Virus record (IMG/VR): IMGVR_UViG_3300030339_000006 | DNA length: 64,000 bases | Source: a virus | Direction: 5' to 3' (one strand) | Part shown: piece by piece, positions 1-64,000 of the stretch | Layout of the letters: each line of letters begins with the position of its first letter | Numbering within the stretch: the stretch's first letter is position 1 | Made by a program: the position numbers and the translations under genes | Notes under the pieces: generated by a model | What the model saw: the letters and a program-made list of their open reading frames with translations, nothing else | Databases searched by the model: none | What the model was told of the DNA's origin: nothing

Positions 1-6
1 ATAAAG

Positions 7-807
7 ATGGTCGAGTTCTATGGCCGTTTGATACCGACCGTGAAGTACCCTGATTCCAACGACCTGGCCGTCGTGATCGATGACATCATCGTTCAGCTCG
101 GTCTGCAGGATTGGAAGGACGAGTTGATGCAACGTGCTCTGTATGACACGAAGTTTCTGGCTCAGTTAATCAACATCGAAGACGGTCCTGGCCAGCAGTT
201 GGTGGTCATTCCGTTGCACAAACTGAACGCGTACCTGTACTCTATCCGTATTCGCAAAGATGATGACCTGTGGTTCAAACAGGAAGTGATCGACGCGATG
301 ACCGGTGAAGTGAAAGAAGAGACCGTCAACCTGCGTGAAAACCTGATTCGCTATCAGGACGAATGCTCGATGGCATTGCACTCTTACTGGACCAACGGTA
401 TTGCGATTAACCCTAATGCCAACTCCCCCTTCGCGGCGCTCGGCTCGCTCTGGCGTACTGCCCGAATGAACCTGACCACTGTGATTGCTCGCTTCTCGGA
501 GTTCGCAGAAACGACCGGTGAGGACTTCCCCGAAAAGACTGTTCAGCGTGGCATCAACATCCTGCTGAAGGAATTTCTGCCGGCCCAGCTGGTGGATGAA
601 CCGGAACTGTCAAACAACGGGTATGACCTGTACCGTCTGGCTCTGGCTGAAGACTACATCGCCCGCTACCTGAATAACTGTATCGTAACCAAAGATTCAC
701 CGACGCATTGCTTCACCCAGTTGGATGCCGACATGGTCGTCGCGTTCCACTCGATTGCCTCGGGCTTGCTCGAAGCGGTAAACAACTGGAACATCCCCAC
801 TCGATAA
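7..807 (+). CDS. P22 antirepressor N-terminal (P22_AR_N)-like DNA-binding protein, possibly 5'-truncated
   Basis: VEFYG..., LGL.W, IPLHKLNAYLYSI, LIRYQDEC..ALHSYW.NGIAINP motif typical of P22_AR_N. Confidence 0.75.
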   Translation: MVEFYGRLIPTVKYPDSNDLAVVIDDIIVQLGLQDWKDELMQRALYDTKFLAQLINIEDGPGQQLVVIPLHKLNAYLYSIRIRKDDDLWFKQEVIDAMTGEVKEETVNLRENLIRYQDECSMALHSYWTNGIAINPNANSPFAALGSLWRTARMNLTTVIARFSEFAETTGEDFPEKTVQRGINILLKEFLPAQLVDEPELSNNGYDLYRLALAEDYIARYLNNCIVTKDSPTHCFTQLDADMVVAFHSIASGLLEAVNNWNIPTR

Positions 808-820
808 TCTGCGGATTACC

Positions 821-828
821 GGTATAAG
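821..828 (+). promoter_or_regulatory. GGTATAAG phage promoter motif
   Basis: One of ~14 intergenic copies located upstream of genes. Confidence 0.65.
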
Positions 829-872
829 AGACCTGAGGGACAGTTCCGTCCCTCTTATTCTTAGGAGTTATT

Positions 873-1646
873 ATGTCTACCCATTTCCTGTTAAAAGAGA
901 TCCACCGTGTAACCGTCCTCGGCACCGTAATTGAAATCCTCGGTGATGATAAAGGTCAACCAATGGTGCCGATTCGTTCACTCTGTGACGCGATCGGTAC
1001 GGTATACGGTGATGAATTCGCTCGTCTGCGTAGCGACCGCCGCCTGGGCGCCTATAGCATTCGTCTGCGTGCTGAAACGGATCCAGTGGACATCGTCTGC
1101 GTGCCGTTAACCAAACTGCATGCGTTCCTGTACACCATGAATCCGGACGCTCTGGACAGCGTGGCCCGTGCCAAACTGGAAATGTTCCAGGACGAGTGCG
1201 TTGACGTTCTGAACGATTACTGGAACAAAGGCATTGCGATTAACGATCGTGAAGAACGTGGTAGCACTGAAGGCAGCAAATTCCGTGATGCTCGTAAGCT
1301 GTCCCGCCCAGCGTTGGTCGAAGCGGTTAAGCGTCTGACGGCGTACGCAGCGACTACCGGTGTCGAACTGGATCCGGACGACGTGTATCACCACTTGATC
1401 ACTTTCTGCTGGGATCGTCTGGGCCGCAACCCGATGAAGTCCGAGTATGAAGAGATCGACACCAATACTCACGGTGCAGACTCCTACTTCCTGGCTCTGA
1501 TGGAACGTACGGCCGTCAAGTTGATCGATGTGGTTATCCAGGAAGGTTACCAGGTCAGTGATGTCATCAACTACCTCGGTGAAAACATCGACGTGGAACT
1601 GGCCAAACTGACTGAACGTGGATTCGAGCTGCTGGAAGCGAAGTAA
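873..1646 (+). CDS. P22_AR_N-like DNA-binding protein
   Basis: PMVPIRSLCDAIG, CVPLTKLHAFLYTMNP, FQDECVDVLNDYWNKGIAIN; AGGAG RBS. Confidence 0.8.
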   Translation: MSTHFLLKEIHRVTVLGTVIEILGDDKGQPMVPIRSLCDAIGTVYGDEFARLRSDRRLGAYSIRLRAETDPVDIVCVPLTKLHAFLYTMNPDALDSVARAKLEMFQDECVDVLNDYWNKGIAINDREERGSTEGSKFRDARKLSRPALVEAVKRLTAYAATTGVELDPDDVYHHLITFCWDRLGRNPMKSEYEEIDTNTHGADSYFLALMERTAVKLIDVVIQEGYQVSDVINYLGENIDVELAKLTERGFELLEAK

Positions 1647-1652
1647 CAAAAC

Positions 1653-1670
1653 GGGACCCTTCGGGGTCCC
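1653..1670 (+). terminator. hairpin GGGACCC-TTCG-GGGTCCC
   Basis: UUCG tetraloop stem just after stop. Confidence 0.55.
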
Positions 1671-1702
1671 TATCCTAACTGAATTTCTCTATTTGAGGTT
1701 GT

Positions 1703-2491
1703 ATGAAACTGATTGATTTTTATGGCGATACTCTTGAAGTCGTCGAAATGGAAGGTGGTCCCGGTGTTACTGCTCGTCGTCTGGTCGAGAACCTGGGGTT
1801 AGAATGGTCTGGTCAGTTAAAGAAACTGGAAGATCCTATCTACGCTTGTGTACATATGTACACAACTGGATCTGACGACAAGAAGTATGAAATGATGGTC
1901 ATGCCTGTGAAGTCTCTGCCGGCTTTCCTCTTCTCGATTAACCCGAAGAAAGTCCGTGAAGACCTGCGTGAGAAACTGGCCCACTATCGTCTGGAGTGTG
2001 TGGACGTGCTATACCAGTACTGGGCAAAAGGCTACGCGATTAACCCTCGGCCGACGGTAGAATCCTCCCTGGAAGACTATCTGAGCGGTACCGGTAAGGC
2101 CCACTACGCGTTCCTGGACAGCATGCTGGAGTCCGAGTGCAACGGTCCAGAGCATCGTTCCGCGATGGCGAAGGTCATTGAGCGTATTCTGAGTGAAGCA
2201 CTCGAAGTTGAAGAAGTTGATATCGAGCGTAACTTCGTGCACCGCAAGCAGGGTTGGGTCTGCATGAGTCCTGTGGAAATCACTGTGGTTCAAGCAGTCG
2301 AATCAGAGATTGGCCTGTACTTCGCCAAGAACGGCGTGCCGGCTAATGCAGAAGGTGTCATGGAAATGGGTCAGCAGGTTGGCCGTAAAGTGACAAGCCG
2401 TCTGCGTAAAGCGATGTTCATCTCTGAGACATTCTCTGAGAAGTTTGAGACGTCTTTGTTCGAGTTGCTGGGCATGAAAGAAACGGCTTGA
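1703..2491 (+). CDS. P22_AR_N-like DNA-binding protein
   Basis: IDFYGDTL, RLVENLGLEWSGQLKKL, DDKKYEM, FLFSINPKKV, YRLECVDVLYQYW. Confidence 0.85.
   Translation: MKLIDFYGDTLEVVEMEGGPGVTARRLVENLGLEWSGQLKKLEDPIYACVHMYTTGSDDKKYEMMVMPVKSLPAFLFSINPKKVREDLREKLAHYRLECVDVLYQYWAKGYAINPRPTVESSLEDYLSGTGKAHYAFLDSMLESECNGPEHRSAMAKVIERILSEALEVEEVDIERNFVHRKQGWVCMSPVEITVVQAVESEIGLYFAKNGVPANAEGVMEMGQQVGRKVTSRLRKAMFISETFSEKFETSLFELLGMKETA
1846..1865. repeat. perfect 20-bp palindrome TTGTGTACATATGTACACAA inside CDS
   Basis: Directly visible; encodes CVHMYT. Confidence 0.9.
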
Positions 2492-2493
2492 TG

Positions 2494-2582
2494 CGTTCTG
2501 GTACCAGAACACGTGGTTTGAAGTAAGCATTCGTACACATATGTGTACACGTGGTCAGTCGTTCTGGTATCGGAACGACTGA
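2494..2582. repeat. array of three CGT-[12-bp palindrome]-AC(A/G) units
   Basis: Units at 2494, 2532, 2560; first two followed by CGTGGT. Confidence 0.8.
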
Positions 2583-2587
2583 AAACA

Positions 2588-2613
2588 AAGAGGGCTCCCG
2601 AAGGAGCCCTCTT
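2588..2613. terminator. bidirectional terminator hairpin between convergent genes
   Basis: AAGAGGGCTC...GAGCCCTCTT. Confidence 0.65.
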
Positions 2614-2626
2614 AAAGCCGAATCAA

Positions 2627-2902
2627 TTACGCGTTTACAGCGTCTTTGAAGCTACGGCCAGAGCGGAAGTGTGGAGCTTTGCGAGCTTCGATGGTCAGAG
2701 CTTCGCCGGTCTGTGGGTTACGACCATTACGCTCAGCACGATCGCGGCTTGAGAAAGTACCGAAGCCAGTAATACCAACAGTTTCGCCTGCAGAGACTTT
2801 TTCAACTACCAGATCCAGTGCAGCATTCAGTACTGCAGCAACGCGAGTTTTTGGTACTTCCAGAGTTTCAGCTACTTGTGCGATCAATTCAGATTTGTTC
2901 AT
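2627..2902 (-). CDS. hup: HU-family histone-like DNA-binding protein
   Basis: MNKSELIAQVA...GFGTF...RAERNGRNPQTGE...P.F..G..FKDAVN; GAGG RBS before ATG 2902. Confidence 0.95.
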   Translation of the reverse strand: MNKSELIAQVAETLEVPKTRVAAVLNAALDLVVEKVSAGETVGITGFGTFSSRDRAERNGRNPQTGEALTIEARKAPHFRSGRSFKDAVNA

Positions 2903-2967
2903 GGGTGGTTCCTCTTTGTTTGGGTTGAACAGATAGTATATCAAGATAAAGCCAGGCGCAAGCCTTT

Positions 2968-3657
2968 TTGGAGAATTTTATGGAAATTACTAAAATTTAT
3001 GCTGCAGTGAAAGATCTTGGGGTGGAACCGATCGTTGTTATCCCCTTGGGCGAATGCTACGGAGAGTCCTTCGGGTTCGGCCGAGTGAAGTACTCCGTCG
3101 TCTACCTGGAGTCACCAATGAAGGTGCTCTACGGTGGCGGACTGCCGAAGGCCCACTTCACGGTGGACGGGGTGGACATCAAGTTGATTCGCTACGCCGC
3201 TTTCATTCAGCATTGCCTCAGTGGCACTCAGGGTTACGCCCAGCAGTTGTTTATGAAGACCGATCACTTCAACGAGTACTGGGAGAACATCCAGGATCAC
3301 CGCGATACCTTTATGAGCTCCCGCCAGACGATCCAGGAGTCGATCAACCACATCGACCACGGCCTCATGAGCCAGACCCTCCTGCTCTCCCGCCACATCC
3401 TCCGCAAGACTGAAGCCCTCCTGCAGTTCTGGGAGACGGGCGACATCGACTTCCTCTCCCTGAAAGACTGTTTAGTCCCACCCGAAGAGATCGACGGCAT
3501 GCTGAATCTGCACCGCGGTAAGCTTCGAGAGCTGCTGCACCTGTCCGAAGAGCTCGACGTGACACGTTTCGGAACTTTGGTACTTGGGCCGTATCGCGAT
3601 ATGTTCCAAGATAAGTGCAGGCAAACCAGTGACTTACGCGATTTTGTGACATTGTGA
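2968..3657 (+). CDS. degenerate nucleotidyltransferase-like protein
   Basis: YG.S.G...Y..VY...P..VL and D...Y..FI...L.G.....Q.LF spacing resembles phage/YcgL NTases; catalytic DxD absent. Confidence 0.35.
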   Translation: MENFMEITKIYAAVKDLGVEPIVVIPLGECYGESFGFGRVKYSVVYLESPMKVLYGGGLPKAHFTVDGVDIKLIRYAAFIQHCLSGTQGYAQQLFMKTDHFNEYWENIQDHRDTFMSSRQTIQESINHIDHGLMSQTLLLSRHILRKTEALLQFWETGDIDFLSLKDCLVPPEEIDGMLNLHRGKLRELLHLSEELDVTRFGTLVLGPYRDMFQDKCRQTSDLRDFVTL

Positions 3658-3812
3658 CATCGGAACATGGAAAAGTCACCCCTTTTAAGAACATCTTACC
3701 CCTATACATACATTACTATGGATTCAAAATAAGGTATATATAGGATACTACCTACTCGATAGGGATAAAGGGGGTGTGTGTTTAGAGACGTAGTTCCTGT
3801 CACAATGTCACA
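3645..3812. repeat. 168-bp non-coding element with inverted TGTGACATTGTGACA ends (copy 1); origin-like
   Basis: Highly similar to 43115-43282, same length, AT-rich core. Confidence 0.85.
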
Positions 3813-3993
3813 AGCTTGACAGATCAGCCATTTGGGCGTAACCTGTGTGACAGGACGCTCTCATGGCAAGTTGACTGTCTTTCTCATTCTCAATGTAAAA
3901 TAGAATAGTCAATCATGAGTGTTGTTCTCCTTGTTAAAAACCCGAGAGGGTTCTACCGGCCTTCGGGCCGGTCAGTTTTTACTGGAGACTCTC

Positions 3994-4350
3994 ATGCTAC
4001 TGATCCTGCTGCTCATCAAACACTTTCTTTTAGATTTCCCTTTCCAAACCCCTTACATGCTCCGTAAGTCACAGCCGACTGGATGGTTCTTCCCGCTCTT
4101 CCTCCATGCTGCCGCTCACGGTGCCGCCACCTTTATACTCCTGCTGTTCTTCGCACCGACCCTGGCCATTCCTCTGGCTCTGGCGGAAGGCGTCGTACAC
4201 TTCGGGATCGACTACTGGAAAGCCCAGAAAGCGAAGGCCGAGTTTGCCTCTGCGAAGTTCTGGACGTACCTGGGTCTGGACCAATTGTTCCACAATCTGA
4301 CCTACGTCGCGATTATTTTCATCGTTTCCCTTTACATGACGGGACTTTAA
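3994..4350 (+). CDS. DUF3307-like membrane protein
   Basis: KHFLLDFPFQT, HAAAHG, HFGIDYWK, GLDQLFH. Confidence 0.85.
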   Translation: MLLILLLIKHFLLDFPFQTPYMLRKSQPTGWFFPLFLHAAAHGAATFILLLFFAPTLAIPLALAEGVVHFGIDYWKAQKAKAEFASAKFWTYLGLDQLFHNLTYVAIIFIVSLYMTGL

Positions 4351-4384
4351 GCATATGCTACTCCTAACTAAACAGGAGAAGTCT

Positions 4385-5029
4385 ATGTCAACCTTTAAAT
4401 TACCTAACCGTCGTGCCGACTACGTGGATCTACGCACCCTCTTCGAAGAGTATGATCTGCCAGGACGCTTTCGAGATTGGATTCGCCGCCAGGTAAAACC
4501 CCTGCTGGGCACTGCAATCGTAGAGTACACCAAATCGGGTGCTCCGAGAGGCCAACAGGATTACGCTCTGGCTGAACAGAATGCTGCGGCATTGATCGCC
4601 ACTCTGCCGGCCGACAAGCGGGCTCTGAAGACCGAGCCTGCGGCTGCCGCTCCAGCGAACCCGTTCCCGAACCACTTCCGCTTCCGTATCCCGGTCCACG
4701 CGATTTCCCATAACGCGATGTACGTGCCGACGAGCTTCGGTGCTCGCAAGCAGCTGCGTCGTTCTCCGGAATACAACGAGTGGGCTGAAGTAGTATCGAG
4801 CCTGGTCCCCGCTAAGCCTCGCTGGCTGAAGAAAGGCAAAGCGTGCCACGTGGCGATTAAGTTCGGTCACACCGCACCGTTTGACACCGAGAACCTGATG
4901 AAGGGCACGATCGACACGGTCTTCACGACCTGGCGTCTGAACGACAACAACATCCGTTCCGGTTCGTTCTCCTCCGAGATCGTTCGCAGCAAAGATGATG
5001 GCTACATTGTCATTGATGTGTACCAATAA
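4385..5029 (+). CDS. AntA/AntB-type N-terminal domain fused to RusA-like Holliday junction resolvase
   Basis: VDLRTL...FRDWI...DYAL (AntA); SHNAMY, DTENLMKGTIDT, NDNNI (RusA fold). Confidence 0.65.
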   Translation: MSTFKLPNRRADYVDLRTLFEEYDLPGRFRDWIRRQVKPLLGTAIVEYTKSGAPRGQQDYALAEQNAAALIATLPADKRALKTEPAAAAPANPFPNHFRFRIPVHAISHNAMYVPTSFGARKQLRRSPEYNEWAEVVSSLVPAKPRWLKKGKACHVAIKFGHTAPFDTENLMKGTIDTVFTTWRLNDNNIRSGSFSSEIVRSKDDGYIVIDVYQ

Positions 5030-5030
5030 C

Positions 5031-5038
5031 GGTATAAG
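5031..5038 (+). promoter_or_regulatory. GGTATAAG phage promoter motif
   Basis: GGTATAAGCAATGTGTAAAC. Confidence 0.65.
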
Positions 5039-5097
5039 CAATGTGTAAACAAAAGGCTCACTTCGGTGGGCCTTTATCATTTCTTAAGGAGAACAAA

Positions 5098-5547
5098 ATG
5101 AAATTGGCACAAGAACTGAACTTAATGGCGAACGAGACCGACCGCGTTGTTCGTAAGATCTGCACGACCCTCACCACTCGTATGTACAATAATGCACATA
5201 ATGGTGGACAAGAAACACTGTACGCCTTCGCGGCCAAGACTAAAAAGGACATTAAGGACGGTGTCAAATCCTGGCTTACCGAACAAGGGTTCTCTGTCGT
5301 GATTGATGAAGATGGGGATCTGACCATCTCTTGGGATGTCCTGCGTATCCTGCTACCCGTAACCCTACTGGATCGCGTTCGTGAGCGTATCTTGGCAGCG
5401 TCGCGTTATGAGAAGAAATCGGTAACCATGAGCTTCAGCGTAGTGGAGTTCGAGGAACTTGAAGCGGCGAAGGAAGGGCTCCTCTATGATGGCTACACCG
5501 TGGATGTAGACGATGTCTTCCAGGAGATTTCCGTGTCATGGGAATAA
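5098..5547 (+). CDS. hypothetical protein, two copies of 'GF.V...ISW' domain
   Basis: WLTEQGFSV...LTISW and LLYDGYTV...ISVSW; AGGAG RBS. Confidence 0.7.
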   Translation: MKLAQELNLMANETDRVVRKICTTLTTRMYNNAHNGGQETLYAFAAKTKKDIKDGVKSWLTEQGFSVVIDEDGDLTISWDVLRILLPVTLLDRVRERILAASRYEKKSVTMSFSVVEFEELEAAKEGLLYDGYTVDVDDVFQEISVSWE

Positions 5548-5561
5548 CAGCAGAAGATCAC

Positions 5562-5792
5562 ATGATGTTCCAGTTGGCCAGCTTCGGGTTGGCCTATTGT
5601 GAACCGAAACCTCAGAAGTACCTGCCAATCAGCGATTGGCCGTACATGAAGGAGGGGCTTCGGGAGCTGACCACCCGATACTTGGAGTCCAAGGGTTTCC
5701 AAGTAATTCCCGAAGGTTCTTCAGCGAAGGTGTTCAATCCGGAGAAAACCCGGTGGATGAAGATTAAGGAGTGGTATGAAGCTTGCCGATAA
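5562..5792 (+). CDS. hypothetical protein (GF.V family, divergent)
   Basis: YLESKGFQV; coupled operon. Confidence 0.55.
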   Translation: MMFQLASFGLAYCEPKPQKYLPISDWPYMKEGLRELTTRYLESKGFQVIPEGSSAKVFNPEKTRWMKIKEWYEACR

Positions 5793-6024
5793 AGTCCGTG
5801 CGATAGCCAACTCGACTTGTCACCTGCCGATGTATAAAGCCTGGGGTAAGATTTGCCGCAGCATAGAAGATCGGGCCCACGACGGCCATTATGACCACCA
5901 GTATCTTATTGAGAGCACGAGTCCTTACTTTGATGCCCTCAATAAGCGCCTGGTGGATCAAGGCTTCGACGTGCGTTATGAAGGTAAAACCTTACACATT
6001 TCCTGGAGGAAGAATGAAGAATGA
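5776..6024 (+). CDS. hypothetical protein ('GF.V...ISW' family)
   Basis: LVDQGFDV...LHISW; AGGAG RBS. Confidence 0.7.
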   Translation: MKLADKVRAIANSTCHLPMYKAWGKICRSIEDRAHDGHYDHQYLIESTSPYFDALNKRLVDQGFDVRYEGKTLHISWRKNEE

Positions 6025-6310
6025 TCTGGAACAAGCCGTGCATGATGGATTCGCTATTCTTACGGCCGCTATTGCTAAAGAGCGTAGCCAAGCAGTTGTT
6101 CAACGAGAGACTGACCAGCTCATGGTCAAGGTCATGACAGAGATCGACAAGGCCACCACTAAGGGCGCCTTCCGGATTGCCATGGAGATGGCTGCTGTTC
6201 CTGCGAATGTCTGTCGGCAGGCCGTTAAGGTACTGAAGGAAAAGGGTTTTGTTACTGACGTCAACGGGGCGGTACTCCGGGTCTCTTGGGGTGGAATGGA
6301 TGATGCATAA
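6014..6310 (+). CDS. hypothetical protein ('GF.V...ISW' family)
   Basis: LKEKGFVT...LRVSW; GGAGG RBS. Confidence 0.7.
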   Translation: MKNDLEQAVHDGFAILTAAIAKERSQAVVQRETDQLMVKVMTEIDKATTKGAFRIAMEMAAVPANVCRQAVKVLKEKGFVTDVNGAVLRVSWGGMDDA

Positions 6311-6689
6311 GGATCTGCATCAGTACGAAAGCCCAGAGGCCTTCTTGGTGGAGTTCATTCCATACTTGGAGGCAACGCGGGAAGAAGACTGGGTGCAGGA
6401 TGTCGTGCGGCGAGGTGGGCAGAACTGTTTGATGGGGCATTTCATCAACTTCTGTGAACACGACCTGGATGATAACGTTGCACCCTCTTGGGATTGGTTC
6501 GAGCAGATGGTCGCTACACCCTACATGGTGTACCCGGTCAATGACGGTACTGACCCCGATTATCCTCAGGGCTCCGCCCGTGAACGTTGTATTGCGTTCA
6601 TGAAGGATATCCTCTCTGGTACCAAACCAAATACCCTCCGGGCAATGCAAGAAGATTACGAGGAGTGGAAATGCAGAAATCACATGTAG
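6300..6689 (+). CDS. hypothetical protein
   Basis: Overlapping operon ORF, ends in TAG. Confidence 0.65.
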   Translation: MMHKDLHQYESPEAFLVEFIPYLEATREEDWVQDVVRRGGQNCLMGHFINFCEHDLDDNVAPSWDWFEQMVATPYMVYPVNDGTDPDYPQGSARERCIAFMKDILSGTKPNTLRAMQEDYEEWKCRNHM

Positions 6690-6937
6690 CCCTGTGCGTT
6701 AATATGGCCGTGGGCTGCCGGCCTACCGAACCGAAAGCCGAGTGGCCGCTGACCATCGGTAACCTCGACCCGTGGCTCTCAGACTACTTCATCCAGGGTA
6801 AGGACATCGGGAAGACACGGCCCTCACTGAGCGACTTAGAGTTCCGCGTGCTGCTCAACGAATCTCAGAGTCTACGCGAGAACGAAGGGCTTCGTCAGGC
6901 AATGAAAGCTCGCTTACTGTCTTATAACTATAAATAG
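6671..6937 (+). CDS. hypothetical protein
   Basis: AGGAG RBS, coupled. Confidence 0.6.
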   Translation: MQKSHVALCVNMAVGCRPTEPKAEWPLTIGNLDPWLSDYFIQGKDIGKTRPSLSDLEFRVLLNESQSLRENEGLRQAMKARLLSYNYK

Positions 6938-6940
6938 TAC

Positions 6941-6970
6941 TTGACGAGCCCTTCGGGGCTCTGATAGTAT
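6941..6970 (+). promoter_or_regulatory. sigma70-like promoter with hairpin in spacer
   Basis: TTGACG-18-TAGTAT; GAGCCC-TTCG-GGGCTC in spacer. Confidence 0.5.
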
Positions 6971-7000
6971 CACTCTTACCTTTTTAGCTGGAGAAACACT

Positions 7001-7285
7001 ATGTTGATTACCAACCAGTATAACGCCCGAGCAAAGAAGAATTTGACCCGCAGTCAGATTGAGACGCTCCTGGGACTGTCTAAGTACACCCGAGATCGTG
7101 CCCTGAGAGCCTTTGAAGCTCTGACGGATATCTCTCTGAGTACTGCGGATTACGACCTCCTGTTGCTCGTGAAGAGTATCGTGACGGAAGTCAAGAAAGA
7201 TCCTGATCCCTTTAAGATGTTCGGGAAAGATGGCAGCCGCGGTCCGTGGGTCGTAACAGATATCCCACTGCAGGCAACGTTTTAA
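7001..7285 (+). CDS. hypothetical protein (possible HTH)
   Basis: GGAG RBS; LTRSQIETLLGLSKYT. Confidence 0.6.
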   Translation: MLITNQYNARAKKNLTRSQIETLLGLSKYTRDRALRAFEALTDISLSTADYDLLLLVKSIVTEVKKDPDPFKMFGKDGSRGPWVVTDIPLQATF

Positions 7286-7286
7286 T

Positions 7287-7363
7287 CTCGGTTTAGCTCA
7301 GTCTGGTAGAGCACTTGCTTTGGGAGCATGGGGTCGAAGGTTCGAGTCCTTCAGTCGAGACCA
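7287..7363 (+). tRNA. tRNA-Pro(UGG)
   Basis: Cloverleaf, loop TT-TGG-GA, TTCGAGT T-loop, CCA. Confidence 0.9.
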
Positions 7364-7368
7364 AATTT

Positions 7369-7457
<89 letters not shown>

Positions 7458-7532
7458 GGGGATGTAGTTTAATTGGTAGAACGTCTGCCTTGCACGCAGA
7501 AAACGAGGGTTCAAATCCCTACTTCTCCACCA
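7458..7532 (+). tRNA. tRNA-Ala(UGC)
   Basis: G3-U70, CT-TGC-AC loop, CCA. Confidence 0.9.
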
Positions 7533-7572
7533 CTTCGATAGAGTCCTGGCTCTCTAAAACCGGGAGAATTTT

Positions 7573-7649
7573 GGGGCTATAGTTTCAAACGGATAAAATA
7601 CCCGCCTGTCACGCGGGAGATCCGGGTTCGATCCCCGGTAGCCTCGCCA
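7573..7649 (+). tRNA. tRNA-Asp(GUC)
   Basis: CT-GTC-AC loop, GCCA end. Confidence 0.9.
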
Positions 7650-7655
7650 TACAAT

Positions 7656-7743
7656 GGACCGATAGTTTAACGAGCCAGAGCTCGAAGGGAAACGCCCAGG
7701 CGCCAAATCTGGGAGGTGAGGTGAAAGTCCTCAGAGTCCGCCA
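7656..7743 (+). ncRNA. atypical tRNA-like RNA with hairpin inserted in D-loop
   Basis: GTTT/AAAC D stem enclosing CGAGC-CAGA-GCTCG, CCCAG/CTGGG arm, TGAGG/CCTCA T arm, GCCA end. Confidence 0.6.
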
Positions 7744-7746
7744 AAC

Positions 7747-7827
7747 ATACCTATCGTCTAACTAGGACGCTGCTGTAGCCGCATGTGCTTCAGGGAAATG
7801 CAGGTTAGACTCCTGCTGGGTATACCA
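7747..7827 (+). ncRNA. tRNA-like RNA with non-canonical anticodon arm
   Basis: ATACCTA/TGGGTAT acceptor, GCAGG-TTAGACT-CCTGC T arm, ACCA. Confidence 0.65.
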
Positions 7828-7829
7828 CT

Positions 7830-7918
7830 GGAAGATTGGCTGAGCCGGTCGAAAGCAGCAGATTGCTAATCTGTAGATCCCCTGGGGTCCGTGGGTTCGA
7901 ATCCCACATCTTCCTCCA
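7830..7918 (+). tRNA. tRNA-Ser(GCU)
   Basis: TT-GCT-AA loop, long variable arm, CCA. Confidence 0.9.
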
Positions 7919-7980
7919 CACTAAGTTACTTTCTGAAATACCCCTTCCTCGTAAAATTCATTCAAGTAATGGAGGTTTCC

Positions 7981-8283
7981 ATGCGTGAATGGCTTATAAA
8001 ACTCTTAGGAGGAATTGTGGACGAAAAACCTGTAAGTGAACTGACCCCGATCGTTGACTCAGCCCCGGCTGACGTACCTGCACCGGTAACGGACTTCGAT
8101 AAAGTGAAGTCAGTCCTGGTACTGATCGACGCCGGTATCGACGAAGCCTATGATGACGCTCTGGCAATCGCCCAGAAAGTCGGTGGCGACGTGCAAGGCA
8201 AGCTCAAGGTGTTCCTGAACGTAGCCGGTTATGCCGTCCCTGCGTTTGACGACATCGTGGCTTTCATCAAGAAGCACGGTTAA
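7981..8283 (+). CDS. hypothetical protein
   Basis: GGAGG RBS, followed by terminator. Confidence 0.65.
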   Translation: MREWLIKLLGGIVDEKPVSELTPIVDSAPADVPAPVTDFDKVKSVLVLIDAGIDEAYDDALAIAQKVGGDVQGKLKVFLNVAGYAVPAFDDIVAFIKKHG

Positions 8284-8285
8284 GA

Positions 8286-8309
8286 AAAGGCTCCTCACGG
8301 GGCCTTTTT
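8286..8309 (+). terminator. rho-independent terminator
   Basis: AAAAGGCTCC-TCAC-GGGGCCTTTTT. Confidence 0.7.
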
Positions 8310-8343
8310 CATGTTATCCTCCTGATTCACACAGGAGATCACC

Positions 8344-8766
8344 ATGTTAATCATTTCTGCATTCCCGGGAACGGGTAAATCCTACTTCCACGAGAAGTTC
8401 CCTCACGTCGCCGACTCAGATTCGAGCCAGTTCGACAAACGTTACTTCCCAAGCAACTATCTCACCCACATTCAGAATCGCTACGAACGCGGTCTGTGCA
8501 CCTTCGTGTCCAGTCATGAAGCTGTCCGTAAGTCGATCATTTCGTCAGGCCTTCCTTTCATGCTGGTGTACCCGGCCAAGGAATGCAAAGCGGAATACCT
8601 GGAACGTTACCGTCTTCGTGGTTCCCCACAGGCCTTCATCGATCTGATCGACGCCAACTGGGACGCGTGGCTGGATGGCTGTGCCGCTGAACAGGCAGAA
8701 CACGTTGTGCTTAAGCCTGGCCAGTACCTCAGCGACGTCATCCAGTGGGGCTTCAGTTTGAAATAA
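8344..8766 (+). CDS. P-loop nucleotide kinase-like protein
   Basis: N-terminal ISAFPGTGKS Walker A; R..LRG lid. Confidence 0.75.
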   Translation: MLIISAFPGTGKSYFHEKFPHVADSDSSQFDKRYFPSNYLTHIQNRYERGLCTFVSSHEAVRKSIISSGLPFMLVYPAKECKAEYLERYRLRGSPQAFIDLIDANWDAWLDGCAAEQAEHVVLKPGQYLSDVIQWGFSLK

Positions 8767-8779
8767 AAGAGTGTCTCCT

Positions 8780-8787
8780 GGTATAAG
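8780..8787 (+). promoter_or_regulatory. GGTATAAG phage promoter motif
   Basis: GGTATAAGTAAGGTACAC. Confidence 0.65.
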
Positions 8788-8812
8788 TAAGGTACACAAC
8801 CAGGAGATCTTC

Positions 8813-9079
8813 ATGAAACTCACTCTGAAACAAAAAGGCCTTCGCCAATTCACCGTCCTGTTCCACCGTAAGAACGTCCACTCTTTCTATCTGCCGGAAG
8901 ACGAATCGCTGGCCTACGACCGTATCTACCAGATTCTCGATGAGACCGCCCCAACGCAGGACCCGGTAGACTTCTTCGATGGCATGCATGACGCCGGCAA
9001 CTCCCTGTTCCGGGCCTTCCGGGATAGACATCCGACGTCGTTCTACTGCGGGGCGGTGTGTCTCACTCTGGAGAAGTAG
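8813..9079 (+). CDS. hypothetical protein
   Basis: AGGAG RBS; ends in TAG. Confidence 0.6.
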   Translation: MKLTLKQKGLRQFTVLFHRKNVHSFYLPEDESLAYDRIYQILDETAPTQDPVDFFDGMHDAGNSLFRAFRDRHPTSFYCGAVCLTLEK

Positions 9080-9080
9080 T

Positions 9081-9587
9081 ATGCTCGAACACCTGCTTAG
9101 TCGTCACTATGACCCCGCTCGTTACCCGACGCAGTGGATCACCGACAACCAACTCGTCGTTCCGCTCTTTGATTTCATCGGGCGGCTTCGTGGCTGCCTG
9201 ACCTACACCCGAGATGCCCCGAAGGAGCACGAGAATCCCCGCTTGAAGCGGTATCTTCCTCGAGCACCGGCAGGGTATCAACCCCTCTGGGGTACTGAAC
9301 TCCCGGTGAAAACCGGAGTCGTTTTCCTGACGGAATCCATCTTCAAGTCCGCTTCGCTGCACGCCCTGGGGTATGACTCGTGGGCGGTCTGTTCGTCGGC
9401 CCTGTCGGATCCTCTCTACCAGCAGCTCATGACCCTGCCCTACCAGTTCGTCTGTCTGGGCGACGATGATAAAGCCGGTCGGGAGCTTGCCCGCTCGTTA
9501 AAGTACGGCGCCACCTCAAGGGACTTGGATGAGTTGACCGTCCCGGAGCGTCTGGCGGTGATAAAACAATTTGACTTCCTTTTTTGA
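9081..9587 (+). CDS. minimal TOPRIM-domain (DnaG primase-like) protein
   Basis: VVPLFD..G.L.G, KRY, FLTESIF, GDDDKAG, DLDE. Confidence 0.75.
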   Translation: MLEHLLSRHYDPARYPTQWITDNQLVVPLFDFIGRLRGCLTYTRDAPKEHENPRLKRYLPRAPAGYQPLWGTELPVKTGVVFLTESIFKSASLHALGYDSWAVCSSALSDPLYQQLMTLPYQFVCLGDDDKAGRELARSLKYGATSRDLDELTVPERLAVIKQFDFLF

Positions 9588-9599
9588 TTCCCTTAAACT
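9571..9599 (+). promoter_or_regulatory. sigma70-like promoter for tRNA cluster
   Basis: TTGACT-17-TAAACT immediately before tRNA-Tyr. Confidence 0.65.
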
Positions 9600-9608
9600 T
9601 CAGTCACT

Positions 9609-9690
9609 GGGGGATTGGCAGAGCGGTCGAATGCGCCTGACTGTAAATCAGGTATCCCACACGGTGGTTCAAATCCATCATCCCCCACCA
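9609..9690 (+). tRNA. tRNA-Tyr(GUA)
   Basis: CT-GTA-AA loop, ACCA. Confidence 0.9.
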
Positions 9691-9691
9691 T

Positions 9692-9766
9692 TGGAGTGTA
9701 GCCAAGCGGAAAGGCACTGGTCTCTGAAGCCGGTATGCGGTGGTTCGATCCCACCCACTCCAGCCA
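9692..9766 (+). tRNA. tRNA-Gln(CUG)
   Basis: U1-A72, CT-CTG-AA loop, GCCA. Confidence 0.9.
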
Positions 9767-9768
9767 TC

Positions 9769-9854
9769 GCAGGAATGATGGAAAGTAGACATAGGCATCG
9801 TCGGATGTCTTGCCGGTTGGCATTGGGAGGTTAGAGTCCTCTCTTCCTGCACCA
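9769..9854 (+). ncRNA. tRNA-Leu-like RNA with anticodon loop replaced by tetraloop
   Basis: GCAGGAA/TTCCTGC, AGGCATC-GTCG-GATGTCT, TGCC/GGCA variable arm, T arm, ACCA. Confidence 0.7.
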
Positions 9855-9858
9855 CTTT

Positions 9859-9939
9859 TGAAGAAGATAGTCGGACTGGTTGCACCAGGCGGAAAATTAG
9901 CAGACATTGGGTTCGAGTCCCTACTTGCTATCTTCTTCA
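9859..9939 (+). ncRNA. long-stem RNA carrying a T-loop arm
   Basis: TGAAGAAGATAG/CTATCTTCTTCA 12-bp stem enclosing GGG-TTCGAGT-CCC. Confidence 0.55.
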
Positions 9940-9948
9940 CCTAACGAT

Positions 9949-10023
9949 TGGGGTTTAGTTTAGTTGGTAAAACACCGGGCTTTGATCCCGGTATCGGGGG
10001 TTCGATCCCCTCAACCCCTGCCA
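9949..10023 (+). tRNA. tRNA-Gln(UUG)
   Basis: CT-TTG-AT loop, GCCA. Confidence 0.9.
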
Positions 10024-10032
10024 CGAGGATTT

Positions 10033-10227
10033 ATGATAATCTCCCTAACCATCTTCATTTTATCGTTCATCGCTATACTTGCGGCTATCTCTGCAGGTAC
10101 TTACTTTGGTATGAAGCACCAAGGATGTACTCCTCAGCAGGCTCATGTTGCGACCAAGATCGTACTGTATTCTGTGGCGATTACTTTCATGCTCATCAAC
10201 CAGTTAGGCCCTATCCACATACTGTGA
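10033..10227 (+). CDS. small membrane protein
   Basis: Two hydrophobic segments, GAGG RBS. Confidence 0.55.
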   Translation: MIISLTIFILSFIAILAAISAGTYFGMKHQGCTPQQAHVATKIVLYSVAITFMLINQLGPIHIL

Positions 10228-10234
10228 GGTTCTT

Positions 10235-10432
10235 ATGGCTATCGTCGGTTTCATCATCTGCTTTATCTTCAGTTTGATCATCACTCTCGTCCTCCCTTTC
10301 TTCTGCGTCATCGGTGCTGCCTTCAGTGGTAAATCCGGAGAAGGCTGGTGGGCCCTTGTACCATTCGCCATCGGGTGCGGTTTACTCTACCTGACTATCG
10401 CTAATTCTCCGTTCCATATCGCCATCTCGTAA
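10235..10432 (+). CDS. small membrane protein
   Basis: Two hydrophobic segments, GAGG RBS. Confidence 0.6.
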   Translation: MAIVGFIICFIFSLIITLVLPFFCVIGAAFSGKSGEGWWALVPFAIGCGLLYLTIANSPFHIAIS

Positions 10433-10433
10433 T

Positions 10434-10441
10434 GGTATAAG
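10434..10441 (+). promoter_or_regulatory. GGTATAAG phage promoter motif
   Basis: GGTATAAGTAATGTGAG. Confidence 0.6.
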
Positions 10442-10451
10442 TAATGTGAGA

Positions 10452-10524
10452 AAGACAAGTAGCTCAACTGGTTAGAGCATAATCATACCCGATTAGTGTT
10501 GGGGGTTCGAGTCCCCCCTGTCTT
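10452..10524 (+). ncRNA. tRNA-like RNA / pseudo-tRNA with 6-nt anticodon loop, no CCA
   Basis: Canonical D arm and T arm; TAATC-ATACCC-GATTA. Confidence 0.65.
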
Positions 10525-10555
10525 AGCTTTAAAATCTCCCTATTAGGAGAACTTC

Positions 10556-11332
10556 ATGGAAAAAGAATCTGGCTTCATCATGACCGCCCTCGGTGGCCAC
10601 GCCCTGCAGAACATCGCCGGGGCGAAACTCGTTAAATCAAAAAGCTTTATCACGGATACCGCCAAGCATTTGACTGCTGGAGCACTGGGGCGTAATGGCC
10701 GTAATGGTACTCTGAAGGAAGGCTTGAAGACGGCAGTGACCAGTGTCGGTGTGCCGGAAGCGGTAATGGCTCACAACCGTGCGTATGCTGCAGGACAGGG
10801 ATTACACCATCGAGCCAAAGCTCTCGGGGTTAACCTGGAGAATCTTGGTCGTCGTGACGTCGCGAAAATGCGAATGGCAGCAGAAGGCCGTCTTCCGGAG
10901 AAACACCGCACACCTCTCACGGACCGAGCTCGAGATCTCTTGAAGGGTAATCACCTTCCGAAGAAGACGTTGAAGGCCGGGCACATTAAGGAGATTATGA
11001 AGCGTCCTGCAGGTAACCTTAAGCCCCACAGCACCAAGGCAATCGTCGCTGGGAACGCCGTAGCGTCGGTAGCAGAACCGGGAATCGGGGTGTTAAACGC
11101 CGCTAAGTTTGCGACGGAGCACAAGGGCTTCCAGAAAACCCGAGTGGGTAAATACATCGAGCACAACTTCGTGCACAAACCGTTGACCGACGCCTTTAAG
11201 AAAGGTGCGACAGGCCAGGCGGTGAATAAGGCGAAGGAGTTGGGCTACAAATATGGCGTCAACGGGGCCGTTGGTGAAGCAATCTCACAGGCTCATAAGG
11301 CCGGGGCTAAAGCAGTCGGGAGAGTAAAATGA
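10556..11332 (+). CDS. basic Gly/Ala/Lys-rich protein, putative internal virion protein
   Basis: Composition shared with 12254-14867 and 19400; starts MEKESG. Confidence 0.6.
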
Positions 11333-11384
11333 CAGGCATCGGGATTATCGCAGTAGCCATCATCATCGTCTGGTGGTGGAATCG

Positions 11385-11531
11385 ATGAGCTACGAACATA
11401 AACGTGGTGACATCAAGGAGAGCGCCGTAAAGGCGCTACTCTTCGACCCTCTTTTTAGACAGCGAATTGTGGTGGCTAAGAAGGGGAAGGGGTCCTATCG
11501 CCGTGTCAAAGCGGCAAAGGCTTACCCATAA
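11385..11531 (+). CDS. arfA: alternative ribosome rescue factor A (48 aa)
   Basis: Hand-translated [40 protein letters not shown] matches ArfA signature DPLFRQR...KKGKGSY.R. Confidence 0.9.
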
Positions 11532-11682
11532 ACTTCGTGATCTTCGGCGGCTTGAATCCTACGGTCGCCTTAACCTTTTCAACCAGCTGACTCACTGAGC
11601 CCTGGCGGATCGCCTTCGGTCCCGGGATCACCGAGTTCGAAGCGACATTGTAATTCTGCGTGTAACGTGCGGGATTAATCAT
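11506..11682 (-). CDS. small hypothetical protein (58 aa), convergent with arfA
   Basis: GGAGG RBS; [23 protein letters not shown]... Confidence 0.5.
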
Positions 11683-11747
11683 AGCGTACCTCCAAATTGA
11701 TTTTACCCTGCCGTCAGTGTATAGTCGAGTAAAACAGGAGGCCTCCT

Positions 11748-12254
11748 ATGCTGCAACACATGCTCGTCACTGGATTCGAATGCTCTAACGTCGCCAATCC
11801 AGAAACCGTCACCAAAATCACTGACTTCTCTTCAGCATCCGCCTGCACCGATGCCCTACTCGCTGTCCTGGCTGAAAAGCCCGGCAACTTCGTGTCTGTC
11901 TACATCGAGCTGTACAAAGAGTTAGAAAACGCCCATCCCTGGGACGAAATCATCATTCGCTACGCCTTTACCGGCGACCCCAATATCCTGATGTGCTCCA
12001 TCATGGATTACGAGGGGGTGAGCCTCACCCAGGGTTTCTTCATCAGCATCAACCGGGAGACGAGAAAACTCGGTGGATTACGCTCAGATGGACGTTCTGA
12101 CGACGACGCGAAGGACGAAGTGATTAAAATCATCAAGGAATACGGAATGCACATCGACAGCGGAGTCCGCTGGAGTGCCTTCCTGCTGCATCAGTATCTG
12201 AGCGGCAACCTCGATAATTACTTCTCAGAAGAACGCTACATGGAGATCCACTAA
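11748..12254 (+). CDS. hypothetical protein
   Basis: AGGAGG RBS. Confidence 0.7.
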   Translation: MLQHMLVTGFECSNVANPETVTKITDFSSASACTDALLAVLAEKPGNFVSVYIELYKELENAHPWDEIIIRYAFTGDPNILMCSIMDYEGVSLTQGFFISINRETRKLGGLRSDGRSDDDAKDEVIKIIKEYGMHIDSGVRWSAFLLHQYLSGNLDNYFSEERYMEIH

Positions 12255-13912
12255 TGACTGAGACCACCAAGACTCTTCACCAACGTGTGTCGAGCCTGAT
12301 CAAGAACCCGAAGCGTGTCAAGGGTGTGATCAAAGAAGCCGGCGTGCGTTTCGTACCGCCATCCCATTACCTTAAAGGTAAGAACGTTGCTGAGGCAGCG
12401 GAAAAGATCAAACAACTAAAAGCCCCGAAAGGGCTCAACGGAGAGACGCCAGTGCCTGGAGCATCTAAGTTTTTCAAAGAAGCAAGCCTGCTTGATACCG
12501 CTCGCGGTCTGATCAAAGCGGCCAAAGATGAAGCGGCCAAGGGTGCTGCAGCCGGTGCCGCTATCGGTGCGGCGAGTACGGCCGGCAAGATTTACAACGG
12601 CAAGCGCATTCTTGAACGCGGTGCAACGGCCCGTGGCGGTGTAGCGAATCCTAAGACGATCGCCCGCCTGGCCAAGACTAAGCTGAAACGCTCCATCCCA
12701 GGGATTGCCGGGGCAGCCGCTATCGGTGCCGCCGCCGGAGCTGCGATCAAAGGAATGAAGAAGGAAGCCAGTATCGCATCCACTGCTAACCGTGCCGGGC
12801 GTGCGGTAGAAGCCTTCAAGGCTCGTACTAAGATGAAACCGGTCTTCGAAATGGCTGACGTGAAGGGTAAAGCGAAGGCGGCCCTGAAGAAAGCTGTCGT
12901 TCCTGCTGCTGTCCTGGCCGGTGGCGTTGCTGTCACTAAGAAGAACGAGAGCATGAAGAAGGAAGCTTCTGAACTCGTGATGAAAGATGGCAAGAAGTAC
13001 CGTAAAGGTACCGTTGCATCTGCGGCGAATAAGGTCGGTACTGCCGGTGCCGTTCTCGGTGCCATAAAGGGTAAGGGTATCAAGCAGATTGCCAAGGGTG
13101 CTCTGAGTGGTTCCGTTCTCGGCGGTGGCTACGGTACTCTGCGTGGGGCCAACCGTATCCGTAAGGGTGAGATCTCTCTGGATAAGAAGGAAATGTCCCA
13201 GCTGACCAAGAAGGCGGCGGAGAAGTTGACCCACAAGGGTGTGACTTACCGTCGTGGTACCGTCGGTTCTGCCGCTAAGAAAATGGCAGTCGGCGGTGCA
13301 GCTCTCGGTGCTGGTGTAGGTATGGCAGGTATGGGCCCTGCCGGTGGCGCCATGGCCGTCCCGGGAGCTGCTCAGGGTGCCGTTACCGGGGCGCTGTACG
13401 GCCTGGCCCGCGGTGTCCTGCGTGCTCAGAAGGGTGAGCGCTCAATGGCTCCGGCCGAGTTTGACCGTTTGAAACACCGTCTGACCAAGGAGGCGGCGGA
13501 GTTGATAATTCGCGACGGGAAAAAGTACCGTAAGGGCAACGATGCTTCTGCAACGGCCTTAATGGGGGGTATCAATGCCACCCTTGCAGTTCCTAACGCG
13601 GTTAAAACTGTGCAGCAACACCGTACAGCGGGGATTAAGGTCCCTACTAAAGCAATAGCGAAATACCTCGGAGCGGCTACTGCTGCTGGGGCTGCAACGG
13701 GTTACATCTACTCCAAGGTCCGTGGAATCGGTCGTGATCGTCGAGGCGAAACCTCTGTATCCCACACTCGTTTCCAAGAGCTGAAGAAGAAAGCGGAACT
13801 CTCCGTCGGTGACAAGGGTACCGAAGAGATGAAGAAGGTTGTTAAATCCGGTGGTAAATCAGGCAAGATGGCCCAAATGAAAGGGTCTGATAAAGGTCCT
13901 AAGGGGGCATAA
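12254..13912 (+). CDS. Gly/Ala/Lys-rich modular polyprotein with repeated K-[EK]-A junctions
   Basis: KEAG, KEAS, KKEAS x2, KKAAE, KEAAE, KKAE; three ~90-aa G.Y R.G...RG..R.G E.S repeats. Confidence 0.75.
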   Translation: MTETTKTLHQRVSSLIKNPKRVKGVIKEAGVRFVPPSHYLKGKNVAEAAEKIKQLKAPKGLNGETPVPGASKFFKEASLLDTARGLIKAAKDEAAKGAAAGAAIGAASTAGKIYNGKRILERGATARGGVANPKTIARLAKTKLKRSIPGIAGAAAIGAAAGAAIKGMKKEASIASTANRAGRAVEAFKARTKMKPVFEMADVKGKAKAALKKAVVPAAVLAGGVAVTKKNESMKKEASELVMKDGKKYRKGTVASAANKVGTAGAVLGAIKGKGIKQIAKGALSGSVLGGGYGTLRGANRIRKGEISLDKKEMSQLTKKAAEKLTHKGVTYRRGTVGSAAKKMAVGGAALGAGVGMAGMGPAGGAMAVPGAAQGAVTGALYGLARGVLRAQKGERSMAPAEFDRLKHRLTKEAAELIIRDGKKYRKGNDASATALMGGINATLAVPNAVKTVQQHRTAGIKVPTKAIAKYLGAATAAGAATGYIYSKVRGIGRDRRGETSVSHTRFQELKKKAELSVGDKGTEEMKKVVKSGGKSGKMAQMKGSDKGPKGA

Positions 13913-14550
13913 TGAAAGACAGTGATAAGGCAGTAGCCGGCGGGGCCGCAGCAGTGGTCCTCGGACATAAAGCACCGAAGAATATCCTGGGTTACGAGAA
14001 GGTTCACCACGGCACCAGTACAGAAGCTGCGGCCAGTATTCGTAAGACTGGTCTGCAGAAGAGCAAGTCGGGTACCGGTGTGTCAGCTAACGATGCAGCG
14101 ATCGGTCGTGCCAAGATTGAAGAACTGAAGGGTAAAGTCTATACCGCCAAGATCAAGGCGACGGCGGATGCCCACCAGCCCGGCTTCCTGGGCCACAAGA
14201 TGGGTGATACGGTCACTGCCCGTGTTCCTTATCGTGCTCCTCACCGCCTGGCGAAGGATAAAGTCTTCTCAGACCTGGTTGACCAAGCGAAGGGTGCGGA
14301 GAAGACCTCTGGGAAACATCAGCTGAAGAATCTGCGTATCTACAAGCACTCTATCCACCAGCGTTTCATCGAAGGGCCGGAGTATAAGGGTACCAAGCAG
14401 TTCGCCACCAAGGGCAACATCCGTCGTTATCTCGGTCAGGCCGGCGGTAAAGCCCGCTTCGCCAAGGGTGTCGCTCAGGCGGTAGGTGCCGGAGCTTCCG
14501 GTCTCTACGCTGCCGCTCACGCTCTGAAGGCGGCTAAGGAGAAAGTGTGA
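13912..14550 (+). CDS. ART/Tpt1-fold-like protein with Gly/Ala-rich flanks
   Basis: VHHGTS...SIRKTGL, GKVYT, IHQRFI. Confidence 0.55.
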   Translation: MKDSDKAVAGGAAAVVLGHKAPKNILGYEKVHHGTSTEAAASIRKTGLQKSKSGTGVSANDAAIGRAKIEELKGKVYTAKIKATADAHQPGFLGHKMGDTVTARVPYRAPHRLAKDKVFSDLVDQAKGAEKTSGKHQLKNLRIYKHSIHQRFIEGPEYKGTKQFATKGNIRRYLGQAGGKARFAKGVAQAVGAGASGLYAAAHALKAAKEKV

Positions 14551-14867
14551 GTCTATACGATATTGCCCTAGGTATCCTCAAAGAGGCCGCCAATATCGAG
14601 GAGTTGAAAAAACAGCGGGATAAAGGACGGGGTAAGATTCTCGGCAGTGCCGCTACTATGGGCATTCTCCCCGCAGTAATTGGCACTCAGGTGGCAGCGT
14701 ATGATGTGGGTCTGAAGAAACTACCGAGCCGGGAGGGCATAAAGGCCATTGCCCGTCACGGTAAAGGTTCTGCCAAGATGATGGGGAAATACATAGCCCC
14801 GATGGCAGGGGCAGCCACCCTTATCAACGAAGCTCGTTATCATATCCGTAAGCGTAAAGCTGATTGA
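14547..14867 (+). CDS. Gly/Ala/Lys-rich protein with KEAA motif
   Basis: LKEAAN then amphipathic module. Confidence 0.6.
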   Translation: MSLYDIALGILKEAANIEELKKQRDKGRGKILGSAATMGILPAVIGTQVAAYDVGLKKLPSREGIKAIARHGKGSAKMMGKYIAPMAGAATLINEARYHIRKRKAD

Positions 14868-14920
14868 TCTTGTAAAAGGTTAGCCCTTGGTTCATACTGA
14901 GGGCTCAACCTGGAGAACCT

Positions 14921-15148
14921 ATGAAAGACCAACACACTCTGATTAAGGGCTACCGCGACCTCACAGCGGACGACATCGAGCAGATGAACCAGATCAAGTC
15001 AGCCGGTAACGCACTGGGTGCCCTGATTGAAGCACTGCAGGAACTGGACGGCTTCGACCAACGCTTCATCGCACTGGGCAAGAGCGACATTCAGAAAGGC
15101 CTGGCGATGGTCATCCGCGGTATCGCACAACCGTCGACCTTCTGCTAA
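14921..15148 (+). CDS. acb2: anti-CBASS sponge Acb2-like protein
   Basis: QH..IKGYRDL...I..MN.IK...R..A.GK.DIQ.G....IR.IAQP..F. Confidence 0.85.
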   Translation: MKDQHTLIKGYRDLTADDIEQMNQIKSAGNALGALIEALQELDGFDQRFIALGKSDIQKGLAMVIRGIAQPSTFC

Positions 15149-15467
15149 TGGAGTGGTGGATGGTGTGCAACCTGATTCTCGCTGTCGGTATTCTCCTTAT
15201 GATGATCTACAGCGATCTGATGGAGGCCAACATCAAGTATCGCCAGACCGGAGACAGCACTCCGATCAAAGAAGAAGTCGTTTGGTGGGCATTCCTCATC
15301 ATACTGTTTAGCTAAGGCCCTCCGGGGCCTTTTTTGGAGCTATCATGACCCTTACCTGGACACTGGCGATCATCGCCTTGATAATTATTTTGATCATCAT
15401 AATCGGCTATCCACAAGTCTTTCTCATCATCGGGGATATCCTTTCCATCTTTTTTGATTAAAACCTG

Positions 15468-15496
15468 TTGACAGTTTTGAGTGGGTTAGTTAAAGT
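15468..15496 (+). promoter_or_regulatory. sigma70-like promoter for tRNA cluster
   Basis: TTGACA-17-TAAAGT, inverted repeat over -10. Confidence 0.7.
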
Positions 15497-15666
15497 TAAC
15501 CCATCGCTCCCCGGTAGCTGGGAGCCTAAATGTTGAGGAGCCCAGTACGTGGACCTTCTCTGATAAGCTGCTAGACAGGGTTTGTAATCGAGGTTTTCTG
15601 CTTTTCCCTTGGTTAATTTTTCCCATATCGTCAGTAGCCCCGCTGATGTCGAAAGAGGGGCTTTAT

Positions 15667-15742
15667 GGTTCTGTAGCTCAGCGGTTAGAGCGCTCGCCTG
15701 TTAAGCGAGGGGTCGGTGGTTCGAATCCACCCAGTTCCGCCA
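15667..15742 (+). tRNA. tRNA-Asn(GUU)
   Basis: CT-GTT-AA loop, GCCA; two U-U pairs in acceptor. Confidence 0.85.
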
Positions 15743-15801
15743 ATTTAGGAGGATCGATGTTAACATCAGAACAGTGTCGATCTTACGAGAAGTTTTGTGT
15801 A

Positions 15802-15886
15802 GGGGCGGTGGCGAAATTGGTAGACGCACCGGATTTAGGTTCCGACGGGGAAACCCGTGAGAGTTCGAGTCTCTCCCGCCCCACCA
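15802..15886 (+). tRNA. tRNA-Leu(UAG)
   Basis: TT-TAG-GT loop, variable arm, ACCA. Confidence 0.9.
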
Positions 15887-15968
15887 GAGTTCATATGGCT
15901 ACATACCTTTGCGTCCGAACCTCGCCAGAGGTCGAGTCTACTCTGTCGGTGTGGCGCCATATGAATTC
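15887..15968 (+). ncRNA. long-stem structured RNA between tRNAs
   Basis: GAGTTCATATGGC/GCCATATGAATTC 13-bp stem with internal hairpins. Confidence 0.5.
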
Positions 15969-15971
15969 TTC

Positions 15972-16047
15972 GCCTTTATAGCTCAGTTGGTAGAGCAACC
16001 GCCTTGTAAGCGGTAGGTCCTGGGTTCGAAGCCTAGTGAGGGCACCA
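15972..16047 (+). tRNA. tRNA-Thr(UGU)
   Basis: CT-TGT-AA loop, ACCA. Confidence 0.9.
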
Positions 16048-16049
16048 AT

Positions 16050-16124
16050 GCATCCCAAGTGTTGATGGTGGCACGACGTCCTTCCAAGTCGTAGGGACCG
16101 GTTCGAGACCGGTGGGTTGCTCCA
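16050..16124 (+). tRNA. tRNA-Gly(UCC)
   Basis: CT-TCC-AA loop, U73 CCA. Confidence 0.85.
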
Positions 16125-16135
16125 ATTGAGGACTT

Positions 16136-16309
16136 ATGGATAATATCCGTTCGTTTTGTAAGTTAGTCTTGATCACTCTGTTCGTGGCCGGATTCATAGC
16201 GATGGTCTACGCGGTGATCGGAACCGTCCTACTCGTAGGGGTTCTTGCAGTATGCGTCATAGCTTTTTTAGCTCTCGTTAAACAGACCTGGAAGGATATG
16301 AAGCGGTAG
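16136..16309 (+). CDS. small membrane protein (57 aa)
   Basis: GAGG RBS; hand-translated, highly hydrophobic. Confidence 0.5.
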   Translation: MDNIRSFCKLVLITLFVAGFIAMVYAVIGTVLLVGVLAVCVIAFLALVKQTWKDMKR

Positions 16310-16380
16310 TGTAGCTCAGTCGGTAGAGCGGCTCCCTCATAAGGAGTAGGCCGGTGGATCGTGCCCACCCATTACCACCA
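16305..16380 (+). tRNA. tRNA-CAU (elongator Met or Ile2)
   Basis: CT-CAT-AA loop, atypical ATCGTGC T-loop, ACCA. Confidence 0.8.
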
Positions 16381-16482
16381 TTTTGATGCAGTCGGTAGTC
16401 CCGGAGGTGATCAAAATCTTGATGGTCATAATTGACAAGCCATTCCGTCACGCCGTGAGGCACCACGAGAATGACGAACTAT

Positions 16483-16559
16483 AGCGGGGTAGAGCAGTCA
16501 GGTAGCTTGCTAGGCTCATAACCTAGAGGTCGGTGGTTCAAATCCATCCCCCGCTTCCA
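16483..16559 (+). tRNA. initiator-like tRNA-Met(CAU)
   Basis: AGCGGGG start, A11-U24, CT-CAT-AA, TTCAAAT T-loop. Confidence 0.85.
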
Positions 16560-16562
16560 ATC

Positions 16563-16723
16563 GGGTAGAAGTTTCCACCGCGGCCGTGGCGTTCCGGAGC
16601 AAAACGGCGGTAGGTTCCTTAGGAGGTTCAGGAAACACTTTCAGGATTAGAGACTGAGTAGGCCGGCCGGCTGGAAGGTTGATAGACTGAGAGATCGGGG
16701 TTCGAATCCCCTTCTACTCGCCA
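16563..16723 (+). ncRNA. 161-nt tRNA-scaffold RNA with expanded D and anticodon arms
   Basis: GGGTAGA/TCTACTC acceptor, GTTTCC/GGAAAC, CTTTCAG/CTGAGAG, GGGG-TTCGAAT-CCCC, GCCA. Confidence 0.7.
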
Positions 16724-16754
16724 CACCAATGCATCCTTCCGAGGGCTCATTGGT

Positions 16755-16829
16755 GTGGTCGTATCATAATGCTAATGATCCTCCCTGTGAAGGAGGCCTA
16801 TGCGAGTTCACGCCTCGTCGACCACCCCA
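16755..16829 (+). tRNA. tRNA-His(GUG)
   Basis: CT-GTG-AA loop, C73 CCA; no encoded G-1. Confidence 0.85.
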
Positions 16830-16979
16830 AGTATCCCAGGTGATACTTTTCTTAAGGTTTCACCTCTTTTAGTAACCCCGGAGGCACTATGCGATCAGAG
16901 AGTATTGCTAAAATGATGAAGCTCGCGGAACGTATCAATGAGATCGTTGCCGAGATGGAAGTTCGTAAGGCGGCTTACC

Positions 16980-17177
16980 TTGAAACCTTACGGTCTTAAA
17001 CCCGGCGGTTCTCCCGGTTGCTCCTGTCGCGGTTGTCGTACCCGCGGGGTTCGGGAAGACCAAGTCATCCTCGTAGCGAAAGCGTTCGCTCGAAGAGAGG
17101 GTAAACGCGAAGCACGAACATGGCGGGCTGGCAGAGTGTCTATGCACTGGATTGCAAATCCAGATTACGAAGGTTAG
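16980..17177 (+). CDS. small basic Cys-containing protein (MKPYG...)
   Basis: TTG start inferred; CSCRGC, KAFARREGK; 3' end overlaps tRNA-Cys. Confidence 0.35.
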   Translation: MKPYGLKPGGSPGCSCRGCRTRGVREDQVILVAKAFARREGKREARTWRAGRVSMHWIANPDYEG

Positions 17178-17196
17178 AATCCTTCGCCTGTCTCCA
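17122..17196 (+). tRNA. tRNA-Cys(GCA)
   Basis: TT-GCA-AA loop, U73 CCA. Confidence 0.9.
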
Positions 17197-17203
17197 AATA
17201 AGC

Positions 17204-17232
17204 TTGACCCATCAGCACATTTATCGTACTAT
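17204..17232 (+). promoter_or_regulatory. sigma70-like promoter before tRNA-Trp
   Basis: TTGACC-17-TACTAT. Confidence 0.6.
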
Positions 17233-17241
17233 CTCCTCAAC

Positions 17242-17317
17242 GGGGGCTTGTTCTAGCGGCTACGATGCTGGCCTCCAAAACCATGCGACGAAGGTTCGAG
17301 TCCTTCAGCCCCTGCCA
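17242..17317 (+). tRNA. tRNA-Trp(CCA)
   Basis: CT-CCA-AA loop, GCCA. Confidence 0.8.
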
Positions 17318-17326
17318 GGAGATACG

Positions 17327-17659
17327 ATGAAACTTGTCATTTTAGAATCACCCTTTGCCCCGACGAACGGGAAGACCCTCGACGAAAACATCGCGTACGC
17401 ACGTGCCTGTGTCCGTCACTCCCTGTCCCTCGGTGAGGCACCAATCGCCAGTCACTTACTGTACACCCAAGAAGGTATCCTCGACGACTTCATTCCTGAA
17501 GAGCGTGCGTGGGGTATCGAAGCCGGTTTAGCCTGGAAGCAGGTCGCCAACGGTTCCGTCGTGTACGTCGATTTCGGCGTCTCGAAGGGGATGGAATATG
17601 GCATTCAAGCAGCCATTGCAGCCGGCCTTTCTGTAGAATACCGGAGGATTTATGCTTAA
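17327..17659 (+). CDS. nucleoside 2-deoxyribosyltransferase-like (DUF4406-related) protein
   Basis: ILESPFA, NIAYARAC, GEAPIASHLLY, VYVDFGVSKGM. Confidence 0.65.
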   Translation: MKLVILESPFAPTNGKTLDENIAYARACVRHSLSLGEAPIASHLLYTQEGILDDFIPEERAWGIEAGLAWKQVANGSVVYVDFGVSKGMEYGIQAAIAAGLSVEYRRIYA

Positions 17660-17825
17660 GTACGCTGATCTGCTCCACACCGCTGGCTTGATCACCGACG
17701 CGTTCCACGCTGACCTGCACGCTGCAGTCAAGGATCGCTCCCTGTTTCTTCTGCTGGCACTGAAACTGCTCGACGTAATCCGTCGTGTTCTTTCCAACCT
17801 GCACTCTCAGAAGGTAACCGCATGA
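17652..17825 (+). CDS. small hypothetical protein
   Basis: GGAGG RBS, coupled stop/start. Confidence 0.5.
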   Translation: MLKYADLLHTAGLITDAFHADLHAAVKDRSLFLLLALKLLDVIRRVLSNLHSQKVTA

Positions 17826-18004
17826 ACATCGAAGACCTCGTTAAATTTAAACAGATCGCCCGCCGCCTGCACACCCGTGGCGTGATCTCCCAGAACCTGT
17901 GCCTACGGATTCTCGGCCTGAAAGAACCGAAGTACCGCGTTCAGTCCTGGCTGATCTCTGCAGGATTTGCCCTGTGCAAACTCGCTCTGAAGCACTCGAA
18001 ATGA
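17822..18004 (+). CDS. small hypothetical protein
   Basis: ATGA overlaps on both sides. Confidence 0.55.
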   Translation: MNIEDLVKFKQIARRLHTRGVISQNLCLRILGLKEPKYRVQSWLISAGFALCKLALKHSK

Positions 18005-18294
18005 AGTATACCCGTAAGCCGTACGCAGTGGATGCTGTCCAGTTCAACGGACAGAATCACCTGAATATCTTCGAAGACTACTGGCCGGACTGGATCCACC
18101 ATGCCATAGCCTGCGGTGATGTACAGCTCTGCGGGGATTACTTTGAACTCTGGCGACCGGACCACACTTCCTGGGATCGCTTCGGGTTGGGCTGCTGGAT
18201 CGTTCTGGACGACGGCGCCATTATTGGCGTCACCGCCGAAGAATTCTACCGGAGATACGATCGTGTCTACAATCGAAACGCCGATAATCGATAG
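18001..18294 (+). CDS. conserved phage protein (MKY.RKP..V.AVQF family)
   Basis: MKYTRKPYAVDAVQFNG...G.WIV...F...Y. Confidence 0.6.
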   Translation: MKYTRKPYAVDAVQFNGQNHLNIFEDYWPDWIHHAIACGDVQLCGDYFELWRPDHTSWDRFGLGCWIVLDDGAIIGVTAEEFYRRYDRVYNRNADNR

Positions 18295-18517
18295 CGTATA
18301 TACAATCAAAGTGACCCGAATCAAGGACTGGCATGCCCGTCTGTTCTTAAACGGGTTGCTGGTCGATGAAATGTCGTGTAAACTCCGTAGTGATATCGGA
18401 TGGATCTGCCGTGAGATGATGCGGTGGGCCGATAAAATGGGAGGTGATAGTCATACCTCCAGTGCTCGCAGACGCCAAGGCCAAGCTGTGGGTAAAGTGA
18501 AATACCTGAGGAAATAA
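18263..18517 (+). CDS. hypothetical protein
   Basis: GTG start after GGAG; coupled. Confidence 0.5.
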   Translation: MSTIETPIIDSVYTIKVTRIKDWHARLFLNGLLVDEMSCKLRSDIGWICREMMRWADKMGGDSHTSSARRRQGQAVGKVKYLRK

Positions 18518-18519
18518 CC

Positions 18520-18858
18520 ATGTTATAGACCAAACACTGGACCTACACGTTCGTTCGTACTGATCTGCCGCTCGAGCAGATTCTCGTTCAATCCAACCAC
18601 GCTTCCCACGAAGCCGCCCTGAAGTACCCCTACACCTCTGCTGAACCTAACTCGCTGATCGTCATTGGCGTGAAGAACCGTGCTGCCCTCGAAAAGGCCA
18701 TGGCCCGCTTCGCTGCGTTCGACCCAACCCCTTTCTACGAGCCCGACTGGGAGTACGGCCTGACCGCCTTCACCACCCGTCCAGTGACCGAAGAAGAGCG
18801 TGCTGAATTCCGTAAGTATCAACTCTTCCGGAGGTCACATGTACGCAACCAATTTTGA
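18520..18858 (+). CDS. Pth2-like peptidyl-tRNA hydrolase with in-frame UAG at codon 3
   Basis: GAGG RBS, ATG-TTA-TAG then open frame YTFVRTDL...VQSNHA...LIVIGV...FYEPD...LTA. Confidence 0.75.
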
Positions 18859-19372
18859 TGACCTTCAGACCCGGATGGCCGCCACTGAGCAGACCGCCGG
18901 CGTCTCCGTTCTGGAACACGGCCACAGCGTCCACCAGCGGTACCAGGAGCTCCTTCGGGAGCTCAACCAAGGCAAGGGCAACCCGACACTCCAGAAGGTC
19001 TGGGAGAGCGTTAGAGAGCGTCTGATGGACCCCGATCTGATCTGGCGGTATCAGGTGTATCACGACTGTGGCAAACCGGCCTGTGCCCAGGACGGACACT
19101 TCCCAGATCACGCAGAGCACTCAGCGAATCAGTGGGCCCTACTCTTCCCGGAAGACCCGGTCGTCGCTGACTTGATGCGGATGGACATGCAGTTCCACTT
19201 GACGAACGCCGAGGACGCCCGGTCCTTCTGGGCACACCCGCTGGCCCCGACCCTCTACGTCACAGCCTGGGCGGAGATTCTGTCAAATGCCAGCATGTTC
19301 GGCGGAGAAGACTCCACGTCCTTCAAGATTAAGCGTAAGAAGTTAGAGCGTGCCGGGCGGGCGCTGTGGTAA
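18839..19372 (+). CDS. HD-domain phosphohydrolase
   Basis: EHG..V, YHDCGKP, HAEHSA; GGAGG RBS. Confidence 0.75.
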   Translation: MYATNFDDLQTRMAATEQTAGVSVLEHGHSVHQRYQELLRELNQGKGNPTLQKVWESVRERLMDPDLIWRYQVYHDCGKPACAQDGHFPDHAEHSANQWALLFPEDPVVADLMRMDMQFHLTNAEDARSFWAHPLAPTLYVTAWAEILSNASMFGGEDSTSFKIKRKKLERAGRALW

Positions 19373-19399
19373 AATCCTGGTATTCACAGGAGAATTATC

Positions 19400-20080
19400 A
19401 TGGTCGAAAAGAGAGACAATTTTGAAAAAGGCGTAATTGGAGCCGTCGGGGGCACTGCTGCAGCCTCCGGAGTGGCACCTCGCTTGCTGGGGTATCACGT
19501 GGTCCGCCACGGCACGAGCAACGAGAACGCCGCAAAGATCAAGAAGGAAGGGTTTAACCCTAAGATGGGTGGCAAGGGTGGGGCGGGACAGCACGCGGCG
19601 ACAGGTGACCGAGCGAAGAGGTTTAAGGAACAATCCCGAGGGAAGATTCACGTAACGAAAAACCCTTTGATCTCCCGTATGTTCGCCGGGATAACGGAGA
19701 AGCGTAATCCTAATCCCGAATCTCTCGGTGACTTGGCCGGTGGTAAGGTTCTGAAAGCCCGCGTTACTGATCAACATTACCGAACCATGCAGAAAGACCC
19801 TCACATGGGTGGCGGCAAGGCCACTGCAGCGACGACTCACCACAAGATTCCCTCACATCAGATTATCGGTGGGGCGGGGGATAAGGGGGTCAAAGGTGTA
19901 GTTAATAAGAAGACGTTGGCGAAATACTACCGCAATAAGACGAATCACGGTCGTATCGGCAGAGGTATAGCTCTCGCGGGAGTCGCTGCCACCGGTGCTC
20001 ACCAGGTCTATCAGTCCGTGAAGGAAGGATTGACCAAGAAGTCAGGATTGCAGATCCGGGCAGAAAGTTTGCTCCGGTAA
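19400..20080 (+). CDS. ART/Tpt1-fold-like protein with Gly/Ala-rich flanks (paralog of 13912)
   Basis: LLGY..V.HGTS...IKKEGF, GKIHVT, KIPSHQI. Confidence 0.6.
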   Translation: MVEKRDNFEKGVIGAVGGTAAASGVAPRLLGYHVVRHGTSNENAAKIKKEGFNPKMGGKGGAGQHAATGDRAKRFKEQSRGKIHVTKNPLISRMFAGITEKRNPNPESLGDLAGGKVLKARVTDQHYRTMQKDPHMGGGKATAATTHHKIPSHQIIGGAGDKGVKGVVNKKTLAKYYRNKTNHGRIGRGIALAGVAATGAHQVYQSVKEGLTKKSGLQIRAESLLR

Positions 20081-20109
20081 TTGACAGGTCAAGGACGACC
20101 TGATATCTT
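20081..20109 (+). promoter_or_regulatory. sigma70-like promoter driving suppressor tRNA
   Basis: TTGACA-17-TATCTT. Confidence 0.7.
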
Positions 20110-20117
20110 ACAGACAT

Positions 20118-20193
20118 GCCTGAGTAGCTGAGCGGTTGTAGCGGGAGCCTCTAAAACTCTGATACGTCGGTTCGAATCCGACCTCGGGCACCA
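20118..20193 (+). tRNA. amber suppressor tRNA (anticodon CUA)
   Basis: GCCTGAG/CTCGGGC acceptor, GGAGC-CT-CTA-AA-ACTCT, GTCGG-TTCGAAT-CCGAC, ACCA. Confidence 0.85.
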
Positions 20194-20194
20194 C

Positions 20195-20288
20195 TGATGT
20201 GTAGCTTAACGTAAAAGTGCTACGGAATCGGGGACTACCCCCTTTGACAATGGCGGATGTCCGGCACGTAAACCGGACCACATCACCA
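20195..20288 (+). ncRNA. tRNA-like RNA lacking canonical anticodon loop
   Basis: GATGTG/CACATC acceptor, GTCCGG/CCGGAC T-like arm, GGGG-ACTA-CCCC hairpin, ACCA. Confidence 0.6.
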
Positions 20289-20290
20289 CC

Positions 20291-20366
20291 GGGTGCATAG
20301 CTCAGTTGGCAGAGCGGCGGACTCTTAATCCGTAGGTCGTAGGTTCGAACCCTACTGCACCCACCA
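20291..20366 (+). tRNA. tRNA-Lys(CUU)
   Basis: CT-CTT-AA loop, ACCA. Confidence 0.92.
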
Positions 20367-20426
20367 CTTCCCCTTTTGCGAATTCCTTGGTATAATAGAC
20401 ATACCGTCCATACCAGGAGTTTTTCC

Positions 20427-20621
20427 ATGAAAGATATTATCGGTAATACCCTCGAAATCGGCGACCGCGTCGTGACCACTGTCAGTGGCTACGAAGAATT
20501 ACAGGTCCGCTACGTTCACAGCTTCACCCCTAAGAAAGTCCGTCTGTCCGCCCACCCGAACCTTGAGTTCACTTCCGATCTTAAATCCCCTCGTCAACTC
20601 GTGAAGGTGCCGCATGTTTGA
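20427..20621 (+). CDS. small SH3/KOW-like protein (D..G..L.VGD.V family)
   Basis: MKDIIGNTLEIGDRVV. Confidence 0.7.
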   Translation: MKDIIGNTLEIGDRVVTTVSGYEELQVRYVHSFTPKKVRLSAHPNLEFTSDLKSPRQLVKVPHV

Positions 20622-20808
20622 TTTCCGTAAGCAGGAACTGGCGGTTGGGGACACGGTAGCCCTTTTTTGGTGCGACGGCCAGTTGGCCGAAGGGGTCATC
20701 GTGCAGATTCGGGGCAACTGGGCCAAACTCGACGTTACTTATCACGGCTCGGTCTCTCGCAGTAAGTGGAAGGCCGGCTACACCATGGTTAAACTGGAGG
20801 CAAAATGA
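20614..20808 (+). CDS. small SH3/KOW-like protein
   Basis: MFDFRKQELAVGDTV. Confidence 0.7.
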   Translation: MFDFRKQELAVGDTVALFWCDGQLAEGVIVQIRGNWAKLDVTYHGSVSRSKWKAGYTMVKLEAK

Positions 20809-21002
20809 AAGATCAATTCGGTCGTGAGCTCAAACTCGGCGACATGGTCGTCTTCTGCGGGATTCGTCACCGCTCGGCGTACCTCTACCGCGGCATCATT
20901 GAGAAAGTCGAAGGCAAGTCCCTGACGATCTTCTGTGGTGACCGCGAGTCTTCCCGTAAACGCTTCAACCGCCACTGTGAGGACGTTTCCCTTGATCGAT
21001 AG
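20805..21002 (+). CDS. small SH3/KOW-like protein
   Basis: MKDQFGRELKLGDMV. Confidence 0.7.
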   Translation: MKDQFGRELKLGDMVVFCGIRHRSAYLYRGIIEKVEGKSLTIFCGDRESSRKRFNRHCEDVSLDR

Positions 21003-21192
21003 ATTCGGCAATACTCTGTCCGTCGGTGACACGGTGGTTTACTTCTCAACGGGCTATGCCCCGACTGCCCGCGTTGGCATGATCATCGAGTTCGCGAGAG
21101 GGTCAGTGAAGATCAAGACCACTTCTCATCGTGAAGTCCTTCGGTCGGCAGGCTCGCTCATCCACTACACAGGAATCGCTAATGGTCTTTAA
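20992..21192 (+). CDS. small SH3/KOW-like protein
   Basis: TTG start; IDRFGNTLSVGDTV. Confidence 0.65.
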   Translation: MIDRFGNTLSVGDTVVYFSTGYAPTARVGMIIEFARGSVKIKTTSHREVLRSAGSLIHYTGIANGL

Positions 21193-21397
21193 CGGCGTCG
21201 ACATCCTCGATAAATCCGAGTTGGTCAAAGGCCGGTCCTACAAGGGCGACTGCCGGAACGCCAGTGAGGCCGTCTGGAACGGGCGTCTGTTTGTTTACAA
21301 GCGGACCAAGTTCGGTGACACCTACGATGAAACCATCGAACACCCGGAAGATGACTGCGGGTATGATCTCTTCCTCCCCCGGAGGGATTTGAATTGA
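21182..21397 (+). CDS. hypothetical protein
   Basis: Y.G.CRNA..A.WNG..F.Y.RTKFG conserved-looking phage motif. Confidence 0.6.
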   Translation: MVFNGVDILDKSELVKGRSYKGDCRNASEAVWNGRLFVYKRTKFGDTYDETIEHPEDDCGYDLFLPRRDLN

Positions 21398-21591
21398 AAG
21401 ACTTAACCGGAATGGAGATTCACGTCGGTGATACCGTGGTGGCCAGCCTAGATGGCACCGACTCCCGGATTCGCCTTTGCACCGTCATCGGCTTCACCGC
21501 CCAGAAAGTTAGAGTTCAATCCCGTTGGAGGGGCAATGAGCGTGGCGAGCTGAAAGACCCTGGTAACCTCATTATCATGAGGGCAATGTGA
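21394..21591 (+). CDS. small SH3/KOW-like protein
   Basis: KDLTGMEIHVGDTV. Confidence 0.65.
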   Translation: MKDLTGMEIHVGDTVVASLDGTDSRIRLCTVIGFTAQKVRVQSRWRGNERGELKDPGNLIIMRAM

Positions 21592-21655
21592 GTACATTCT
21601 TGCTGTGGCTTAGCCTGCAGAAACACCCTAAACCTTTACTCAATAAGGAAACACC

Positions 21656-21841
21656 ATGTTTGATGCTCGAGGAAATCCCCTGTCGTTGGCCGACTCTGTC
21701 GTCTTCGCGAAAAATGACGGGGAGTTAGGCTTCGGCCACATTACCGGTTTTGACGAGTATGGTCACTACGCCTTTATCCACACGGAGAAAGACCGCAAGA
21801 CCAAAAAGAATAACCGTGAGCTACTGAAGGTGCCGAAATGA
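21656..21841 (+). CDS. small SH3/KOW-like protein
   Basis: MFDARGNPLSLADSV. Confidence 0.65.
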   Translation: MFDARGNPLSLADSVVFAKNDGELGFGHITGFDEYGHYAFIHTEKDRKTKKNNRELLKVPK

Positions 21842-22047
21842 AGGACATTAATGGCAATGAAGTCCACGTCGGTTCCGTTGTCGTGACCGGCAGATCGGGA
21901 GGGTCCATCAGCCTGGGTTTCGGTATCGTGACGTCCATCGGTAAAAAGATGGTCACGTTAGACCGACTACCCCCAACAGACTCCCGTTACCGCCACTGCG
22001 TTTACCCCGGATCTCGCCGTTACGGAGATGATGTAGTCGTTCTATAA
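21838..22047 (+). CDS. small SH3/KOW-like protein
   Basis: MKDINGNEVHVGSVV. Confidence 0.65.
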   Translation: MKDINGNEVHVGSVVVTGRSGGSISLGFGIVTSIGKKMVTLDRLPPTDSRYRHCVYPGSRRYGDDVVVL

Positions 22048-22052
22048 AATAG

Positions 22053-22081
22053 TTGACAGCCAGGGTTCGCCCTGGCATACT
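22053..22081 (+). promoter_or_regulatory. sigma70-like promoter whose spacer is a hairpin
   Basis: TTGACA-GCCAGGG-TTCG-CCCTGG-CATACT. Confidence 0.65.
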
Positions 22082-22090
22082 CTAAGGCTC

Positions 22091-22166
22091 GGGGGAATAG
22101 CTCAGTTGGTAGAGCATTCGGCTGATAACTGAAAGGTCGCTGGTTCGAGCCCAGCTTCTCCCACCA
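22091..22166 (+). tRNA. tRNA-Ile(GAU)
   Basis: CT-GAT-AA loop, ACCA. Confidence 0.92.
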
Positions 22167-22168
22167 CT

Positions 22169-22244
22169 GCTCTGTTCGTCTATCGGTTTAGGACATCGCT
22201 CTTTCACAGCGAAAAGAGGAGTTCAATTCTCCTACAGAGTACCA
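22169..22244 (+). tRNA. tRNA-Glu(UUC)
   Basis: CT-TTC-AC loop, ACCA. Confidence 0.9.
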
Positions 22245-22246
22245 CT

Positions 22247-22323
22247 GCATCGCTAATTCAATTGCGTAGAATACCAGGCTTTTAACTTGGGGGTTGTAGG
22301 TTCAAGTCCTACGCGATGCACCA
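22247..22323 (+). tRNA. tRNA-Lys(UUU)
   Basis: CT-TTT-AA loop, ACCA. Confidence 0.9.
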
Positions 22324-22351
22324 CTTCCTGTCCTCATTTTTACCCACCACG

Positions 22352-22359
22352 GGTATAAG
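22352..22359 (+). promoter_or_regulatory. GGTATAAG phage promoter motif
   Basis: GGTATAAGTACTGTGTAAACC. Confidence 0.65.
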
Positions 22360-22384
22360 TACTGTGTAAACCACAGGAGGCAGC

Positions 22385-22867
22385 ATGTTTTCAGCATATC
22401 TCAGCTTCAAGAACCCCTTTAATAGCCTTTTCGGAGAATACCAGAACTTCGCCATTTATGGCGATCTGGATGACTTCGGCCGTTACCTTCGCACTATCAC
22501 CTGGACCCGTAAGTACCCCGAACTGGACAACACCCGACGGGTGATCTCCTTGTTCCTGGAAGAACTTCCGAAAGTGAAGAACAAACTCTCCATTGATCTC
22601 AACGGGGAGTACATCACCCTGTACGAAACCAAGTATATCGAACGCACGAAGGACCGTCTGGAATTCGGCGAGCGGCCACTCTTCCCGGTTCAAGACCTGG
22701 AGGGAGCGATGAAGACTATCGCCCGCGGCATTGACTGGAAGGACGTCAAGAAGGTCCGTGAAGGGCGGATGGCCATGAGTAAGCTTTTCAACGACCACGA
22801 GTATGGCATTCTACAATTGGAGGCACAAAATGTTAGTAACACTGCAGATAGATCACGAGGACGGTGA
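22385..22867 (+). CDS. hypothetical protein
   Basis: AGGAGG RBS after promoter. Confidence 0.7.
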   Translation: MFSAYLSFKNPFNSLFGEYQNFAIYGDLDDFGRYLRTITWTRKYPELDNTRRVISLFLEELPKVKNKLSIDLNGEYITLYETKYIERTKDRLEFGERPLFPVQDLEGAMKTIARGIDWKDVKKVREGRMAMSKLFNDHEYGILQLEAQNVSNTADRSRGR

Positions 22868-23099
22868 GGAAACTACCGGCCCTCATGGCTTCGTCTCAGG
22901 GCAGCGTCTGGACCTGGACGACCACCCGAACCGCATAACGGAGATCGTCAACGACATCATCGGGGCTCTTGCCATAGAAGAAGATCCTGACGAACTCGGG
23001 GATGTGATCGACGAGCTCAACGACGGGATCGATAACGGTGAGAACGTTCGCACGGAAATCGGCCCATGGGAAATCGAACTGTTAGTGGTGGACGAATGA
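22830..23099 (+). CDS. acidic hypothetical protein
   Basis: GGAGG RBS. Confidence 0.65.
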   Translation: MLVTLQIDHEDGEETTGPHGFVSGQRLDLDDHPNRITEIVNDIIGALAIEEDPDELGDVIDELNDGIDNGENVRTEIGPWEIELLVVDE

Positions 23100-23389
23100 A
23101 GGTCCTTGGCGGGGACTTCATCATCGAGCTGAAGGGCAACGGGTTAGTCAAATTCAACCTGTTCGGCCAGAGCCTCGACCACGTGGTACTTCGTGGTAAA
23201 TTCCGCGACGTCACCAAGGACCTCGGCAGTGTGACACTCCAAACGATCGGCGACCAGGATTACGCCGCGTTTGATGCACAGTTAGAAGAGTTCTTGGAGA
23301 AGGTCGAAGAGGCCGACGAGTACTCCTTCCAGTTCGGCGGCCAGCCGTCCGAGCAGTGGCCCATCTTGATCTGTCAGTATATTAAGTGA
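23096..23389 (+). CDS. hypothetical protein
   Basis: ATGA coupling. Confidence 0.6.
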   Translation: MKVLGGDFIIELKGNGLVKFNLFGQSLDHVVLRGKFRDVTKDLGSVTLQTIGDQDYAAFDAQLEEFLEKVEEADEYSFQFGGQPSEQWPILICQYIK

Positions 23390-23577
23390 AATTAATCATA
23401 AAGAGCGCCAGGACGGTGCTCTTTACTGCTAATGGAGTTGAAGAAGCCCTTAAGTTATTGGATCAGGATTTCGAGGAGCCTCTAGCGGTGGCCGCTATGG
23501 TCTCGTGGCTCCATCGATATCCCGAATCACCTCACGCCATTTACGGCAAGTTAACCTTCATGTGGACACGACTATGA
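23386..23577 (+). CDS. hypothetical protein
   Basis: GTGA coupling. Confidence 0.55.
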   Translation: MKLIIKSARTVLFTANGVEEALKLLDQDFEEPLAVAAMVSWLHRYPESPHAIYGKLTFMWTRL

Positions 23578-23978
23578 AAATCACTGACGTTACCTACTAC
23601 GTTGCCCGCGGTATCTTCTACGGGTACTCTCAGGAATCTATCCAAAACTTTATTCTTCGTGGCTACTGCGTAGAAAACCAATTGGTGATCGATATTCCTT
23701 CACCGACGGGAACTCTCTTTGAAGGTATGGGTTGGATTCCCTCCGAGAAAGAGCTCGGGTTGGACCCGCAGGAAGTCATCCGCTTGATCAACTTCCGCCG
23801 CATCTACAGCGTACCTTTCGGGGAGCACGCGGAGGATCTGGATCCCGAGGATATCGAGTTTGGAAAATACACCATGGTCCTCATGAAGCCTGGACTGTCC
23901 CGGTCTTTGGTCCAGAATATGGCTGCAGCGATCATCCTCCAAATGGCCACCCGCGGCTATGCACTGGAGGACGCGTGA
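23574..23978 (+). CDS. hypothetical protein
   Basis: ATGA coupling. Confidence 0.6.
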   Translation: MKITDVTYYVARGIFYGYSQESIQNFILRGYCVENQLVIDIPSPTGTLFEGMGWIPSEKELGLDPQEVIRLINFRRIYSVPFGEHAEDLDPEDIEFGKYTMVLMKPGLSRSLVQNMAAAIILQMATRGYALEDA

Positions 23979-24328
23979 ACCTCCATCAAGCCGTGCTGAA
24001 GTTAAACGGAGACGATGACGTGCAGTGGGAACTGGAAGGTATCCAGCAGACCCGCTTCACGATCATCTTCCGCGGGGCCGATCTCGATGCGATGCTCTAC
24101 CGCGTCAATGACGTCCTCCGTTCATTCACCGTCGTGCCCAACCCTGCCGCTAAACCAGACGTTCAAGCAGGCTACCTGGAAGCGGCCAAGAAGATGCTCT
24201 GGGATATCCGCTGCCTGATTCATCAGCAGGGGAAGGATGGGGATGTCGCCACCGGTGGCAATATCTGTTCGTCCTGGGAGCTGTACACCATGCCTGACGT
24301 CCTTGCAGATAGGATCTACAAAGTATGA
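23975..24328 (+). CDS. hypothetical protein
   Basis: GGAGG RBS, GTG start. Confidence 0.6.
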   Translation: MNLHQAVLKLNGDDDVQWELEGIQQTRFTIIFRGADLDAMLYRVNDVLRSFTVVPNPAAKPDVQAGYLEAAKKMLWDIRCLIHQQGKDGDVATGGNICSSWELYTMPDVLADRIYKV

Positions 24329-24525
24329 AAAGAGAAATCGTTGAGATATGCCGACCGGGGTGGTGCTGTCCTGGCCACGATAAGTATCCTGGAGATACCT
24401 ACCGGAGCAATCGCTCCAAGCGGGCCCGTGCCCGGGATATCAAGAAAGAACACCGTCACGTCCGTCGAGTTGTCAAAGGGCGTACCCGTAAAGAAGCATT
24501 AGCAGCATTAGGAGAATTGAAATGA
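24325..24525 (+). CDS. small Arg/Lys-rich protein with CCPGHD
   Basis: ATGA coupling; very basic. Confidence 0.6.
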   Translation: MKREIVEICRPGWCCPGHDKYPGDTYRSNRSKRARARDIKKEHRHVRRVVKGRTRKEALAALGELK

Positions 24526-25010
24526 CACACGCAGCGAATTGGCGAGAAGAAGGCAAAGAAGATCCTCACGGTAATCACTACAACAAAGAGCGCAGCAGTC
24601 TCGCTCTGGGGGATATGACGGACGACGAGTTGGCCAATGCCGTTTTCCTCTACGGTGATACTATGCCGAATATGAATGACGTTATTGCCGGCAAGGCTAG
24701 GATGCCGATCGCCTACCTGACGGCCGCTAAGGAGCGTATCCGCTGGCTGTCCCGTCGTCTGGAGAGCAAGTTGGGATCCAAGGCTTCCGACCTTCTGTGG
24801 AACAATCGTGATGACGGTCGACTGCCAGGTGGGCAGACGTGGAAGGACTTCGAGTTGGTCCCGCTGTTTGGTGGCCAGACCTGTGCACCAGAAGAAGCCG
24901 ACACGTATCGCCTGTGTGGTGTCACTTCAACGGTTACTTACTGGCTTCATACCTGCTCATCTTACTCAGAGGCTCTGGAACGTATGACCGTTCTGGAGAA
25001 ACTGCGTTGA
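24522..25010 (+). CDS. hypothetical protein
   Basis: AGGAG RBS; LTDDELAN...AAKERIRWLSR. Confidence 0.7.
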   Translation: MTHAANWREEGKEDPHGNHYNKERSSLALGDMTDDELANAVFLYGDTMPNMNDVIAGKARMPIAYLTAAKERIRWLSRRLESKLGSKASDLLWNNRDDGRLPGGQTWKDFELVPLFGGQTCAPEEADTYRLCGVTSTVTYWLHTCSSYSEALERMTVLEKLR

Positions 25011-25348
25011 TTCGCGGCAAACTCGTTATCGGGTCCTACGGGACCGGGAGCTTCACTCATGGCACCGTCACCCAAGACCAATTCGTCTTCATCATCTATG
25101 GAGGAACAGAAGAGGTCGTTACAGCGAGAGCGATTGAAATCCTTAAGGAAATCACAGGGGTCGCTAACCCCTACACTTCCGAGGCCTATCAAAGGGACTT
25201 TTCCGAGCTCCCCGCCGCCGTCCTTCAGAAACTCGACGAGGGTGAGGACTTTGGATTCTCTCTCGACTATGATCCGTATGAGAATGTTGCGGGAGCCAGC
25301 TGGAGAATGAAATCCCTGCATGGCGATCCCACCATTATCCTGGAGTAA
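25007..25348 (+). CDS. hypothetical protein
   Basis: TTG start, GGAG RBS. Confidence 0.55.
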   Translation: MIRGKLVIGSYGTGSFTHGTVTQDQFVFIIYGGTEEVVTARAIEILKEITGVANPYTSEAYQRDFSELPAAVLQKLDEGEDFGFSLDYDPYENVAGASWRMKSLHGDPTIILE

Positions 25349-25350
25349 TC

Positions 25351-25608
25351 ATGTACGCATTCTTCAGACTGAGTATGCCCAAGGTAAACTCCTGGGACGG
25401 AAAGTGGAGCGGCGAGGGTAAGAACCTTGTCGCAAAGGCCCCGGTCCAGAACGATGACCTGATCGGCCGGTCCTTCCTGCATGACTTCGGGGATGGCTGG
25501 GTGGCCCAGGTCACCGTTTCCCTTAACGACACCGCCGAAGGTTCCGATGGGTTCTTCGGGTATGAGTGGATGATCACTTCATTGATTGAACACGGAGAAA
25601 TACGATGA
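25351..25608 (+). CDS. hypothetical protein
   Basis: SWDGKWSG...DFGDGW...GF.GYEWMI conserved-looking. Confidence 0.65.
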   Translation: MYAFFRLSMPKVNSWDGKWSGEGKNLVAKAPVQNDDLIGRSFLHDFGDGWVAQVTVSLNDTAEGSDGFFGYEWMITSLIEHGEIR

Positions 25609-25949
25609 GACACGTAGGCCTATTGACCTTCATCAGTTTCGACCAAGTGACCTGGCATTACAAGACGATCGAGCGGGACATCCGCAAGAGCATACTGAAG
25701 ATTCAAATTGAAGCACCGACGAAAGACAAGCTGCAGGAAACTGCCCTCGCAGTAATGGGTGCGGTTTCTGTTGAGTATGTCCACTTCAGTCTTGACCGTT
25801 CGGATGTTGACGGGTTGCTCAAAGAGATCACCGAAGACATCCCTCGCTTCGATTCGCGAACGGCGAGCATGGAGGAAGGCGCCATCAGCGTTAACTGGCG
25901 GTATACTGTCGTCGATGATCGCATCTGTGACGTGATCATTATCAAATAA
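25605..25949 (+). CDS. hypothetical protein
   Basis: GGAG RBS, ATGA coupling. Confidence 0.6.
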   Translation: MRHVGLLTFISFDQVTWHYKTIERDIRKSILKIQIEAPTKDKLQETALAVMGAVSVEYVHFSLDRSDVDGLLKEITEDIPRFDSRTASMEEGAISVNWRYTVVDDRICDVIIIK

Positions 25950-26014
25950 CTACCGGAATCCCGGTATAACTAAGTTGTAGCAATCGCTATCATTAACTTT
26001 AAAAGGAAAATCCC

Positions 26015-26470
26015 ATGGGTCTGTTGTCAATGTTCAAGAAAGCTGTTTCAGGTGCTGCTAACGATGCGTCAACCAAACTGGCACGTCGCGAGAACAAGGA
26101 AGTAGTGGAAGCGGTAGTCTACGGCTGTATCATGATGGCACACGCCGACGGCACTCTGGGTGACGACGAACTGGCAAACATCAGCCTGCAGCTGGAAAAC
26201 AACGAAATCTTCAACGGCTTCCCGCCGGCTGAACTGGGTGCCATGATCGAGAAAGCTTGTAGCCTGTACAAAATGGGCAAGCTGATGGGTGACACCAAGT
26301 GCATGAATCAGATCAAAGACGTTAAGAAAGATCCGAAGAATGCTGAAGAAGTGCTGGTGGCCGTTCTGACCGTTGCCTTCGCTGACGGCGACTTCTCCGC
26401 AACTGAACGTGCCTGTGCTGAGAAGATCTCTCTGGCTCTCGGCCTGCGTCTGAAAGACTATGCTGAATAA
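26015..26470 (+). CDS. terB: TerB-family tellurite-resistance-like protein
   Basis: AHADG...E and AFADG.F...ER...I...LGL duplicated motif. Confidence 0.85.
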   Translation: MGLLSMFKKAVSGAANDASTKLARRENKEVVEAVVYGCIMMAHADGTLGDDELANISLQLENNEIFNGFPPAELGAMIEKACSLYKMGKLMGDTKCMNQIKDVKKDPKNAEEVLVAVLTVAFADGDFSATERACAEKISLALGLRLKDYAE

Positions 26471-26618
26471 GGGCAAGTTGCTCCTGGCGGCGGCCTTTGC
26501 AGTCGCTGCTGTCCTCGTGGACTTCACGAGTAAAATGCTCTCGGTTGTCTCTGACGGACTTTTCATTGGTGTTGCCGCCTTCTTGGTGTGGCAAGTCTTG
26601 AAAAGCCCGCGGAGATAA
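26460..26618 (+). CDS. small membrane protein after terB
   Basis: Hand-translated MLNKGKLLLAAAF...VDFTSKMLSVVSDG. Confidence 0.55.
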   Translation: MLNKGKLLLAAAFAVAAVLVDFTSKMLSVVSDGLFIGVAAFLVWQVLKSPRR

Positions 26619-26621
26619 CGA

Positions 26622-26648
26622 AAGGCCCTTCGGGGCCTTTTCTTTTTA
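26622..26648 (+). terminator. rho-independent terminator
   Basis: AAGGCCC-TTCG-GGGCCTT + T-tract. Confidence 0.75.
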
Positions 26649-26684
26649 GGCGAGTAAAATAGGAATCCAACCATAGGAGTCACA

Positions 26685-27080
26685 ATGAACACTAACCATA
26701 TGCTGTACGCGGATTTTGCACACGCTGACTACACTGCTCAGGGTATCACTATTCCGTTCGATGAGTGGACTGAAGACAATTACTGGGTGAACGCACCGGT
26801 TCCTGATAACATCACTTACATTGAGCGTGTATTCTTCATGACCGATGATGAGTGGGGTTTCCCTTGGCAGTTGGCCGGAGAAGGCCCAACCTACGTTCGC
26901 GGTCAGTTCAGTCAGACGGATGGCCAGTGGTCAATCTATCTGGGTGATCAGGACCAAGATCAGTTCAGCCGCGACTTCCCGGATGAAGCCAGTGCTCGTG
27001 CCGTTTGGGATCACATGCTGAACTCCGACACGGTTACCCAAGAATCTATTGATTGGGTGCCGGATGCTGAAACCGAGTGA
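26685..27080 (+). CDS. hypothetical protein (MNTNH / A..WD.L family)
   Basis: AGGAG RBS; paralog of 28377. Confidence 0.65.
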   Translation: MNTNHMLYADFAHADYTAQGITIPFDEWTEDNYWVNAPVPDNITYIERVFFMTDDEWGFPWQLAGEGPTYVRGQFSQTDGQWSIYLGDQDQDQFSRDFPDEASARAVWDHMLNSDTVTQESIDWVPDAETE

Positions 27081-27474
27081 GTTCATAAAGCTCCAGGTGA
27101 AGCACGATAAAGTGAGGATCCGGGAGATCATGAAACGTCGGAGCCACAAGATCGGAAAGGGTGACATGGAACGTTACCTTTCTGACCACGAACACCGTGA
27201 CTGGGAGCTTCGTGCCGGCTACTTTGAAGTTACCGACGATTGGTACCCTCCCTACTCTATCCCCACTCTCCCCGAACGTTACATGCGAGCCAGCCTCCGA
27301 GCCAGTTATGAGGGCATGCATGAAGTATACGTTAGCGGGGCCGATGATCACAACCACACTTATCACTTTGCCAGCCTACTCGAAGCCGAGACTTTCTGGG
27401 ACCTCCTGGTCGCTGAAGGCCCGCTCGAATCCTTGATGATTGACTTGATCTACGAACCTTTCTACCCGTGGTAA
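27064..27474 (+). CDS. hypothetical protein (A..WD.L family)
   Basis: FASLLEAETFWDLL. Confidence 0.55.
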   Translation: MLKPSEFIKLQVKHDKVRIREIMKRRSHKIGKGDMERYLSDHEHRDWELRAGYFEVTDDWYPPYSIPTLPERYMRASLRASYEGMHEVYVSGADDHNHTYHFASLLEAETFWDLLVAEGPLESLMIDLIYEPFYPW

Positions 27475-27497
27475 AATACCTTTAGAGGTATTGAACT

Positions 27498-27854
27498 ATG
27501 AAGATAACGTGGAACACAGACAGCATCAAAGAACTGATCCCTGAAATGAACACTTTACTGTCGAACTTCAACTGTGAAGTGGAAGTGGATCGTTACGGTT
27601 TCAGCCGTAACTGTATGGATCGCTCGGGTGCGAGGGTCTCTTGGAATGTACTCGAGGCCAATGGATTGGTATACTTACTGAATCGGACGATTCTGCATCC
27701 CTGTGGCTACTCTCTGTATCTACGGGATGGGGTATCTCCGGGGTTCTTCGTGATGGAGGATGACGAGCTGAAATACTCGCTCGACACCATTCGTCATTAC
27801 GAACGGATCCTCTCCTCGGTTCTCGAGGAGGAATACGCTAATCATTCCGATTAG
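27498..27854 (+). CDS. hypothetical protein
   Basis: GL...NRTILHP.G..L motif; GAGG RBS. Confidence 0.6.
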   Translation: MKITWNTDSIKELIPEMNTLLSNFNCEVEVDRYGFSRNCMDRSGARVSWNVLEANGLVYLLNRTILHPCGYSLYLRDGVSPGFFVMEDDELKYSLDTIRHYERILSSVLEEEYANHSD

Positions 27855-27900
27855 GGTATAAGTAAAGGGAGAGCAATTAAGCTCTCCGGGAGAGGTGTTA

Positions 27901-28344
27901 ATGAAATGTCTTCTGACTATTTCACTCCTGCTCGGGCTGTTCGCGGGTAACGCTGCGGCAGCACCAAGCATCTGTAAGAAAGAGCCACTAGCATGTAACG
28001 TGTATTTCGAATCTCGAGGTGAGAAAGAAAAGGGTCAATACGCAGTCGCGTTTGTCTCGGTGAACAGGCTTAAAAACGGTAGTTATGGCCAATCCATGCG
28101 ATCTGTTGTCTTCTCAAAGGGACAGTTCTCATGGACTAACAGCCGAGGGAAGATTAACGATCCCGAAGCATGGGCGAAGGCACGTGAGATCGCCCGAAAC
28201 GTACACCACTGGTCAAAGGACGACAAGCTTTACCGGAAGAAAGACCTCACGCGTGGGGCGCTGTACTTCCGTAAAGAGGGAACCTCCGTCCAGTGGAACA
28301 AGAAAGTGGTTGCCCGTATCGGCAAGCACATCTTCTATGCCTAA
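27901..28344 (+). CDS. SleB/Hydrolase_2 cell-wall hydrolase with signal peptide
   Basis: LACNVYFESRGE, GQ.AVA.V..NR, QFSW, GALYF, IGKHIFY. Confidence 0.9.
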   Translation: MKCLLTISLLLGLFAGNAAAAPSICKKEPLACNVYFESRGEKEKGQYAVAFVSVNRLKNGSYGQSMRSVVFSKGQFSWTNSRGKINDPEAWAKAREIARNVHHWSKDDKLYRKKDLTRGALYFRKEGTSVQWNKKVVARIGKHIFYA

Positions 28345-28376
28345 GCCCTCCGGGGCTTTTTTATTTTGGAGACTCC

Positions 28377-28757
28377 ATGAACACTAATCACGTACTCGCT
28401 TCTCAGGTTAACACCAAGACCAATGTGGTACGCTCGGCGTCCTCTCCGGCCCTATCCATGACCGTCTCGCTGACCTTCCAAGCGTCCAAACCAAAGGAAG
28501 ACGGCCCTATTTACTTCCGTACCGAGAATGCTGACGGCTATGACATCAGCGGCCTGACCGGCTATTACCTGTTGGGGTACATCGGCACGCGTCCGTCTAA
28601 CCTGAACATCACGACGATCACTCTCGTCGGCCCGAGCGGTGTAGCTCACTCACATGATGAGATCGACACCAACGTCGCTGCCCGGCTGTGGGATAAGTTG
28701 AAGTCCGGCAACGTCGTGGACATCACCGATCTCGGCGCCACTTACGTGGAGGTGTGA
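28377..28757 (+). CDS. hypothetical protein (MNTNH family)
   Basis: MNTNHVLAS...AARLWDKL. Confidence 0.65.
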   Translation: MNTNHVLASQVNTKTNVVRSASSPALSMTVSLTFQASKPKEDGPIYFRTENADGYDISGLTGYYLLGYIGTRPSNLNITTITLVGPSGVAHSHDEIDTNVAARLWDKLKSGNVVDITDLGATYVEV

Positions 28758-28942
28758 TGGACTACACCCAGGCCATGAGCCACCTGTACACCTCGGCGGT
28801 CACTCGCCGGGTTTACCCCGACAGTCGAATCATGCTACGTGACGGCGTGGTTCACATTCAATGGCACCGCCAGTTCCCCGGTACGACGCCCTGGACGCCG
28901 ACCCGAGAAGATCTGGAAGCAGAGGATTATTGCATCGTATGA
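28757..28942 (+). CDS. Tad2/DUF2829-like small protein
   Basis: M.Y.QA...V.R..Y...PWTPT..DLEAEDY.IV. Confidence 0.6.
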   Translation: MDYTQAMSHLYTSAVTRRVYPDSRIMLRDGVVHIQWHRQFPGTTPWTPTREDLEAEDYCIV

Positions 28943-29451
28943 ATCGCGTATGGATTTGGTCAGACTTACACCTGGGACACGCTAATATCCCGAAGTTCCG
29001 CTCCAAGATTAAGACCGTTGAGGAGAACACAGAGATTCTCGTGGAGAATTGGAAGCGGTTCATCAAGCCCGACGATACCGCGATCTTGGTCGGCGACGTG
29101 GCGATGACCCTTGACGCCCTGCAGATTATCGCTAAGCTCCCCGGTGAGAAGATCCTCGTGATCGGCAACCACGACACACAACGGGGTATCACACCGGTTG
29201 ATTTGGCAGGGGTGTACAAGAAGATCACCGGCTTGATCAACTATCCCGGCGGCTTCTGGATTTCCCACGCTCCGATTCACACCTGTGAGCTCTTCGGCAA
29301 GAAGAACATCCATGGTCACATGCACAACGCTGCGATTGCCGACCCTAACTATATCAACGTGAACGTCGATTACACCGACATGAAGCCGGTATTGATGGAT
29401 CACATCCGTTCAGGAGCCTACACCACTCATGAAAGACCGTCGCTTAAATAA
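28939..29451 (+). CDS. calcineurin-like metallophosphoesterase
   Basis: SDLHLGH, VGD, GNHD, SHAP, HGHMH. Confidence 0.9.
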   Translation: MNRVWIWSDLHLGHANIPKFRSKIKTVEENTEILVENWKRFIKPDDTAILVGDVAMTLDALQIIAKLPGEKILVIGNHDTQRGITPVDLAGVYKKITGLINYPGGFWISHAPIHTCELFGKKNIHGHMHNAAIADPNYINVNVDYTDMKPVLMDHIRSGAYTTHERPSLK

Positions 29452-29592
29452 CCCTCTGCCGCTCTTGATGGTGATGTACAGCGTTCCCGCCATGATCACC
29501 TACGCCTTCACCCGAGATACCCCGTTGTCGATTGACGTCGGCGGCCTGTGCATATTGGTTGGCGGCCTGATTTACTATAAAGTGAGATACAA

Positions 29593-29949
29593 ATGACGAT
29601 CATCCCGATCAGCGAAATCAACGTTGAGGACTTCCCCGATCTCCGAGAAGCCCTGGAGAATCTGGCCGGCAAGACCGACCACTTTATCGTCCTGCCCGAA
29701 GGCGGTAAAGGTTTCATCAGCAATCGCCGAGAGATCCGTAAGTGGTTTCCTCAGGCCTTCCCGTTGGCCTTCCATCAAGCTCTGGGTCTCATCAGTAAGA
29801 ACCCTAAGCTGTGTATGCGGAAGGGTGAATTCGAAGTGCACGTTGAGCACCACCACCTGTACATGAAAGAAAACCTGTGGAATCCACCCGTTGAGATTCT
29901 GCTCTCCCCCGACCTCGTTTGGTATTTAGGAACTCGCAATGAAAATTGA
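29593..29949 (+). CDS. hypothetical protein
   Basis: Phage-like codon usage, operon position. Confidence 0.55.
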   Translation: MTIIPISEINVEDFPDLREALENLAGKTDHFIVLPEGGKGFISNRREIRKWFPQAFPLAFHQALGLISKNPKLCMRKGEFEVHVEHHHLYMKENLWNPPVEILLSPDLVWYLGTRNEN

Positions 29950-30352
29950 TGTCCGCGTTCAAAAAGTTACTGCAGGCTTTCGCGTCATCCCAAAGAATGT
30001 ACAGGAAGCTGTCGATAAGATGTTGGCTAATGGTTCCAAGGATACATACTTGGTGCACGTGGAAGGCCTGAAGGACCCTCAGGTGACCAATCGTGCAGGC
30101 GTTATCCGTTGGTTCCCACTGATCGTTCCGCACTCCTTCCGGGATGCCGTTAAGTTTCTGGAAGACCCGAATCTGGTCATGCGTCAATACACCGCTCAAG
30201 AGGGAATCTCCTTGGTCGATGGCCGATTGACTCAGGCCGGTCAGTACTTCGTGGCCAGTATTCAAATGATGTTCAGCGAAGAGGAAGTCTGGTATGTATC
30301 GAATAAAGGGGCGGAACCGGATCACATCCCGACAGATCTCCGGCCGTTCTAA
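29939..30352 (+). CDS. hypothetical protein
   Basis: AGGA RBS, overlap with previous. Confidence 0.6.
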   Translation: MKIDVRVQKVTAGFRVIPKNVQEAVDKMLANGSKDTYLVHVEGLKDPQVTNRAGVIRWFPLIVPHSFRDAVKFLEDPNLVMRQYTAQEGISLVDGRLTQAGQYFVASIQMMFSEEEVWYVSNKGAEPDHIPTDLRPF

Positions 30353-30485
30353 AACCTGGTGTGGCAACTGCGACGCCAACTTAATGCACGCCGGTGAGCG
30401 CTGCAGCCGTTGTGGCTGGCGGTGGATCGGTCCGGCTAAGAAGAGAGACTATCTCTTTAAGGATCAACTTGAACATTCAAATTAG
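30294..30485 (+). CDS. small zinc-ribbon protein
   Basis: WCGNCD...CSRCG. Confidence 0.5.
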   Translation: MYRIKGRNRITSRQISGRSKTWCGNCDANLMHAGERCSRCGWRWIGPAKKRDYLFKDQLEHSN

Positions 30486-30622
30486 CGGTGGCTGGTGGTG
30501 GTGTGAACCCTGCCAGAGGAACCACTGTGAAGGGGGTGGCTGCCCGGTCACCTCTCCGCCGATCGACGAGGCCGACCTGGAACGTCGTATTCGTAAGCTG
30601 CAAGATCACTTTAAGGGTAAAA

Positions 30623-31327
30623 ATGAAGATCATCAGCAAGTTCCATGACTACTACGATACTGTCGCCGCCCACGGGGTGAGCGATGGGTATTACTTCCGC
30701 ACGCCGTCCATCCATCCTATCAGCGGGGCCAAGTATGAACCCTTCCTGGGGAACGGGATGCGACTGGGCAGCGAGTTTGACTACTCCGTGATTCTCTTCT
30801 GCGGGCAGGTCTTCCCGTGTATCCAGGTGAAGACCCTTCAGGAGCGTTACACGGTAACCCGTGGAGAGTTCTCGATCTTCAACATGGAGACCTACGACAA
30901 GTACCAGAAGTTGGTGCGGGAAGACCTTGGCTTCAAGGGCTCCCCGCGTTGGCCGGCCTTCCGCTCCAAGGCGGATTGGTTTGACCAAGTGAAGACCGAC
31001 CGTGACTCGATGGAGAAATACTTCGAAGGTCTGAACTCCCTGGACTCCGGCTTCATCCACCGGGAGCTGAACGCTCCGATCATCCACGTGCGTCACGAAC
31101 CTTCACGTAACTCCTACGGTCGCCGGGTCTTCGAGGCCAACCCTCAGTTGAAAGGCCTGGGGTTCCAGTCGGTCAAGGATCCCTTCACGGCGTACCAGGA
31201 GCTGGACTCTTACCTCTCCGGTGTGATGGGCGTCGAGACCCGGCCACCGGTCGAAATCTCCGACGTGCACCGTTTGGAAGGCCACGGGTTTGACAAGAAG
31301 ACTTCCTTCCGTAAAGGCAAATCGTAA
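30623..31327 (+). CDS. conserved phage hypothetical protein
   Basis: MKIISKFHDYYD...NPQL...F....DP..AYQE...HGFDKKTSFR. Confidence 0.75.
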   Translation: MKIISKFHDYYDTVAAHGVSDGYYFRTPSIHPISGAKYEPFLGNGMRLGSEFDYSVILFCGQVFPCIQVKTLQERYTVTRGEFSIFNMETYDKYQKLVREDLGFKGSPRWPAFRSKADWFDQVKTDRDSMEKYFEGLNSLDSGFIHRELNAPIIHVRHEPSRNSYGRRVFEANPQLKGLGFQSVKDPFTAYQELDSYLSGVMGVETRPPVEISDVHRLEGHGFDKKTSFRKGKS

Positions 31328-31388
31328 ATCCCGTTTTATCTCTACGTTCTGGTATAAGGATTGTAGAGAATAAACCGGAGAAACCTCT

Positions 31389-31910
31389 ATGTTCACCTTA
31401 ACTAATGCTGGTCTGAGTACTGTTATTCGTCTTGAAGATGTCACCGTTATCATTGCTCGCCGTCCCGCTAAGAGAGGGATGTTCCGTTATATCCCGATGG
31501 CTGATCTTCTGGCCATTGACCAACTCCTTACCGAAGAGCTATCCATTGATAACCTTGATCAATTCAAGCGTCTCTTCTCTGGGTATTGTCCAAAACGAGA
31601 AGCGGCACAGTACGTCCGCTGGTTCAGCACGGACCCTACTGCCCTGCTGAAATTACTGGAGTCAAAGAACATGTTGAAAGAAAAGGTGAAAGTCGAAGAC
31701 AACGTCCTGATGGACTATCGTCTGCGTGACGGTTACCGCATCACCCTGCAGAACATCGCCGGGACGCTGTATGTTGTCGAAGAAGAAAGAGGTTCAGAAA
31801 TCGGCAAGTCCAAGATGCTGACTCTGCGTGAAGGTCAATCTCACGTGAAGAAAGCAGTGGAAGCGATCGAAGAGCTGGAAGACGTATCCTTCCAGATTAT
31901 TAAAGCCTAA
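31389..31910 (+). CDS. hypothetical protein
   Basis: GGTATAAG promoter at 31351, GGAG RBS, terminator after. Confidence 0.7.
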   Translation: MFTLTNAGLSTVIRLEDVTVIIARRPAKRGMFRYIPMADLLAIDQLLTEELSIDNLDQFKRLFSGYCPKREAAQYVRWFSTDPTALLKLLESKNMLKEKVKVEDNVLMDYRLRDGYRITLQNIAGTLYVVEEERGSEIGKSKMLTLREGQSHVKKAVEAIEELEDVSFQIIKA

Positions 31911-31938
31911 GCCCTTCGGGGCTTTTTTAGGAGTCACT

Positions 31939-32295
31939 ATGAAATTCGGATGGATTGTTTTCTTCAAAAGAGATCCTGGTTATCTCAAAATGGCAGGAGA
32001 ATGTGCTTTTACCGTACCTAATCGTGCGGATGCACAAGTCTTCCCAGAGTACCCCGCACATACTCGTGAGCTTTTCGGAGGATCCGAGATTCTTGCCGTA
32101 TCCGTTGAACACAAGGTAGAGATCTGCGAAATGAACCACCACGTTGTTCGGGAAGGTGAATGCCTGCCAATCATCTGCGAGAACGCAGGGGTGCTCATGA
32201 GTGACGTGGTCAAGATTAACAACATCAAAGACCCCAACCTCATCTTCCCGAGTAGAGCCCTCATTCTTCCACCGCGAGGATTCCGTCTATGCTGA
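31939..32295 (+). CDS. LysM-domain protein
   Basis: HVVREGECL..I...GV....V..IN.I.DPNLIFP...L.LP. Confidence 0.75.
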   Translation: MKFGWIVFFKRDPGYLKMAGECAFTVPNRADAQVFPEYPAHTRELFGGSEILAVSVEHKVEICEMNHHVVREGECLPIICENAGVLMSDVVKINNIKDPNLIFPSRALILPPRGFRLC

Positions 32296-32750
32296 AGATG
32301 ATCGTCGCGATGGACCAGGACCAAGGGATTGGCTTCGAGGGTGGGCTGCTTAAACACCTGCACGGCGACCTTCCTAGGTTCCGCGATATGACTTGGGGTC
32401 ACCCGATTATCATGGGCCGCTTGACGGCGTCGAGCCTACCGAAAGCTCTTCCTGGTCGTGAGAACTGTGTGGTCTCGCACCAACCGTATGACCGTGAAGG
32501 TTTCGGCTGGTGGAACACCAAGCAGCTGTCAGACTTCTGCCAGAATCCACCGGTCTGGGACTCGTGGATTATCGGTGGCGGACAGATCTACGCGTTCTGC
32601 CTCCCGTTCATCGATGAGCTCTACGTGGCCCACTTTGAGCAAACTGCTGTTATCCCGGATACGTTCTTCCCAACGTTCCTTCCGGACTTCCGTGCTGTAG
32701 ACCGTCAGGACTGCGGCGATCATGAGTTCGTCAAATACGTGAGAAAGTGA
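32289..32750 (+). CDS. folA: dihydrofolate reductase
   Basis: MIVAMD...IG, DL..F...T, IMGR.T..SL..ALPGREN, IIGGGQIY, DTFFP. Confidence 0.95.
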   Translation: MLKMIVAMDQDQGIGFEGGLLKHLHGDLPRFRDMTWGHPIIMGRLTASSLPKALPGRENCVVSHQPYDREGFGWWNTKQLSDFCQNPPVWDSWIIGGGQIYAFCLPFIDELYVAHFEQTAVIPDTFFPTFLPDFRAVDRQDCGDHEFVKYVRK

Positions 32751-33970
32751 TGAATATTCCTGAGTACTACCTGAACCTCCTGGGCGGCTGGAACGGCGCC
32801 GACGATGAGACCCACTACGGGGCCCGCCCTATCCTGGCCGCCATCATGTCCCACTACAAAGTCCGTGCGACGACGAAAACCGACCTGGTCCGTGAGATGG
32901 GTCTCGGGGCTACTCCGGGCTTCCTGCTCGGTCAGCGTGAGACCACGATGTCGTCCTACTACGTGAAGAACTACGAGCACCGCCGCTTCTGTTCTCGCTT
33001 GGTGGAATTCAAGAAGGTCGGCCGTACGTTTAACTACCTGCTCAACTGGGACGTGGTCAGCGACACCGACTTCAACATGGGTTTCTATTCGCCGAACTGG
33101 TCGTCAATCGCTCAGGTATATTGGTGGGGCCGCTTGATGTTCGGTCACAACGTGATTCCGGAGAGCGTGATTACCGTTCTGCGTTCCCGTATGGTCGTCA
33201 AGAATGACCGTCGGGACGAGTACCGCAACGCGTACAACCCGTTTGTCGTGCAGTTCCTTCGGGATAATGACCTGATGCCGACGGGGAATCATCACCCGGA
33301 AGCACGGGCCGGTAACTCGGTGCTGGACCGTGAAATCCCTTACTGGGAAGTCATGCTGTCCTTCGCATGCTCGATTGCCACTACGAACAACGTCGCCGGG
33401 TACTACTCGTCACTGGCGTCCCTCTCAAGAGTTCTTATCCCGCGTCCCGTCGATCATGATTCAGCTTCCGGTATGAAGATTGACTGCGTACAGGATGCCG
33501 AACGCAAATTAGATCCGTACTTCAAGTGGTGGGATCCTTCGAGTAGCCGTCCGCTGAACGGTTCGTGGCAGTACGGTATCGGTCAGCCGTCGATTGAGCG
33601 GGCACTGCGTCCTAATGGCTTCCCATCGAATGTCCGTGAGATGATCCCACTGTTTATGGGCCACCTTCACATGACCCCTCTAGAGGAGCAGCGTAACAAC
33701 TACAAGACACCGTACGTTGGCTACGACGTTAATATGTCCGGCCGTAATAAGTACGCGTATGCTCTTTCCTGCCTTCTGTACGAATTCGGCCTGTTGGTGA
33801 ACAACACAGCTCTCTTCGACCTGTCCATCCTGAAGCGGATTCGTGAAGAGAAAGAGTGGGATGATGCAGGTATCATTGCCGCGGCAGAGGGTCTATCCAT
33901 GCTGGGTATCAAGAACCACACCATCCATCGTATCGTCGGGTTTAATATCGAGCGTCAGAATCAGGTATAA
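32747..33970 (+). CDS. hypothetical protein (407 aa)
   Basis: Long ORF with phage codon bias. Confidence 0.75.
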   Translation: MMNIPEYYLNLLGGWNGADDETHYGARPILAAIMSHYKVRATTKTDLVREMGLGATPGFLLGQRETTMSSYYVKNYEHRRFCSRLVEFKKVGRTFNYLLNWDVVSDTDFNMGFYSPNWSSIAQVYWWGRLMFGHNVIPESVITVLRSRMVVKNDRRDEYRNAYNPFVVQFLRDNDLMPTGNHHPEARAGNSVLDREIPYWEVMLSFACSIATTNNVAGYYSSLASLSRVLIPRPVDHDSASGMKIDCVQDAERKLDPYFKWWDPSSSRPLNGSWQYGIGQPSIERALRPNGFPSNVREMIPLFMGHLHMTPLEEQRNNYKTPYVGYDVNMSGRNKYAYALSCLLYEFGLLVNNTALFDLSILKRIREEKEWDDAGIIAAAEGLSMLGIKNHTIHRIVGFNIERQNQV

Positions 33971-33998
33971 GTAAGGTGTAACCCACTAGGAGAATACC

Positions 33999-34613
33999 AT
34001 GAAATTAAGCTTGAAGATTGCAACCCTCCCGACCACCATGGTCGATTACTACCTGGAAAAGACCGAAGTACTGCAGGACACACTCTTGGCGGAAGAGGCG
34101 AATCTCTCACCGGAAGATCTTCGTCAACTGATCGGTATCGCTAACGCGGCCGTCGTGAAGAAGACCTTAGCCGAGCATCTGCCGGCCATTACGGAATCAG
34201 GCTTCTTCCAGGGTATCACTTCCTGGGAACGCTATGAAGTCGAATGGACCGACGAGCTCCGCTTCCTGTATTTCTATGAAGTGTTCCACGGTTGTCTGGT
34301 CAGAACGCTCGCCGAAGATCAGCTCGCCGGCCGTCGTGACATCAAGGGCACCGTAGAACGCTTCCGCGATATGCATGACCTTCGGGTGGCGTCAGAAGTA
34401 TCCCTGTCACTTAAGGACGTTCCAGAGGGTGTTGCCTCTCGCCTGCGAGCAACGGTGGAGGAAGTCAGTCGCGTGAACGTCGGGACGATGCTCGGGGATA
34501 CCAACTACAACATCTGGAAGGCGTTGGACTACTCGACTCAGGCCGGCAGTACTCTGGAAGGTCTCGAACCGCTGCTCCGCAAGTTAAACCCGATGCAGTT
34601 CGTTCTGGCATGA
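33999..34613 (+). CDS. hypothetical protein
   Basis: GGTATAAG at 33964, AGGAG RBS. Confidence 0.7.
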   Translation: MKLSLKIATLPTTMVDYYLEKTEVLQDTLLAEEANLSPEDLRQLIGIANAAVVKKTLAEHLPAITESGFFQGITSWERYEVEWTDELRFLYFYEVFHGCLVRTLAEDQLAGRRDIKGTVERFRDMHDLRVASEVSLSLKDVPEGVASRLRATVEEVSRVNVGTMLGDTNYNIWKALDYSTQAGSTLEGLEPLLRKLNPMQFVLA

Positions 34614-34957
34614 GCGTAGTATCGTCCAGGGAGAGTACCTTCTTCGGTGACTATCTGGAAGTCATCACCGACCACACCTCAGGAATGACTTACGTCAAAG
34701 CTAAAAGCCTGTGTAAGGTCTTGGGAATAGCCTGGCAAAGCCAGAGCACTAAGTTATCCGAGGATATCTACGGTCGTTATCGTAGTTTCTTCGGGAGTGC
34801 ACTCGGCCCGGGCGGTAAGAAGTATCGCTATGTCATGCTTCCGGTAGATACCCTCAAGCATTTTCTTGAAGACATCAACTTAAAGAACCTTGATCGAGAT
34901 ACCGCCAAGAAACTGGCAGACATCCGTGAAAGATTCACCGGGCCTAACTGCTTGTAA
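34610..34957 (+). CDS. P22_AR_N-like domain protein
   Basis: FFGDYL, YV..KSLCKVLGIAW.SQ..KL, GKKY...MLP. Confidence 0.75.
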   Translation: MSVVSSRESTFFGDYLEVITDHTSGMTYVKAKSLCKVLGIAWQSQSTKLSEDIYGRYRSFFGSALGPGGKKYRYVMLPVDTLKHFLEDINLKNLDRDTAKKLADIRERFTGPNCL

Positions 34958-34965
34958 CCAAAAAG

Positions 34966-35049
34966 ATTCAGGTATGGAGATCCCTCTAACCCTTCAAGTA
35001 TGACGATATCGTTACACTTGAATGGCTTGTCATTTGACAATACCTGAAT
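34966..35049. repeat. nested palindromic intergenic element
   Basis: ATTCAGGTAT...ATACCTGAAT enclosing TTCAAGT-ATGACGATATCGTTAC-ACTTGAA and TTGTCA-TT-TGACAA. Confidence 0.7.
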
Positions 35050-35106
35050 TCCCACCCCATCTGGTATAAGAACAGTGTAATCCCACTGTAGCTATAGAGG
35101 TTTCTA

Positions 35107-36030
35107 ATGAACAAAGTCAGTAAAGTGAATTTCTTCGGTGAAGACATTATCGTAATCGATTGTGAAGTAAAAGTTGCGGGTAAGACTGAGCACGTGCTAG
35201 GTGTTCCTGCAAAGCGTTTAGTTGAACAGTTGGGATTGGCGTGGCCGTCACAGCATGCAAAATTGATGGATGACGAAGATAACCGTTATGGCGTATTTGA
35301 AGCTCCACTGATCTCTCCAAATGGCAAGACTTACGATTCCCTGGTGATTCCTTACACGGCACTGAATGCATTCCTGTTCAGTATCAACCGTAAGAACCTG
35401 CCGGAGAAGATGATTCAGACAGAACTGTCCGGCGGCGGGATCCGTGAGGAAACCATCAAGCAGAAAATCATCCGTTATCAGGATGAATGTCAGTTAGTGC
35501 TGCATGATTATTGGACCCACGGTGCTGCGATCAATCTGCGTTCTAACTTCGCTGACGCGGAAGCCCAGAAGAACTATGACATCCTCGAAACGTCTCGTAA
35601 GCGTTATGAGAACATGTTCAATGGCCTGGTGCAGAACATCGTTGACTCTCAGGGTAAACGTGGTGAAGACTTCGAGCGTGGCGTGATTGAGTTTGCGGGC
35701 GTACTGGAAGAGCAGGTTCTGGAAGTCATCATGACCTGTATGGGTGCGGCTGAACTGGATACTCAGGCGATGACCATCCGTAAGCCAGGGGAAGCCGGTA
35801 AGCGTTATCTGACCGGTATGGAAGCGATCTATATCAGCATTCTGCAGAACTGTTTCTGTGACTTGATCGGTCTGTTCCGTCGTAAAGAGATCGGCGACGG
35901 TCGTAACTACGAAGCCATCCTCGATGAACTGCCGAAATACTTCGACGACTATCTGAGCAACGTCAATCGAGACGTCCTGATGATGCGTAACACGTTCAAC
36001 CGTGGTCGTGGTCTGTTCGCTCCAAACTAA
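35107..36030 (+). CDS. P22_AR_N-like DNA-binding protein
   Basis: VNFFG, RLVEQLGLAWPSQHAKL, FLFSIN, RYQDEC..VLHDYW..GAAIN; promoter at 35063. Confidence 0.85.
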   Translation: MNKVSKVNFFGEDIIVIDCEVKVAGKTEHVLGVPAKRLVEQLGLAWPSQHAKLMDDEDNRYGVFEAPLISPNGKTYDSLVIPYTALNAFLFSINRKNLPEKMIQTELSGGGIREETIKQKIIRYQDECQLVLHDYWTHGAAINLRSNFADAEAQKNYDILETSRKRYENMFNGLVQNIVDSQGKRGEDFERGVIEFAGVLEEQVLEVIMTCMGAAELDTQAMTIRKPGEAGKRYLTGMEAIYISILQNCFCDLIGLFRRKEIGDGRNYEAILDELPKYFDDYLSNVNRDVLMMRNTFNRGRGLFAPN

Positions 36031-36084
36031 TAAGTGCCCGGCTTCGGCCGGGCCATCCTTCACTCGCGTTCTTTTAGAGGCCTT

Positions 36085-36504
36085 ATGGAAATCACCGATA
36101 TTGCTGTTAACCCCCAGAACCTATCTGAATGGTCCTTCTCGACCGAGCCCGTTGACCTGGGTATCGCCACCTTCAGTGCCCGCTTGTTAAAGCCTCAGGC
36201 GTACAACGACTGCCTGACCGCCCACTTAACCCTCAATAACTTCCTGGATGACCAGCTCGGGGGCACCGAAGACTGGGGCAGTAAGTACGCCAACTGGTTA
36301 AACAGCATGGGCTTTGACCACCAGAGCGACGACGGGTGGTGGAATCTCATTGCCGTGACGCCTGGGAACATCCGGGCGTTCATCAAGTTCTGGGACGACG
36401 ATGAGTATCAAGCTGTCGTCCTGGCCGCCACCGAACGCTACAACCGCAAGAAGTTCAAACACGACTTCACCCTCGTGAGTGACTTCGTTGAGGTGCTCGG
36501 GTAA
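36085..36504 (+). CDS. hypothetical protein
   Basis: GAGG RBS. Confidence 0.65.
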   Translation: MEITDIAVNPQNLSEWSFSTEPVDLGIATFSARLLKPQAYNDCLTAHLTLNNFLDDQLGGTEDWGSKYANWLNSMGFDHQSDDGWWNLIAVTPGNIRAFIKFWDDDEYQAVVLAATERYNRKKFKHDFTLVSDFVEVLG

Positions 36505-36944
36505 TGCAGGTCATGATCGTCGTTCGTTCCGACCTGAAGGTCACCGTTCCCGGTTCAGCCCCCGCTACTCTGTCCGGTATTCTCTTTGAAGACGATTTCA
36601 TTCGCCCGGAGTGGATAGAGCGGATCCTCCGTGACACGACTGTTGAAGGGTTCTCTCGGCCGGCGTGGATAACCCTCGTCCGGTCCGTAATGAGCTCCGT
36701 CAGCAAAGGGACCGCCACTGTGTATAAACGTTCCGGTGCGGTAGAGATTATCGTCATGCACGCCGCCCGTGGCCTGTCCGACATGGAACCCCTGAAGTTA
36801 AAACCAGTGGACGTCCCCCGTCGATATCGGGTACACTCTACGAGCGGGCGTAGTGTAACGGATGCACAGTGGTCTTCTAAGCCTTTAGACCGGGTTCGAA
36901 TCCCGGCGCCTGTACCAAAGGAAATTGTATGCTCCTCAAGTTAA
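36504..36944 (+). CDS. hypothetical protein whose 3' end overlaps tRNA-Arg
   Basis: TAATG coupling. Confidence 0.5.
   Translation: MQVMIVVRSDLKVTVPGSAPATLSGILFEDDFIRPEWIERILRDTTVEGFSRPAWITLVRSVMSSVSKGTATVYKRSGAVEIIVMHAARGLSDMEPLKLKPVDVPRRYRVHSTSGRSVTDAQWSSKPLDRVRIPAPVPKEIVCSSS
36844..36917 (+). tRNA. tRNA-Arg(UCU)
   Basis: GCGGGCG/CGCCTGT, CT-TCT-AA loop, CCGGG-TTCGAAT-CCCGG, ACCA. Confidence 0.8.
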
Positions 36945-37138
36945 AAATCTGGTGGTTTAAACGTCGCCTTCGCCGCATGATCATAAGCTTCAACCAAGAT
37001 TACTCCGATTACAATGGTGGAAATCACATTACGGGTATTATCAGTGGTGGTTTGTACTGTCGTCGAAAGGCGGATATCGAAACTGTGAAAGACAAACTCC
37101 GAGCCATCGACCCTAACTGCCCTAAACGTAAGCCATAA
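36929..37138 (+). CDS. hypothetical protein
   Basis: AAGGA RBS. Confidence 0.55.
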   Translation: MLLKLKIWWFKRRLRRMIISFNQDYSDYNGGNHITGIISGGLYCRRKADIETVKDKLRAIDPNCPKRKP

Positions 37139-37190
37139 TCGCCAATCTCCGTGGTATAAGTAAGGTGTAAACAACCACAGGAGAACTATT

Positions 37191-37481
37191 ATGTTCGGTA
37201 AAGATCCCCGCGAGAAATTCACAGAAGACCTCGATCAGTTTGATTTCAGTGCTGCTTTCGGCAGCTTCCTTAAAGACAACATGCTCCTCTGCTTCATCAT
37301 CCTGGCCGCTTCACTCGGTGCCGTCGTCTTCAACGGTGCCCGCGGTATCCTCTCCAACAAGAAAGTCGGCACTATCCTGCTGGCCATTATGGTCTGTCGT
37401 GCTTACCATGCAGGCTCCACTCGTACCATCGTAATAACCGAAAAGGAAGTGAAAGATGATAATTCAACAGATACAGTCTGA
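37191..37481 (+). CDS. membrane protein
   Basis: Two hydrophobic helices; promoter at 37153. Confidence 0.65.
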   Translation: MFGKDPREKFTEDLDQFDFSAAFGSFLKDNMLLCFIILAASLGAVVFNGARGILSNKKVGTILLAIMVCRAYHAGSTRTIVITEKEVKDDNSTDTV

Positions 37482-37872
37482 TCTAACCAAGTACCGTCAA
37501 TACGGTGATTTAGAGCGCTCCAAACTGCTGGCCATTCTGGCGGGTGAAATGGATAACACGGCACGTCGTCTGGGTAAGACCGGCGACATGCTGCTGGATG
37601 ATGGTGCAAATGAAATCATCAAGCGTCACCTGAAACACGCTGGCATTACCCTGACGATGAATCCCACTGACCCTACTGCGAAGTTGGTCATTGAGCTTTA
37701 TAGTCACTACCTGGCGTCGGATGTCATGTCCGATGCTGAACTAACCCGTCGTATCCTTGATTGCGAACATCGCGAACCTAAACAGATCCTCCGCTACCTG
37801 AAGTCGAACTACGGTATCGCAGTGGATTCTGAGCGGGCACAGCGTGTCGTTGAAGGGATCTTCGGTAACTGA
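37456..37872 (+). CDS. YqeY/GatB-domain protein
   Basis: QIQSDL......D......L...GE, DD....IIK, E.....YL...MSDAEL, ...YLK..Y...VD. Confidence 0.7.
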   Translation: MIIQQIQSDLTKYRQYGDLERSKLLAILAGEMDNTARRLGKTGDMLLDDGANEIIKRHLKHAGITLTMNPTDPTAKLVIELYSHYLASDVMSDAELTRRILDCEHREPKQILRYLKSNYGIAVDSERAQRVVEGIFGN

Positions 37873-38049
37873 CAGGCTTCGGCCTGTTTTTTTGAGGAGG
37901 ATGCATGACTCAATGTGTCTACTGCAACCGTGCAGCCAAAGAAGTAATCGATACGGACCAAACTAAGTACTGTCACTGCGATAACTGCCACGAAGACTTC
38001 GTGACGGCAGATCAACAAGCCTACAACCGGATAATCTGGGAGAATAAGA

Positions 38050-38850
38050 ATGAACTATCATCAGGGTCAAATTGACGCACGCGTTGCTCTGCTGGATGTT
38101 ATCTATAAGGTGGATCCCCTGATCGCTGGGGATATCATCAATAAAGCCGAAATGGCCGTCACCGGGACGCCGGAGTATCTGCAGGGTTTCAGTGAGTACT
38201 GTGACAGCAAGTGGCGTGAACTCAAACTGGATGGGCCGCGGGTAACCCACGACGAACTGGTGAAGGACTTCGGTATCGCCGGTACGCACCGCCGTCTGTT
38301 CAATGCTCGCCGCCTGGCTCAGGATTCCCATGAAGGGCAGTGGCGTAAAGGAGCGGAAGAGCCGTACTTCAATCACGTCTATCGCGTGTCCCAGTCGGTG
38401 GCAAACTACCTGGCCTTGAAGGGAATGACCTTCGCCTTCGAGCGGCACTCCGTGGACATGATGATTGCGGCGTTGTTGCATGACGTGGTCGAGGACTGCG
38501 ACGTTACGCTGGATGAAGTCCAGAGCCTGTTCGGCCTGCGGGTTCGTACCTGGGTAGATGGCTTGACGCACATCATGGTTGGTGTCAACCGGGCGGACCG
38601 GGAGTATAAGACGCGTCAGAAACTGATGGCGGCGCCGTGGGAGGTGAAGTTGATCAAGTGCTTTGACATCTATGATAACGCGAAGAGCATGGCGATCGAT
38701 GATCCCGGCTTCGGCGTTCTGTGGTATCAGGAGAAGTTGGAACTGGTGAGAGAAGGGTTCCTGGCAGAAATGCCCGCGTTAGTGCGAGATCTCGTCCAGG
38801 GAACCCTGACTATGGGTCACGCTCTTAGCTTAGCACTAACTAAGAAATAG
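38050..38850 (+). CDS. (p)ppGpp hydrolase-like HD protein (small alarmone hydrolase / Mesh1 type)
   Basis: A...HEGQ.RK...EPY..H, AALLHDVVED, V..LT, K..D..DN. Confidence 0.85.
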   Translation: MNYHQGQIDARVALLDVIYKVDPLIAGDIINKAEMAVTGTPEYLQGFSEYCDSKWRELKLDGPRVTHDELVKDFGIAGTHRRLFNARRLAQDSHEGQWRKGAEEPYFNHVYRVSQSVANYLALKGMTFAFERHSVDMMIAALLHDVVEDCDVTLDEVQSLFGLRVRTWVDGLTHIMVGVNRADREYKTRQKLMAAPWEVKLIKCFDIYDNAKSMAIDDPGFGVLWYQEKLELVREGFLAEMPALVRDLVQGTLTMGHALSLALTKK

Positions 38851-39360
38851 TGACCGTTCGGCTTGGCGTCTTTTAACCAAACCCCCCATGACGACGCCAC
38901 CGGATTTGGTCCACTGGAGCAAGCCATTAGCAGCTGCCGTAAAGGCACCCGCCCGTAGGTTTCGAAGAATACTTGAAGTAGCACCACTGCGTAAGGTAAT
39001 AAGTCCATCTTTAACTCCTTTTGAGCCTGGACCTACATTGTACACAAAGGACACTAACGCATCAAACTGATTCTGATTTAGTTTGACTGGCGGCGTTCCG
39101 GCGATGACCTGTTTGTTAATCACGTCCTCCGCCCACTTCACGTCAGCGGCAAAGAGTGCATCAATCTGAGCCTGCGTCAGTGTCACGCGATCGTACTGCG
39201 TGTCTGTTTTCTTCACCAAGTGACCGATCCCGATCGTTGGGAAACCTACTGCGTCGGCTGCACGAGCAATCGTCTTGCCGGTTTTGTCATCATAAAGCTG
39301 TGCTCGAGACCCTTCGAAGAGGGCCATCTCGGCACGCCCCTTACTACTTAATGTCATCAT
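38836..39360 (-). CDS. endolysin, GH24 phage lysozyme
   Basis: EG....YDD...TIGIGH, QNQFDALVSFVYNVG, GLVKRR.AE..LF; GGAGG RBS. Confidence 0.92.
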   Translation of the reverse strand: MMTLSSKGRAEMALFEGSRAQLYDDKTGKTIARAADAVGFPTIGIGHLVKKTDTQYDRVTLTQAQIDALFAADVKWAEDVINKQVIAGTPPVKLNQNQFDALVSFVYNVGPGSKGVKDGLITLRSGATSSILRNLRAGAFTAAANGLLQWTKSGGVVMGGLVKRRQAERSLFLS

Positions 39361-39392
39361 AGACACCTCCAATCGTATTTTAAAGGATCACT

Positions 39393-40019
39393 ATGAAAGT
39401 TCTCGGTAAAGAAGTCCCCTTGGTAAACGGGATGTATGATCTCAACTTCATCGCCTTCGTTATGGGGCTGGAAGAAGAGAAGAGCCCTCAGGTCTGGGCG
39501 AGTAAGCTCCCAGGGTTCGCCGCCTGTGCCCTTCGCTTAACCCCTGAGCGTGTCTATGCGGATGAAGAATATACAGAGTTCTATCTGGACTGGTTGTTAC
39601 CGGTAGTGCTGGACGCGGATGATCGCCGAGTTCAGCTCCTTAACGGTGGGGTCCTGGAGACGCTCGGCGTTGTACGCGGGAGCACTACTGAGGCCTTCGA
39701 GGTCATATGGATCGGTGACGTGGCATTATTCCCGAAGAATGGCCTGTATCAACTCTCCCGGGTTCAGTACGGGATGCAGCGTAAGGCTAATCTGTCAGTA
39801 CATTCCTTTGCAGAACGTCTGCCTGGACAGCACAAGCCTTACGTCAAGGTAGAGCTTCGCAAAGAGTGCTACTGGGGTAACAAGGCAGCGGTCTACGAGT
39901 ATCTGGCTCAAGGATACCCGGAGATGCAGGCGGCCCTGGTTATGACCGGCAGTATCCTCCGCAAGGCAATTCCTAACGAACTCACTAACAAACTGGCGAC
40001 AATCTCACTATGGCAATAA
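39393..40019 (+). CDS. tandem KilA-N-like DNA-binding protein
   Basis: NGMYDLN...P..W and NGLYQL...YWG...VYEY repeats. Confidence 0.5.
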   Translation: MKVLGKEVPLVNGMYDLNFIAFVMGLEEEKSPQVWASKLPGFAACALRLTPERVYADEEYTEFYLDWLLPVVLDADDRRVQLLNGGVLETLGVVRGSTTEAFEVIWIGDVALFPKNGLYQLSRVQYGMQRKANLSVHSFAERLPGQHKPYVKVELRKECYWGNKAAVYEYLAQGYPEMQAALVMTGSILRKAIPNELTNKLATISLWQ

Positions 40020-40435
40020 CACACACGATTCTCTACTTCATGATCGGCATCGTTTTCACGTCGATCTCCCTGGCCAACGCCTTCAACTCCCCGAAAATCA
40101 AGGAGTGGATGGATGACATTTCCGGAATAGCCCTCCTGGTTGTCTTGATCAGTATGGGCGTCGGGTATGTCTCGGCGACCGGAGCGATGGTACTCATCGA
40201 AGGGTGGGCAGTGAATTTGTCGACGCTGGATGGTCCGACACTGGCACTCTTCTGGGTATTCGTTGTCCTAACAGGTGTCGCTGCGTTCGTGGCTTGCCTG
40301 CAGACTGATTGGTACCCCGCGGTATGTGATGGTATGGAAGACTCGTCTTCCGGAGTAGTGGTTATTTTCTCTGCCGCCACGTTCTTCGGGATCGGCTTCC
40401 TGCAAACCTTTGCTCTCTTCCACTGGATATTGTGA
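40010..40435 (+). CDS. multi-pass membrane protein
   Basis: Four hydrophobic segments. Confidence 0.65.
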   Translation: MAITHTILYFMIGIVFTSISLANAFNSPKIKEWMDDISGIALLVVLISMGVGYVSATGAMVLIEGWAVNLSTLDGPTLALFWVFVVLTGVAAFVACLQTDWYPAVCDGMEDSSSGVVVIFSAATFFGIGFLQTFALFHWIL

Positions 40436-40740
40436 TGTGGGCCCGCATTAAGTGCTTCTTCCTGGGCCACTTCTACTTCCCATCCCACACCGTCCGAAGC
40501 TGCAATGTTCAGTACACCTGTGAGTGCTGCGGTCAGAAAACGGAGTGGATGCATAAAAAAGAGCATCGTGAGTTCATCGATAAACATTGCCCAACGTGGG
40601 GAGATCGCGGAAGCGACTCCCAGGGTTATTCAAGAGGATATCAGCATGAGATCAATCATCATGCCCCCGTCGGAAAGAAGCATCGAGGCTCCAAACGGCG
40701 GGTGGCAAAAAGGCGTGTACCTGGTGGACGTGGCGTTTAA
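40432..40740 (+). CDS. hypothetical Cys/His-rich protein
   Basis: KCFFLGH...C..CG. Confidence 0.5.
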   Translation: MMWARIKCFFLGHFYFPSHTVRSCNVQYTCECCGQKTEWMHKKEHREFIDKHCPTWGDRGSDSQGYSRGYQHEINHHAPVGKKHRGSKRRVAKRRVPGGRGV

Positions 40741-40912
40741 CAAGAATAATCCCATTCACGGGGCCATTCTGTGCACACCCTTCGTGAGGGGCGGTCAGCC
40801 GTTCAACGAGACTCTCTTCTGCCATTGCTGGGAAGAGAATCACCAGATCCGTGACATGCATTACCTCAAAGTCATCAGCTACTCGAAGACCCTGACGAGG
40901 CACCTGGCATGA
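40646..40912 (+). CDS. hypothetical protein
   Basis: GAGG RBS; YLVDVAF...NPIH. Confidence 0.5.
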   Translation: MRSIIMPPSERSIEAPNGGWQKGVYLVDVAFNKNNPIHGAILCTPFVRGGQPFNETLFCHCWEENHQIRDMHYLKVISYSKTLTRHLA

Positions 40913-41100
40913 TAATCGTCTGTGCACTCATCTTCGCCCAATTGATGCTCTGGGACTTCCCCGATGAAATCATCCAAAGGGCGATAAAGAAGAGAGGTAA
41001 CTGGGCGCTCCTGCTGGGTTGGCTCGTTTGGTTGGGCACCTTCATCATCGGGTTGGTTCTCTCCTATCTCGTCAACGTGTTCGTGGTGGAGGTACTGTGA
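40909..41100 (+). CDS. small membrane protein
   Basis: Hydrophobic, coupled. Confidence 0.5.
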   Translation: MIIVCALIFAQLMLWDFPDEIIQRAIKKRGNWALLLGWLVWLGTFIIGLVLSYLVNVFVVEVL

Positions 41101-41269
41101 GTCTAATGTCGTTCTTCATCTGGCAGTTGGGGATCATCCCTTTCGGTTCCTTCGGCATTTTCGGGTATAAGTTTATTAAGGGCGCCGATGGTGCTCTCTG
41201 CTGGATTGGCGGGACGACCACTATTTTGGTCTGCACGCTGATCTTCAAACTAGTAACAGGACGCTAAGA

Positions 41270-41773
41270 ATGACAAAGCTATTTCTGGGCGTTGACCCCG
41301 GTTGGAAGAATCTCGGATGGTCAGTGACCGATGAGAAAGGCCGTTACATCAAGTCAGGATCGGTTGACCCCAGCACGCTCCCGCTGGGTTCGATCGGTCA
41401 GTACCTGCTGTCGCAACTCGAAGAAGAAGCACCGTTTCTCGCCGGCATGGCCATGGAGCGCTACGTGGTCTACAAGGGTAAGTACAACTCGGACTCCGAG
41501 CACATCCTCTTGGTCACCGGGGCCCTCCAAGCGCTAGCATGCCAGCTGGGTATCCCACTGGACATGTACAAAGCGATCGACTGGAAAACCCGAGCAGCTA
41601 AGTTCATCTACAAGACTACCCGTCAGGAGAATCCGTCCGATCGTCTGGACAAAGTGTTCTCCATGTTCGCCGCCTTGGTTCTCCTGGAAGTTGAGTTCGA
41701 ATCGGATCACGAGGCAGACGCATCCTGTCTGTCCTGGTTCGCAGGAATGGCCTGGCGAGCTTCAAACAGGTAG
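41270..41773 (+). CDS. ruvC: RuvC-like Holliday junction resolvase
   Basis: LGVDPG..N.GW, MER, WK, DK, DHEADA. Confidence 0.85.
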   Translation: MTKLFLGVDPGWKNLGWSVTDEKGRYIKSGSVDPSTLPLGSIGQYLLSQLEEEAPFLAGMAMERYVVYKGKYNSDSEHILLVTGALQALACQLGIPLDMYKAIDWKTRAAKFIYKTTRQENPSDRLDKVFSMFAALVLLEVEFESDHEADASCLSWFAGMAWRASNR

Positions 41774-41874
41774 AGCTATACAATCACCCTGCTTCACCTC
41801 AAAAGTCCGTAGCGAGCGTCTCAGAGCGTTCTAGAGGACATACTCAAAAACCTTAATCTGTCAGGAGTTACAAA

Positions 41875-42444
41875 ATGTCAACTGTTAGCAAAATCATTAC
41901 CTTCTTCCGCAACGAAGAAATCCAGGCCGCTACTCGTGCTTTCGGTGAATTACACGAAGGCAAGAAAGCGATGGTTGATATCCAGTCTATGATCCCGGAC
42001 TACCTGGCACTGACCACGGTCATGGCCCGCGTTCTGAAAACCAGTGGTCTGATCGAAGAGGAGCAAGCTGGCCTCGAAGACATGGACCCGATCTCCGGTG
42101 CCTCTCCGTACTGCTTCTTGGCCCTCCCGGGTATGAAACGTGACCTGTCCTTACCGTGGCTGTTGGCCGGTCTGGATGTCGACGTTGAGAACAGCGTGGA
42201 AGGTGTTGCTGCGTTGACGAAATTCCGTGAGACCGAATCGGGTGCCCGTAAGCTCGACAATCTGGCCCTCATCTGGGAGACCGGCAAGATCTACGCAGCT
42301 ATTCAATCGCAGGTGTATTCTACCTGCAACGACGGGGCCGAAGAGATGTTGGCCAAAATGCTGATGGGGATCTTCGATACCCTTTCAGAAGACTCTGAAG
42401 TCAAAGCGGCAATGGCAGAAGCGAAAGGAGCGACCAAGCAATGA
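41875..42444 (+). CDS. hypothetical protein
   Basis: AGGAG RBS. Confidence 0.7.
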   Translation: MSTVSKIITFFRNEEIQAATRAFGELHEGKKAMVDIQSMIPDYLALTTVMARVLKTSGLIEEEQAGLEDMDPISGASPYCFLALPGMKRDLSLPWLLAGLDVDVENSVEGVAALTKFRETESGARKLDNLALIWETGKIYAAIQSQVYSTCNDGAEEMLAKMLMGIFDTLSEDSEVKAAMAEAKGATKQ

Positions 42445-43004
42445 TTCAGTCAATGAACTACCAAGCGATCTACCTGGAACTCCTGCCGGCTCTTACAGCA
42501 CCGGTGATCAAATCCACCCTGTCCGAGCTGCAGTCTATCCAGCAGTTGCAGATGCAGTCCGCCCTGCGTAACGATGAGCCGTCTTTCGAGCTGGCCGCCC
42601 GTAACCTGCTGGCGAATCACCGCTTCTGTATCGCGTTGATTGAAGCCGTCCGTGATACGAAGATCGACCTGGAGTTCATCCAGTTGGCTAACATCAGCAA
42701 CTTCCTGATCTTCGGTGGAGATCACAACTTCCTCGGTATGCTCGTCTGTGCCATCGAAGGGGATGCGGAATACGACACGGCCCGGGCGGAAGAGATCGTT
42801 AACGCTCACGGTAAGGTCGACGTTAAGAAGATTGCCAATGGCCAATCCGACTACGTGGACACCGTCCTGTGGCTCTACAACATGGGTGCGTACAATGCCA
42901 AGTATCTGACTGGTACCACTATCGTGGATTTGGCGGTCGAGAAAGGCTGGGATCAAGAAGCTGTTGAGATGGTTGCTCAGTTGGTTGAGCCCATCCGGCA
43001 GTAA
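42441..43004 (+). CDS. hypothetical protein
   Basis: AAGGAG RBS, terminator after. Confidence 0.7.
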   Translation: MIQSMNYQAIYLELLPALTAPVIKSTLSELQSIQQLQMQSALRNDEPSFELAARNLLANHRFCIALIEAVRDTKIDLEFIQLANISNFLIFGGDHNFLGMLVCAIEGDAEYDTARAEEIVNAHGKVDVKKIANGQSDYVDTVLWLYNMGAYNAKYLTGTTIVDLAVEKGWDQEAVEMVAQLVEPIRQ

Positions 43005-43114
43005 CCGAAAGGGCCCTCCGGGGTCCTTTTTAGCCGCTGTGACATCGAAAGTCAGGGTCCTGTTCCCAAAATGTTCCAAAGAAAACCCAGGTAGGACAAG
43101 GGCTTAGACGATTC

Positions 43115-43282
43115 TGTGACATTGTTACATCGGAACGTCTCCAACCCACCCTTATTAGAGACATCTTACCCCTATACATACATTACTATGGATCTTAAAT
43201 AAGGTATATATAGGATGCTACTACCCTCTAGGGGATAAAGGGGGTGTGTGTTTGGAGACGTAGTTCCTGTCACAATGTCACA
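43115..43282. repeat. 168-bp inverted-iteron element (copy 2)
   Basis: Near copy of 3645-3812. Confidence 0.85.
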
Positions 43283-43339
43283 GGGCTCAATTTTGGCTGA
43301 TAGGCAGGTATAACTAACTTGTAACCACAGGAGCTCCTC

Positions 43340-43918
43340 ATGAACAACTACATTGAAACTTACACAGGTCTGCATTTTGCTTTAGATTCCGACTCTACTG
43401 AAGGAATTCACCTGTTCGACATCGCACGGGCCCTTTCGGGGGTAAACCGTTTCAACCACCACACGATCATGTCCTACAGTGTAGCAGAACACTGCGTTCA
43501 CGTAGCGGCTCTTTTACCTCCCGAATACCAACTACTGGGTCTCATCCACGATGGCTCTGAAGCTTACCTCCAGGACATTCCCTCCCCATTCAAGGCTCTT
43601 CTCCCGGACTACAAGTTCTACGAGAAGAAGACGGAAGACCGTATCTACGCGGCCTTTGGTCTTGATCCAGAATGGGCACATAGCGTCTACCACCATGTTA
43701 AAGCAGCTGATACAATGATGCTCCACGTAGAAGCCCGCATCCTGACCCACTCCCGTGGACAGGGTTGGGCCGAAGCGGTGGACCATCCAGGTATCGTCTG
43801 TCTCCCGGCACTGGCTGCCGAGCAGGCGTTCTTGAACGCTTACAATCGCATTGCTGCAGGCGATTTCTTTACCGGGCCTTTAACCGCCCGTGAACTACTC
43901 GAACTAACGGAGAAGTAA
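43340..43918 (+). CDS. YfbR/YfdR-like HD 5'-deoxynucleotidase
   Basis: DIARALS...RF..H, YSVAEH, IHDGSEAY..DIPSP.K, VK.AD. Confidence 0.85.
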   Translation: MNNYIETYTGLHFALDSDSTEGIHLFDIARALSGVNRFNHHTIMSYSVAEHCVHVAALLPPEYQLLGLIHDGSEAYLQDIPSPFKALLPDYKFYEKKTEDRIYAAFGLDPEWAHSVYHHVKAADTMMLHVEARILTHSRGQGWAEAVDHPGIVCLPALAAEQAFLNAYNRIAAGDFFTGPLTARELLELTEK

Positions 43919-46207
43919 ATGCAAGATATCTACGTCACTAAACGTAATGGCCGTCGCGAACTTTCTGATTTCGCCAAGATCGCCAAGGTCATCAACTGGG
44001 CTGCTGAGTGCCTCAACGTATCCACCTCTCAAGTAGAGATGGGCGTCCGCATCCAGATGGAAGACGGTATTCCTACCCGCCAGATTCACCGTGCTGTTAT
44101 CAAAGCAGCGGCTGACTTGATCTCCGCCGACGAGCCAGACTACCAGTACATGGCAGCCCGCCTGTCCATCTTCGGCATCCGTAAAGAAGCCTTCGGCCAG
44201 TTCAATCCCCCTCCGTTCCCTCTGTTTGTTTCCAGTATGGTAGAACGCGGTAAATACGACAAAGCCATCCTCGACGATTACACCTTCGAAGAGCTGGAAG
44301 AACTCGACGAAGAGATCGACCACGATCGCGACATGCTGTACGCGTACGCGGCCACCAAACAGTTGGAAGGCAAGTATCTGGTCCAGGACCGCACGACTCA
44401 CCGTATCTTCGAGTCTCCGCAGATGGCCAACATGATGATCTCAGCGTGCATGTTCTCCCGCTACGCTAAAGACATCCGCTTGGACTACGTGAAGCGTTTC
44501 TACCACGCGATGTCCACCTTCAAGATCTCTCTGCCGACCCCGATCATGTCCGGCATGCGTACTCCGACCCGTCAGTTCTCCTCCTGTGTGGTGATCAAAG
44601 CCGGGGACTCCCTGAAGAGCATCAACGCTGCGTCTTCTGCGATCGTTGAGTACGTCTCTCAGCGTGCCGGCATTGGCCTGGATGTCTCTCATATTCGCGG
44701 CGTCGGTGCACCGATCCGTGGAGGTGAAGCTGAACACACCGGTGTTATCCCCTTCATCCGCCACTTCCAGACGGCGGTGAAATCCTGTTCCCAGGGTGGT
44801 GTCCGTGGGGGTGCGGCAACGGTGTTCTACCCAATGTGGCACTACGAGTACAAAGACCTGGTCGTCCTGAAGAATAACCGTGGTACAGAATCTTCCCGTG
44901 CTCGTCACCTGGATTACGGTGTGCAGATCAACGGGTTCCTCTACAAACGCTTGCTCGCCAAGGGTAAGATCTCCTGTTTCTCCCCAGATCAGGTCCCCGG
45001 GCTCCTCGAAGCGTTCTATGCTGACCAGGGTGAGTTCGCCCGTCTGTATGAAATCTACGAAGCCGACCCGAATATCCGCCGCAATACCTACTCCGCCATA
45101 GAAGCTTTCGGTTGGTTAGTGGCCGAGCGTGCGAGCACCGGCCGTATCTACATCCAGAACGTGGACCACTGCAACACACACTCCGCTTTCGATCCGAATC
45201 TGGCACCGATAAGCCAGTCAAATCTTTGCCTGGAAATCTGTCTGCCAACCAAAGAGTTGCGTAACGTGGACTCGCCGGAAGGGGAAATCGCTCTGTGTAC
45301 TCTGGCCGCCTTCAACCTCGGTGTGATGACTCCGGACGAAATTCCTGAGATGGCAGAACTGCTGGTCCGCGGCCTGGACGAACTGCTGGATTACCAGGAT
45401 TACCCGGTACCGGCGGCCAAGAAGGCCTCCATGCGTCGTCGTACGCTGGGTATCGGTGTGATTAACTATGCGTACTGGCTGGCCAATCAAGGCATGAAGT
45501 ACTCCGATGGTTCTGCGAATGAAGCGACGCACCGTCTGTTCGAACGTCTTCAACACGCCCTGATCTCAGCGTCCGTTACCCTGGCCGAAGAGAAAGGCGC
45601 CTGCCCAGCGTTCCACGACACGTCCTACGCCCGCGGTCTGCTCCCGATTGACACGTACAAGAAGGATCTGGACACGATCGTGTCACCTAAACTGCACCTG
45701 GACTGGGAAGCGCTTCGTGCTCGCATCAAGGCTCACGGCATGCGTAACTCTACCCTGATGGCTCTGATGCCGTCCGAGACCTCTTCGCAGATCTCCAACT
45801 CGACCAACGGTATTGAGCCGGCGAAAGGTTTGGTGACGGTGAAGGTGTCGAAAGACGGGGTGATGCGTCAGGTCGTTCCGGAAGTGACCCGCCTGCGGGA
45901 TGCCTACGAGACGCAGTGGGACATGCCGAACAACTCCGGTTACATTCAGCTGGTAGGGATTATGCAGAAGTTCGTCGACCAGGCGATCTCTGCGAACACC
46001 AACTATGACCCGGCACGCTTCCCCGGTGGCAAAGTCTCAACCGAAGTCTTGCTGCGTGATCTGATCATCGCGTACAAGTTTGGCTGGAAGACTCTGTACT
46101 ACCACAACACCCGTGACGGTTCGGACGACAAGACGTTCGAAGAGAAAGTTGAAGTAGTCCTCCCGACACCGGGTGATGACGACTGTTCGGATGGCTGCAA
46201 GATCTAA
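43919..46207 (+). CDS. nrdA: ribonucleotide reductase class Ia alpha subunit
   Basis: ATP cone, PTP, FSSC, SQGGVRGG, SNLCLEI, CTL, MPSETSS, KTLYY, C-terminal CxxxC. Confidence 0.97.
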   Translation: MQDIYVTKRNGRRELSDFAKIAKVINWAAECLNVSTSQVEMGVRIQMEDGIPTRQIHRAVIKAAADLISADEPDYQYMAARLSIFGIRKEAFGQFNPPPFPLFVSSMVERGKYDKAILDDYTFEELEELDEEIDHDRDMLYAYAATKQLEGKYLVQDRTTHRIFESPQMANMMISACMFSRYAKDIRLDYVKRFYHAMSTFKISLPTPIMSGMRTPTRQFSSCVVIKAGDSLKSINAASSAIVEYVSQRAGIGLDVSHIRGVGAPIRGGEAEHTGVIPFIRHFQTAVKSCSQGGVRGGAATVFYPMWHYEYKDLVVLKNNRGTESSRARHLDYGVQINGFLYKRLLAKGKISCFSPDQVPGLLEAFYADQGEFARLYEIYEADPNIRRNTYSAIEAFGWLVAERASTGRIYIQNVDHCNTHSAFDPNLAPISQSNLCLEICLPTKELRNVDSPEGEIALCTLAAFNLGVMTPDEIPEMAELLVRGLDELLDYQDYPVPAAKKASMRRRTLGIGVINYAYWLANQGMKYSDGSANEATHRLFERLQHALISASVTLAEEKGACPAFHDTSYARGLLPIDTYKKDLDTIVSPKLHLDWEALRARIKAHGMRNSTLMALMPSETSSQISNSTNGIEPAKGLVTVKVSKDGVMRQVVPEVTRLRDAYETQWDMPNNSGYIQLVGIMQKFVDQAISANTNYDPARFPGGKVSTEVLLRDLIIAYKFGWKTLYYHNTRDGSDDKTFEEKVEVVLPTPGDDDCSDGCKI

Positions 46208-46236
46208 TGGAGAGGGCCCTTCGGGGCCCTGTAATT

Positions 46237-46515
46237 ATGAACGTAGAAGATTGTATCCAACACGATAGACTGTCATATCGTAAAGGCGGCGAAGTCCTTC
46301 GTCGAATAAACCAGCGTGAGGCTGCCATCGTGGCCCAGGATGATAACTCGGTCACCCTACGCCTTAATGGACATCTCGGAGTGGTAGTCACGGAGTCCGG
46401 AGATGGTGTATCATATCGCTTCATTAATCTGAAGACCAAACAACTGAGCCATGTTTTCCACAACCAGGCTCTACTAGCATTGAACTACAAACGAGGAACC
46501 TACAATGCCCTTTAA
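46237..46515 (+). CDS. hypothetical protein between nrdA and nrdB
   Basis: ORF after terminator-like hairpin. Confidence 0.45.
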   Translation: MNVEDCIQHDRLSYRKGGEVLRRINQREAAIVAQDDNSVTLRLNGHLGVVVTESGDGVSYRFINLKTKQLSHVFHNQALLALNYKRGTYNAL

Positions 46516-47134
46516 TAAATACCACCAGATCGTCGACGACGCGTTCAGCTATCCGTACATGAACGATGCCCACGTTACCCGTGCCGGCTTGCTCCTGGGG
46601 ACGATCGATAAGTCTAAGCCGGTACCGCTGAGCAAAGCGTTCGTGGACCGTCTGCTTCGTGTCGAGCCGAAGAGCGAAGGCGTGGACATGGTGAAACTCC
46701 GTGAGCTCGGCCCGGTAGTGCTGCAGCTCGATGGCGTCAGCGATGAAGGCCCGCGTTTCATCATCAGTATCCTCGTGGTTCCAATGGACGAGAAGGAGCA
46801 GATTCACTGCTACCCTTACTCCAACAACAACCCGGAAGAGAAGATGTGGCCGTATGATAAGCACTTCGTCATCTCTAACCTGACCCCGCTGGCAGACATC
46901 CAGGTTTCCGCCCGTGAGACACACCCACTGGCCGGCGCCGAAGGCCTGGACCCTATCGGTGTTGATCACATGACTGCCATGACCACGATCGTGCTGAAGT
47001 TCGTCATCGGTCTGCAGCAGGGTGACATCGAGTTAGTCCCGGACACCACGGACTACTCCAAGCTGAACGCCAAGCGTGCAAAGAGCAAAAAGGCCCCGAT
47101 CAAGGGTGATTATCTTCCAGTATTCGTAGGTTAA
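46505..47134 (+). CDS. hypothetical protein
   Basis: GAGG RBS; C-terminal LNAKR.KS.K.PI. Confidence 0.7.
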   Translation: MPFNKYHQIVDDAFSYPYMNDAHVTRAGLLLGTIDKSKPVPLSKAFVDRLLRVEPKSEGVDMVKLRELGPVVLQLDGVSDEGPRFIISILVVPMDEKEQIHCYPYSNNNPEEKMWPYDKHFVISNLTPLADIQVSARETHPLAGAEGLDPIGVDHMTAMTTIVLKFVIGLQQGDIELVPDTTDYSKLNAKRAKSKKAPIKGDYLPVFVG

Positions 47135-47136
47135 CC

Positions 47137-48345
47137 ATGAGCTTCTCTATCTTCTCTCAAGACCAAACCGACTACCTGGAACAGAGCATGTTCTTCGGTA
47201 AAGGGCTGAACGTCTCTCGCTTCGATGAACTGAAGTATCCGTTCATTGACAGCAACCTGACGGACCAGCAGCTGGCGTTCTTCTGGCGTCCGGAGGAGAT
47301 TGACATCTCCAAGGACCGTATCGATTACAACGAACGTCTGCCACAACATGAAAAGCACATCTTTACCAGTAACCTGAAGTACCAGACCCTGCTAGATTCC
47401 TGTCAGGGCCGCGGTATCGAACAGGCCTTCGGGAAGATCGTGTCGATACCGGAACTGGAGAACTGGTTCCTGACCTGGGCGTTCTCTGAAACGATCCACT
47501 CGCGTTCATACACGCACATCATCCGTAACCTCTTGGCCAACCCCGGCGAGATCTTCGATGATATCGTGTTGAACCCGGAGATCACCGGGCGTGCCATTAA
47601 CCTGACGGGGAACTACGACCGCTTCATCAAGTCGGTCGATCTGCACTCCCTGTTCGGTGAAGGTCACTTCGAAATCTCTAAGAAATCCCCGGGCGGTATC
47701 CTTCTGCCACAGGGCTTCGAAGACATTCAGCGTGGTCCGGATCAGATGCAACTCGTTGAGAAATTCGACGTGAGCATGCCACAGATGATGGAAGACGCGT
47801 TCTACCTGCTGGGTGACATCAACTGCCTGGAGGCTCTCCGCTTCTACGTGTCCTTCGCGTGTTCCTTCGCCTTCGCGGAACGTGAGCTGATGGAAGGGAA
47901 TGCCAAGGTGATTAAGTTCATCTGTCGCGATGAATCCCTGCATAAAGTCGGCACGACCTACTTGATCAACAAGCTATCGGATGGCTCTGAGGGTCAGGAG
48001 TGGGCTAAGATCGGGCGTCGCACTAAGCTGCGTTTCCCCGAGCTGGTCCGCAGTGTGGTCGATCAGGAGAAATCCTGGGCGAAGTACCTCTTCAAAGACG
48101 GGGCGATGCCGGGCATCAACCTGGAGAGCATGGGCCACTACATGGAATACCTGGCTGACGTCCTCCTGGATCAGATGGGTATTGCTCCACTGTACGGCCG
48201 TAAGCGTAATCCATACCCGTGGATGACCACTTACACCAACTCGGAGAACGTCCAACCTGCTCCGCAGGAAGTGGAGATCTCTGCCTACCGAACTGCCGAC
48301 CTGAGCTCTGACAGCACAGGCCTGCTTGACGACCTATCTCTCTAA
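47137..48345 (+). CDS. nrdB: ribonucleotide reductase class Ia beta subunit
   Basis: FFWRPEE, LLDS, ETIHSRSY, EALRFYVSF, RDESLH, APQEVEI.AY. Confidence 0.97.
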   Translation: MSFSIFSQDQTDYLEQSMFFGKGLNVSRFDELKYPFIDSNLTDQQLAFFWRPEEIDISKDRIDYNERLPQHEKHIFTSNLKYQTLLDSCQGRGIEQAFGKIVSIPELENWFLTWAFSETIHSRSYTHIIRNLLANPGEIFDDIVLNPEITGRAINLTGNYDRFIKSVDLHSLFGEGHFEISKKSPGGILLPQGFEDIQRGPDQMQLVEKFDVSMPQMMEDAFYLLGDINCLEALRFYVSFACSFAFAERELMEGNAKVIKFICRDESLHKVGTTYLINKLSDGSEGQEWAKIGRRTKLRFPELVRSVVDQEKSWAKYLFKDGAMPGINLESMGHYMEYLADVLLDQMGIAPLYGRKRNPYPWMTTYTNSENVQPAPQEVEISAYRTADLSSDSTGLLDDLSL

Positions 48346-48413
48346 CCTGACATGGGCCCACGGACGGGCCTTTTACTGGTATAAGTAACAGGTAGAGACA
48401 ATCAGGGGAGCTT

Positions 48414-48980
48414 ATGTTTAACAGAGAAGTACTAGAAAATCGTATACAAAACGGTTGTTTGGCAGCAATCGGCACAGCTCCGATCATTGGTTTGGCCTCA
48501 TACAAAGCACTGGAGGATCTTCGGCTCGAGCGAGACATGCTCAAAATCCTGAAGTTCACTCTGGTGGTCTCTGCCGTGTCAGGGGTGATTTGGGCACTAT
48601 TCCCGTCATCCCGTCGTAAACCTTCTCAAACTGACGAAGAAGCCGTACGTGACTCTTACTCTCCGAAACTGCTGATTGCGATCAGCGAGTCTATGCGAGA
48701 TGCCGAAGACGAACAGATTATGCGACTGAGTCGAGAGAAAGAGAAGAAAGACGAGAAGAAAACTTCGGTGGAGCCGTACCGACCTCGGTATGAGCGAACA
48801 GGGTATTCCGGATACATCGCCCCTAAGAGCAAGACCTTCTCGGAAGACAAAGAGGAAAAAACATCCTCCGGACTTCAAACGAGCAGACTCTTCTCCGGTA
48901 GCAGTTTGGAACGTAAGACCCTGTCCAATGATGACATTCATAAAGTTCTGTTAGCAGACACAGATGACGAGGAGTATTGA
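48414..48980 (+). CDS. membrane-anchored hypothetical protein
   Basis: Promoter at 48378; TM segment. Confidence 0.6.
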   Translation: MFNREVLENRIQNGCLAAIGTAPIIGLASYKALEDLRLERDMLKILKFTLVVSAVSGVIWALFPSSRRKPSQTDEEAVRDSYSPKLLIAISESMRDAEDEQIMRLSREKEKKDEKKTSVEPYRPRYERTGYSGYIAPKSKTFSEDKEEKTSSGLQTSRLFSGSSLERKTLSNDDIHKVLLADTDDEEY

Positions 48981-49339
48981 TGACAACAAAAGTGGTTCTG
49001 GAATTGACGGTCAAGGAGACGTCAGTTCGTATCCGAGGATATGGGGAAGAGGCGATCATGGAGCACTCTCTGACTCACCCGCTGATGCAAGGCTCGCTGA
49101 AGTTTCAGTGTAAGCGAAAAGATCTGGCCGACGTACTGAAAGAATTTGCGGAGGGTTTGGACTCTCGCAAGAAAGATTTCGAAGGGGATGTTTCGTTGGT
49201 AGATGTGGGAAATGAGCTGGCCCGTAGCTCAACCGGCATCCCTTTGAGTGAAAAAGAGCAGAATGAACTGAAGACGTTACTCGACGGTAAATCCGCTGTA
49301 GAACAACGAGATGGTGCATTCCGAATAAAAATCAGTTAG
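48977..49339 (+). CDS. hypothetical protein
   Basis: GGAG RBS, coupled. Confidence 0.55.
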   Translation: MMTTKVVLELTVKETSVRIRGYGEEAIMEHSLTHPLMQGSLKFQCKRKDLADVLKEFAEGLDSRKKDFEGDVSLVDVGNELARSSTGIPLSEKEQNELKTLLDGKSAVEQRDGAFRIKIS

Positions 49340-49411
49340 TATAGCAGTGAAAACAGGAGGATTGACCCCTCCTGTTTTTATCCAGTATAATCATCCCATA
49401 GGAGAAATCTC

Positions 49412-50062
49412 ATGCCACAACTTATTATCGGAATCAATGGTTTAGCACAGCACGGCAAAGACACGACGGCCAACGCCATCGCGAAGCGTTTGAATGACCG
49501 TGGGTTTACCACGGAGACTCTGTCCTACGCGATCGCCCTGAAGCACATCTCCCAGTACGTCTTTGACCTGGCTGATGACCATTTGAATACCAGCGCCGGT
49601 AAAAAAGAAGAAATCCCTGCCGCTCACGGCATGACCCCCCGCAAGATCATGCAGCTGGTGGGTACCGAGTCCTTCCGTGACGTATTCTGGCCGGAAATCT
49701 GGACTGAATTTTTAGATCGTCAGATCGCCAAATCCTCAGCGGATGTCATTTTGATTCCTGACATGCGTTTTTCTAACGAACTCATTCACGTACGAGACCA
49801 AATGCCGATGACTCACGATTGTGACACGGTACTCGTGAAAGTGACTAACCCACGCGTGGGACAGATTGTCCCCACCCCGAAGAACCTCTGGCAACGTATC
49901 CAAGTGTTCTTCGGTAAGTCCCTGGCCCATCCGAGTGAAATCCCTCAGCCTGACAGGCAGTTCGATGACGTGTTCCAAAACGATTCGACGCTGCAGATGT
50001 ACGAGCTGAAGATCCGCCAGTGGACTGATGCCGATATCATTCCGAGACTCCACCATGCTTAA
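49412..50062 (+). CDS. deoxynucleoside monophosphate kinase
   Basis: IGINGLAQHGKDT, TPRKIMQLVGTE..R, D.RF.NE, HPSE; sigma70 promoter 49362-49391. Confidence 0.9.
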   Translation: MPQLIIGINGLAQHGKDTTANAIAKRLNDRGFTTETLSYAIALKHISQYVFDLADDHLNTSAGKKEEIPAAHGMTPRKIMQLVGTESFRDVFWPEIWTEFLDRQIAKSSADVILIPDMRFSNELIHVRDQMPMTHDCDTVLVKVTNPRVGQIVPTPKNLWQRIQVFFGKSLAHPSEIPQPDRQFDDVFQNDSTLQMYELKIRQWTDADIIPRLHHA

Positions 50063-50537
50063 TCTACAATCCAAGAGCCCCCTGTCGGGGGTTCATCTCT
50101 TCAATAGTAAAACATATCCCGAGGACGTGGGAGTATACTGGCGAGGCCAAGAGCCTATCGCCTTTGAGATCGATTACTCCGACGAACCTGAAGCTTTCCC
50201 CAATCTCCTCGACCACGTGTACAACTCCTACGAACTCCTTGAATGCCATCGCATCGGCGAGATCCTGATCAGTAAAATCCAGTGCGGCAAGACCTTCTAC
50301 GCAATCTGCGATGGTGACACCCTTGTTTTTAGCCACAAAAAGCCCGTGTTTGAAGACCAACGAGTGGACCGTCCATCGAATTTGGTGGTGGCAGTGCATG
50401 AGACGTTGATCGCCCAGGCGCTATTGGCCGTGAGTTTCTCTCCGGTAGATCTGGCTTGGTTGACTGGGGAAAATACAATAGGGTTGTACGAGGAAAGAAT
50501 CTGGGAGTATGCCCGTAAGCATCTCCCAGTCCATTAA
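50055..50537 (+). CDS. hypothetical protein
   Basis: Last + strand ORF before strand switch. Confidence 0.55.
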   Translation: MLNLQSKSPLSGVHLFNSKTYPEDVGVYWRGQEPIAFEIDYSDEPEAFPNLLDHVYNSYELLECHRIGEILISKIQCGKTFYAICDGDTLVFSHKKPVFEDQRVDRPSNLVVAVHETLIAQALLAVSFSPVDLAWLTGENTIGLYEERIWEYARKHLPVH

Positions 50538-51049
50538 GGTTTCTTGTTACTGATGTTCGGCGTACTCAGTCCTTTGATAGAACCGAAGTAGTAACCGACC
50601 ACTGACATCCACGCCGTGCTGAGCGAACCCAGCATGATGTTGACGATATTGATACTCTCTACCGGAATCGGATGGAAGAGCATCACACAGATAATCCCAA
50701 AGAGTCCTACGGTGATAGCACCGGCTAGGACCGACGGGGTCTTATCATGCAGCGCCTTCTCACGGGCCCGGGCATCTGCGACGTCGAGTAAATCCGTCTT
50801 GATGCCCAAATCCGACATCGCCTTCTGAAACGCCACATCTGCATGAATGATCTTCTGCAGAACGTCCGGCGTCTGAATGGCGATCGCCCCCTCCAGTGCC
50901 GTAGTCTGATCTTCCAGAGTCCCGGTCGTTGGTAGTCCCAACTGATCGCTCAGAAACTTGACGCCTACGCCGGCCAGCGGCCCCTGTAGAGTACGCCCCA
51001 GAGTCGGGGCGATTTGTTGAACTAAGCTCTGCCAATCAAAGGACATCAT
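50534..51049 (-). CDS. holin-like membrane protein (3TM/GTA type)
   Basis: IAPTL...L.GPLAG, D..DAR.RE, two TMs, V.GYYFGS. Confidence 0.65.
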   Translation of the reverse strand: MMSFDWQSLVQQIAPTLGRTLQGPLAGVGVKFLSDQLGLPTTGTLEDQTTALEGAIAIQTPDVLQKIIHADVAFQKAMSDLGIKTDLLDVADARAREKALHDKTPSVLAGAITVGLFGIICVMLFHPIPVESINIVNIMLGSLSTAWMSVVGYYFGSIKGLSTPNISNKKP

Positions 51050-51401
51050 ACACCTCAGTTACTTCGGCAGCCCCCGCTTTGTATTGATCGACGAGCCGCG
51101 TGAAGGTATCTTTCATGTGAGTCACTGCTTGGTTCTGCAGCACGCTGGTATCACAGAGGATAACCGCTTCGTGGTACAGACAGTAGCGAGACCCGAAGTT
51201 GGACTTCTTGTCGGGATTGTAGACCTTCAACTTCCCGAGATCCGGGAGAAAAGCTACCCCGACATAACCGGCCAACCCACCCTGAGAATCCTTCTCATAA
51301 ATGAAGATGTTGGCAGGGAGATCACTCCCCGCCTTCACTTCTGCTTTCACCTCAAACTTTCCCTGGTTGAAGCGTGTGCCGATCACCAGGCCATTAGGCA
51401 T
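51036..51401 (-). CDS. hypothetical virion protein
   Basis: Within structural operon. Confidence 0.55.
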   Translation of the reverse strand: MPNGLVIGTRFNQGKFEVKAEVKAGSDLPANIFIYEKDSQGGLAGYVGVAFLPDLGKLKVYNPDKKSNFGSRYCLYHEAVILCDTSVLQNQAVTHMKDTFTRLVDQYKAGAAEVTEVYDVL

Positions 51402-51894
51402 ACAGAATTCTCCACCAGAACTGCAGACTGAACGAGTCAACCTTCGGTACTGCACGGAAGGTTTTCAAGTTGAACATATCCCCGGAGTCCTTGAACAGGC
51501 CCACTTCTGAGATAAACTCGTCGTTGGCTTCATCCGGTCCGAGCACGAAGTCGATCGTCAGGAAGTCCTGGGAATCGGCCGCAGTACTAGGCGTGATGTT
51601 CAGGTTACGGTTGTACGTCATGATCGGGTTGTACAGGTCATTACGCAGGTTATCAACACGGATCGGCTTACGGCCGGCCGCGTCGTAGGTCCCGCCAGAA
51701 CCGATCTTGAAAGACGAGATGATGTTCGGTCGAGCGTCGACGTCATAAAGGAACGTCAAGTGCTCACGTTTGGCTGCACGCATGATTGCGTTCGGATCGT
51801 TGTCCAGAACTCTTTCACGCGTACCGTCCAGGTAGATCTTGTCGATAGTCAGGAAGCCTTGGGCGATCTGAACTGGTTCGTTTAGTTTAATCAT
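51394..51894 (-). CDS. baseplate/tail-fibre attachment protein
   Basis: N.I, IGSGG, EAN...ISEVGLF...MFN.KTF..V.K motif. Confidence 0.6.
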   Translation of the reverse strand: MIKLNEPVQIAQGFLTIDKIYLDGTRERVLDNDPNAIMRAAKREHLTFLYDVDARPNIISSFKIGSGGTYDAAGRKPIRVDNLRNDLYNPIMTYNRNLNITPSTAADSQDFLTIDFVLGPDEANDEFISEVGLFKDSGDMFNLKTFRAVPKVDSFSLQFWWRILYA

Positions 51895-51903
51895 CAGTAT
51901 TCC

Positions 51904-54072
51904 TTAATCTCTTCTAATGTAGGCTTTCAAATCGCCGCCGAAGTTACCACCACGGTTGAAGTTCAGCATTGTTCCGCCGCGTCCGTCTTGATAATGTCCA
52001 TCCTGCACGGAGCGGGCATCGACGATCGCTGGGTTGGCCAGGTAGGTCTCACGCGTAATCGGGGAAGAGCCTGGGCGTTCCTCGAAGTCCATCGTCATTT
52101 CGATCGGGTCACCGTCATCAACCGGGAAATACGTCGGCATGATAGTCGTCGTTTCCACAATCAGGGATACTGACCAGCAATCCATGTAGATTTCACACAG
52201 CAGCAACTTGAGGGTTCCTGGGAGATCTGCCAGCTTCGGCACGTACATCATCCCTTGGTGACGCGACAGGATCGGCGGCACGTAGTTCTCGCTGTACTTG
52301 AAGGTGAAGACCTTCTCGAGGTTCGGGTCGTAATCCTCTGCCGTGTCCGTGGTATCTCGCAGGATAATGTCCGAGTACACTGTTGCGGCGGTCAAGTTGT
52401 CTACCCAGATCGGGAGCGTCCCTTTGACCAGCAACGCTGCAGTGGCTTGTCGATTGATTTTAACCAACTTGGCCTTCAGCTCATCTACGTGGCACAGGTA
52501 AAGTGGCACGATGTTGCGGGTATCCAGGGTAATTGGCAGGCCGTCCTGGTTCAGGTACGTGCGAGTACCACCTTCAGAAGTAGCCAGCTCAGAACCACGG
52601 TACGAACGCATCCCGGTTGAACGAGTACGAACGACGACGTTGGTGCCACGGGACGCCATCAACGGATCCATGCGGTAGATATCTTCCTGAATCCCCTCGT
52701 TCGCTTCATCGACCCAACCACCGATCCCGGAGAGTGGGCGTCCGTCAGCGTTAATGCCGCGGAACTCACCGTCTTTCGGGAAGTCGCCGACCATCTGCTG
52801 CATCAGCTTCGGGGTCTGGTAGCGGTTGTAGTAGTTCGTCCCACGGTCGAAGATCGTCGAGCGGTCTCCACGGACGAAATCGATGATGCGACCTTCGTAG
52901 ATCGTGTCTTCGATCTCCACCAGCTGCCCGATCGTCAAGTCATCATCGATGATGTTGATGATTTCGTCACCCATCGGAGCTGCCCACACGAAGATCGGGT
53001 AGGTATGACTCGGGCGGGCCCGGAAGATTACTTCAGACACCGTGTAGTAGCCGGCCAGTGAGATCCCCGCTTCCTGGAACAGCACCATGAAGGTGTTGAA
53101 CTTCAGGTACGTGCTCATCAGCCAGTCCATGTCGGTGTTCGGCGTGACCGCCGGGTACTGGACACCACCAGTCAATTCCTTAGGAATGAAGGTGTTGTAC
53201 CACCACTTGCCGTCCTTCTGATAGTCCTTCACGTTAACCCACGAGGTCAACTGCTGGCCTTCCGTCAGCTGATCCCCCACGGCGATGTCTGGACGGAAAC
53301 CATACGGAATGTCATAGAAGTTCTGAGCGGTCAGGACTTCCCAGTGACCGGTGATTGGGTTCTGCAGGACAGACAGCACGGACTCCGTGGAGCGGGCGGT
53401 CGGGATCCCCAGGGCCAGGTTAACGCCGGCAATGGTGTAGTCGATGATCGGTCCGTGGGAGTACAGGAAGTACAGGCCGTCAACGAAGTCCTTGTAGTTC
53501 CCGATCGCACGCTCCTTGGTCATCCCTACACATTGGCCGTACTGGGCGAAGATGATCCCTTCATCGATCTCCACGTTCGAGGCCCACAGAGCGTACTGCT
53601 CGACGCCGTCTGACGTCACGCGACGTGGGAACCCCAGGGCGGACAGGGGTTTGTAGAAGGTGATCTCGTCGAAGTCTTCGTTGATTTCGAAGTGCACCCC
53701 TTCGATCAGGCTCTGCGTTGGGAGCATCGGACGGTTCATCATGTACTTGATCCCTTGGATTTTCTCCGGGAGTTTGTACGTGGTGCCCGACAGCTGATCA
53801 ACCAGGTCCGCCTGACCGAAGAGCATCAGTTTGATCTGGGTGTTGTAAGTGTCCTGAATTGTCTTCAGGGAGATATTCCCGGCACGCTGGAGGAACTGGC
53901 CGTACGCTTCCCCGAGTTGGAGCGTGGAGACTTCCAGAAGGGAGTCTACCAAGTCCTTGTCAGCGAAGATCGTCGTCCAGAAGTCTGCCAGGCCATAGAT
54001 GTACGACAGAGATCCTCGGACCTCTGTACGATTTTCCAGACCGTTCATATCCACTGGGGAAATGAAACTCAT
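51904..54072 (-). CDS. baseplate wedge-like structural protein
   Basis: Position after baseplate J-like gene; RPSHT motif. Confidence 0.55.
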   Translation of the reverse strand: MSFISPVDMNGLENRTEVRGSLSYIYGLADFWTTIFADKDLVDSLLEVSTLQLGEAYGQFLQRAGNISLKTIQDTYNTQIKLMLFGQADLVDQLSGTTYKLPEKIQGIKYMMNRPMLPTQSLIEGVHFEINEDFDEITFYKPLSALGFPRRVTSDGVEQYALWASNVEIDEGIIFAQYGQCVGMTKERAIGNYKDFVDGLYFLYSHGPIIDYTIAGVNLALGIPTARSTESVLSVLQNPITGHWEVLTAQNFYDIPYGFRPDIAVGDQLTEGQQLTSWVNVKDYQKDGKWWYNTFIPKELTGGVQYPAVTPNTDMDWLMSTYLKFNTFMVLFQEAGISLAGYYTVSEVIFRARPSHTYPIFVWAAPMGDEIINIIDDDLTIGQLVEIEDTIYEGRIIDFVRGDRSTIFDRGTNYYNRYQTPKLMQQMVGDFPKDGEFRGINADGRPLSGIGGWVDEANEGIQEDIYRMDPLMASRGTNVVVRTRSTGMRSYRGSELATSEGGTRTYLNQDGLPITLDTRNIVPLYLCHVDELKAKLVKINRQATAALLVKGTLPIWVDNLTAATVYSDIILRDTTDTAEDYDPNLEKVFTFKYSENYVPPILSRHQGMMYVPKLADLPGTLKLLLCEIYMDCWSVSLIVETTTIMPTYFPVDDGDPIEMTMDFEERPGSSPITRETYLANPAIVDARSVQDGHYQDGRGGTMLNFNRGGNFGGDLKAYIRRD

Positions 54073-55646
54073 GTATTTTTCTCCACGGTCAATACGTCGA
54101 GCACGAAGCGCTGTGTGGACGTCGCTGTGATGCTGTCAGTCACGTCAGTCACGGTCTTCACCAAGTCTTTCGCCACTGCGGTTGCCGTTACGGTGATCGG
54201 TGATTTGATCTCGCTCAGCCCAGTCGCCACGATCATTTTGTACAGATCGGACACGTAGATAGTACCACTATCCGGCGTCTGATCAAAGTACGCTTCGATC
54301 GCCGTGCGGGCGTTGGCCACCAGATTCGCATCTACGGCGGTGTAGCTCTGGGCTTCTATGCTGATCAACACCGGTTCAAAGGCACGGACCAAGCCGTCAG
54401 CACAGACCACACGGTTCTGCGGGTCCTTGATGAAGGTCTGCATGTCTTCCAGGCCGAGGAACTTACGCACCACGAAGGAGACTTTCTTCAGCGGATAGGT
54501 CAGTCCGAACTCCAGACGGATTACCTGATTGGCAGACAGGCCGATGTCCTTGGAAGGATCAACGGGGACGCGGTTCACGTAGTTCGTGCTGGTCGGATAG
54601 GACTGAGCGTAACCCACGCCGGCCGGGATGTCATCGGCTGCTGTACCACCGGATACCGGTGAACGATAGATGTCAAAGATCGGGCCGGTCAGCTCAATCA
54701 TCCCGTTCTTGTCGGTGATGTACTGCACGACGTTCGTACGGAAATCCGTTGACGTGAAAATGTCTACACAACCCCCAACGTGAATCTTGAAGCGATCCGG
54801 GATGCCGGTGATGGTGTCATTCACACCATTTACGTCAACCAAATCACGCCACATGTCCGGATCGCCCATACCTACTACCCTCTGATGTTTGATATAGTTG
54901 AACACGTCCGTTAAACGGGAAGTGATCGACGGGTCATTGATCAGGTTACGGGTAGAGATGGCCGAGTACGAACGGTTCACCAGGTCGACGTTGGTCTCTT
55001 CTGCCACAGCTGTTGAAGTCATGTACAGGATTGAGCCCTTCACGAAATACGGGTTGAAAATCGAGAAATACAACAAGTCACCGGTGGTCTGGTCGTTGAA
55101 GGTCTCATCGGCCGTCGCTGAGGATAGCGGGATGTCCACGTACCAGAGCTCTTCGCTTTCGTCGTAGTTCAGATAAGTGTTCCCCGCGATCGCCGTGTCA
55201 CCGTCCTTCAGAACCTGTGCAAAGACCGGAGCCGAAGGGTAGAACAAACGGGTGTTATCCGTTGAGAAGAAAGCACTCACCGGAATCTGCACGTTCGTCG
55301 GCGTGCCGTTCTGGAACAGGAAGTACAGGCGAGCCTGAACCACCGCCAGGGAGCCCGTCTGGCGCTCGATGAAGAAGTTAGACAGAATCGCGTCAACGAC
55401 TTCTGCCGGGGTGTCATTAGTGACGGATCCCAGGCTGGCCGAGTCGAAGTACACCTCGATGTATTTCTTCACGGTAGCTAAAAGAACGGCGTTGGGACGG
55501 ATTACCAAGTCACGCACACCGGTACCCTGACGGAAGTCGACCGTCGGGAATTTGGCTTCGAGGAACTGTTGGGCGAAGACTTCCGCTTCCTGGACGTCTG
55601 TCGCTGTAAGTTCCAGCGAGCTCATTACGGAAAAGATATCAGCCAT
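54069..55646 (-). CDS. baseplate J-like (gp6-type) wedge protein
   Basis: G..VRDL.I.P, NFFIER..G..A, ETN.DL..R, GG.VDIF. Confidence 0.7.
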   Translation of the reverse strand: MADIFSVMSSLELTATDVQEAEVFAQQFLEAKFPTVDFRQGTGVRDLVIRPNAVLLATVKKYIEVYFDSASLGSVTNDTPAEVVDAILSNFFIERQTGSLAVVQARLYFLFQNGTPTNVQIPVSAFFSTDNTRLFYPSAPVFAQVLKDGDTAIAGNTYLNYDESEELWYVDIPLSSATADETFNDQTTGDLLYFSIFNPYFVKGSILYMTSTAVAEETNVDLVNRSYSAISTRNLINDPSITSRLTDVFNYIKHQRVVGMGDPDMWRDLVDVNGVNDTITGIPDRFKIHVGGCVDIFTSTDFRTNVVQYITDKNGMIELTGPIFDIYRSPVSGGTAADDIPAGVGYAQSYPTSTNYVNRVPVDPSKDIGLSANQVIRLEFGLTYPLKKVSFVVRKFLGLEDMQTFIKDPQNRVVCADGLVRAFEPVLISIEAQSYTAVDANLVANARTAIEAYFDQTPDSGTIYVSDLYKMIVATGLSEIKSPITVTATAVAKDLVKTVTDVTDSITATSTQRFVLDVLTVEKNT

Positions 55647-56145
55647 TTGTTACCTCGTTAAGGATTAAACCGTTGCTGTTAAACGGTAAGGCGATCGGTG
55701 CGGATACGCCAGCTTTCGTTAAGATTCGGACCTTCACGATCGTGCTCTCAGAGCCCTGAATCGCATCGAGTACTTCCACGGAGGCCAGTTGGGATTCTGC
55801 AGAATACAGGTAGGAGTTCAGGATTGCCATCGCTTGGTCACCGGCGGCTTTAATCGCTGCCGTGATGGTCGCCTTGGCCACCGCTGAGTCACTCGTGATG
55901 TTTGAATACATAACGAAATCTGAGAACTTCGTCCCGGCGCTTGGATAGATGGGGTCAGACCCCTGGCCAGTCATCAAGCACTTCACGAAGATCTGCACGA
56001 CCTTCTGCACGCCAGTGATCTTGCGGGGGTTATTCCCCACGGTGAACGTCAGCTGTGAGTTCGGGAAGCCGTCGGGGAAATCTAAAAGAAGGAGATCGTA
56101 GCGATCTTGGTCCTTCAGGTTCTGTGTATTGCCTACGCGGGCCAT
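55639..56145 (-). CDS. gp25-like baseplate wedge subunit
   Basis: ITG.QK..Q...K.L.T..GSDP.YP..GT. Confidence 0.65.
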   Translation of the reverse strand: MARVGNTQNLKDQDRYDLLLLDFPDGFPNSQLTFTVGNNPRKITGVQKVVQIFVKCLMTGQGSDPIYPSAGTKFSDFVMYSNITSDSAVAKATITAAIKAAGDQAMAILNSYLYSAESQLASVEVLDAIQGSESTIVKVRILTKAGVSAPIALPFNSNGLILNEVTNG

Positions 56146-56148
56146 CGG

Positions 56149-56538
56149 TTATCCTTTGGGGGTCTGACGGACCCCGGTTAAGTTGTACAGACGGTTATTC
56201 ATCTCCGACTGCCAGGAAGAAGCCTGCACGCCAGCCTCCGCGGCGCCTTCACGGTAGTAATCCGCTCGGGTCATTGACCGCATGGCTTGTTCTGCTTGCA
56301 TCGAGTCGAGATCACGGTAGGTGGAGAGCAGAGCAGTATTCGTCGTAGAAGCCTGCCCTTTAACACGAGCCTGGATGGCTTGGCGTAGCCCACCCAGGTC
56401 GATGTCTTTGGCACTGTCCGCGAAGTCCACGATTGGTGTCGCCGGGTCCTGGAAGAATCCTGACAGGCCATTGTAGTAGCCTGTCATTTTAGCGAACGCC
56501 CCGCGAACCAGTGCCGGTACGTCTATCAGTTGTCCCAT
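56149..56538 (-). CDS. hypothetical protein
   Basis: Structural operon ORF. Confidence 0.6.
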   Translation of the reverse strand: MGQLIDVPALVRGAFAKMTGYYNGLSGFFQDPATPIVDFADSAKDIDLGGLRQAIQARVKGQASTTNTALLSTYRDLDSMQAEQAMRSMTRADYYREGAAEAGVQASSWQSEMNNRLYNLTGVRQTPKG

Positions 56539-57230
56539 GTTCCATAATCCTCAAGTAGCTTTTGAACTTTATCTTTAAGCTTACCGGAGGCGTAGTTGTA
56601 CTGGTTGATGTTCATCCCGAGACCATTCGCGATCTCCGTGGCGGAGACTTTGTCGGCACGGCCGTTGAAAATCTTGAGTTCTTCGTCCGATAGCTTACTC
56701 TTAATGTAGTTTAGTTTCAGCGGATCGGAGTTGAACTTGCTCTGTTCCGGAGCGTATAGGTTACCAGATTCCACGTGATCTTGGAACAGCAGGCTCTTAT
56801 ACTTCCCGACTTCCTTCTCAGACCAGCCCAGACGGTGGCCAATCTCCTTATCCGTTGGCTCACGCCCGAGCTCTTCTTCGAGGTTAGTGGCCGCCAGATT
56901 GTACTTCCCGTACTGCAGCTGCTTGTCCTCACCCATGTTCGCGATGTTCTGGTACGTGTAGTTGAGGCGTTTGGCCTTACGCGTCCAGTTGTACACGTGG
57001 GTAGACAGCTTGGTGCCCTTGGTCGGATCGTAATCCTTGATGGCTCGGATGGCCCAGGACACGACTTCACCCTTGAGGGCAGAAGCCGGCAGTGAGCCGG
57101 ACAGTTTGGTCGTTTCGCTCTGGATGATTGGTTTCAAGTTATTCACCAGGTTCTTCAGAGCCTTCTTATCCCCGTCGTTCTTCCACGCGTGGAAAAGTTC
57201 GAGGTCCTTATCGCCTAATTCGTTGTTCAT
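56526..57230 (-). CDS. phage RNA polymerase sigma factor (sigma70-family, FliA/SigF-like)
   Basis: GDKKAL..LV, AIKDYDPTKGTKLSTH, L..ELGREPTD.EI...LG, C-terminal HTH. Confidence 0.85.
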   Translation of the reverse strand: MNNELGDKDLELFHAWKNDGDKKALKNLVNNLKPIIQSETTKLSGSLPASALKGEVVSWAIRAIKDYDPTKGTKLSTHVYNWTRKAKRLNYTYQNIANMGEDKQLQYGKYNLAATNLEEELGREPTDKEIGHRLGWSEKEVGKYKSLLFQDHVESGNLYAPEQSKFNSDPLKLNYIKSKLSDEELKIFNGRADKVSATEIANGLGMNINQYNYASGKLKDKVQKLLEDYGTWDN

Positions 57231-57523
57231 TACACCTCCTGAGTCAGGTTGAACGCCTTCACGACGTTATACGCAAAATCCACCATCAGTTGCTGCATAA
57301 GCAGACTGTTTCGACGATAAACAAAACAGTCCTTGGCGGCGGACGTCGTGGACAGACGCTGATCTGAGACCAGAGTCGATGGGATCATGTTGTTAAAACG
57401 TCGGACGATGTTAATCTTCTGCACCGACGAGTCTGACATGTCCGGTTGCACCACCTGCGACTCCGGGAGAGTCGCTGGCAGTCCTTCGGGATATGACATA
57501 ATGGTACTGGTTGTGTTTGCCAT
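57230..57523 (-). CDS. hypothetical protein
   Basis: Preceded directly by GGTATAAG motif (57528-57535, - strand). Confidence 0.55.
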   Translation of the reverse strand: MANTTSTIMSYPEGLPATLPESQVVQPDMSDSSVQKINIVRRFNNMIPSTLVSDQRLSTTSAAKDCFVYRRNSLLMQQLMVDFAYNVVKAFNLTQEV

Positions 57524-57536
57524 ATTACTTATACCC

Positions 57537-60500
57537 TTAACCTAAGCCTAAGTCGAAGTGGACCGGGTCATACGTGGAGAAGTTACCGCCCCAACGTAGA
57601 GTGATCCCCATGGAGTTCCCGACCTGCAGAACAAACTGTGCGAAGTTCGCCATGACCGCTCGAGAGGATGCATGGAGATCGTTACACGGTACGATATCGA
57701 CCGCCCATGATGGGTTCTTACGGTGGCGAGAACCCTCTTTGGCACCCTGGGCGTAGCTGCTACCATCACTCTCAAGGCTGGCCTGCTTGGCCGATGAGCG
57801 ATAACCACTGGTCACCACGACCGGGCGGGTCTCGATGACCTTCATCACGACTTGAATCAGTCGAGGGTCACAGGTCGCCAGAATCGCCGAAGAGTTTGCA
57901 TCCAGGACGCCAACGGAACAGCGCTTCCCTAGTTTAGGCATGATCGTCGGTAGAGAGACAGCTTTCGCTGCAGCTTCGTTAGCCTCTTGAGAGATGGATT
58001 TACCCACTGATGGCTGTAGAGAATACAGATTCTGTTTGGCCTTCGGTTGTTTGAGGACGGGATCTCCAGTCTCCCCATCGTCGTAAGTCAGGAAGGCAGA
58101 AGACTCCATGTCACGGCCACGCAGTGTGGATGACTTGGTAGCCGACTGATCGTTGACCCACGGACCTTTACGGACCTGCTGAACGGTTACTGCACCCTGA
58201 TTCCACATGTCGATATCGATGAAGGTCTCTGCCAGAGCACAGTGTTCCTGCTCGACGTCGATCAACGTGGCGATGTTACGGGCTACCAAGTTCAGGTTAC
58301 CCAGGGTCGTGCCGTACAGGCTGGCGATACGGGTTGTTCCTTCGTCACTCTGACCGATTTCCCACACGCCCAGATTACGTTTCACTGGAATGGGTTTACC
58401 GGTAGAGTAAGACTCGAGAATGGTCGGATCGGCAGCACCCACGCCTAGCACGTCGTTGTAATACTGGCAGGCCCTCTGGAACGCCGCGGTGTTGCCATAC
58501 ATCGATAAGTTGTCTGTCATTTTTAGCTGGGCGAGTAACCAAGGGCTTGTTCCCGGAATGTAACATGTGGCGATTTCCGAGAAGGTATAGCACGAGGACA
58601 TACCGATGGAAGTACCACTGGCACCCTGACCGTCGAAGTAATGACTGACGCTGGTGCAGAATCCATGGTAAGACTCACGCAGCGGAGACGGGTCGACTAC
58701 GTCCATTGGGTATCCAGGGATGATGAATGGGTTGAAGACCCCATCGACCTGTCCCTGACGAGACTGAGCGTAGATGTTGGAATACTCCTGGTCTACGCCA
58801 GTCACGAACAGACGGTTGTACGCCTGCAGACCGCTCGCTGAAGAATCCCACGGGTTGAGCGTCGGGTCTTCTGGGTACAGTTTCAGCCACGCCGCTTTCA
58901 GTTCATTCAGTGTATCTGCGTCACTCAGATCCCCGACGTTGCCCGACCCCTGGTTTGACAGCACAGAATACCAGTATGGCAGAATCCCGCTGGTAGTACG
59001 CACACCGGTACCCCACTCGTATTTCCCCGGAACGGCACGCTGAGATTGCAAGGTATCCTGCAGATTTCCGCCGTTGGACAGGGCTTTACGCACAGAATGA
59101 GGGGCCACGAAGTTGATTCCGTAAGCTTCTGTGGTCTGGTTCGCTGCAGAGTCCGCTGAGAAAGGCATGCCAGAGAAGACGGCACGGGATGGCACTTGGT
59201 CAGTCCCGATGTTCACCGACATGCTCTCATACATGCTCGGCAGGACCACGTTACAGATCGGAGCGTAGTAGGAGAACATCCGAGGTTTATACACGTGGTC
59301 AATGATCTCACGACGCCCAGAGACTCGGATCGCGGCCGGTGAGTTCATCACCAAGTGGTCGTACTCGATCAGGTTCGTGAACATCTCAATGAATTGGCCG
59401 AAGGACATAGACTCGCCGGTCCCACCGCTCGCCAGGTCATTCTGAGTGATCTGCAGAATCTGTTCAGCCACTGCCTTGGAGAAGGAGCCCTGAATATTCC
59501 CCGGGATCAACTTACCGTTGGCTGTGGACAATTCTTCTTGGGAACCTTTTGCGTTCTTAGCGTTCGCTGCGATCTGTTGGGCACTCGGGAGCGGGGCGTC
59601 CAAGAAGAAAGATCGGTCTCGGGAACGTCTGGTCACTAAACCTTGAGAAACCTGACCACCGGAGTACACCCAAGAGAGAAATCCATCGGCTGCTGCCTGG
59701 GTATTCCCCTCAGTAATGTAACGAACGATCGTTGAAGGTTCACCGGAAGCCTGCCAGAGCGCCCCGTCCTTCCCTCCGCGGCCACCAGGACCGACGTTGA
59801 AGGTCAGATCGGTCAGGGCATCGAACTGTCCCTGGCTCAGAGTCAGACCGAGGGCGTTCACAGAAGACTCTGCTGACGCCAGATCGCCGTTCAGGAGAGC
59901 ATCGACCTGTCCGTCTGTCAACGTCGTGCGATCATACTGAGTGCTCGTCTTGGAGACAGCATGACCCACCCCGATCGTTGGCGTACCAGTAGACTGAGCA
60001 GCGAACTGAATCTCTACTCCGGTAGCATCATCATACAGGCGATAGCGACGACCCTCTGAGAATTGCACCAAGTCCTTCTTCCCTTTGTCCGACATCTTCT
60101 TCGGACCGGGAGTAGCTACCGGAGCGTTAGTCTGGGGAGTGCCTGCAGAGGGCCCTGGAGTGCCGTTAGCCGGGTTCTCAACGTAAGGGGTAGTAGGAGC
60201 AGCCGGCGTCTCGTTATCGACGCCAGGAGGCGTAGCGGCCTTCTGAATCGATCCCTCGATGATAGGGTGGCCGGTCATCTTCGAGAAGTAAGACAGACCG
60301 GTTTCCATCAACGGGATGTACATCTTGGTCATGATCGACTTGTCCGTCTGCAGGGCGTCCATGTACGACGCACGCTTCAGGGAGTTCCACATGGCCACGA
60401 TCACCCCGGGCATGCCCTGCAGGCGCCAGTAGTTATCACTCATGGTGTCAGACAGCACAGAGATATCGCCACCGCCATCTTCCAGAGAAACATCGGAGTC

Positions 60501-61091
60501 ACGCGGTTCGTGTACGCCGGCCAGTGCCTGCTCGATTGCAAACATCGAACCGACATCACCGTCAGCCATGATCCCGAAGGCAGAATCTTGTGCGGTATCC
60601 ACCTTGTTGCTCGTTCCGGTGAAGCGGAAGAGGATCTCGTTCAGCATGTAGTACGGGTGCACGCAGTTCAGCGTTACAGACGACGAGCCGCCGTCACCCG
60701 ACAGGCTTTTACTGTCGGTGATCGAGGTGATTACGCCGTCGAAGATGACTTTGTAAGCGTTACGTTCGACCAGGTTGAAGGTCTCTTGGGCGTTCTGCAG
60801 GACAGCCTGTTCGTCCACCGTCGTGGCCGCAGGAACGGAACCGACCATCTTTTGGATGTCGTACGGTGCCAGCCCTTGGTTGAAGTCACGGTAGAAGATC
60901 TGGATTTTCGGGAAGTATCCCTTGGTGATCTCAGAGAAACCACGCCACGGGGCGACCGTTATCGTCGCCGTCGGGAGTCCGCGGTACACGTTCTGGACGC
61001 TACCGGATGAGAAGGGGATTTGTACCCCCTCCACGTAGACTCTGAAGCTGGTGTAAAGGTTGTCGCCACCGAGATTATTTTCTAAACGCAT
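57537..61091 (-). CDS. baseplate hub/tail lysin with GH24 lysozyme insert and C-terminal M15 peptidase
   Basis: Hub-like N/C parts (FNPFIIPGYP); EG...YDD...TIGVGH; TSGYRS...SRH...AVD...WGG...D..HF. Confidence 0.8.
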   Translation of the reverse strand: MRLENNLGGDNLYTSFRVYVEGVQIPFSSGSVQNVYRGLPTATITVAPWRGFSEITKGYFPKIQIFYRDFNQGLAPYDIQKMVGSVPAATTVDEQAVLQNAQETFNLVERNAYKVIFDGVITSITDSKSLSGDGGSSSVTLNCVHPYYMLNEILFRFTGTSNKVDTAQDSAFGIMADGDVGSMFAIEQALAGVHEPRDSDVSLEDGGGDISVLSDTMSDNYWRLQGMPGVIVAMWNSLKRASYMDALQTDKSIMTKMYIPLMETGLSYFSKMTGHPIIEGSIQKAATPPGVDNETPAAPTTPYVENPANGTPGPSAGTPQTNAPVATPGPKKMSDKGKKDLVQFSEGRRYRLYDDATGVEIQFAAQSTGTPTIGVGHAVSKTSTQYDRTTLTDGQVDALLNGDLASAESSVNALGLTLSQGQFDALTDLTFNVGPGGRGGKDGALWQASGEPSTIVRYITEGNTQAAADGFLSWVYSGGQVSQGLVTRRSRDRSFFLDAPLPSAQQIAANAKNAKGSQEELSTANGKLIPGNIQGSFSKAVAEQILQITQNDLASGGTGESMSFGQFIEMFTNLIEYDHLVMNSPAAIRVSGRREIIDHVYKPRMFSYYAPICNVVLPSMYESMSVNIGTDQVPSRAVFSGMPFSADSAANQTTEAYGINFVAPHSVRKALSNGGNLQDTLQSQRAVPGKYEWGTGVRTTSGILPYWYSVLSNQGSGNVGDLSDADTLNELKAAWLKLYPEDPTLNPWDSSASGLQAYNRLFVTGVDQEYSNIYAQSRQGQVDGVFNPFIIPGYPMDVVDPSPLRESYHGFCTSVSHYFDGQGASGTSIGMSSCYTFSEIATCYIPGTSPWLLAQLKMTDNLSMYGNTAAFQRACQYYNDVLGVGAADPTILESYSTGKPIPVKRNLGVWEIGQSDEGTTRIASLYGTTLGNLNLVARNIATLIDVEQEHCALAETFIDIDMWNQGAVTVQQVRKGPWVNDQSATKSSTLRGRDMESSAFLTYDDGETGDPVLKQPKAKQNLYSLQPSVGKSISQEANEAAAKAVSLPTIMPKLGKRCSVGVLDANSSAILATCDPRLIQVVMKVIETRPVVVTSGYRSSAKQASLESDGSSYAQGAKEGSRHRKNPSWAVDIVPCNDLHASSRAVMANFAQFVLQVGNSMGITLRWGGNFSTYDPVHFDLGLG

Positions 61092-61755
61092 TACCGTATA
61101 CTCCGTAGTATGCAACGATCATGAATGCTCGCTCTAATTTATCGTGAATGGTATTCAGGTAGTCTATCTCATCGTCCGGCACTTTTAAAGCCTGGAGATT
61201 GCTGACCATCGTATCCATCTCGTCCGAAGTGACCAGAGCAGCGAACATGTCGGGGCGAATCGGGAGCGGTTCTGCCGGGAGCGGGGAGATACCGAGTAGT
61301 GCTCCTCCATAGGTATTCCCCAGGTAGTTGATGTATGAGTCTGGATCCGTTGGCATGCGGACTGTCGTGTTAATCGCTGGGACTTCATCTTCGAAGCCCA
61401 GACGAACGTACGTCCCGTGCAAACAGCGGCGGCAGATCCCTCCCGGGCTGGTACACGCCGACGTGTCACGCACGCGGATCGTGTAAATACCCTGTGAGTA
61501 CTTGTCCACCAGATATGCATCATCGATCAACGTATCAGTATCCAGTGCCAGCAAGCCGATCATCGAGTCATCATCTGCAGACACGTTACGGCCGATCAGC
61601 GTCCCGCAGTTATCCTCCACGATCTTGACGCTCGGCATCAACAGCTTCGTGGTGAACGACTTAAGGGCCGGATTGAAGTCCGGCATTGATTTCTGCTTGA
61701 ATAGGTTCTCCATCAACATCGAGTTGGCGTACGAACGAACCCCTAAATTAGCCAT
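61075..61755 (-). CDS. protein with RNA polymerase beta-prime zinc-binding-like domain
   Basis: IVEDNCGT..G ... IRVRD...C....GIC..C. Confidence 0.6.
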   Translation of the reverse strand: MANLGVRSYANSMLMENLFKQKSMPDFNPALKSFTTKLLMPSVKIVEDNCGTLIGRNVSADDDSMIGLLALDTDTLIDDAYLVDKYSQGIYTIRVRDTSACTSPGGICRRCLHGTYVRLGFEDEVPAINTTVRMPTDPDSYINYLGNTYGGALLGISPLPAEPLPIRPDMFAALVTSDEMDTMVSNLQALKVPDDEIDYLNTIHDKLERAFMIVAYYGVYGNAFRK

Positions 61756-61756
61756 G

Positions 61757-63163
61757 TTATGCTCCTGTTGGCAGTGTGGCTGTTGCGTCAGTGTTCTTCG
61801 TGATACCGACATTGATTGGCGTCAGGACAATCTCAGCGCCACGGGCCGGTCCTGGGTCCGCTCGTGAACCGGCAGAGAGTAGCCCGCCGGCGGAGTCTGC
61901 GTCAATACGGGACCCCCCAATGAGTGCATTCGAATCTGATGACCCACCGTGCTTACCGCCACCACCAGTTGAGAGCAGGAAGGAACCATTAGCTCCGTTC
62001 GGTGTCATCAAGCCATTATCCAGGAAGGCACCAATCTTGTTGGCCAGCGATTCCGGGAAGTTAATGATACGGCCGATGGTGTCTTCCACCTTCTGAATAG
62101 CACCCTTCACCCCACCGATGGTGTCAGTGATTGACCCCATGATCTTGTCAAGGCCACCCTCTACTGTTTTCAAATAGGCGACTGCGGTATCCGCATAGCT
62201 GTTCACCTTATTGATGATAGCATTTGGGATCGACAGGATATCATTAAGGGTATTGTTCCAACCCGTCAGGATAGACGCGATATCTTCCGGAGAAATCCCC
62301 AGCAGATCCTTCATGGATGGAATAGATTCGATCGCCGACGTGTAAATACCCGCCAGGGAAAGAGTCTTGCCACCCAGAATCGAGGTCGCGTCAGAATTAC
62401 TGACGGCAGAACCATCAGCACGGATCGTCGCGATTTGGTCGACACGCTTATCCATGATCTCTTGCTGCGTCAACGTCGGGGTATCACGGGTCCCCAGGAA
62501 GTTTTGGTCTTGATAGTCCGTTACTTCCCCGGAATCGTTCTCGAAATACACGTCGGTGGAGCGGAAGATCGTTTCACGGACCAGGAAGCCCATCGAGAAG
62601 GACACGTCAGTGTCACGAGCGGCGTTCTGCTGGAAGGCCAGTGACGTGATTGACCCGAAGAATGTGGCATTCGGCAGGGCCAACTCGACCAGGGCATAGT
62701 TGCGGGCCGCCTGAGTACCGCGAAGGTGTTTCAGGTAGAGCTGAGCGAAGCGAGCGAATTGGTCATTGTCCAAGTCATCCGTCAGCATTCCCGAGATGCG
62801 AAGGGCCAGCGGATTCTGTCCGTAGAAGTAGACGCTCTCGTGGCCGCCGAAGGTGTGGAACACCTGGTACTTCTCGGTCATCTCGTAGGCCAGGTCGGTC
62901 ATCAAGAAGTCTTTGTAACCTCCGGTCGCGTCGTCCTGGTTCATCAGTTTCTTGAATGCGATCGCCTCGTAGTAAGGCATACCGGCACTCATGGCGGTGA
63001 TATCATCCGCAGTCACGCCCTCTGACAGGATCAGACGGATGGTCGCAGCTTCACCACGACGAGGGTTAGTCTCGTCGGTAGCGTAGTAGCGAGGACGAAC
63101 GGTGAATAGGCGTTCCCCCTCTTGGTTAATACGGGCTAACCCGTACGTGTTATCAGTTGCCAT
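61757..63163 (-). CDS. tail tube initiator / baseplate-associated structural protein
   Basis: E...EKYQ..TFG...YFYG..P....SG.L motif, downstream of tape measure. Confidence 0.5.
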   Translation of the reverse strand: MATDNTYGLARINQEGERLFTVRPRYYATDETNPRRGEAATIRLILSEGVTADDITAMSAGMPYYEAIAFKKLMNQDDATGGYKDFLMTDLAYEMTEKYQVFHTFGGHESVYFYGQNPLALRISGMLTDDLDNDQFARFAQLYLKHLRGTQAARNYALVELALPNATFFGSITSLAFQQNAARDTDVSFSMGFLVRETIFRSTDVYFENDSGEVTDYQDQNFLGTRDTPTLTQQEIMDKRVDQIATIRADGSAVSNSDATSILGGKTLSLAGIYTSAIESIPSMKDLLGISPEDIASILTGWNNTLNDILSIPNAIINKVNSYADTAVAYLKTVEGGLDKIMGSITDTIGGVKGAIQKVEDTIGRIINFPESLANKIGAFLDNGLMTPNGANGSFLLSTGGGGKHGGSSDSNALIGGSRIDADSAGGLLSAGSRADPGPARGAEIVLTPINVGITKNTDATATLPTGA

Positions 63164-63368
63164 ATTGATCCTTTACGATTCTGGTGATACGCACGACGTT
63201 ACCGCCCTCGAGCAGATCTCGTTGAGCGAAAATACCCCCCATTTGCAGGGGGATATACGTTTCGGTGCCACCGGAGTTCTGGAAGCGAATGCCTTCCATC
63301 ACCTCCGCGACGGTCTGGCGGAACATCTCGGTAGCTGACATGTTTCGAAGCTGTACGTTATTAGACAT
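63153..63368 (-). CDS. small hypothetical protein
   Basis: Coupled in structural operon. Confidence 0.5.
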   Translation of the reverse strand: MSNNVQLRNMSATEMFRQTVAEVMEGIRFQNSGGTETYIPLQMGGIFAQRDLLEGGNVVRITRIVKDQYGN

Positions 63369-64000
63369 TAGCGTGGCCCATAGTGTGGTGTTGTTCTTGG
63401 TGCACCGGCGGTATTAGCTGCAGGACCGGATCCGCGTACCAAAGGAATCAACGTTTTGTTTAAAGCATCGATGGACTTCGCGAGAGCTGGGTCACCGGCT
63501 CCGGTGATCTTCTCAAGGGCGTCCGCCGCACGATTTAGAGCGTCCGACGAAGCTGTGAGTCCGTCCGTCGCTTTCCCGATGTTATCCGCCACTTTACCCA
63601 TGGACTTGATTGCATCAACGCCACCGTACATGGAGTTCAGGTGATCGGCTTCCTTGGTGGCCTGGTCGATCGTGTCCTGAGCGGTCTTCGAGATGTCCCC
63701 GCCTTTACGCAGGCTGTCAGCACGCTGATCGTCGGTCATGTTACGGATCGCCGTGTCAGTGATACCGTCCAGGGCGTTGATCGCCGTTCCGGTATACCCG
63801 GCAGCCGTCTGAGCCTGCTTGACACCCTTACGGTAGGTTGCCACGTCCATCTTCTGAAGGCCAGCGTTGACGTTCTTCGCAGTGGCATCACGGAGTTCAT
63901 CACCTTGCTTGCCGAAGAGCAGTCCTGCACCGTCCATGTCGCCACGACCCAGAGCAGTAATACCCTTATCGATCGCCCCGAGTTTGTCCTTGTCGAGCCC
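63368..64000 (-). CDS. C-terminus of probable tape measure protein (5' end outside window)
   Basis: Frame stays open to the window edge; Ala-rich helical. Confidence 0.55.
   Translation of the reverse strand, partial: GLDKDKLGAIDKGITALGRGDMDGAGLLFGKQGDELRDATAKNVNAGLQKMDVATYRKGVKQAQTAAGYTGTAINALDGITDTAIRNMTDDQRADSLRKGGDISKTAQDTIDQATKEADHLNSMYGGVDAIKSMGKVADNIGKATDGLTASSDALNRAADALEKITGAGDPALAKSIDALNKTLIPLVRGSGPAANTAGAPRTTPHYGPR

What the first reader, a model, noticed from the sequence alone, without database searches (positions are those of the whole stretch)
16563..16723. Giant 161-nt tRNA scaffold with large inserts in both D and anticodon arms
All four tRNA helices are present in order: acceptor, GTTTCC/GGAAAC, CTTTCAG/CTGAGAG, and a canonical T arm with GCCA. 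There is a ~54-nt structured insert in the D-loop and a ~43-nt insert at the anticodon position. It lacks tmRNA identity (no G3-U70, G73) and is too short for tmRNA or a group I intron. Candidate new ncRNA class, using a tRNA scaffold to display aptamer-like domains.
Basis: partly seen in the sequence, partly recalled or inferred. Interest (0 to 1): 0.75.

Follow-up and report, generated by a model that had tools for sequence, protein, structure and literature searches.

The report
Conserved 161-nt tRNA-shaped phage RNA
A soil phage carries, inside its tRNA gene array, a conserved 161-base RNA gene that has the ends and elbow of a tRNA but two long folded arms instead of a D-loop and an anticodon loop, so it cannot read codons; it is a new family of the long-known but still unexplained "tRNA-like stable RNAs" of phages T4 and T5.

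Summary
It has an 8-bp acceptor stem and a 6-bp GUUUCC/GGAAAC stem enclosing 54 nt. A 7-bp CUUUCAG/CUGAGAG stem encloses 42 nt. A 4-bp T stem carries a UUCGAAU loop, followed by G73 and an encoded CCA.

Folding energy alone is not significant (z -0.94). The support comes from a 71%-identical homologue of exactly 161 nt at the same place in another phage contig (L009). It keeps every helix, with 14 base pairs changed on both sides, against 0-2 in slid controls. A near-identical strain carries a further compensatory C-G to U-A change.

No apical loop has seven bases and none of them has an anticodon-loop form. Rfam and ARAGORN call nothing. tmRNA features are absent, and the discriminator base varies (G or C).

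The element is therefore a real, selected, non-decoding tRNA-shaped RNA in a tRNA operon. Its closest known kind is T4 species 1 RNA (rnaC) and T5 RNA1/RNA2, whose functions are unknown. It shows no sequence or model homology to them. The "new class" claim is only partly right.

I found four DNA copies plus two strain variants. Several close relatives lack the element. Expression is untested. This scan has noted similar insert-bearing tRNA-shaped phage RNAs on other DNA.

The parts
16483..16559 (+). tRNA-Met(CAT) number 2, ending in an encoded CCA 3 nt before the element. It is the upstream neighbour in the same operon.
   Evidence: ARAGORN; Rfam tRNA 64.6 bits
16563..16570 (+). Acceptor stem, 5' strand (GGGUAGAA). 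It pairs with 16712-16719, with a G2.U71 wobble in this copy.
   Evidence: 8 pairs, all cells paired, 2 pairs changed on both sides in L009; U71 to C in L003 makes G-C
16571..16576 (+). D-like stem, 5' strand (GUUUCC). It pairs with 16631-16636 and follows the acceptor stem without any linker nucleotide.
   Evidence: 6 pairs, 3 changed on both sides in L009; C16575T + G16632A in strain X18
16577..16615 (+). Long 5' arm inserted where the D-loop would be. It has a stem ACCGC.GCCGU/ACGGC.GU.GGU, conserved GG (16588-89) opposite AA (16602-03), a 3-bp stem 16591-93/16598-600, and an invariant CCGG tetraloop 16594-97.
   Evidence: helices 3 and 4: one flip G-C to C-G, two double changes in the apical stem; UCCGGA is invariant between window and L009
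16616..16630 (+). Weak small hairpin (UCC-UUA-GGA) and the single strand GGUUCA that leads back into the D-like stem. UUCA is conserved.
   Evidence: helix 5 only 83% paired, so uncertain; UUCAG is invariant
16631..16636 (+). D-like stem, 3' strand (GGAAAC).
16638..16644 (+). Anticodon-like stem, 5' strand (CUUUCAG). It pairs with 16687-16693.
   Evidence: helix 6; the pair 16640:16691 is seen as U.G, U-A and C-G in different copies
16645..16686 (+). 42-nt continuation of that arm in place of an anticodon loop. It has internal loops (GA/GA; AGUA 16657-60 opposite GGAA 16673-76) and an apical GGCC-GGCC-GGCU hairpin (16661-16672).
   Evidence: 5 pairs of helix 6 changed on both sides; AGUAGGCCGGCC is invariant between window and L009
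16687..16693 (+). Anticodon-like stem, 3' strand (CUGAGAG).
16697..16711 (+). T arm: a 4-bp stem GGGG/CCCC with the canonical loop UUCGAAU.
   Evidence: it is the only part that resembles other tRNAs
16712..16723 (+). Acceptor stem 3' strand (UUCUACUC), discriminator G16720 and encoded CCA.
   Evidence: the discriminator is C in L009, and the base before position 1 changes from C to G with it
16724..16754 (+). Conserved hairpin spacer (CACCAAUG...CAUUGGUG) between the element and tRNA-His. It is also present in relatives that lack the element, so it belongs to the tRNA-His leader rather than to the element.
   Evidence: 81% identical to L009
16755..16829 (+). tRNA-His(GTG), the downstream neighbour.
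15468..15496 (+). Nearest upstream sigma-70-like promoter match (TTGACA-17-TAAAGT). No terminator-like site lies between it and the element.
   Evidence: a consensus match only

Best explanation
The element is a gene for a non-decoding, tRNA-shaped stable RNA that belongs to the phage's tRNA operon.

Shown:
- It lies 3 nt after one tRNA and 31 nt before the next, on the same strand.
- It keeps a 12-bp acceptor/T branch in the 8/4 arrangement, a canonical T loop and an encoded CCA.
- All its helices are maintained by compensatory change.
- It has no anticodon loop.

Inferred:
- It is transcribed with the neighbouring tRNAs and released by the tRNA-processing machinery: RNase P at its 5' end, and trimming to the CCA at its 3' end. 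This is how T4 species I RNA is cut from the T4 tRNA precursor.
- The tRNA body gives it stability and an L-shaped frame.
- The two conserved rigid arms are the working surface. They carry the CCGG and GGCC tetraloops, GG/AA and GA/GA internal loops, and an AGUA/GAA-like loop. Most probably they bind and hold a protein of the host or the phage, acting as a decoy or scaffold rather than taking part in decoding.
- Because the discriminator base is not conserved, I consider aminoacylation unlikely.
For: - Position and strand in the tRNA array come. A promoter-like site lies upstream and no terminator-like site lies between.
- The fold was obtained and, independently for L009.
- Covariation: 14 pairs changed on both sides, 96.6% of cells paired, controls 0-2. 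Of 23 pairs touched in L009, 20 stay paired. Compensatory C16575T/G16632A occurs in a 97%-identical strain.
- The length is exactly 161 nt in all four copies despite 29% divergence. Identity of 71% lies within the range of the neighbouring true tRNAs, 59-91%.
- Non-decoding status: the apical loops are CCGG, GGCC and a weak 3-nt loop, and the only 7-nt loop is the T loop. There is no tRNA call from ARAGORN or Rfam, even with introns allowed.
- Precedent: T4 rnaC and T5 RNA1/RNA2 have the same general build and sit in tRNA clusters. T4 species I and II RNAs come from the same primary transcript as the tRNAs (PMC2330249). Their roles are unknown (PMC3014915, PMC9697503).
- The 8/4 frame occurs in phage tRNAs (PMC5389517).
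Against: - There is no expression or processing evidence of any kind.
- Only two well-separated lineages are known, so covariation rests mainly on one divergent sequence and a model-fitted alignment.
- Folding energy is not better than shuffled sequence.
- Close relatives lack the element at the same spot, so it is dispensable: Arash, L004, L005, L010 and L013, and no match to the model in the further related loci L155-L163.
- No partner protein is indicated. No nearby ORF shares its presence/absence pattern.
- The motif readings (tandem G.A, AGUA/GAA) are by eye, and the 3' strand of the latter varies (GGAA, AAAA, GAAA).
Confidence: 0.55

Rival explanations
1. It is a decoy for host defence or toxin enzymes that act on the acceptor end or elbow of tRNAs, such as enzymes that modify or extend the 3' CCA end. 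The phage floods the cell with a harmless CCA-ended look-alike. This is a specific version of the best explanation in which the tRNA body, not the arms, is the working part.
For: The acceptor stem, T arm and CCA are the most tRNA-like and best-kept parts. The phage carries several other CCA-ended tRNA look-alikes and other translation-rescue genes according to earlier notes.
Against: It does not explain why the two long arms are conserved in sequence and length. No defence system or target is identified. This rests on general knowledge of tRNA-targeting toxins, not on a test here.
Confidence: 0.15
2. It is a cis-acting part of the tRNA precursor: a structured spacer that guides or times the processing of neighbouring tRNAs (Met and His). 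It has no life of its own after cleavage.
For: It is tightly packed between two tRNAs. tRNA-like shapes are RNase P substrates (established knowledge).
Against: Relatives mature the same tRNAs without it, with 33-60 nt spacers. An encoded CCA and a conserved 161-nt body with invariant loops are more than a spacer needs.
Confidence: 0.1
3. It is a decaying pseudo-tRNA that acquired insertions and has no function.
For: Patchy distribution among close relatives. Weak resemblance to tRNA-Asp in the covariance search (21-22 bits). Ordinary folding energy.
Against: 14 compensatory pairs, identical length at 71% identity, invariant loop sequences and a retained CCA.
Confidence: 0.07
4. It is a miniature tmRNA-like or otherwise aminoacylated RNA that enters stalled ribosomes, fitting the phage's ArfA-like and peptidyl-tRNA-hydrolase-like genes.
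For: It has a CCA end and an acceptor/T minihelix. Rescue-related genes lie in the same genome (earlier notes).
Against: There is no G3.U70: the wobble is at 2:71 in the window and becomes G-C or A-U in other copies. The discriminator is G or C. ARAGORN finds no tmRNA or tag frame and Rfam finds no match at E up to 10. There is no P2-type helix enclosing an mRNA-like part.
Confidence: 0.05
5. It is a tRNA gene interrupted by two intervening sequences that are removed to give a decoding tRNA, for example the Val or Phe tRNA missing from this window.
For: The inserts sit at the D-loop and the anticodon-loop positions. No Val or Phe tRNA was found in the window.
Against: No choice of excision leaves a U33-containing 7-nt loop (sequence). 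ARAGORN with introns finds only a nonsensical low-score model. There is no group I or II intron match. The inserts themselves covary as helices. No bacterial mechanism is known for removing two short inserts (established knowledge).
Confidence: 0.03

Closest known systems
Phage T4 species 1 RNA (rnaC, 139 nt; NC_000866 70908-71046) and species 2 RNA (rnaD)
   Same: It is encoded at the end of a phage tRNA cluster and cut from the same precursor as the tRNAs (PMC2330249). rnaC has an acceptor-like terminal stem, a canonical T arm (CCGGG-UUCGAAU-CCCGG), a long hairpin where the D arm would be and a second hairpin without a 7-nt anticodon loop. Its function is unknown (PMC3014915, PMC9697503).
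   Different: There is no sequence or covariance-model similarity (R1/R2 found nothing in the T4 region). In T4 rnaC the CCA is not encoded and the terminal stem has two U.U mismatches. Here the frame is 8/4 with an encoded CCA, and both arms are longer and branched.
Phage T5 RNA1 (T5s03, 144 nt) and RNA2 (T5s06, 125 nt), annotated 'tRNA-like stable RNA with unknown functions'
   Same: They lie inside the tRNA gene region and have a tRNA frame with a large insert in the anticodon region.
   Different: The T5 RNAs keep a normal-looking D arm, whereas here the D-loop is also replaced. There is no model match.
(8/4) tRNAs / allo-tRNAs (Mukai et al. 2017, PMC5389517)
   Same: They have a 12-bp acceptor branch split 8/4 instead of 7/5, and are reported in phage tRNA clusters and soil/peat samples. 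Some are suggested to be regulatory non-coding RNAs.
   Different: Those RNAs have anticodon arms and mostly a long variable arm. This element has no anticodon loop and only a 2-3 nt variable region.
tmRNA (Rfam RF00023)
   Same: Its tRNA-like ends (acceptor stem, T arm, CCA) enclose non-tRNA sequence.
   Different: This element has no G3.U70, no tag reading frame, no pseudoknots and no Rfam or ARAGORN match. It is half the size of the smallest tmRNAs.
YrlA (Y RNA-like A, Rfam RF02553)
   Same: It is a bacterial and phage non-coding RNA that contains a tRNA-like module.
   Different: In YrlA the RNA ends form the Ro60-binding stem rather than an acceptor stem with CCA. There was no Rfam match here.

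Membership tests
tRNA (Rfam RF00005) | Scores above the family threshold and is called by tRNA finders | tested here: not met
   No RF00005 match over 16563-16723 at gathering score or at E up to 10. ARAGORN makes no call.
tRNA (Rfam RF00005) | Anticodon arm with a 7-nt loop (U33, anticodon 34-36) | tested here: not met
   The arm continues for 42 nt and ends in a GGCC tetraloop. The other apical loops are CCGG and a weak triloop.
tRNA (Rfam RF00005) | Acceptor stem plus T arm with GTTCGAATC-type loop and a 3' CCA | tested here: met
   (8/4 split, 12 bp in all).
tmRNA | G3.U70 alanine identity pair | tested here: not met
   Pair 3:70 is G-C in all copies. The wobble at 2:71 is not conserved.
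tmRNA | Tag reading frame with resume codon and pseudoknots, detectable by ARAGORN or Rfam | tested here: not met
Phage tRNA-like stable RNAs (T4 rnaC; T5 RNA1/RNA2), a descriptive kind rather than a curated family | Encoded within a phage tRNA gene cluster, on the same strand | tested here: met
Phage tRNA-like stable RNAs (T4 rnaC; T5 RNA1/RNA2), a descriptive kind rather than a curated family | tRNA-like terminal stem and T arm, with other arms replaced or expanded so that decoding is impossible | tested here: met
Phage tRNA-like stable RNAs (T4 rnaC; T5 RNA1/RNA2), a descriptive kind rather than a curated family | Common descent, or shared sequence/structure profile, with T4 rnaC or T5 RNA1/RNA2 | tested here: not met
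   Models R1 and R2 give no match in the T4 (L008) or T5 (L154) tRNA regions beyond ordinary tRNAs. blastn against 50,697 phage records gives no match.
Phage tRNA-like stable RNAs (T4 rnaC; T5 RNA1/RNA2), a descriptive kind rather than a curated family | Accumulates as a stable processed RNA during infection | not testable with these tools
   No RNA run holds the sequence. This needs a northern blot or small-RNA sequencing.
(8/4) allo-tRNA | 12-bp acceptor branch split 8/4 | tested here: met
   A8-U150 is invariant. A fifth T-stem pair is impossible (C.U here, and the base is deleted in L009).
(8/4) allo-tRNA | Anticodon arm and (usually) a long variable arm; aminoacylation | tested here: not met
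   There is no anticodon loop and the variable region is 2-3 nt. Charging is not testable here.
tRNA interrupted by a group I intron | Intron core detectable; insert of about 200 nt or more | tested here: not met
   No intron family in Rfam scans. The inserts are 54 and 42 nt.
YrlA / Y RNA-like | Match to RF02553, with a Ro60-binding terminal stem | tested here: not met
   No match. The termini form an acceptor stem with CCA.

The most novel reading that the evidence does not exclude
The tRNA body is only a chassis. It gets the RNA made, cut out and stabilised by the host's tRNA machinery. The two invariant arms are a dedicated binding surface that captures a specific host translation or defence factor. 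These arms carry the CCGG and GGCC tetraloops, G.A-rich internal loops and an rRNA-style AGUA/GAA loop. If this is right, this RNA and the other insert-bearing tRNA-shaped phage RNAs form a general class of phage 'display' RNAs. A side possibility is that the covarying -1:73 pair gives a 9/4, discriminator-less end like tRNA-Sec or tRNA-His, which would steer the RNA away from EF-Tu.
Probability: 0.22. Interest if true: 0.75.

Novelty: new variant of a known kind. Interest (0 to 1): 0.5.

Why it matters
T4 species 1 RNA and the T5 tRNA-like RNAs have lacked a function for about fifty years, and they have no Rfam family. Each independent family that shows the same design makes it harder to dismiss these RNAs as debris. 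That design is tRNA ends and elbow kept, decoding parts replaced by conserved arms, all under clear structural selection. Each such family also offers another handle for experiments such as pull-downs and defence-system screens. This one is compact and has a clean four-way junction. It also has natural presence/absence relatives, which suits comparative tests. If the arms bind a host factor, that would be a new way for phages to use the tRNA-processing pathway.

Tried and rejected
- **Expression:** no RNA holder was listed among public runs, so expression could not be examined. The contigs laid were all DNA.
- **Metagenome scan:** the pattern CACCGCGGCC..GGCGGTAGG returned only chance matches in GC-rich coding DNA and none matched the model. 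The single metagenome scan was therefore wasted.
- **IMG/VR:** exact or gapped patterns from the element gave nothing. Pattern AGTAGGCC..GGGGTTCGAATCC gave 16 loci that are not homologues.
- **Other collections:** GTDB genomes gave 0. blastn gave no match against phage isolates or E. coli genomes, which include rRNA.
- **Neighbouring structural protein:** used as bait in IMG/VR, it found no relatives. DUF7768 bait in IMG/VR gave only distant phages without the element.
- **Twelve contig look-ups:** these yielded three further copies only.
- **MAFFT alignment with flanks:** it misplaces one gap, so the 6-bp stem's 3' strand is shifted. I did not use it for pair counts.
- **Antisense target:** the best match is a 12-nt stretch in a non-conserved part. 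Rejected.
- **Shine-Dalgarno reading of AGGAGG at 16621-16626:** it is not conserved (CGGUGG, GGGUAG in other copies). Rejected.
- **Alternative inner acceptor strand GAGUAGG (16656-62):** L003's U71 to C change favours the outer stem. Rejected.
- **Sarcin-ricin or loop-E mimicry:** kept only as a weak lead, because the 3' strand varies.
- **Co-occurring partner gene:** none found within about 4 kb.
- **Pfam on 30 window ORFs:** found no tRNA-handling enzyme apart from those noted earlier.

Full report
**What is there**

The window is part of a large uncultured phage, and no cellular genome is held for it. According to earlier notes the phage is about 176 kb, comes from peat and is distantly related to Salmonella phage Arash. 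My own blastn also found Arash as the only record with extended similarity. ARAGORN finds 24 tRNA genes on the + strand.

The stretch 16563-16723 begins 3 nt after the encoded CCA of the second tRNA-Met (16483-16559). A 31-nt hairpin follows it, and then tRNA-His (16755-16829). A promoter-like site lies upstream at 15468-15496. No terminator-like site intervenes. The element is therefore most simply part of a tRNA operon.

**Check of the observation**

- an 8-bp acceptor stem with a G2.U71 wobble;
- immediately after it, a 6-bp stem GUUUCC/GGAAAC that encloses 54 nt;
- one linker base;
- a 7-bp stem CUUUCAG/CUGAGAG that encloses 42 nt;
- three bases, then a 4-bp T stem with loop UUCGAAU;
- G73 and CCA.

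The acceptor/T branch is 8/4, not 7/5. A8-U150 is invariant and a fifth T-stem pair cannot form.

The energy is unremarkable: z = -0.94 for this copy and +0.78 for the L009 copy. The fold alone would therefore prove nothing.

**Related copies and covariation**

I used the neighbouring DUF7768 protein as bait and fetched contigs of related phages.
- The element is present at the same spot in L002 (96% identical) and L003 (94%).
- A covariance model found a much more diverged copy in L009 (107 bits; 153 bits after rebuilding). It is also exactly 161 nt and also lies between the second tRNA-Met and tRNA-His.
- Window and L009 copies are 71% identical, which is within the range of the flanking true tRNAs (59-91%).

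On the four-sequence alignment 96.6% of cells form standard pairs. Fourteen pairs change on both sides while staying paired. The counts are 0-2 when every 3' partner is slid by 1-3 columns, and none of 500 shuffles reaches the observed values. Each of the acceptor stem, the 6-bp stem and the anticodon-like arm has at least two such pairs. The T stem has a G-C to G.U change.

Of 23 pairs touched by L009's 51 differing columns, 14 are compensated, 6 keep pairing through one change and 3 break. The alignment was fitted to the model, which favours the structure. However, L009 folded alone returns the same four-way junction.

Contigs from other metagenomes add micro-variation. One strain carries C16575T together with G16632A, turning C-G into U-A in the 6-bp stem. 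It also carries U16640C, which turns U.G into C-G. Pair 16640:16691 is thus seen as U.G, U-A and C-G across copies. The structure is real and under selection.

**Anatomy of the inserts**

RNAalifold and the pair counts refine the 5' arm. A 10-pair stem (16577-16587/16604-16615) is followed by conserved GG opposite AA. Next comes a 3-bp stem with two compensatory changes, capped by an invariant CCGG tetraloop (UCCGGA is invariant). A weak small hairpin and the conserved single strand UUCA lead back to the 6-bp stem.

The 3' arm is one long irregular hairpin. It has GA/GA and AGUA/GGAA internal loops and an apical GGCC-GGCC-GGCY hairpin. AGUAGGCCGGCC is invariant.

The AGUA/GAA arrangement recalls loop-E or sarcin-ricin modules. 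Its 3' strand varies (GGAA, AAAA, GAAA), so I treat that only as a lead. The only 7-nt loop is the T loop.

**What it is not**

- **Not a decoding tRNA.** There is no anticodon loop, no Rfam tRNA match even at E up to 10, and no ARAGORN call. With introns allowed, ARAGORN gives only a nonsensical model.
- **Not an intron-bearing tRNA.** There is no intron family match, the inserts are short, and the inserts themselves covary as helices.
- **Not a tmRNA.** Pair 3:70 is G-C. The wobble at 2:71 becomes G-C or A-U in other copies. No tag frame or pseudoknot is found.
- **Probably not charged.** The discriminator is G in three copies and C in L009, which argues against a conserved charging identity. 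The base before position 1 changes from C to G with it, so a -1:73 pair is possible in all copies. This is one event only, and I record it as unexplained.
- **Not an antisense RNA against anything in the window**.
- **No detectable mimicry.** There is no detectable sequence match in E. coli genome records, which include the rRNA operons. No rRNA, SRP or YrlA family matched in the Rfam scans.

**Distribution**

Arash, L004, L005, L010 and L013 lack the element at the same place, with 33-60 nt spacers or a different gene. The model also found no copy in the further related loci L155-L163.

It was not found in the following searches:
- 50,697 phage isolates by blastn;
- IMG/VR by exact or gapped patterns;
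- GTDB genomes by pattern.

The same phage or near-identical strains occur in peat, plant, air and biofilm metagenomes. The element is therefore an accessory gene of a narrow clade. No nearby ORF shares its presence/absence pattern.

**Comparison with what is known**

The T4 tRNA cluster ends with two small stable RNAs, rnaD and rnaC. rnaC (139 nt) has:
- an acceptor-like terminal stem (CGAUUCG/CGUUUCG, with two U.U mismatches);
- a canonical T arm;
- a long hairpin of about 60 nt in the D-arm position;
- an 8-bp hairpin with a 6-nt loop in the anticodon position.

T4 species I and II RNAs are cut from the same primary transcript of about 1.75 kb as the eight tRNAs (PMC2330249). Their roles are unknown (PMC3014915; still 'of yet unknown functions' in PMC9697503).

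T5 annotates RNA1 (144 nt) and RNA2 (125 nt) as 'tRNA-like stable RNA with unknown functions'. Their folds show a tRNA frame with an expanded anticodon region. None of these has an Rfam family.

The 8/4 frame itself has been described for phage tRNAs and for soil/peat 'allo-tRNAs', some of which were suggested to be regulatory RNAs (PMC5389517).

The present element works like these RNAs as far as anatomy and context go. It shares no detectable sequence or profile with them. It differs in replacing both the D-loop and the anticodon loop, in the 8/4 frame without a linker, and in the encoded CCA.

Earlier notes of this scan describe comparable insert-bearing tRNA-shaped RNAs in other phages. 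The design therefore recurs.

**Most likely mechanism**

- Shown: gene position, fold, selection on the fold, and loss of decoding parts.
- Inferred from T4 and from general tRNA biology: co-transcription with the tRNAs, release by RNase P and 3' trimming to CCA, and stabilisation by the tRNA-like body.
- Inferred from the invariant loops and arm lengths: the arms are the functional surface, most plausibly a protein-binding decoy or scaffold.

I put about 0.55 on this overall picture and much less on any particular partner.

The rivals are:
- an acceptor-end decoy (0.15);
- a cis-acting processing element (0.10);
- a decaying pseudogene (0.07);
- a tmRNA-like charged RNA (0.05);
- a spliced tRNA (0.03).

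**Verdict**

This is a new sequence family and a new layout of a known but unexplained kind of phage RNA. Interest is moderate. It is not categorically new, but it is a clean, well-supported example with natural presence/absence relatives, and it bears on a fifty-year-old open question.

Noticed in passing
window 7656-7745, 7747-7829, 9769-9855, 9861-9940, 20195-20290: Five further CCA- or CC-ended tRNA-like stretches sit between true tRNAs. Each has an acceptor-type stem and a T-like arm but no ARAGORN or Rfam call. None matches the model of the 161-nt element, so they are separate families.
   Followed up: partly
window 16724-16754; L009 2387-2417; L001 (Arash) about 4871-4903: A conserved hairpin (CACCRAUG...CAUYGGUG) directly precedes tRNA-His. 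It is 81% identical between window and L009 and is present even where the 161-nt element is absent. It may be a leader structure tied to tRNA-His 5' processing.
   Followed up: no
window about 16978-17100 (+); L001 5074-5200; L004 3546-3700: A small conserved Cys-rich ORF (M-K-P-Y-G-L-K-x-G-G-x-P-G-C-x-C...) lies between tRNA-His and tRNA-Cys in this phage, Arash and L004. Its function is unknown.
   Followed up: no
window 16562 and 16720 versus L009 2225 and 2383: The base just before the element and the discriminator base change together (C/G here, G/C in L009). A ninth acceptor pair, as in tRNA-His, is therefore possible. This rests on one event only.
   Followed up: partly
L001 (Salmonella phage Arash) 4386-4465: An unannotated CCA-ended tRNA-like stretch (GGGGCGG...CUCCACCA) lies in the Arash tRNA region. 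Several Arash tRNAs called by ARAGORN (Gly, second Met, His) are missing from the deposited annotation, and the 'tRNA-Phe' at 7987-8058 reads as a CTA suppressor.
   Followed up: no
window 10452-10525: ARAGORN calls a tRNA with an undetermined two-base 'anticodon' (ac), and Rfam gives tRNA 38 bits. It has an odd anticodon loop and no CCA.
   Followed up: no
window 7-2491, 35107-36030: Four ORFs carry P22 antirepressor N-terminal domains (three in tandem at 7-2491). A ribonucleotide reductase pair lies at 43919-48345.
   Followed up: no
L008 (T4) 2909-3047 minus strand: The terminal stem of T4 rnaC can be drawn as 7 bp (CGAUUCG/CGUUUCG) with two central U.U mismatches next to a perfect T arm. 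Rfam holds no family for rnaC, rnaD or the T5 stable RNAs.
   Followed up: partly

Follow-up and report, generated by a model that had tools for sequence, protein, structure and literature searches.

What is an in-frame amber codon doing at the third position of a phage gene whose reading frame then runs on uninterrupted, and what reads it? The question arises from a locus in a 64,000-nucleotide stretch of viral DNA (IMG/VR record IMGVR_UViG_3300030339_000006; hereafter the window, meaning the whole stretch analysed), a tRNA-rich sequence in which ARAGORN found 24 tRNA genes. The first-pass annotation had described a GAGG motif, then ATG TTA TAG ACC and 109 open codons, and re-reading the sequence bore this out: ATG occupies 18520-18522, TTA 18523-18525, TAG 18526-18528 and ACC 18529-18531, after which the frame stays open for 109 codons past the TAG (Table 1). 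The spacing of the GAGG suits ATG 18520 as the initiation codon and not the TAG, which lies 14 nt away, and the preceding ORF is in a different frame and stops at TAA 18515-18517. The earliest ATG, GTG or TTG 3' of the TAG is GTG 18670 (ORF 18670..18858), 47 codons on; the motif YTFVRTDL...VQSNHA precedes this first alternative start, as had been noted at first pass.

Table 1. Features of the gated locus in the window
Feature	Position	Strand	Details	Basis
Shine-Dalgarno-like GAGG	18508..18511	+	8 nt 5' of ATG 18520	Read directly from sequence
Gate ATG TTA TAG	18520..18528	+	Followed by A at 18529	Same opening in homologous genes
Pth2-fold protein gene	18520..18858	+	112 codons including TAG; TGA at 18856-18858	Model, Foldseek, profile, dN/dS
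GGAGG ribosome-binding site of HD-like gene	18829..18833	+	Inside 3' end of Pth2-like ORF	Junction sequence
HD-fold partner gene	18839..19372	+	177 aa; first 20 nt overlap end of Pth2-like ORF	phrog_14850 (5e-55); model
tRNA, anticodon CUA (amber suppressor), elongator type	20118..20193	+		ARAGORN; alignment with CUA tRNAs of 5 other phages; identity analysis

A Pth2-like fold encoded across the amber codon

The AlphaFold2 model of the protein read through the TAG reached a pLDDT of 93.9, and in a Foldseek search of the PDB ranks 1-14 were all Pth2 or Pth2-like structures (1wn2, 2zv3, 1q7s, 3erj, 1xty, 2gax; TM 0.61-0.70). A profile of the family matched Pth2 chains in the PDB at values from 7e-6 (24bt_A) to 9e-3. 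Weak matches to PF01981 were found for 30 of 42 relatives, the best at 1.3e-7; the window protein itself had no Pfam match at E up to 1 and did not reach the PTH2 threshold. In a HMMER alignment to 2zv3, the motifs R-x-D-L and Q-x-x-H-A are common to both proteins. The catalytic residues reported for Sulfolobus solfataricus Pth2 are Lys, Asp and Thr; in the same alignment the Pth2 Lys corresponds to Gln20, the Asp to a nearly invariant Glu74 and the Thr to a variable position. We therefore class the gated protein as Pth2-like and do not assign it to PF01981. Peptidyl-tRNA hydrolase activity, as supposed at first pass, is putative: the predicted fold is that of Pth2, but the Pfam PTH2 threshold is missed and a Gln takes the place of the Pth2 Lys.

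Megablast of window positions 17000-21000 against the phage collection returned a tRNA-Lys match only, with no close DNA relative there. Two other features of this neighbourhood were recorded. The gene at 17327-17659, directly 3' of a tRNA-Trp gene, has matches to DUF7768 (5e-26) and to a PHROG with the annotation nucleoside 2-deoxyribosyltransferase. Positions 20376-22047, flanked by tRNA-Lys(ctt) and tRNA-Ile, hold about seven tandem paralogous small ORFs (60-85 aa, motif G-x-x-L-x-x-G-D-x-V-V), with a counterpart of eight ORFs (gp74c-gp81c) in Salmonella phage Arash.

Conservation of the opening and of the frame behind it

A recent nonsense mutation, with a sense codon at this position in homologues, was a doubt attached to the locus from the start, and we looked for such codons by tblastn and by reading the DNA of each homologue. 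The read-through translation, searched against 50,697 phage records, matched 28, and two further tblastn queries raised the matching records to 45. The homologues keep the TAG: ATG-x(-x)-TAG opens the homologous gene in 10 divergent phage lineages, among them the Arash-like phages, Mimas/Eneladusvirus, ME3, RsoM2USA, the XacN1 group, pT24 and three huge uncultured phages, and the TAG is kept in at least 20 independently sequenced genomes. Salmonella phage Arash, 87.5% identical, opens with ATG CTG TAG AAC (ML*N; the window, ML*T), an opening retained in five Arash-like IMG/VR contigs (L021-L025). Further openings are ATG TCT CAC TAG ATT (MSH*I) in Yersinia phage fHe-Yen9-04, ATG GCA CAA TAG AAT (MAQ*N) in Cronobacter phage GAP32 and Pectobacterium phage CBB, ATG GCT CAC TAG AAT (MAH*N) in XbC2 and Kaldavass, ATG ACT TAG ATT (MT*I) in Acinetobacter phage ME3 and ATG TTG TAG ATT (ML*I) in Ralstonia phage RsoM2USA. 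The uncultured phages follow the same form, with ATG ACT CAC TAG GTT (MTH*V) in the 595-kb LR756511, ATG AAG TAG ATT (MK*I) in LR756500 and ATG TCG TAG ATT (MS*I) in LR756501, where another in-frame TAG interrupts the Pth2-like gene near codon 42. The base 3' of the TAG is A in 9 of the 10 lineages. Compared across these genomes, the ATG-x(-x)-TAG opening is conserved in a way that is no chance arrangement.

Public annotation largely hides the family, the gene being left out or started at an internal codon in nearly all matching records. A search for homologous proteins of near-equal length returned a single protein, because gene callers truncate the family, and a related-locus search with the single window protein recovered Arash-like contigs only. 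One metagenome representative begins MLQI and is recorded as translated with TAG=Q; many others start M-x(1-3)-Q-[I/T/V].

The frame behind the TAG is under coding constraint. In comparisons of the window with four Arash-like relatives, dN/dS was 0.10-0.22 over codons 4-50, which are reachable only via the TAG, and 0.08-0.12 over the remainder of the gene; by this measure, codons 4-50 are under purifying selection. They include the family-invariant R13, Q24 and H27 and the nearly invariant Y9, D15 and V23, and strand beta-1 and helix alpha-1 of the model are likewise encoded before GTG 18670. No start codon 3' of the TAG is conserved across homologues, the codon there being ACC, AAC, ATT, AAT or GTT. 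The proposal that the full-length protein requires decoding of UAG thus gains support from constraint on codons that no conventional start can reach, R13, D15, Q24, H27 and beta-1 all preceding any start. The in-frame stop is thus conserved in 10 lineages and, in the Arash-like comparisons, the codons behind it are constrained, the pattern by which suppressor-type recoding is recognized.

These comparisons also bear on the most ordinary account of such a codon, that the gene is a pseudogene or the TAG a sequencing error. That is the usual reading of a stop at codon 3, and the omission or truncation of the gene in public annotations fits it. Its retention in so many independently sequenced genomes, with dN/dS of about 0.1 downstream, nevertheless makes sequencing error untenable, and we give this account, refuted by the comparative data, practically no weight. 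The sequence comparisons rule out both an error and a recent mutation as the origin of the TAG.

The HD-fold partner and the extent of the gate

The Pth2-like gene overlaps a second gene whose ribosome-binding site it contains (Table 1). The AlphaFold2 model of the second protein reached a pLDDT of 96.5, and its best structural match was the C-terminal domain (residues 250-444) of the 'tRNA processing enzyme' 3wfo-3wfs, with Z 14.4 and an rmsd of 2.9 Å over 156 residues (VIA-align). Next came the HD domain of GlyRS beta (Z 11.8) and PhnZ, PPX, YfbR and Rel (Z 8-10). A Pfam search with this protein gave no match, the HD model included; the HD fold and the H...HD...D metal-binding motif are both present, with H27, H75, D76, H91, D116 and H120 invariant. 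Complex prediction for the HD-like and Pth2-like proteins scored 0.00, which gives no verdict either way on binding.

In Arash-like phages, Mimas/Eneladusvirus and ME3 the Pth2-like gene is followed by an HD-like homologue; in RsoM2USA the homologue lies one gene further downstream and has a gated opening of its own, ATG AAA TCG TAG ATC (MKS*I). In the XacN1 group the two domains are fused in the order HD-Pth2, opening with ATG AAG TAG ACC (MK*T) in XacN1 and CM1 and ATG AAG AAG TAG AAC (MKK*N) in Xoo-sp13; Tenacibaculum phage pT24 carries the reverse fusion, Pth2-HD, opening with ATG AAA TAG ATA (MK*I). Because fusions of both orders carry it, the gate marks the 5' end of the unit irrespective of which domain leads, and on this comparison it goes with the cassette and not with a particular domain. 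The first-pass annotation had taken the gated Pth-like gene as the unit; the gated gene stands, but the HD-like neighbour belongs to the same unit, a cassette of two genes, and in fusions the gate falls on the leading domain.

In five Mimas/Eneladus phages a further TAG is conserved within the HD-like gene, at codon 47; the base after it is G, and it aligns with a Lys of the window protein. Owing to this codon, annotators record two ORFs, one of 46 aa and one of about 103 aa, in place of a single gene. The corresponding loci are L003:1818-2384, L002:1818-2384 and L029-L031 from position 718 onward.

The internal TAG codons matter for a further alternative, in which the ATG and its early stop form a separate regulatory mini-ORF, either a bar-type minigene or a coupling device, and translation of the enzyme begins further on, at an internal or non-canonical start codon. 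The opening has the same form as lambda bar minigenes, an in-frame ATG or ATT occurs soon after the TAG in some lineages, and annotators do put starts downstream. In XacN1, Xoo-sp13, the RsoM2USA HD-like gene and the GAP32 candidate at 311451 (described below), an in-frame ATG lies 4-26 codons past the TAG, and an upstream mini-ORF could operate there. Against a general role, however, the post-TAG start codon is not conserved; the window's first ATG, GTG or TTG comes only after beta-1, alpha-1, R13, D15, Q24 and H27; the post-TAG ATG of XacN1 is absent in CM1; and the TAGs at codon 47 of the HD-like gene and codon 42 in LR756501 cannot be mini-ORFs. We therefore regard a mini-ORF as a very unlikely explanation of the family as a whole.

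Genome-wide or regional use of genetic code 15 (TAG = Gln), with this gene as one recoded gene among many, would also make the TAG sense. Metagenome gene callers already read some homologues with TAG=Q, and phages that are recoded and carry suppressor tRNAs have been described (preprint 10.1101/2021.08.26.457843). The window gives a different picture: among long ORFs with a single interrupting stop (at least 100 codons on each side) there were 1 TAG, 7 TGA and 4 TAA cases, with no enrichment of TAG, and a crude set of 102 ORFs ends in TAA (57), TGA (34) and TAG (about 11). We also scanned three complete genomes for a ribosome-binding site, ATG, 1-3 codons and a stop, after which the frame had to remain open for 80 codons or more and contain no early start. 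The known gated gene was the only TAG case in Arash, and GAP32 had three TAG cases versus zero with TAA or TGA. Table 11, moreover, serves for the ordinary annotation of these phages. Taken over its full length, the window shows no TAG recoding, with no code 15 reassignment either genome-wide or block-wise, and code 15 is a highly improbable account of the gene. A tblastn screen of the window against Arash for other stop-spanning conservation was swamped by off-frame nucleotide similarity.

One scan candidate in GAP32, at 311451 (L014:952-1362; phrog_22448), opens with ATG CTA TAG AAT. It is conserved in Yen9-04 (L010:19631 onward), as ATG ATG CTA TAG AAA, and conservation of the pair extends through the 26 residues that separate the TAG from the annotated internal Met, which makes it a possible third amber-gated gene. 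By sequence, the set of gated genes in jumbo phages may be slightly larger than the cassette, including this phrog_22448 candidate.

CUA tRNAs and the proposed gate

The window encodes a candidate reader of the amber codon, a tRNA with anticodon CUA located 1.3 kb downstream of the gated gene. It has the anticodon loop CUCUAAA, a G1-C72 pair, discriminator A73 and an encoded CCA, and is without initiator features; the same loop is common to all 17 distinct CUA tRNAs, which are of elongator character. After locating tRNAs in each record with Rfam RF00005 and running those regions through ARAGORN, we found a CUA tRNA in 18 of 18 gated genomes checked (the window, Arash, L021-L025, Yen9-04, GAP32, ME3, RsoM2USA, LR756511, XacN1, Xoo-sp13, CM1, pT24, LR756500 and LR756501) and in 0 of 4 ungated ones, with no discordant case; the ungated set is small and its homologues divergent, such that lineage effects are possible. 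Metagenome contigs with homologues, at 1-5 kb too short, were left out of this count. The four phages with ungated homologues and no CUA tRNA are RaK2 (8 tRNAs), Hallingskeid (7), Aeromonas phage Ahp1 (27) and avDM6 (17), and their existence implies that the Pth2-like enzyme is not tied to the suppressor alone. The link between gene and phage CUA tRNA drawn at first pass thus holds as complete co-occurrence. The tRNA is also often close to the gated gene, about 0.4 kb upstream in ME3 (which has only 4 tRNAs), 2.6 kb upstream in pT24 (3-4 tRNAs) and at 1-3 kb in most of the others. XacN1 has two CUA tRNAs.

Several further tRNA genes deserve record. LR756501, a 735-kb uncultured phage, has two tandem CUA tRNAs 2 kb downstream of its two-TAG Pth2-like gene (record 688168-690739, L064). 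The CUA tRNA of Arash (record 49176-49247; L001:4319-4390) is labelled tRNA-Phe in GenBank and has anticodon CTA by ARAGORN. Beside the CUA tRNA, a tRNA with anticodon UUA (ochre suppressor) occurs in two phages, at L022:15147-15225 and in CM1 (L041:9612-9686). Window positions 10452-10525 hold a tRNA-like gene with an abnormal anticodon loop and no ARAGORN assignment; relatives keep it (L024:2754-2830, L025:2704-2780), and in L023:2238-2313 it has the four-base anticodon caaa.

An initiator tRNA that would make UAG itself the start codon was considered and rejected. The CUA tRNAs have G1-C72 and are without the three G-C pairs in the anticodon stem; the spacing of the ribosome-binding site suits ATG, and internal TAG codons occur.

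As to the residue inserted, the tRNA bodies closest to the CUA tRNA are those for Lys and Arg (70-82% identity), and in alignments of homologues the residue opposite a gate or internal TAG is Lys in one pair and Glu in a second. Lys is at best a weak guess from these alignments.

The co-occurrence also weighs on a simpler reading, a leaky-stop attenuator that involves no phage tRNA, in which host near-cognate tRNAs would read UAG-A rarely and expression would be very low. UAG-A is a weak termination context as a matter of general knowledge, and a stop at codon 3 makes failure cheap. This reading does not, however, account for the presence of a CUA tRNA in every gated genome and its absence from every ungated one, or for its retention near the gene in ME3 and pT24, which have almost no other tRNAs; and a weak ribosome-binding site would suffice for low expression. 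We consider a leaky stop of this kind very improbable.

We consider it likely, on the combined evidence, that the Pth2-fold gene makes up a cassette of tRNA-end enzymes together with the HD-fold gene that overlaps it, and that the amber codon at position 3 gates translation of this cassette via the phage CUA tRNA. Ribosomes would initiate at ATG 18520 and reach UAG two codons later, where the full protein would be made only if the phage CUA tRNA decodes UAG against host RF1; were RF1 to win, a dipeptide would be released. Decoding would fall to the phage tRNA and not to host near-cognate tRNAs, and it is probably the phage's own tRNA that unlocks the gene. An A after UAG favours suppression and makes for weak termination, and very short nascent peptides are poor release substrates; the UAG-A context and the very short nascent peptide would both favour suppression over release here. 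The Pth2 fold and the match of the HD-like protein to a tRNA processing enzyme lead us to infer tRNA 3' ends as the substrate of the cassette, the predicted activities being hydrolysis of esters for the Pth2-like protein and of phosphoesters for the HD-like protein. Across the genomes compared, the gate, the tRNA and the coding constraint spanning the gate are all conserved.

Three candidate purposes can be put forward for such an arrangement. Enzyme output could follow how much charged phage tRNA there is in relation to RF1; the gate could provide feedback on suppression itself; or it could act as a 'private key' that silences the cassette outside infections expressing the phage tRNAs. On the self-sensing translation-stress circuit envisaged at first pass, with its bar-type drop-off and sensing of RF1, the comparisons speak neither for nor against. 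As a counterweight, with about 11 of the 102 crude window ORFs still ending in TAG, strong suppression would cost the phage.

A gate of this kind would resemble several known systems in part. The closest published concept is the recoding of whole genomes by means of suppressor tRNAs (preprint 10.1101/2021.08.26.457843): code 15 phages reassign TAG to Gln and carry suppressor tRNAs, with a proposed role in timing late and lysis genes (Borges et al., same preprint; validation PMC9523058). In both cases a phage CUA tRNA would make an in-frame TAG sense, so that expression depends on phage decoding machinery. Unlike the recoded phages, however, the phages described here use the standard code and confine the TAG to a small cassette (1-3 genes), with codon 3-4 as its position in almost every case; what is gated are predicted tRNA-related enzymes encoded in a tRNA region, not structural or lysis genes. 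The gate shares with prfB (RF2) an early in-frame stop in a translation-related gene, with output set by competition at that stop, but prfB uses a +1 frameshift and its product reads the stop, while the decoding proposed here is in frame and by a tRNA, and any feedback of the product on it would be hypothetical. Lambda bar minigenes, with their Pth-limited drop-off, have the same succession of ribosome-binding site, ATG, 1-2 codons and stop, and likewise belong to a peptidyl-tRNA hydrolase context. Bar minigenes stand alone, whereas here the frame runs on to encode a protein that is under purifying selection, and the stop, invariably TAG, is paired with a CUA tRNA. Synthetic amber-suppressor gates such as the leak dampener (PMC7969014) also combine a suppressor tRNA with an early TAG into an AND or feed-forward gate; those are engineered, and the gated phage cassette would be a natural, ancient counterpart.

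PTH2 genes in jumbo phages have already been recorded (Iyer et al. 2021, PMC7824862), in a paper that mentions no amber codon, no link to a suppressor tRNA (the word 'suppressor' occurs 0 times) and no HD partner. The XacN1 paper reported two CUA tRNAs whose targets could not be found (PMC5852040), a search that failed because of the two-codon leader before the TAG. In the literature searched, we found no published description of the amber gate.

These findings give amber suppressor tRNAs of standard-code phages, so far without a known target (PMC5852040), a conserved natural target, and the proposed target is directly testable in cultured phage-host pairs. In public annotation the gated genes are missing or cut short for more than 20 phage genomes, and Pth2-fold and HD-fold proteins are linked via gene fusions in both orders. 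More speculatively, the orphan CUA tRNAs of many tRNA-rich phages with the standard code might serve mainly as private keys for a few amber-gated tRNA-end enzymes, the Pth2-like and HD-like proteins and perhaps phrog_22448, in a circuit that measures charged phage tRNA against RF1, adjusts enzyme output to match and might be the evolutionary seed of full TAG recoding; we offer this broader view tentatively and think it rather doubtful. The cassette would be a minimal natural example of codon-level gene gating, and it may represent a first step towards whole-genome stop-codon recoding.

Follow-up and report, generated by a model that had tools for sequence, protein, structure and literature searches.

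Phages that use genetic code 15, such as the crAss-like and Lak phages, read TAG as glutamine; in these phages a phage-encoded tRNA(CUA) makes genes with in-frame TAG codons translatable, and it has been proposed that the stop codon serves as a regulatory lock (PMC7886860, PMC6784885). Jumbo phages that retain the standard code also encode suppressor tRNAs, in the company of large tRNA arrays; examples are XacN1 (PMC5852040), GAP32, where the gene is labeled "Sup-tRNA," and ME3, where it is labeled "anticodon CTA." The suppressor tRNAs of standard-code phages have repeatedly been reported without a purpose, and the authors of the XacN1 study, who sought C-terminal read-through only, found no target for the CUA suppressor (PMC5852040).

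We have analyzed a 64,000-nucleotide stretch of viral DNA (IMG/VR record IMGVR_UViG_3300030339_000006), referred to here as the window, that carries a tRNA(CUA) of the same family as these jumbo-phage tRNAs. Both this tRNA and an early in-frame TAG in a gene for a Pth2-like (peptidyl-tRNA-hydrolase-like) protein are conserved, and the two occur together in related and in distant phages. We propose, with a probability of roughly 0.7, that the tRNA decodes the UAG at codon 3 of this gene and so gates synthesis of the full-length enzyme. Such a gate would resemble the lock postulated for the code-15 phages; unlike those phages, the window phage uses the standard code, TAG terminates 6 to 12% of its genes, and a single gene bears an in-frame TAG, which falls within the first three to five codons.

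The tRNA(CUA) gene and the genetic code of the phage

No close DNA match to the window was found in the phage collection searched. Judging from its sequence, the source phage is a large relative of Salmonella phage Arash (OQ632216; 180,819 bp): the 1,192-aa wall hydrolase of the window is 67% identical to its Arash counterpart, and the gene order of the two is collinear. The clade considered here further comprises the IMG/VR genomes G001 to G004, of which G001, G002, and G003 are rated 100% complete.

About 89% of the window is coding under translation table 11. TAG terminates 14 of the 108 window open reading frames (ORFs) of at least 50 aa obtained by a greedy call and 11 of the 90 that reach at least 75 aa; at the latter threshold, the proportion of TAG-ended ORFs is 12% in the window, 9% in Arash, 6% in G001, and 11% in G003. 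The reading frames of structural, replication, and lysis genes are uninterrupted by TAG. A code-15 phage would be expected to have many genes with in-frame TAG, a poor coding density under table 11, and TAG only rarely as a terminator. This reading was rejected, given the dense table-11 coding, the single in-frame TAG conserved in four genomes, and the 6 to 12% of ORFs that end in TAG; the phage is thus, by these measures, a user of the standard code. The first-pass annotation had argued against wholesale recoding on the strength of a list of TAG-terminated genes (6689, 9079, 21002, 27854, 38850, 41773, and 49339), and it was right on both counts, the listed positions being real ORF ends. The ordinary TAG stops of the clade are followed by A in only 11 of 63 cases. 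In the ORFs of the window, Arash, G001, and G003, there was no enrichment of nearby back-up stops after TAG, and the median distance from the TAG of a TAG-ended gene to the next in-frame stop is 12 to 26 codons. Since TAG ends 6 to 12% of the phage genes and back-up stops are not enriched, a strong suppressor should carry some cost. The window also contains a 52-aa ORF (11373-11531, plus strand) for ArfA, an alternative ribosome-rescue factor (PF03889; 67.5 bits against a cutoff of 25.5), whose presence, as context, would suit a phage equipped to deal with stalled translation by itself.

The features at the tRNA locus are as follows (window coordinates).

20081-20109, plus strand: sigma-70-like promoter sequence TTGACA-17-TATCTT, with TG before the -10 hexamer; identified by a consensus scan (10/12) and by conservation.
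20118-20193, plus strand: tRNA with anticodon CUA, a predicted amber suppressor of the elongator type; identified by ARAGORN, Rfam, and direct reading.
20291-20366, plus strand: tRNA-Lys(CUU); identified by ARAGORN and Rfam.

ARAGORN reported a 76-nt tRNA with anticodon CTA at 20118-20193 on the plus strand, one of 24 tRNA genes in the window, and the match to the Rfam tRNA model (RF00005) scored 55.3 bits against a gathering score of 29. The acceptor stem (GCCTGAG/CTCGGGC) has 7 bp, including U4-G69; the anticodon stem (GGAGC/ACTCT) places C31 opposite A39; the D loop contains GG; the variable loop has 5 nt; the T arm (GTCGG-TTCGAAT-CCGAC) is canonical; and the gene ends with A73 and an encoded CCA. 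Its 7-nt anticodon loop, CTCTAAA, corresponds to C32-U33-C34-U35-A36-A37-A38 and has the sequence properties of an amber suppressor, namely, CUA in a 7-nt loop, U33, and a purine at position 37. The complete cloverleaf that had been described from the sequence, with loop CU-CUA-AA, the C31-A39 mismatch, and A73-CCA, was therefore confirmed by ARAGORN, Rfam, and direct reading. A 2026 paper ties shortened anticodon stems to stop codon read-through, via the 27-43 pair and not the 31-39 pair.

Two other identities for this tRNA were rejected. The label "Pyl" is merely the name that ARAGORN gives to anticodon CUA; tRNA-Pyl is recognized by a short D loop without GG, a 3-nt variable loop, a 6-bp anticodon stem, and accompanying pylS and pylBCD genes, whereas the window tRNA has GG in the D loop, a 5-nt variable loop, and a canonical T loop and does not have the compact Pyl shape. 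Neither pylS nor pylBCD was found among the 252 annotated coding sequences of Arash. An initiator tRNA would not be expected to pair G1 with C72; there is no C1-A72, and the stem GGAGC/ACTCT is without three consecutive G-C pairs. Both the initiator-tRNA reading and a frameshift reading of the TAG were rejected from sequence. A blastn search of E. coli genomes yielded no similar tRNA, and there was no close paralogue among the other 23 tRNAs of the phage, the best likeness being confined to the D arm, to tRNA-Ser and tRNA-Tyr. In E. coli, tRNAs with a CUA anticodon default to glutamine or lysine. Because of this background and because the window tRNA has A73, U35, and a short variable arm, our guess is that it would insert one of these two residues.

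The Arash orthologue (L001:6109-6183) also has anticodon CTA. In the Arash GenBank record this tRNA (49173-49247) is labeled tRNA-Phe, an annotation error, and the true tRNA-Phe(GAA) is present elsewhere in the genome; the Arash paper does not mention a suppressor tRNA. Between the window and Arash genes, one T-stem pair is exchanged in a compensatory manner (C-G/G-C), and U4 faces G69 in the former and A69 in the latter; in the G003 gene, the T stem contains a T-T mismatch, and position 73 is G rather than A. Loss of CUA from relatives had been named beforehand as an argument against suppression; the anticodon is retained in Arash, in G001 to G004, and in every row of an alignment of 24 tRNA(CUA) genes from different phages, in which compensatory changes occur at 19 of the 20 predicted pairs. 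The 17-nt anticodon arm, mismatch included, recurs exactly in 32 IMG/VR contigs, with 27 of the matches lying inside tRNA(CUA) genes with similar bodies. Furthermore, C31-A39 is found with two other stem sequences, and because it recurs with three different stems in all, the mismatch looks selected. These comparisons indicate that the tRNA is real and under structural selection. In the phage database, the sequences closest to it are Sup-CTA tRNAs, and these come from the very jumbo phages in which the Pth2-like gene is found.

The sequence TTGACA (20081)-17 nt-TATCTT (20109) was the top site of the consensus scan in the region, with 10 of 12 matches, and ends 8 nt 5' of the tRNA. The entire 29-mer is identical in the window, Arash, and G001, and in Arash about 78 extra nt separate it from the tRNA. 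The tRNA would thus have its own predicted promoter, as the first-pass annotation had proposed. An inverted repeat, CAGGTC-N6-GACCTG (20087-20104, plus strand), fills the promoter spacer and is conserved with the promoter-like site; it may serve as an operator or mark where an upstream transcript ends. The tRNA-Lys(CUU) gene begins 97 nt 3' of tRNA(CUA), and the two possibly share one transcription unit; at the tRNA-Lys position, Arash has tRNA-Lys(UUU) and tRNA-Arg. In G002, an extra 79-nt tRNA-like gene lies between tRNA-Lys and tRNA-Glu (L029:5566-5644, minus strand), with a TTA (ochre) anticodon according to ARAGORN and an irregular anticodon arm. Some eight small tandem genes (60 to 90 aa) follow tRNA-Lys in the window (20429-22047, plus strand), several of which share the N-terminal pattern x-G-x-x-L-x-x-G-D-x-V-V and resemble a paralogous array; Arash has nine small tandem genes (gp73c to gp81c) at the same position. 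Ahead of the array, and kept in Arash, is a strong extended -10 promoter, TGGTATAAT (about 20385-20397). Elsewhere in the window, a tRNA-like gene (10452-10525, plus strand; 38 bits with the Rfam tRNA model) has an anticodon loop that ARAGORN could not read ("???," 2-base anticodon). It has counterparts at L003:9003-9076 (minus strand) in Arash, where it is annotated as tRNA-Asn, and at L027:11704-11780 (minus strand).

The Pth2-like gene and the search for other TAG targets

The candidate target lies 1.6 kb upstream of tRNA(CUA).

18520-18858, plus strand: predicted Pth2-fold (peptidyl-tRNA-hydrolase-like) gene; SD sequence GAGGA, then ATG-TTA-TAG and 109 sense codons.
18526-18528, plus strand: in-frame TAG at codon 3, followed by A, present in 6/6 clade genomes; the proposed decoding site of tRNA(CUA).
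18839-19372, plus strand: predicted HD-fold phosphohydrolase gene (phrog_14850; Atlas model).

The real start of the Pth2-like gene is the ATG at 18520 behind GAGGA, as opposed to the internal GTG given in the ORF list. In all six clade genomes (window, Arash, and G001 to G004), the gene opens with ATG, a leucine codon (CTG or TTA), and TAG, followed by AAC or ACC; codon 2 varies synonymously, and the upstream sequence has diverged. The next canonical start in this frame lies 47 codons downstream of the TAG, and a product begun there would therefore be without the first strand and the conserved Q-x-x-H-A helix. Among the clade genomes, dN/dS for the ORF is 0.04 to 0.14, with dS of up to about 1.4 and synonymous sites near saturation; therefore, the frame after the TAG encodes a protein under purifying selection and is not a pseudogene. 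In Arash, only the last 50 codons are annotated, as gp84c (50233-50385; "peptidyl-tRNA hydrolase"), while the frame runs for 110 codons from ATG-CTG-TAG. The first-pass annotation had suggested targeted suppression and had offered the upstream Pth gene as an example; the retention of TAG at codon 3 in all six clade genomes and in distant phages with tRNA(CUA) bears this out.

The Pth2-like protein had no Pfam match at an E value of 0.01 or less, PTH2 (PF01981) included, and for a profile of 17 homologues the best PDB match was a solved peptidyl-tRNA hydrolase, 24bt_A, at a weak E value of 0.068. A single-sequence AlphaFold2 model was poor (pLDDT, 51), and an alignment-based model (pLDDT, 85.8) was used instead. 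Because the top 13 PDB neighbors of this model in Foldseek are all Pth2 or Bit1 proteins (TM score, 0.62 to 0.67; probability, 1.00), the predicted fold is that of Pth2. The Q-x-x-H-A and E-P-D...G-L-T motifs are conserved among the homologues, and the Gly-Lys loop of the aligned solved Pth2 is missing. Since PF01981 is unmatched and this loop is absent, hydrolase activity is uncertain.

The HD-fold gene shares 20 nt with the 3' end of the Pth2-like gene, an arrangement through which translation of the former is probably coupled to that of the latter. The HD-fold product has no Pfam match. As leads only, the Atlas model is similar in structure to HD domains from CCA-adding enzymes (TM score, 0.72 to 0.76), and the translation contains H-G-H and Y-H-D motifs. 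The HD gene adjoins the Pth2-like gene in nine other loci, and the two are fused in XacN1 ORF364. Taken at face value, the predicted folds suggest that both proteins act on tRNA 3' ends.

To look for other targets, the window, Arash, G001, and G003 were compared in six frames with TAG translated as X. A first scan was swamped by off-frame and antisense conservation, so only the best-scoring frame at each place was kept. With this filter, the Pth2-like gene was the only one with a TAG conserved in the true reading frame across the four genomes, the remaining cases being ordinary stops, upstream overlaps, or antisense frames; a genome scan of this kind had been put forward in the first-pass annotation, and its outcome is consistent with targeted suppression. 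A scan of the window for an SD sequence, a start codon, one to eight codons, TAG, and a long ORF likewise left only the Pth2-like gene in a plausible coding frame. Among the TAG-ending genes of the window, Arash, and G003, there was no conserved C-terminal read-through extension at the protein level, and the suggestion that the suppressor is used to make C-terminal extensions accordingly found no gene to support it.

Several individual candidates were considered in this search. Arash gp251c/gp250c and a frame upstream of the capsid gene were rejected as read-through fusions, since the in-frame arrangement is absent from G001. The pair gp165c/gp164c is a possible fusion: in Arash as well as in G001, the HSP crosses the TAG, although a separate start for gp164c lies three codons past it. 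A conserved TAG in the Arash DNA polymerase was rejected because it lies inside a group I intron (RF00028; 58.9 bits). This intron (L003:38256-38527, minus strand; about 88256-88527 in the record) splits a family A DNA polymerase within a conserved motif, and in GenBank the exons are listed as "DNA polymerase nu" and "DNA polymerase theta," with the intron ORF between them.

Pairing of the early TAG with tRNA(CUA) in other phages

Distant Pth2-like homologues are 33 to 57% identical to the window protein. In inspectable sequence, 12 of the 13 additional lineages examined combined an early TAG followed by A with a tRNA(CUA), the cultured phages GAP32, ME3, RsoM2USA, and XacN1 among them, and in most of the distant lineages the tRNA lies within 0.1 to 3 kb of the gene. 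The starts of individual genes, with the position of the tRNA relative to them, are given below.

L061 (258-kb contig): ATG ACA TAG ATC; no tRNA(CUA) seen in the 20 kb inspected.
L064 (IMG/VR G024): ATG GCG TAG ATT; two different tRNA(CUA) genes downstream.
L065: ATG TTG TAG ATT; tRNA(CUA) about 90 nt upstream.
L066: ATG TTA TAG ATT; tRNA(CUA) 1.6 kb upstream.
L067: ATG AAA TAG ATT; nothing but a tRNA-like sequence (loop CCCUAAG), not called as a tRNA, immediately upstream.
GAP32: ATG GCA CAA TAG AAT; annotated Sup-tRNA 2.8 kb downstream.
ME3: ATG ACT TAG ATT; tRNA(CUA) 0.45 kb upstream.
RsoM2USA: ATG TTG TAG ATT; tRNA(CUA) 13 kb away.
XacN1, HD-Pth2 fusion ORF364: SD-ATG-AAG-TAG-ACC, 5' of the annotated start; suppressor tRNAs in the terminal repeats.

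All of the early stops inspected in Pth2-like genes are TAG followed by A, and never TAA or TGA. The RsoM2USA tRNA was found with the Rfam model and ARAGORN, having been missed by a pattern search. In XacN1 (AP018399; L069:2440-2470), SD-ATG-AAG-TAG-ACC lies five codons 5' of the annotated ATG of ORF364, and this early TAG is a candidate target of the XacN1 suppressor tRNAs. On the minus strand of L064 (about 2351-2400), the HD gene, too, has an early in-frame TAG (M-N-E-A-TAG).

An exhaustive profile search returned 2,225 representative Pth2-like homologues, and of the best 150 of these, about a quarter are N-terminally truncated calls. Four truncated representatives (L102 to L105) were picked arbitrarily, without randomization; in each of them, TAG occupies codon 3 or 5 and is followed by ATT, and a tRNA(CUA) lies within 0.6 kb. 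In L105, a GC-rich phage contig, a tRNA with an 8-nt anticodon loop, CCUUAAAA, lies beside tRNA(CUA) (4298-4381, plus strand); ARAGORN reads its anticodon as the four bases UUAA. The pairing is not universal. Full-length homologues without the stop exist, one of which starts M-L-Q-N where the clade has M-L-TAG-N, and in G010 the Pth2-like gene has no TAG, yet a tRNA(CUA) lies 27 nt downstream. Moreover, no Pth2-like gene was detectable in several near-complete genomes that carry the same tRNA(CUA) family, in which the tRNA must therefore serve other uses. A full-text literature search found no description of an amber-gated Pth2 gene; the module of an amber tRNA and a TAG-bearing Pth2-like gene is widespread and apparently undescribed.

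Interpretation of the pair and comparison with known systems

We postulate that in the absence of tRNA(CUA), ribosomes that initiate at the SD-ATG would make fMet-Leu only and then stop, and that with charged tRNA(CUA), read-through would yield the full 112-codon Pth2-like enzyme and, by translational coupling, probably also the overlapping HD-fold phosphohydrolase. In E. coli, a following A favors amber suppression, and termination proceeds slowly when the peptide is very short. The codon 3 TAG-A fits a gate because of these context effects and because a stop at this position would give no truncated protein beyond a dipeptide, while any inserted residue would be tolerated in the N-terminal tail. 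The most likely purpose, and the weakest step in the argument, would be to tie the dose or timing of enzymes acting on tRNA ends to the amount of active suppressor tRNA. Several observations count against the gate: the annotated XacN1 ATG, five codons after the TAG, could bypass it; G010 has an uninterrupted gene beside its tRNA(CUA); and no tRNA(CUA) was called in the 20 kb inspected of L061 or in L067. A more elaborate version, which we regard as speculative and rather unlikely, is a closed translational homeostat or counter-defense sensor, in which the Pth2-like and HD enzymes would act on the 3' end of the very tRNA that controls them or on the dipeptidyl-tRNA stalled at codon 3. The reporter tRNA and the stop codon would together form the sensor through which the phage detects and corrects the state of tRNA 3' ends, for example, in response to host toxins that acetylate, pyrophosphorylate, or extend tRNA ends.

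It is also possible, if again unlikely, that general read-through is the main job of the tRNA, which would extend UAG-ending proteins of the phage or host or would disturb the host, with the TAG of the Pth2-like gene acting as a sensor for clean-up enzymes. This explanation overlaps with the gate; what separates the two is the function regarded as primary. An active tRNA would inevitably give read-through products, given that TAG ends 6 to 12% of the phage genes; ArfA fits a phage that expects stalled ribosomes, and some genomes carry the tRNA family without the Pth2-like gene. Nevertheless, the comparison of the window, Arash, and G003 gave no conserved extension, in-frame stops at a median of 12 to 26 codons would let few ribosomes reach mRNA ends, and the tight linkage of tRNA and gene across many lineages points to a specific pair. 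We consider it improbable that the TAG operates independently of the tRNA, in which case SD-ATG-NNN-TAG would be a two-codon minigene or upstream ORF, as in lambda bar, followed by reinitiation, and tRNA(CUA) would be incidental. The SD sequence, ATG, one sense codon, and stop do have the form of a minigene, and in most AT-rich lineages the TAG is directly followed by ATT or ATC, which are weak start codons; the window clade, however, has ACC or AAC there and no start for 47 codons, the stop in the inspected lineages is invariably TAG, and tRNA(CUA) accompanies it wherever a lineage offers enough sequence.

The tRNA itself might not decode at all, being a relic, a decoy for host anticodon nucleases, or a molecule with some other nontranslational role. 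The C31-A39 mismatch, which weakens the anticodon stem, and the T-T mismatch and G73 of the G003 tRNA could be taken in this sense, but the intact cloverleaf, compensatory changes, invariant CTA, and encoded CCA, the recurrence of C31-A39 in three stem contexts, and the covarying presence of the tRNA and the TAG-bearing gene make such a role very improbable. Least probable of all is partial recoding after the manner of the code-15 phages, with TAG read as an amino acid in one class of genes, for instance, the late genes. A tRNA(CUA) of their own is the hallmark of recoded phages, and the identical 17-nt anticodon arm also occurs in tRNA(CUA) genes of contigs of the 300-kb class that may be recoded; against this stand the 89% table-11 coding, the absence of TAG from structural, replication, and lysis genes, the lack of any conserved in-frame TAG beyond the Pth2-like gene in the four-genome comparison, and a frequency of TAG as terminator that is host-like.

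For suppressor tRNAs that have lacked a purpose, the conserved N-terminal UAG provides a concrete and testable substrate, and the gate could be tested directly in the cultured phage Arash, whose host is a standard laboratory strain of Salmonella. The Pth2-like gene is systematically truncated or missed by gene callers. An amber gate of this kind would be a natural counterpart of the amber-gated expression switches of synthetic biology, and should the two enzymes prove to mend or remove damaged tRNA ends, the module would also matter to the conflict of phages with host defenses that target tRNA.

The proposed gate is reminiscent of several known systems. As in prfB, which encodes RF2, an early in-frame stop lies in a gene for a translation factor whose synthesis hinges on how the stop is handled; in prfB, a +1 frameshift occurs at UGA and is sensed by the gene's own product, whereas in the Pth2-like gene the frame would be kept, a dedicated tRNA would act in trans, and feedback is conjectural. 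In pyrrolysine decoding, likewise, a dedicated tRNA(CUA) reads UAG in a few genes, the methyltransferases, while UAG continues to serve as a stop; unlike tRNA-Pyl, the window tRNA combines a D loop of canonical form with a variable loop of 5 nt and the T loop TTCGAAT, and the Arash annotation contains no pyl genes. The lambda bar minigenes share the SD sequence and the two-codon ORF, and such ORFs yield dipeptidyl-tRNA for recycling by Pth; in the window phage, a Pth-like gene continues directly and in frame from the two-codon ORF, and a matching suppressor tRNA is present. Finally, in contrast to the C-terminal read-through sought in the XacN1 report (PMC5852040), the apparent target in the window clade is the N-terminal TAG of the Pth2-like gene.
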